DNA from: an uncultured archaeon
Lineage (GTDB): Archaea; Asgardarchaeota; Heimdallarchaeia; Heimdallarchaeales; Heimdallarchaeaceae
Length of the DNA stretch: 11,304 nucleotides
NCBI GenBank assembly: GCA_964549075.1
Contig: CAZJUB010000085.1
Span: 1-11,304 of the forward strand
Reading direction: 5' to 3'
Each line of letters opens with the position of its first letter. The stretch's first letter is position 1. The position numbers and the translations under genes were made by a program. The notes beneath the pieces were generated by a model. The model saw nothing but the letters and a program-made list of their open reading frames with translations. It searched no databases and had not been told where the DNA came from. Positions 1 through 11,304 of this stretch are shown piece by piece.

Positions 1-1390
1 GGATTACAGTTGCTTTTTCTTTTCCTAAAAATTCTTCACCCATTACTGCAGGTTCGAAGAATCCAGCTTCTTTTTCTTCAGCAGTTAAGATTTCTTCAAT
101 TTTAATTGGTTTTGCTTGTTCTATTGGTTGTTCTGCTTCAACAGGTGTAGGTTGTTCAACAGGAATTTCTTCTGGTATTTTTACTTCCTCATGTGATACT
201 GTTACCGGTTCTGGTTGAACAGGTATTTCTTGAGCAACAGGTACTGGTTGAGCTACCGGATTAGCTTGTGCAACTGGGGCACTTCGTGCTGCTGGTGCAG
301 CGTCAGAAGCTGTTGATTGAGCAAATCTCAAAATTAGTTCATAAAGTAGCTCTTTTCTCTCCTCTGTTATGGGGGAAAAAGAAGTAATTAACAAGTAATT
401 TGCTTCTAAGTTAAAAATCATAGCATGGACTTTTCCAGTTGAAGAAGTCATAACTGTTCCAGTAGGATCAATTTCTCCACCATTTTCTTTAAGCTTGGTT
501 CTAAAATCATGAAGACCAATAAGATATTCCATGGAACTTTCAGCAGTTACATTAGCTTGAGAAGAAGCTCCAACAATAGGTGAGTTTGTTAATTTATCAA
601 TAAGAACTATTTCAACTATGTCGTATTCTTTCAAATCTACTTGCATACTAAGTTTTCCAAATGATGGGAGTAAAGCTTCAGGTTTCGGATTAAGAAAATC
701 ACGTAACTGTTGAACCCTCGGATCTTCTGCATGTTCCATCACATAACTTTGGAATTCTTCACTCTCTTCGACTTTTTGACCGAGATTAGAAATAAGCTCG
801 AATCTTTTGGTATTGATTCCAGCTTCTTCCATAATAGTAAAAAGCAATTCTCTTAAACTATCAGCATAATAAATGCTGGTATTTTCAAAATCAATAGTAT
901 ATTTTTCATCTGAGAACATTTCACGAATGTGTTGATGAATAACAATCATTTTTTCTGGAGTTACAAGATCGACTTTATGACATAAAACAGTTATATTACC
1001 TTCAGGATTTTCTTTCTTGTACTGGCGAATGGTAAAACTGAAACGACGTTCTGATTCTTCAAAAAGCTCAGGTTTGGTTACATCAACAATCCAAACAAGT
1101 AGTTTAACATTAGAGAACACAAGATGACGGAAATGAGTAACAGCTTCATTCCAATAACTTTCTTGTCCCCCAGAATCGATAATCATACTTGTTTGTTCCT
1201 CATCTAAGAATTGTCGTTGATAATGTACAGTAGCCATGTAATCGTCTACTTCACCTGGTTGCTTATTAAAGAAAACAACATCCTTTATAGCAGTCTTACC
1301 AGCAGCTTGAAGACCCATTAATAGTATTTTATCTTCAACAGTAGCTTTAGATTCTTCCTTTCCTGATAGCTCATCGAATAGATAGGACAT
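1..1390 (-). CDS. Rag/Gtr1-like small GTPase with probable C-terminal roadblock domain and Pro/Glu-rich extension (3' end outside the window, >=463 aa)
   Basis: Not in the ORF track. Manual translation from ATG at 1390 is open to base 1: MSYLFDELSGKEESKATVEDKILLMGLQAAGKTAIKDVVFFNKQPGEVDDYMATVHYQRQFLDEEQTSMIIDSGGQESYWNEAVTHFRHLVFSNVKLLVWIVDVTKPE...NPEGNITVLCHKVDLV...FENTSIYY. Motifs: G1 GLQAAGKT (1292-1315), G2 MAT, G3 DSGGQ (1163-1177), G4 HKVD (968-979), G5 TSIY (869-880). HKxD and TSI[WY] are Rag-family hallmarks. Residues ~250-358 (DIVEIVLIDKLTNSPIVGASS...VHAMIFNLEANYLLITSFSPITEERKELLYELILRF) have a roadblock-like strand/helix pattern. Confidence 0.9.
   Translation of the reverse strand, partial: MSYLFDELSGKEESKATVEDKILLMGLQAAGKTAIKDVVFFNKQPGEVDDYMATVHYQRQFLDEEQTSMIIDSGGQESYWNEAVTHFRHLVFSNVKLLVWIVDVTKPELFEESERRFSFTIRQYKKENPEGNITVLCHKVDLVTPEKMIVIHQHIREMFSDEKYTIDFENTSIYYADSLRELLFTIMEEAGINTKRFELISNLGQKVEESEEFQSYVMEHAEDPRVQQLRDFLNPKPEALLPSFGKLSMQVDLKEYDIVEIVLIDKLTNSPIVGASSQANVTAESSMEYLIGLHDFRTKLKENGGEIDPTGTVMTSSTGKVHAMIFNLEANYLLITSFSPITEERKELLYELILRFAQSTASDAAPAARSAPVAQANPVAQPVPVAQEIPVQPEPVTVSHEEVKIPEEIPVEQPTPVEAEQPIEQAKPIKIEEILTAEEKEAGFFEPAVMGEEFLGKEKATVI
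215..277 (-). repeat. Degenerate 18-bp coding tandem repeat (PVAQAN-PVAQPV-PVAQEI-PVQ) in the GTPase low-complexity tail
   Basis: Minus strand reads CCAGTTGCACAAGCTAAT CCGGTAGCTCAACCAGTA CCTGTTGCTCAAGAAATA CCTGTTCAA. Confidence 0.65.
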
Positions 1391-1412
1391 AGTTGTGCCT
1401 CTAACCCTAGTG

Positions 1413-1428
1413 ATAATTTAATCTTTAT
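1413..1428 (-). promoter_or_regulatory. Possible archaeal BRE/TATA-like promoter for the Rag-like GTPase
   Basis: Minus strand ATAAAGATTAAATTAT, a purine run followed by an AT box centred ~29 nt upstream of the ATG at 1390, within the only sizeable intergenic gap (1391-1486). The AT-rich background makes this weak. Confidence 0.3.
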
Positions 1429-1471
1429 GATATTACACGAAAATAATATTAATAAGATATCGATAAAGGCC

Positions 1472-1486
1472 GAGAGAAAGAAGAAA
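1472..1486 (-). terminator. Possible archaeal-type pyrimidine/U-rich terminator
   Basis: TTTCTTCTTTCTCTC lies immediately after the TGA stop of the 1487-6328 gene on the minus strand. No hairpin seen. Confidence 0.3.
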
Positions 1487-4400
1487 TCAATTCTTCTTTT
1501 GTTCGATTTTTTCCGCTGCAAGCATAACTTTTACTGATTTATGACGAATTATACGAAGTAATTCTTCAACCTCCTTCAACTGCTTCTTCTCTTTTAAGTA
1601 AGCTATAATTGCATCAACTTCATCATATACAAATTCTTGATTATTCAAAAGTAGATTACCGTATTCAGAATCAGCTAGAATTATTAAAGAAAGATTCTCA
1701 AATCCACCTCTTGCCATTTTGTTTGGTAATTGAATTCCATGTACAAAGCCTATCATTTTCTCTGTTGGAAGTATAATTGAACCAACTCTACGTCCCATAT
1801 CATGTTCTTCGAATCCTAATGAACTATAAGCTTGATCAGAGATTTTCAGCAGAAAATTTTCAACTCCGATTTGCATTCGACCAAGATATCTAGTTGTATC
1901 AAGTGAATGTGTTGCGATGAGAGGGATAGGACCTTTTCTTTGATCAAAGATTGTTAATATTACTCCAGGTGACAACTCCTCATATCTATCCATTATTTCT
2001 TCGACTGATATTCCCTCCATAACTTCCTCAAATGGTTTACCTCTTGTCACTTTATAAACTATCAATGAAATAATTAAAATAACAAACAGTCCGCCACCTA
2101 TCAACGTATAAAGTAACCACGATGGAAAACCAGGTGGGTAAATTTTGATTACTTTTTCATCCATCTCTGAATATGCTAAATCAAGAAAATCTCCTCCATC
2201 AAATGAAACTGAGACTAAGACATAATCTATATCTGCAGTCATAGTGAAAACTATTGTAGCTTCTCCATTAATATTGGTAGTTCTATTTAATATTACATAG
2301 GTAGTGTAGTTGCTGGGGATTGTAGCTAATACTCCCTCTGAAGTATTTTCGTATGAATATGAATAAACATAAAAGTGTAGAAGTTGTCCTGCTACACCTG
2401 TACCATTTTCAAAAGATAGAGCAGCAGTAATAGTAAATTCTGTTCCTTCTAAAACGGTAGAATTGGAAGATATTATATTAATATTAAGAAGGAGAGGAGT
2501 AACTGTGAATTCAAATGTGAAATCTCCTTCCAATATAGCATAGAAATATGTACTTTCTACATACATAATGATTGAATGATTTCCTTTTACTAAACCATGA
2601 GTAGAATAACTGAACCAATACTCAGATGTATTTTCAACATTATTAAAATTAGTAATTACAGAGTTTACTTGTCCCCACAAAATTGAAAGATTCTGGCTTA
2701 AATAATCTTTCATTTCAACATAAACAATTAAATCTTCATCATATTGAATAGAAAGATCTGTTTTCTCTAATATTTCTACTGTTCCAAGTTTCTTATCTAC
2801 TGTGAGAAAAATCTTTACTGTTTGTGAACCTCCACCAACCAGATAGAACTCAAAAAGGGCATAAGATTCAACTCCTTCAGTAATATTAGTAGCTATAATT
2901 ATACATTCATAAATGGTAGTGTCAATTTTAACCATACTCATTTCAAAATTGTAGACATCTGTTAGATTACGTAATTGCAGATCTGGAATTTCACTTCCAT
3001 CTATAGTATCTGTAACATTTACAATGAAGACAAAACTATCAGTATAATTCATTCTATGATGGTATGATAAATATCCCCCTTCTTCTGACCACATTTCAGG
3101 ATTTGGTGATGTTACCTTAACGTCGATATCATTTACAGTTATATAAAATGTATATGTTTTAGAGTTTGGTTGAGTGCTTATAGTATTATCAGTCAATGTA
3201 ACTTTTAATGTGTGACGTCCATCCTCATCAGGAACATTGTCCATAAAATTATAACCATTAATTAAAACTGCATTTAAATCTAAATAATCACTTCTTGCAT
3301 CATCATCATCCCAAATATAATAAAATAAAGCGATGTCATCATTAGTGTTGTTTTTATACAAAACAGGAGTATTACCCAAACTTGTATACTCTCCTCCATT
3401 AATGAGATTTGTATAAACGCCACTCTCATTTAAAAAAAGACCAGGAAGAGGAGCAGTTCGATCAATAATAAAATTGAAGGTTCTAGATAGAAAATTCTCA
3501 TAAATATCATATAGTTCTATAGTAATTGTAGCAGTATCTCCTGTTTGGTAAGCTCCTGGTCCATCAAAGAATAAAGAAGGGATACGCACAGAGAAACTAT
3601 CATACATATCATAAGTTGTGTAGATATAGTAAAATTCTAATTTATCATAACAATAGCGCACTGTTGTCACTGTTTCTATATTTTCTTCATCAATGAAAAA
3701 CTCCAGATCAGTGAATTTGTTTATTTCATCTAGTTCATTTGGAGAAGTGAGATCCAATTGAGGGGCAATATTATCAATAATTAAGTAAATTGAGTAGAAA
3801 CTGATATGACCTAACGAGTCGTTAGCATAAATTTTCAGAAAACCAGCACCATCTCCAGCGGAGAGTGTAATTGTTCCAGAGAAACTAGAATTACTGCCAC
3901 CAGCCCATGAATAGAAAGTATCCACAATTGGATCGCTATCTTCAACTGTAACAATAACCTCATCTCCTGTTTTAACATAATTAGTTGAAAGGTGTTCAAT
4001 GAGTTCAGGAATAGTTACTGTTTTGATTATAGGGGCTTGTGTATCAACATAGAAAACAATCGTTTGTGTAGCATAATTTCCAGCTAAATCGTAAACATAA
4101 ATAGTAAAGTTATGAGTACCATCATCAAAAATTAATAAGGATAGAGAGAAAGGATAAGTTAAGGTTTGATTAGCCTTATTATCAATTTGAATATATACAA
4201 TAAGCTGATTTACAGATGTGTAATTATCAGTAATAAGAAAGTCCATTATCTCGCTGGTTTCAAACCTTGTACCATTGTATGAAGTAAATACTGAACTATC
4301 TATTACTGGAGCTTCTAAATCAACTATAAAATTAAAATAGAAAATGTGAAGAATATTATCATAATCAAACGTTATAATTGTCAAATTATGAGGTCCTGGA

Positions 4401-6328
4401 TCTGTTGATAAAGCATCTACTCCTGATAATATGAGTTGTGAACTTATGATCGTACCTGATTTTAGGATTCCACTATCCCAGACATAATAAATAGTTCCAT
4501 TACTCTTCTGTATATTGATGACAACCTCATTTCCTCCTAAGTAATAAGAATTATTTCTTAAATCGGCTAACTCTACTAAAAACAACTCATCATCTGTGAA
4601 GAAACGGTAATTTTTCTCTGTATAAAAACCATTTACATCATACACTTTTATAACTAATGAATGATATCCTGGAGCTTCAGGTAAACTTGTTTGATAGATC
4701 GTACCTTGAGCTGGTGTCCACAATTGATCTGGGTCAGAACCCCAGCTATAATTTGCAGATTGTATTCCTACATTATCAGTTATGTTAAACTCTATCACTT
4801 TACCAGGAGCTTGATGAGTATCATTTAAAACATTGTATAATTCGATTGTAGGAGCTAAAGAATCAAAGTGAAAGATATAATTTACAGTTTCATTCGTATA
4901 GAAATCCGTAGTTTTAATTGTCAGGATATGTTCTCCATTATAGAGAGGAGCTACTATATCGTACGGACTCTCAAGCGTTGACCAAGTTCCGTTATCCCAA
5001 GTATACTCTGTGGTATCAACATAGTAGACATCAAAATCAATAGTGGTCCCACCCGTTACAGAAGAACCATTTATAAGAGGGCTATTAAGAACCACATTAA
5101 TTATAGATTTATCATAACCAAAGATATACGAAGATGTTTTTGTATTATTATATACTGGATCACTCGCTTTAACATCTAATGTATTCCAACCAGGATTATC
5201 TGGAATTGTTGTTAAAGTAGAATCGCTGAATGAAGTCCAACTTTCACTGTTCCACCTGTATGAACTAATTGAACCATCAGTGACATCTATTGTCATTGCT
5301 TGTTGACTTTGATAAACTGCATTATCCATTGCTCCGATAATATTGATATCTGGATATGCTTTGGATCGCATATACAACTGAATTCCAGACATTCTAGTAA
5401 CATTATTGATAAGATAAGTATTATCATATGCATTATTTGCATCATCTATTGTCCAGGTGGTAGATCCTCCTCCAGTATAACTATAACCTGTATAAGCCAG
5501 AAAAGAGCCTTGGGATGGAACATAACTAAAACGTGCTTCAATATCCCATCTCAATCTGTATCCAGCAGGAATTGTAACCGTTCCAGTAATATCAGCATAG
5601 GTACTCCTTTGTCCTGGCCAGATATTTGGTTCATATTGATATGAAGTTCTTCTAGCTAGAAGAGTCGGATTTAAAGGATCAGCTGGATTAAAAAGATAAA
5701 GACTCTGTCTAAAACTTATGTCAATTGACGAACTAAAAGGAGGAGCATCATTAGATTCATACCATGATAACCAATAAACTCTTCCTGTAATCTCATAATC
5801 TTCGGTAAACACTGGGCTATAAATTTTTGAAGGTTCATGAGGGCTATTTCTTTCTCTCAGATAGAACCAATCAGTGTTATTTGGCCATGTACTTGGTTCA
5901 TCACTTAATGCTCTCCAGTACATCTCTTTTCCTAGAGTTCCGTCGTCCTTTATATCATCATAAGTAACCCATTCTAAGATATTTCTTCTATCATAGGGAT
6001 CAGTTCCAGCAGGATCATTAATTAATGTATCACCTACATAAGAACTACCATAAATAAAGCCTGTTCCACCGGGGAAAAACGCTTGAGTTTTAAAATTACC
6101 TGCAATTTCTGCATTTGTTACTAGAGAACCATCACTAGGTTTTTCTGCAGATTTGATATAACCTGGAAAACTAGGAGTATCAAGGGTATTTGTTGATTCA
6201 TTCGAAGAAGCGGAAACATCATTTTTAGAACTTTCAACTTGTCTATAGGTTACTGTATTGAAACAGAGTATAATTAACATTAAACCAAAAATAACATTCA
6301 TTTGTTTTTTCATCTTCATACTCCTCAC
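1487..6328 (-). CDS. Large type I membrane protein (receptor-like): signal peptide, N-terminal jelly-roll-like domain, ~11 Ig-like repeats, TM helix, cytoplasmic folliculin/SMCR8-like longin domain (paralog B)
   Basis: 1613-aa ORF. N-terminal MKKQMNVIFGLMLIILCFNTV; repeated D..AP.i.l...Y.WD...G.H.L.I...D..N...F..D units; TM WLLYTLIGGGLFVILIISLIVY (2054-2119) followed by KVTRGK; tail with GVILTIFDQRKGPIPL and GFVHGIQLPNKMARGGFENLSLIILA. The annotated start is GTG at 6328. ATG at 6313 (7 nt after GAGGAG) is an equally plausible start. Confidence 0.9.
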   Translation of the reverse strand: MRSMKMKKQMNVIFGLMLIILCFNTVTYRQVESSKNDVSASSNESTNTLDTPSFPGYIKSAEKPSDGSLVTNAEIAGNFKTQAFFPGGTGFIYGSSYVGDTLINDPAGTDPYDRRNILEWVTYDDIKDDGTLGKEMYWRALSDEPSTWPNNTDWFYLRERNSPHEPSKIYSPVFTEDYEITGRVYWLSWYESNDAPPFSSSIDISFRQSLYLFNPADPLNPTLLARRTSYQYEPNIWPGQRSTYADITGTVTIPAGYRLRWDIEARFSYVPSQGSFLAYTGYSYTGGGSTTWTIDDANNAYDNTYLINNVTRMSGIQLYMRSKAYPDINIIGAMDNAVYQSQQAMTIDVTDGSISSYRWNSESWTSFSDSTLTTIPDNPGWNTLDVKASDPVYNNTKTSSYIFGYDKSIINVVLNSPLINGSSVTGGTTIDFDVYYVDTTEYTWDNGTWSTLESPYDIVAPLYNGEHILTIKTTDFYTNETVNYIFHFDSLAPTIELYNVLNDTHQAPGKVIEFNITDNVGIQSANYSWGSDPDQLWTPAQGTIYQTSLPEAPGYHSLVIKVYDVNGFYTEKNYRFFTDDELFLVELADLRNNSYYLGGNEVVINIQKSNGTIYYVWDSGILKSGTIISSQLILSGVDALSTDPGPHNLTIITFDYDNILHIFYFNFIVDLEAPVIDSSVFTSYNGTRFETSEIMDFLITDNYTSVNQLIVYIQIDNKANQTLTYPFSLSLLIFDDGTHNFTIYVYDLAGNYATQTIVFYVDTQAPIIKTVTIPELIEHLSTNYVKTGDEVIVTVEDSDPIVDTFYSWAGGSNSSFSGTITLSAGDGAGFLKIYANDSLGHISFYSIYLIIDNIAPQLDLTSPNELDEINKFTDLEFFIDEENIETVTTVRYCYDKLEFYYIYTTYDMYDSFSVRIPSLFFDGPGAYQTGDTATITIELYDIYENFLSRTFNFIIDRTAPLPGLFLNESGVYTNLINGGEYTSLGNTPVLYKNNTNDDIALFYYIWDDDDARSDYLDLNAVLINGYNFMDNVPDEDGRHTLKVTLTDNTISTQPNSKTYTFYITVNDIDVKVTSPNPEMWSEEGGYLSYHHRMNYTDSFVFIVNVTDTIDGSEIPDLQLRNLTDVYNFEMSMVKIDTTIYECIIIATNITEGVESYALFEFYLVGGGSQTVKIFLTVDKKLGTVEILEKTDLSIQYDEDLIVYVEMKDYLSQNLSILWGQVNSVITNFNNVENTSEYWFSYSTHGLVKGNHSIIMYVESTYFYAILEGDFTFEFTVTPLLLNINIISSNSTVLEGTEFTITAALSFENGTGVAGQLLHFYVYSYSYENTSEGVLATIPSNYTTYVILNRTTNINGEATIVFTMTADIDYVLVSVSFDGGDFLDLAYSEMDEKVIKIYPPGFPSWLLYTLIGGGLFVILIISLIVYKVTRGKPFEEVMEGISVEEIMDRYEELSPGVILTIFDQRKGPIPLIATHSLDTTRYLGRMQIGVENFLLKISDQAYSSLGFEEHDMGRRVGSIILPTEKMIGFVHGIQLPNKMARGGFENLSLIILADSEYGNLLLNNQEFVYDEVDAIIAYLKEKKQLKEVEELLRIIRHKSVKVMLAAEKIEQKKN

Positions 6329-6336
6329 TTCTCCTC
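6321..6336 (-). promoter_or_regulatory. Stop/start junction with tandem Shine-Dalgarno-like GAGGAG motifs (translational coupling)
   Basis: Minus strand ...ATA GAGGAG AAG TGA GGAGT ATG AAG ATG. The upstream stop TGA (6325-6327) overlaps GTG (6326-6328). GAGGAG occurs at 6331-6336 and 6321-6326, the latter 7 nt before ATG 6313. Confidence 0.5.
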
Positions 6337-9300
6337 TATTCCTTGTGCAGTTAACATAACTATAACTGATTTCTTTCTGATCACTTCTACAATTGTCTTG
6401 ATTTCTTCAAGACTCTTTTTTGTTCTTAAAGCTTCAACCAGATCATCTGCCTCGTCATACAAGTAATCTTGGTAATTAAGCAGATAATTACCATATTCAG
6501 AATCAGCTAACACAATTAAAGAGAGATTTTCAAATCCTCCTCTAGCTGTTTCATTTGGTAGTTGAATACCATGTACCCATCCCACCATTTGTTCACCTGG
6601 GAGAACGATAGATCCTACTCTACGACCAGTGTCATGTTCTTCAAAACCAAGAGAACTGTAAGCTTGATCTGAAATCTTTAGTAAGAAGTTTTCAACTCCC
6701 ATTCTTAACCTTCCAATATAACGACCCAGCTCCAAGCTATGATCCATCACAAGAGGGACAGGTCCTTTTCTTTGGTCAAAAATTGAGAGTATAACTCCTG
6801 GAGACATTATTGAGTAATTGAGTGCTATCTGCTCTTCAGTTATTTTCTCCATCAAATCTTTGAATGGTTTAGGTTTAACTATTTTATAGATAATTAACGA
6901 AACAATTAAACCTAAAAACAAACTACCGCCTATGATTGTGTATAATAACCATGAAGGAAGTCCAGGCGGAGTTAGAGCATAAACTGGTTCATCTAGAACA
7001 GAAGAAGATATATCATATTGATCATTTCCATCAAAGAAGACTTCTATATCGATATACTCTATTCCCTCAGACATTTGAAAAGTTGCTGTAAAGTAACCAT
7101 CAGCATCAGTAGTTACAGTGGTAGTCCAATAATCATCATAATCATCAACATTCAGAGCATATACCAATTTGTCGTTTGAGACTTGGATAATATAAACATA
7201 AATTATAATGGATTGACTTGCAAGAGGTGTACCGTCATTTGCTGTTAATATTCCTCTGATAACCACTTGAGAATCAATAAGTACTTCATAACTTGTAACT
7301 TCAACAGATATTTTAGATTGAAGTGGTAAAACCTCAACTACAAAACTGTTATTTGTCCCATAGAAGAAATAAGACTGAGCTTGAATGTTAAGAATATGAT
7401 TACCTTTACTACCTAATAATACTGAAGAATAGTTAAATTGGTATAATCCATTTCCAAGTGTAACCATCGTATTAGTAACGTTATAACCATCAACAAAAAT
7501 TGTTAAAATCGTTACATTTGAACCTATTTTATCTTCCAAAAAGATAATTATAGTAAAATTTTCTCCATAAACAACTTGATTGATACTTGATTGGTTAACT
7601 AGTAGTGTACCTTCTTTCCTATCCACTGTTAAGAAAATCTGAACTAGTTGTTTACTTTCTTCAAATTTATAGAATTGGATTTCGATTTTTGTTTCATCTG
7701 TTACATCATAAGCTGTAATCAATATTTCATAGGTTATATTATCCAGCTGTTTAATTATTTGCACTGAGATGTTTAAAGATGGATTTTCTCTATTAATTCT
7801 TGTTTGAAGCCCAATTATCTCAGTATTATTCACCGCATCTGTAACATTTAAAATAAAGCTTACACTCGCTCCATATATTAGATGAGTGGTATTTTTATAA
7901 GCATTTAAGGTTAATTCAAAATCATCATTTATGAACTTTAACTGAATATTATCAATTAGAAATGAATAAGTGTGATTTATTTCATTTTGAACATTATCTA
8001 CTAAAATAACAGTCAAAGTGTAATTACCATCAGTTCCTGGAGTTAAGAAAGTTGGATATACATCTATCAAACTGAGAGATTGTTTATTTTCTTCTGCAAC
8101 ATCTCCCCAGTAGTAGTTGAAGGTTATTAGTTCTCCCACCTCATTTGCATAAGAATTATACCTTATAGGTTGATTACTTTGAGCATAATTCGATTCAGAG
8201 ATATCTACCCATTCTTGTAATGATCCATCATAAACCTCCAAATCAATGACTGGGGGTTCATAATCTACCTTAAATTTAAACCACTCAATATGTGAGTTCC
8301 CCACTATATCCTTAACATTTACATAGAATGCTACTATATCCCCTTGTTTATAAAATGGTATAACTGTCACAGTAAAATTATGTTCTGGACTTGTGTACCA
8401 TCCTGGATATATATCCCATGAGTATTGAATTAATTCTATAGTATTATCTCCTAAAACATCTGTTGTTTCAAATTCTAAAATTGTATTGAAATTAACTTCT
8501 TCTGTAGTATTAGGCATATTAACAAGAGCTACTGAAGGGGCTTGGATATCTATAATTAATGGTTGAGGCTTAGAGGAAAGATGTAATCCATCATCAGCAT
8601 ATATAACCAATGTACCAGATTTATTTTGATAAGGAAGAACAAAACTATCTGTAAAAGTATGTTGTTCTCCGTCCCAAACATAGTATGTTATAACTCCTGA
8701 ATATTCTTCTTCAATATTCACATTTACAACTGCATTACCAGGAAGGTAATATTTTCCTTGGAGAGTTACCAAGGCTGGGATATCATACTCTATTTTAGGA
8801 GGAGTATTATCAATTGTAAATTCAATGTAAAGAATATCATAGAGCCCAGCAAGATCTATAGCATATAGATAGAGGTAATGTACACCATCGTTTGTTAGGA
8901 AATCTAAATTATAGAAATAAGAACCTGCACTTAAAGTTTCATTCACCATTCCATCAACAGAAATTAGAACTGTAAGATTTTCTCCAGATACTTCATTATC
9001 TGTAATTGTGAAATAGAATGTTGTACCAACAGAAACATATCGTCTATTATTATAATTTTCATCAGGGACAATATTCGGAGCTTCTAGATCCACAATAAAA
9101 ACGAATGCATAATTAAATTCATAACCTGTATAATTATAAGTTCTAATAGTAAGGGAATGTGTACCTGCCGATGTTGGGATACCATCTGGGTATTCTAATG
9201 TTAATGTTTGAGACGCAATAGTTCCATCTTCAAAAGCTCCACCATCCCAGCTATATTGTGCTATCCCATTGCTTTTTTGAATGGTTATATTAACTGTTTC

Positions 9301-11061
9301 ACCGCCTAAAACATAAGAATTATTTGAGAGATTTTGCAACTCAACTAAGAAGATATCGCTATCTGTGATGAAACTAAAGCTCTTATAAATTCCTTGATTA
9401 TAATTATCAAATGCATATATATGCAATACATGCACCCCATCAGAAATAGGGAGATTGGTTCTGTAAATACTCCCATACGCTGGTAGCCAAGTTAAGTTCG
9501 CATTGCTATCCCAATGATACTTTACATCTTGTATACCAGAAGAATCGGAAATTTCCACATCAATTGTTTTTTGTGGTGCATATGTTCCACCGTTGATCAC
9601 ATTATCAAGGTTCACACTAGGTGGATCCGAGTTAAAAGTAAAGAAATATCTATAAATTTCATTCATGTAAAAATCAGAGACTCGAATGGTTAAATTATGC
9701 TCTAATTCGAAGATAGGAGTTACAATATCATAGGGAGCTAAAAGTGGGAATAATGTTCCATTCTCATCCCATTCATATGTTACCGTATCAACATAATAGG
9801 CCGTAAAATTAAGTAAATCCCCCCCATTTATCGTTGATCCATTACTCGGAGGAGAATTAAGTACTAAATTAATTTCAGAAGCATCATAAATAAATTGATA
9901 AAATTCATATCGTGTATTGTTATATTCTGTGTCACTAGCTCTTATTTCCAGATAATGATAATCGTGAACAGCAGGTAAATTAGTTGTGGTAGAAGTTGAA
10001 AAACCGATCCAACTCCCATAATCCCATCTATAGGAACTTATAGAACCTGGTGTGACATCAATATTCATTTCTTGAGGAGTGTAATATACAGCATCATTTA
10101 CTGCGTTATAAAAAGTAATATCAGGAGTTTTATCCTCGAGCATATAAAGCTGCACTCCTAGCATACCATCGGTGTTAGAGACAATATATTCGTTAGTATA
10201 CACACCATCAACAATATCCCAATCAAGACCACTTCCGTAACTCAGTATATCTAAACTAAAGTGCCCTCCAGTTGCATCTACATTATCATATTTCATCATA
10301 TAAGTAATTTTAAATCGATCTCCAGCAGGCACAGTATAAGAGGAAAACGAACTACTTGTTTCAAACCATTGTCGATATTCAGTAGTAGTAGGAGTACCAG
10401 CAATTTTAGGTATTAGATATTCTACTGATGTTATCTCAGTAGAGTTTGAAGTTGCTGTTTCATAATGCCAAAGAGTTATTTTTAGAGTAGCATCCATAGC
10501 ATTAAAAACTGAATTAGAAGGATCATCATTTAAATCTCGATGCATAGTGAATATATAATGTACTTTACCTGAAATCGTTGTATCGTAAGATAGGATTGGG
10601 CTGTACATTAACGCATATCTTCCTGAACCACCATAATCTGCTCCCATCAAATAATAGACATTATTTGTGCTTGGGACAACACCATTAGCAAGATCTCCAA
10701 CTGCAAATCTTTCTTGATCTATATTTGAACCACTTGATATACTATCATAGGCGGTCCATTGATAACCCGATCCATTACCATCTAGATCTGATGTAAAGGT
10801 ATTATAACTGAAATACGCCTTTGTTTTATAATTTCCTTCTATTACTTCTGTTTTTATTTTGATTGGAGATGGATTATACGGTTGATATCCATCATAATCA
10901 TCAAAATCGTCAGAAGGCGAGTTGTCTTCTGTTCTTTGTATCGTATCTATAGGTTTAGAATTATTCTTTACAGAATTTGAAATTTCATAATATAAAACTG
11001 AATTGAAACATAATGCAATAAATACTATTGAAATTAATTTATCTAACTTTACTCCTCTCAT
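6325..11061 (-). CDS. Large type I membrane protein (receptor-like) with the same architecture, including cytoplasmic folliculin/SMCR8-like longin domain (paralog A)
   Basis: 1578-aa ORF, collinear with 1487-6328 over its whole length (e.g. GSISSYRW, FLVEL..L.NNSY.LGG..V.I.IQKSNG, FIVDLEAP). N-terminal hydrophobic LISIVFIALCFNSVLYY; TM WLLYTIIGGSLFLGLIVSLIIY (6886-6951) followed by KIVKPK; tail with GVILSIFDQRKGPVPL and GWVHGIQLPNETARGGFENLSLIVLA. Confidence 0.9.
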   Translation of the reverse strand: MRGVKLDKLISIVFIALCFNSVLYYEISNSVKNNSKPIDTIQRTEDNSPSDDFDDYDGYQPYNPSPIKIKTEVIEGNYKTKAYFSYNTFTSDLDGNGSGYQWTAYDSISSGSNIDQERFAVGDLANGVVPSTNNVYYLMGADYGGSGRYALMYSPILSYDTTISGKVHYIFTMHRDLNDDPSNSVFNAMDATLKITLWHYETATSNSTEITSVEYLIPKIAGTPTTTEYRQWFETSSSFSSYTVPAGDRFKITYMMKYDNVDATGGHFSLDILSYGSGLDWDIVDGVYTNEYIVSNTDGMLGVQLYMLEDKTPDITFYNAVNDAVYYTPQEMNIDVTPGSISSYRWDYGSWIGFSTSTTTNLPAVHDYHYLEIRASDTEYNNTRYEFYQFIYDASEINLVLNSPPSNGSTINGGDLLNFTAYYVDTVTYEWDENGTLFPLLAPYDIVTPIFELEHNLTIRVSDFYMNEIYRYFFTFNSDPPSVNLDNVINGGTYAPQKTIDVEISDSSGIQDVKYHWDSNANLTWLPAYGSIYRTNLPISDGVHVLHIYAFDNYNQGIYKSFSFITDSDIFLVELQNLSNNSYVLGGETVNITIQKSNGIAQYSWDGGAFEDGTIASQTLTLEYPDGIPTSAGTHSLTIRTYNYTGYEFNYAFVFIVDLEAPNIVPDENYNNRRYVSVGTTFYFTITDNEVSGENLTVLISVDGMVNETLSAGSYFYNLDFLTNDGVHYLYLYAIDLAGLYDILYIEFTIDNTPPKIEYDIPALVTLQGKYYLPGNAVVNVNIEEEYSGVITYYVWDGEQHTFTDSFVLPYQNKSGTLVIYADDGLHLSSKPQPLIIDIQAPSVALVNMPNTTEEVNFNTILEFETTDVLGDNTIELIQYSWDIYPGWYTSPEHNFTVTVIPFYKQGDIVAFYVNVKDIVGNSHIEWFKFKVDYEPPVIDLEVYDGSLQEWVDISESNYAQSNQPIRYNSYANEVGELITFNYYWGDVAEENKQSLSLIDVYPTFLTPGTDGNYTLTVILVDNVQNEINHTYSFLIDNIQLKFINDDFELTLNAYKNTTHLIYGASVSFILNVTDAVNNTEIIGLQTRINRENPSLNISVQIIKQLDNITYEILITAYDVTDETKIEIQFYKFEESKQLVQIFLTVDRKEGTLLVNQSSINQVVYGENFTIIIFLEDKIGSNVTILTIFVDGYNVTNTMVTLGNGLYQFNYSSVLLGSKGNHILNIQAQSYFFYGTNNSFVVEVLPLQSKISVEVTSYEVLIDSQVVIRGILTANDGTPLASQSIIIYVYIIQVSNDKLVYALNVDDYDDYWTTTVTTDADGYFTATFQMSEGIEYIDIEVFFDGNDQYDISSSVLDEPVYALTPPGLPSWLLYTIIGGSLFLGLIVSLIIYKIVKPKPFKDLMEKITEEQIALNYSIMSPGVILSIFDQRKGPVPLVMDHSLELGRYIGRLRMGVENFLLKISDQAYSSLGFEEHDTGRRVGSIVLPGEQMVGWVHGIQLPNETARGGFENLSLIVLADSEYGNYLLNYQDYLYDEADDLVEALRTKKSLEEIKTIVEVIRKKSVIVMLTAQGIEEK

Positions 11062-11072
11062 TTACTTAACCT

Positions 11073-11304
11073 TTATTCACAATTTAATTGATTATTAATT
11101 ATTTCTTTGATGTCAAATGAGTGATAAAAGCCTTCACTTATAGCTTCTTGAAACTCTTGAATACCTTCTTGTGTAACATTAGAAATCTTCACTGATATAA
11201 TTCTTTCTGGATTAATTTGCACACCTATCTTATTCAGTACATGTTGTTGGATAAATTGTTTTCCTTGTTCAACATTAGCATCTGTAACAAGAATGCTTCT
11301 TTCA
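11073..11304 (-). CDS. C-terminal 76 aa of an upstream gene (5' end outside the window), possibly a small GTPase
   Basis: Open frame from 11303: ERSILVTDANVEQGKQFIQQHVLNKIGVQINPERIISVKISNVTQEGIQEFQEAISEGFYHSFDIKEIINNQLNCE, stop TAA at 11073-11075, 11 nt before the next ATG. ISNVTQEGIQEFQEAI resembles the G5/alpha5 segment (S-A-x-T-g-e-G-i-x-e-l-f) of Ras-superfamily GTPases. Coding status is likely; the function is uncertain. Confidence 0.6.
   Translation of the reverse strand, partial: ERSILVTDANVEQGKQFIQQHVLNKIGVQINPERIISVKISNVTQEGIQEFQEAISEGFYHSFDIKEIINNQLNCE

Follow-up and report, generated by a model that had tools for sequence, protein, structure and literature searches.

The window analysed here (11,304 nucleotides, the whole stretch of contig CAZJUB010000085.1 that was studied, from an uncultured archaeon of the Heimdallarchaeaceae) carries a row of genes on the minus strand. 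The first is a Ras-superfamily small GTPase, seen in translation as a 3' end (11073..11304, the last 76 codons and the stop) that is cut by the contig end. Next is paralog A (6325..11061), a single-pass surface protein of 1578 amino acids, recognised from its open reading frame and hydrophobic segments. Paralog B follows (1487..6328), an open reading frame of 1613 amino acids from the GTG at 6328. The start of paralog B lies over, or right beside, the stop of paralog A, which makes for tight coupling of the two genes. An alternative start, the ATG at 6311-6313, lies five codons on and gives 1608 amino acids; the database copy begins there, and Arg1540 of the present numbering would therefore be Arg1535 in that copy. 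Lastly, the first 463 codons of a Rag/Gtr-like GTPase, Rag-like GTPase 1, occupy positions 2..1390. This gene runs on into contig C179, to about 622 amino acids in total by the contig overlap, and faces there a convergent gene for Rag-like GTPase 2 (409 amino acids, Pfam E 2.1e-33). A plus-strand open reading frame of 114 amino acids (5300-5644) sits within gene B, is without support and was rejected.

In terms of architecture, paralog A is made of a signal or anchor segment, an ectodomain of about 1340 amino acids, a transmembrane helix (residues 1370-1392, 6886..6954, from hydrophobic segments) and a cytoplasmic longin tail (6328..6885). Paralog B has its transmembrane helix at residues 1403-1425 (2054..2122), followed by KVTRGK, which fits the positive-inside pattern, and by a cytoplasmic tail of 188 amino acids (1490..2053) defined with an AlphaFold2 model, fold searches and Pfam. 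N-x-S/T sequons of paralog B occur at 2.4 per 100 amino acids in the ectodomain versus 0.5 in the tail, and lysine plus arginine make up 4.7% versus 13%. Because of this bias in sequons and charge, the tail is placed inside the cell. Ectodomain matches are limited to weak Big_13 and Ig-like ones, and an ESM Atlas query with ectodomain residues 35-340 returned nothing usable. Paralogs A and B are type-I single-pass surface proteins; each has an ectodomain rich in sequons, about 1,350 amino acids long, and a stand-alone longin as cytoplasmic tail. The two ectodomains are 33% identical and the two tails 65%. Two tandem paralogs with tails this similar fit a longin dimer.

The model of tail B is of high quality (pLDDT 90.8, pTM 0.87). 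It has two short juxtamembrane helices and then the longin order beta-beta-alpha-beta-beta-beta-alpha-alpha, with strand 2 at tail residues 41-49, strand 4 at 100-110 and strand 5 at 118-128. The chain closes with two helices at residue 187, which bears out the expectation that the longin stands alone, with no DENN module after it. Since paralog B ends at the second C-terminal longin helix, it is not an orthologue of FLCN, which combines longin and DENN.

An unbiased structure comparison of this model covered 48,161 chains. The top match is an Asgard longin (8yqg_B, Z 13.2), followed by a C9orf72-SMCR8 chain (7o2w_A, Z 12.2). Third is chain H of 6nzd, which we take to be folliculin (Z 11.5, rmsd 2.8 Å, 136 residues aligned, 17% identity). 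Lst4 (Z 11.3, and 11.3-12.0 across comparisons) and another C9orf72-SMCR8 chain (Z 10.2) come fourth and fifth, and GATOR1/SEAC chains reach Z 9.0-10.4. SNARE, TRAPP and adaptor longins stay at Z 9.3 or below. By their entry titles, the best 49 rows are all chains of the longin/roadblock superfamily, with longins of GAP complexes at ranks 2-5. The original prediction had expected longins as the best structural matches, and longins they were rather than another fold, with the GAP class in the lead (Z 10.2-13.2).

In sequence searches of the PDB, the single tail B sequence had 0 matches at E <= 10 and profile A1 had 0 matches, while the tail-only profile A2 had none that was significant, its best being 8yqg_A (E 0.2), an Asgard longin without the arginine discussed below. 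Searching the PDB with the Asgard longin plus DENN protein L060 returned nothing relevant, and the same holds for the NCBIfam search. In the ESM Atlas, the named clusters closest to the tail include an NPR2-bearing one (0.86) and an LST7/Folliculin one (0.76), and they serve as leads only.

As for families, tail B matches Pfam Folliculin (PF11704) with E 1.2e-4 and 22.3 bits over tail residues 104-160. This match is weak; it covers strand 4 to helix 2 and spans the third of the motifs described below. The gathering cut-off of the family is 23.3 bits and tail B falls 1 bit under it, so it is not filed as a curated member. A six-frame search found tail B to be the sole PF11704 match in the whole genome, and the family matched in 0 of 14 control genomes. 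The resemblance to folliculin that had been claimed at the outset thus exceeds chance. The tail of paralog A has no PF11704 match at E <= 1. Across the family, PF11704 is found in 12 of 25 members (E <= 0.1), and none of the other Pfam longin families, NPR2 and C9orf72 included, gave a match.

The original prediction rested on three ordered motifs shared with folliculin and SMCR8, and all three are present in the minus-strand open reading frame 1487-6328 where it had put them. Motif 1, GVILTIFDQRKGPIPL, corresponds to residues 1455-1470. Its position was given correctly and its end, 1969, was not: the true span is nt 1919-1966, 3 nt shorter. Motif 2, ENFLLKISDQAY (residues 1490-1501, nt 1826-1861), and motif 3, GFVHGIQLPNKMARGGFENLSLIILA (residues 1527-1552, nt 1673-1750), follow. 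Motifs 1 and 2 fall outside the local PF11704 match, and their correspondence to folliculin and SMCR8 is drawn from the predicted structure and from how the GP motif is described in the literature.

We aligned 28 tails and longins, with identity down to 20%. The only invariant columns are F36, D37, G41, P44, R115 and G116, which the model places partly in the hairpin of strands 1 and 2 and partly in the loop between strands 4 and 5. In paralog B the hairpin reads FDQRKGPIP (1922..1948), and the G41-P42 of its GP motif open strand 2 of the model. G41 and P44 are kept in 28 of 28 sequences, and P42 is replaced by alanine in a few. The loop carries ARGG (1703..1714) with the candidate arginine finger Arg1540 (numbered from the GTG start), whose codon is 1709-1711, as had been predicted. 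In the model this residue (tail R115) falls in the strand 4-5 loop, between 100-110 and 118-128, which agrees at the level of the loop with the expected location: Tang et al. 2020 assign both SMCR8 R147 and FLCN R164 to the betaL4-betaL5 loop. The tail of paralog A has the same invariant columns, with the hairpin FDQRKGPVP at 6754-6780 and ARGG at 6535-6546, where Arg1507 is codon 6541-6543.

According to section 2.4 of PMC12290439, only FLCN, NPRL2, SMCR8 and C9orf72 have the GP motif, which is missing from non-GAP longins. Tail B combines the longin fold, the GP motif before strand 2 and the arginine in the strand 4-5 loop, three features of a GAP-class longin. In eukaryotic longin GAPs the catalytic pocket is built from two elements, the GP hairpin and the loop arginine, and both are invariant here.

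We consider it very improbable that the likeness to folliculin reflects the generic longin fold, with a tail that serves sorting or protein contacts unrelated to GTPases, as SNARE and adaptor longins do. A PF11704 score under the cut-off and the lack of a significant sequence match to any solved structure would agree with this, and a common fold does not establish function. It is opposed by the invariance of the motifs and by the ranking of GAP longins over SNARE and adaptor longins, and it would hardly account for the conserved GTPase neighbours and the Loki-type fusions described below.

A role other than that of a GAP deserves more attention, and we rate it as unlikely. Here the tail would be an exchange factor, or a non-catalytic docking platform that holds the Rag-like dimer or another GTPase at the membrane, and the conserved arginine would be there for binding or structure. 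Platforms or GEFs make up the majority of longin and roadblock modules, with the Ragulator/Ego roadblock dimers as analogues for tethering and TRAPP, Mon1-Ccz1 and DENN as analogues for exchange. Chains of TRAPP, Mon1-Ccz1, DENND1 and LAMTOR also match tail B (Z 6-8), eukaryotic Rag-type GTPases need a membrane anchor, and a GEF role is proposed for an Asgard FLCN-like module in a preprint by Liu et al. (2020). However, the GEF and platform longins trail the GAP longins by 2-4 Z units, all the invariant residues lie in the GP hairpin and in the loop with the ARG, and the GP motif is the very element that the cited section finds missing outside the GAP class.

The gene downstream of paralog B is Rag-like. 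Rag-like GTPase 1 matches Pfam Gtr1_RagA (PF04670) with E 5.9e-26 and 91.7 bits, the cut-off being 22, and alignment A3 shows the motifs G1 GLQAAGKT, G3 DSGGQ and G4 HKVD, an instance of the HKxD typical of Rags. Its model consists of a GTPase domain and a roadblock-like C-terminal domain, with a pLDDT of 68.1 overall and about 80-88 at residues 290-350. The roadblock region (253-359) is modelled as alpha-beta-beta-alpha-beta-beta-beta-alpha. With Foldseek, about 340 columns align to RagA/RagC and Gtr1/Gtr2 (E 3e-18 to 1e-14), and Arf is found at about 1e-8.

This arrangement is conserved. In 28 of 29 loci the gene after the longin receptor is of the Gtr1/RagA family and has the same orientation, starting about 80-110 nt further on; these loci are the best matches per genome, from two GTDB families and five genera, and the genomes are kin rather than independent samples. 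The second, convergent Gtr1_RagA gene is present here and in all 6 relatives with enough flanking sequence. In 3 of 3 relatives examined, the gene just before the first receptor is an orthologue of the Ras-superfamily GTPase, 239-243 amino acids at full length, which matches Pfam Ras (PF00071) with E 2.4e-6 to 6.2e-5. The conserved cluster thus consists of a Ras-like GTPase, one or more receptors, Rag-like GTPase 1 and the convergent Rag-like GTPase 2.

Some members of the family lie elsewhere. Two further paralogs in the same genome have unrelated neighbours, and in the close relative L026 the gene after the receptor encodes a hydrolase. In a divergent clade, with 25-30% identity and the same motifs, a Rag-like gene was found in 0 of 10 loci within about 6 kb downstream. 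The spacer ahead of the Rag gene in the window is 96 nt long and AT-rich with a T-rich run at its start, which makes co-transcription conjectural. The complex prediction for tail A, tail B and the GTPase domain of Rag-like GTPase 1 with GTP scored 0.11 against a mark of 0.32, a value that refers to the GTPase chain alone, comes without controls and counts neither for nor against the complex.

In 9 of 9 Loki-type proteins that we looked at, a Gtr1_RagA domain is preceded in the same chain by a longin that also has FD..GP.P and ARGG. These proteins are about 450-490 amino acids long, their longin aligns with the tail at 20-23% identity, and one of them passes the PF11704 cut-off with 24.0 bits. 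Two other Asgard proteins, L060 and L070, combine Folliculin with a weak DENN match.

These data also bear on the target. A GAP tail that acts on the upstream Ras-like GTPase, or on an Arf-related GTPase encoded elsewhere, is in our judgement quite unlikely. SMCR8-C9orf72, which acts on Arf and Rab, would be the precedent, and its chains score as high as folliculin in the structure comparison. The Ras-like gene is retained directly upstream here and in the three relatives just mentioned, the divergent clade keeps its motifs without a Rag neighbour, and the genome has 14 matches of the PF04670 type. Yet the fusion partner in every Loki-type protein is of the Gtr1/RagA type and not Ras or Arf, and the downstream neighbour of the receptor is Rag-like at nearly all loci, which points to the Rag-like GTPases as targets.

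Folliculin/SMCR8-type longins with both the GP motif and the arginine finger are already published for Heimdallarchaeia (PMC12290439, Traffic 2025). Parts of that article raise Arf-related or Rag/Gtr GTPases as possible partners and leave the choice open. Its main text does not use the word "transmembrane" and has no gene neighbourhoods, and the two of its supplementary files that we searched have no Asgard entries. A passage of Tran et al. 2024 (PMC10933270) states that Asgard GTPase genes are seldom in operons with longin genes, so that GTPase partners are hard to predict. PMC12290439 lists 15 Asgard sequences in its Data S1. Our literature search, which covered the main text and two supplementary files of that article, found no membrane-anchored or receptor-tail Asgard longin and no longin-Rag operon. 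No paper came up under the PDB entry names "LokiRagM" and "Roadblock-Longin". Surface proteins of about 1,600 amino acids that cross the membrane once and have a GAP-type longin as cytoplasmic tail are a layout that we did not find in print, and it is seemingly unreported.

The best explanation of the locus, which we hold to be reasonably probable, is that the anchored GAP-class longin tails act on a neighbouring Rag-like GTPase under the control of the ectodomain. GAP activity of the tails is suggested by analogy with the eukaryotic longins. The tails of paralogs A and B would probably pair as a longin dimer. Arg1540 or Arg1507 would then enter the nucleotide pocket of one neighbouring Rag-like GTPase and speed GTP hydrolysis, on the model of FLCN-FNIP acting on RagC/D and Lst7-Lst4 acting on Gtr2. 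Binding or clustering of the ectodomains could set when the GAP meets the GTPase, and in this way an outside cue may reach a Rag-type switch at the cell membrane.

Eukaryotes turn off Rag and Arf GTPases with the longin-domain GAPs folliculin, GATOR1 and C9orf72-SMCR8, which are linked to cancer and neurodegeneration. Two independent lines of genomic evidence tied to the present locus, a conserved cluster and a fusion in another lineage, point to Rag-like GTPases. Two tails of about 185 amino acids and two or three GTPases make a small, defined set with which to ask if the regulation of Rags by longin GAPs predates eukaryotes, and the locus is a testable archaeal counterpart of the folliculin-Rag nutrient switch. 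A bolder and rather doubtful proposal is that the folliculin-Rag module began as a cell-surface signalling device and not as a lysosomal nutrient sensor. In Heimdall-group archaea, a dedicated Rag-like heterodimer at the cell membrane would have its nucleotide state set directly by the longin GAP tails of a giant receptor pair. On this view the longin (Lst7/FLCN) would have become a free protein only later, in eukaryotes, where the system would have shifted to an internal membrane.

Among known longin GAPs, FLCN-FNIP acts on RagC/D, Lst7-Lst4 on Gtr2, SMCR8-C9orf72 on Arf and Rab, and NPRL2-NPRL3 of GATOR1 on RagA/B. The locus is like folliculin-FNIP and Lst7-Lst4 in its longin fold, weak Pfam Folliculin match, GP hairpin and strand 4-5 loop arginine, and also in its Rag-type GTPase partners, found here as genomic neighbours. 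Tail B lacks the DENN and the N-terminal FLCN region of folliculin, and is longin-only, as yeast Lst7 is described to be. The FLCN complex is soluble and recruited to lysosomes, whereas tail B is covalently anchored in the membrane on a giant surface protein. FNIP and Lst4 are given in a portion of PMC12290439 as being without the GP motif, while both tandem paralogs here carry the arginine.

SMCR8-C9orf72 and NPRL2-NPRL3 share with the tails the class of GAP longin dimers (Z 10.2-12.2 and 9.0-10.4), and their DENN or NPRL2 C-terminal domains are absent from tail B. MglB-MglA is similar in that the gene of a prokaryotic regulator of the roadblock/longin superfamily lies beside that of its GTPase. 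Unlike tail B, MglB is a soluble roadblock domain (Z 6.9) outside the GP/arginine longin class. Finally, in the Rag-like fusion proteins of Asgard archaea, longin-GTPase with or without a roadblock (Liu et al.; Tran et al., PMC10933270), longin and GTPase form one soluble chain, whereas here the longin is carried by a receptor and the GTPases come from separate genes.

All real genes of the 11,304-nt window, which is the entire contig G000:C85 of a Heimdall-group genome with low GC (~33%), are found on the minus strand. Its homologues, where named, are mostly labelled "Candidatus Heimdallarchaeota/Heimdallarchaeaceae". Along this strand we found the 3' end (76 codons) of a small Ras-superfamily GTPase gene (11073-11304), whose translation matches the C-terminus of a 239-243-aa gene of relatives, followed by the ORFs of paralog A (6325-11061, 1578 aa) and paralog B (1487-6328). 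Counted from a GTG overlapping the stop of paralog A, the latter has 1613 aa; with the ATG at 6311-6313, the start used in databases, it has 1608 aa. Next comes a Gtr1/RagA-family GTPase gene, Rag-like GTPase 1, of which the first 463 codons are present (2-1390; Pfam PF04670, E 5.9e-26). The 96-nt spacer ahead of this gene (1391-1486) starts with a T-rich run and contains AT-rich, TATA-like stretches; judged by sequence, the gene may have its own promoter there. A plus-strand ORF of 114 aa inside gene B (5300-5644) lacks support and is very probably spurious.

Both paralogs have a hydrophobic segment at the N-terminus and a single transmembrane helix, which in paralog B covers residues 1403-1425 and is followed by KVTRGK. 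The ~1,350-aa region before the helix contains 2.3-2.4 N-x-S/T sequons per 100 aa, against 0.5-1.7 in the tails, with K+R at 4-5% and 11-13%, respectively. This opposite bias fits an ectodomain outside and a tail inside the cell. The two tails share 65% identity and the ectodomains 33%, the latter with weak Ig-like matches only (Big_13, E ~1e-3).

The AlphaFold2 model of the tail (pLDDT 90.8, pTM 0.87, from a 25-row alignment) has the longin topology, with two short juxtamembrane helices ahead of it. Its elements are strands 30-37 and 41-49, helix 64-79, strands 89-95, 100-110 and 118-128, and helices 139-154 and 159-187. In Foldseek, the Asgard longin 8yqg ranks first (E 8.5e-6); third is 8dhb_J, which belongs to the active FLCN GAP complex (E 1.5e-3, 25% identity). 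An unbiased comparison with 48,161 representative chains, for which results carry entry titles only, gave 8yqg_B (Z 13.2, rmsd 3.0, 143 aligned), 7o2w_A of C9orf72-SMCR8 (Z 12.2, rmsd 3.1, 153 aligned) and 6nzd_H, which we take to be folliculin (Z 11.5, rmsd 2.8, 136 aligned, 17% identity). These are accompanied by Lst4 (Z 11.3), 6lt0_B (Z 10.2), the AP5 small subunit and SEAC/GATOR1 chains (Z 9.0-9.3) and 6ulg_N, an FNIP2-complex chain (8.7). The re-examined Foldseek list is consistent with this ranking. The tail could also be a generic longin with no relation to GTPases, a reading we find very improbable; longins of SNARE, TRAPP, Mon1-Ccz1 and DENND1 do align, at Z 7.3-8.5, and roadblock proteins at ~6-7, below the top matches, which are GAP-class longins as the original prediction of a folliculin/SMCR8 longin domain anticipated.

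In terms of sequence, the only Pfam family matched by tail B is PF11704 (Folliculin), at E 1.2e-4 and 22.3 bits, which is 1 bit short of the curated threshold of 23.3. The match aligns tail residues 104-160 with profile positions 50-104, a stretch that runs from strand 4 through the arginine loop and strand 5 to the helix after it. When the whole genome was searched in six frames, no PF11704 match other than the tail was found, and 0 of 14 control genomes have one. Scanned singly, 12 of the 25 family members match PF11704 at E <= 0.1, and none of the 25 matches another longin family.

We then considered a tail-only alignment of 28 sequences, whose identity to the query goes down to 20%; it has the four paralogs of this genome, close and distant receptor tails, and longins from the N-termini of fused proteins. 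No columns are invariant except F36, D37, G41, P44, R115 and G116. In the strand 1-2 hairpin they form the motif FD-x3-GP-x-P, and in the strand 4-5 loop the motif (A)RG(G). Translation places Arg1540 of paralog B, proposed earlier as the arginine finger, at codon 1709-1711; this residue is R115 of the tail and lies in the strand 4-5 loop of the model. Neither outcome that the original prediction had named as refuting it, best structural matches to non-longin folds or an arginine away from this loop, was observed. The three motifs of the original prediction are likewise where it had put them, apart from one end coordinate that is 3 nt off. In the parts of the published work available, SMCR8 R147 is placed in the betaL4-betaL5 loop, equivalent to FLCN R164 (Tang et al., 10.1101/2020.04.16.045708), and the GP motif directly ahead of strand 2, next to the arginine finger; it is described as present in FLCN, NPRL2, SMCR8 and C9orf72 and absent from FNIP2, NPRL3 and non-GAP longins (PMC12290439). 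The tail has both the structure and the motifs of the GAP-longin class. A role as non-catalytic platform or as GEF, for a domain in which R115 is invariant, seems unlikely to us.

At E <= 1e-3, the tail search returned 78 proteins, which are 887-2823 aa long. At the same threshold there are 62 cluster representatives, 29 of them at E <= 1e-10, and in full-length representatives the longin domain is C-terminal. Four copies of the tail are present in this genome, and matches were found in 98 of 400 genomes of the phylum. Leaving this genome out, they occur in 21/30 genomes of its own GTDB family, 9/12 of f7, 20/22 of f5 and 39/135 of f20. In family f5 some genomes have eight or more matches, and the tail terminates open frames of up to ~10,000 aa. 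The sequences of this family, which belongs to the same GTDB class (L045-L055), are a divergent clade, with 25-30% identity and the GP and ARGG motifs kept. One locus of genome G397, from another lineage (L058:1003-1521, plus strand, contig C13), has a 172-aa ORF, within an open frame of 218 aa, that consists of little but the tail and matches no Pfam family; this could be a soluble form or a truncated one.

As for the gene neighbourhood, we took the best-match locus of each of 29 genomes (four genera of the own family, one of f7). A Gtr1/RagA-like gene is next downstream on the same strand in 28/29, and in 27 of these it is the orthologue of Rag-like GTPase 1. The remaining one (L044) has a 408-aa form nearer the second GTPase type, and the exception (L026) an alpha/beta hydrolase instead. 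A second Gtr1_RagA gene of 409-416 aa, convergent to the first, was found in 6/6 loci with sufficient flank, drawn from the same 29 genomes and not independent of that count. On one contig, three tandem receptor paralogs precede the GTPase.

In this genome, contig C179 overlaps the window start (2-55) by 18 codons and completes Rag-like GTPase 1 (L072:2127-2660, minus strand) at ~622 aa, with a long, acidic, proline-rich C-terminal extension. Its model (pLDDT 68) has a GTPase domain and an alpha-beta-beta-alpha-beta-beta-beta-alpha C-terminal domain, and aligns with RagA/RagC and Gtr1/Gtr2 over ~340 columns (E 3e-18 to 1e-14), with Arf well below (~1e-8). Convergent to it is Rag-like GTPase 2, of 409 aa (L072:896-2125, plus strand; PF04670, E 2.1e-33). 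In its C-terminal part this protein has CDxCG and HEC motifs, which may form a zinc-binding module.

A Ras-superfamily GTPase gene of 239-243 aa lies immediately upstream of the first receptor gene in 3/3 relatives examined (L073:2081-2812, L074:1836-2567, L075:2095-2814). Its P-loop reads GDGHTGKT. It is a third candidate partner of the longin tails, next to the Rag-like pair; a GAP role towards this Ras-like or another GTPase is rather improbable, somewhat more so than the platform or GEF role.

A simple operon reading is countered by several observations. The other two paralogs of this genome adjoin an ABC transporter and a dehydrogenase, PF04670-type matches in the genome number 14, and the spacer promoter is possible. 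Furthermore, in 10/10 divergent f5 loci no Rag-like gene was found within ~6 kb downstream, where there is instead a conserved set of unrelated genes. Neighbours in f5 include a ~1,000-aa protein whose N-terminal part has a hydrophobic segment, two proteins of 82 aa (cysteine-bearing) and 134 aa, a small membrane protein and a class-I lysyl-tRNA synthetase. In G397, a Gtr1_RagA gene is convergent with the tail gene at 1 of 2 loci (L050, contig C4; 319-aa GTPase), which is the same gene company arranged differently. A 222-aa Ras-family GTPase lies ~2.6 kb off, past a 260-aa ORF without Pfam match.

In family f20 the tail matches are weak, and those with a complete frame are ~450-490 aa long. 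In all nine examined (L056, L057, L059, L064-L069), a Gtr1_RagA domain follows the N-terminal longin, at E 2.5e-23 to 5.6e-26, or 2.7e-9 in one copy that is cut short by the end of its contig. PF11704 matches 7/9 at E <= 0.01, one at 24.0 bits, above the cut-off. The GP hairpin is present in 9/9, and the three read full-length have both FD..GP.P and ARG(G).

The tail is a GAP-class longin that is anchored to the membrane and faces the cytoplasm, and both of its pocket motifs are invariant. Two Rag-like GTPases and a Ras-like one are encoded alongside it, and elsewhere this longin type is fused to a Rag-like GTPase. We consider it fairly probable that the tails act as an arginine-finger GAP on one Rag-like GTPase and that the ectodomain couples an external cue to this switch. 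The tails would pair, probably as an A-B longin dimer, and supply the arginine finger to one GTPase of the Rag-like pair; the ectodomain would pass the cue on to the Rag-like switch.

The core interpretation is not new as a class, since "Folliculin/SMCR8 longin domain-containing" Heimdallarchaeia sequences in which the GP motif as well as the arginine finger is retained are already reported, with the question raised whether Arf-related or Rag/Gtr GTPases are their partners (PMC12290439, Traffic 2025). The available text of that paper has no mention of a transmembrane segment, and two of its supplements, its sequence list apart, have no Asgard entries. Available parts of the Liu et al. preprint report Rag GTPase-longin fusions and FLCN-like longin+DENN proteins sharing an operon with a non-Rag GTPase, with no mention there of membrane-anchored forms. 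Asgard GTPase genes are described as generally outside operons with longin or roadblock genes, in the sections seen of Tran et al. (PMC10933270). Full-text literature searches turned up neither a longin serving as receptor tail nor a longin-Rag gene cluster for Asgard archaea. They likewise gave no published account of the receptor-tail layout, of its conserved clustering with a Rag-like pair, or of the Loki-type fusion being used to identify the partner.

Lastly, in another family, two Asgard proteins of ~355-361 aa (L060 5373-6458 and L070 470-1537, both minus strand) match Folliculin as longins with GP and RGG motifs. The second also has a weak DENN match, the full folliculin-like layout mentioned in the part of Liu et al. 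available. The tail has no DENN domain and, given also its score under the Pfam cut-off, is not a folliculin orthologue. It is a Lst7-like variant: yeast Lst7 is longin-only too (Tang et al., 10.1101/2020.04.16.045708, as far as available), and the tail differs from it in being anchored to the membrane.
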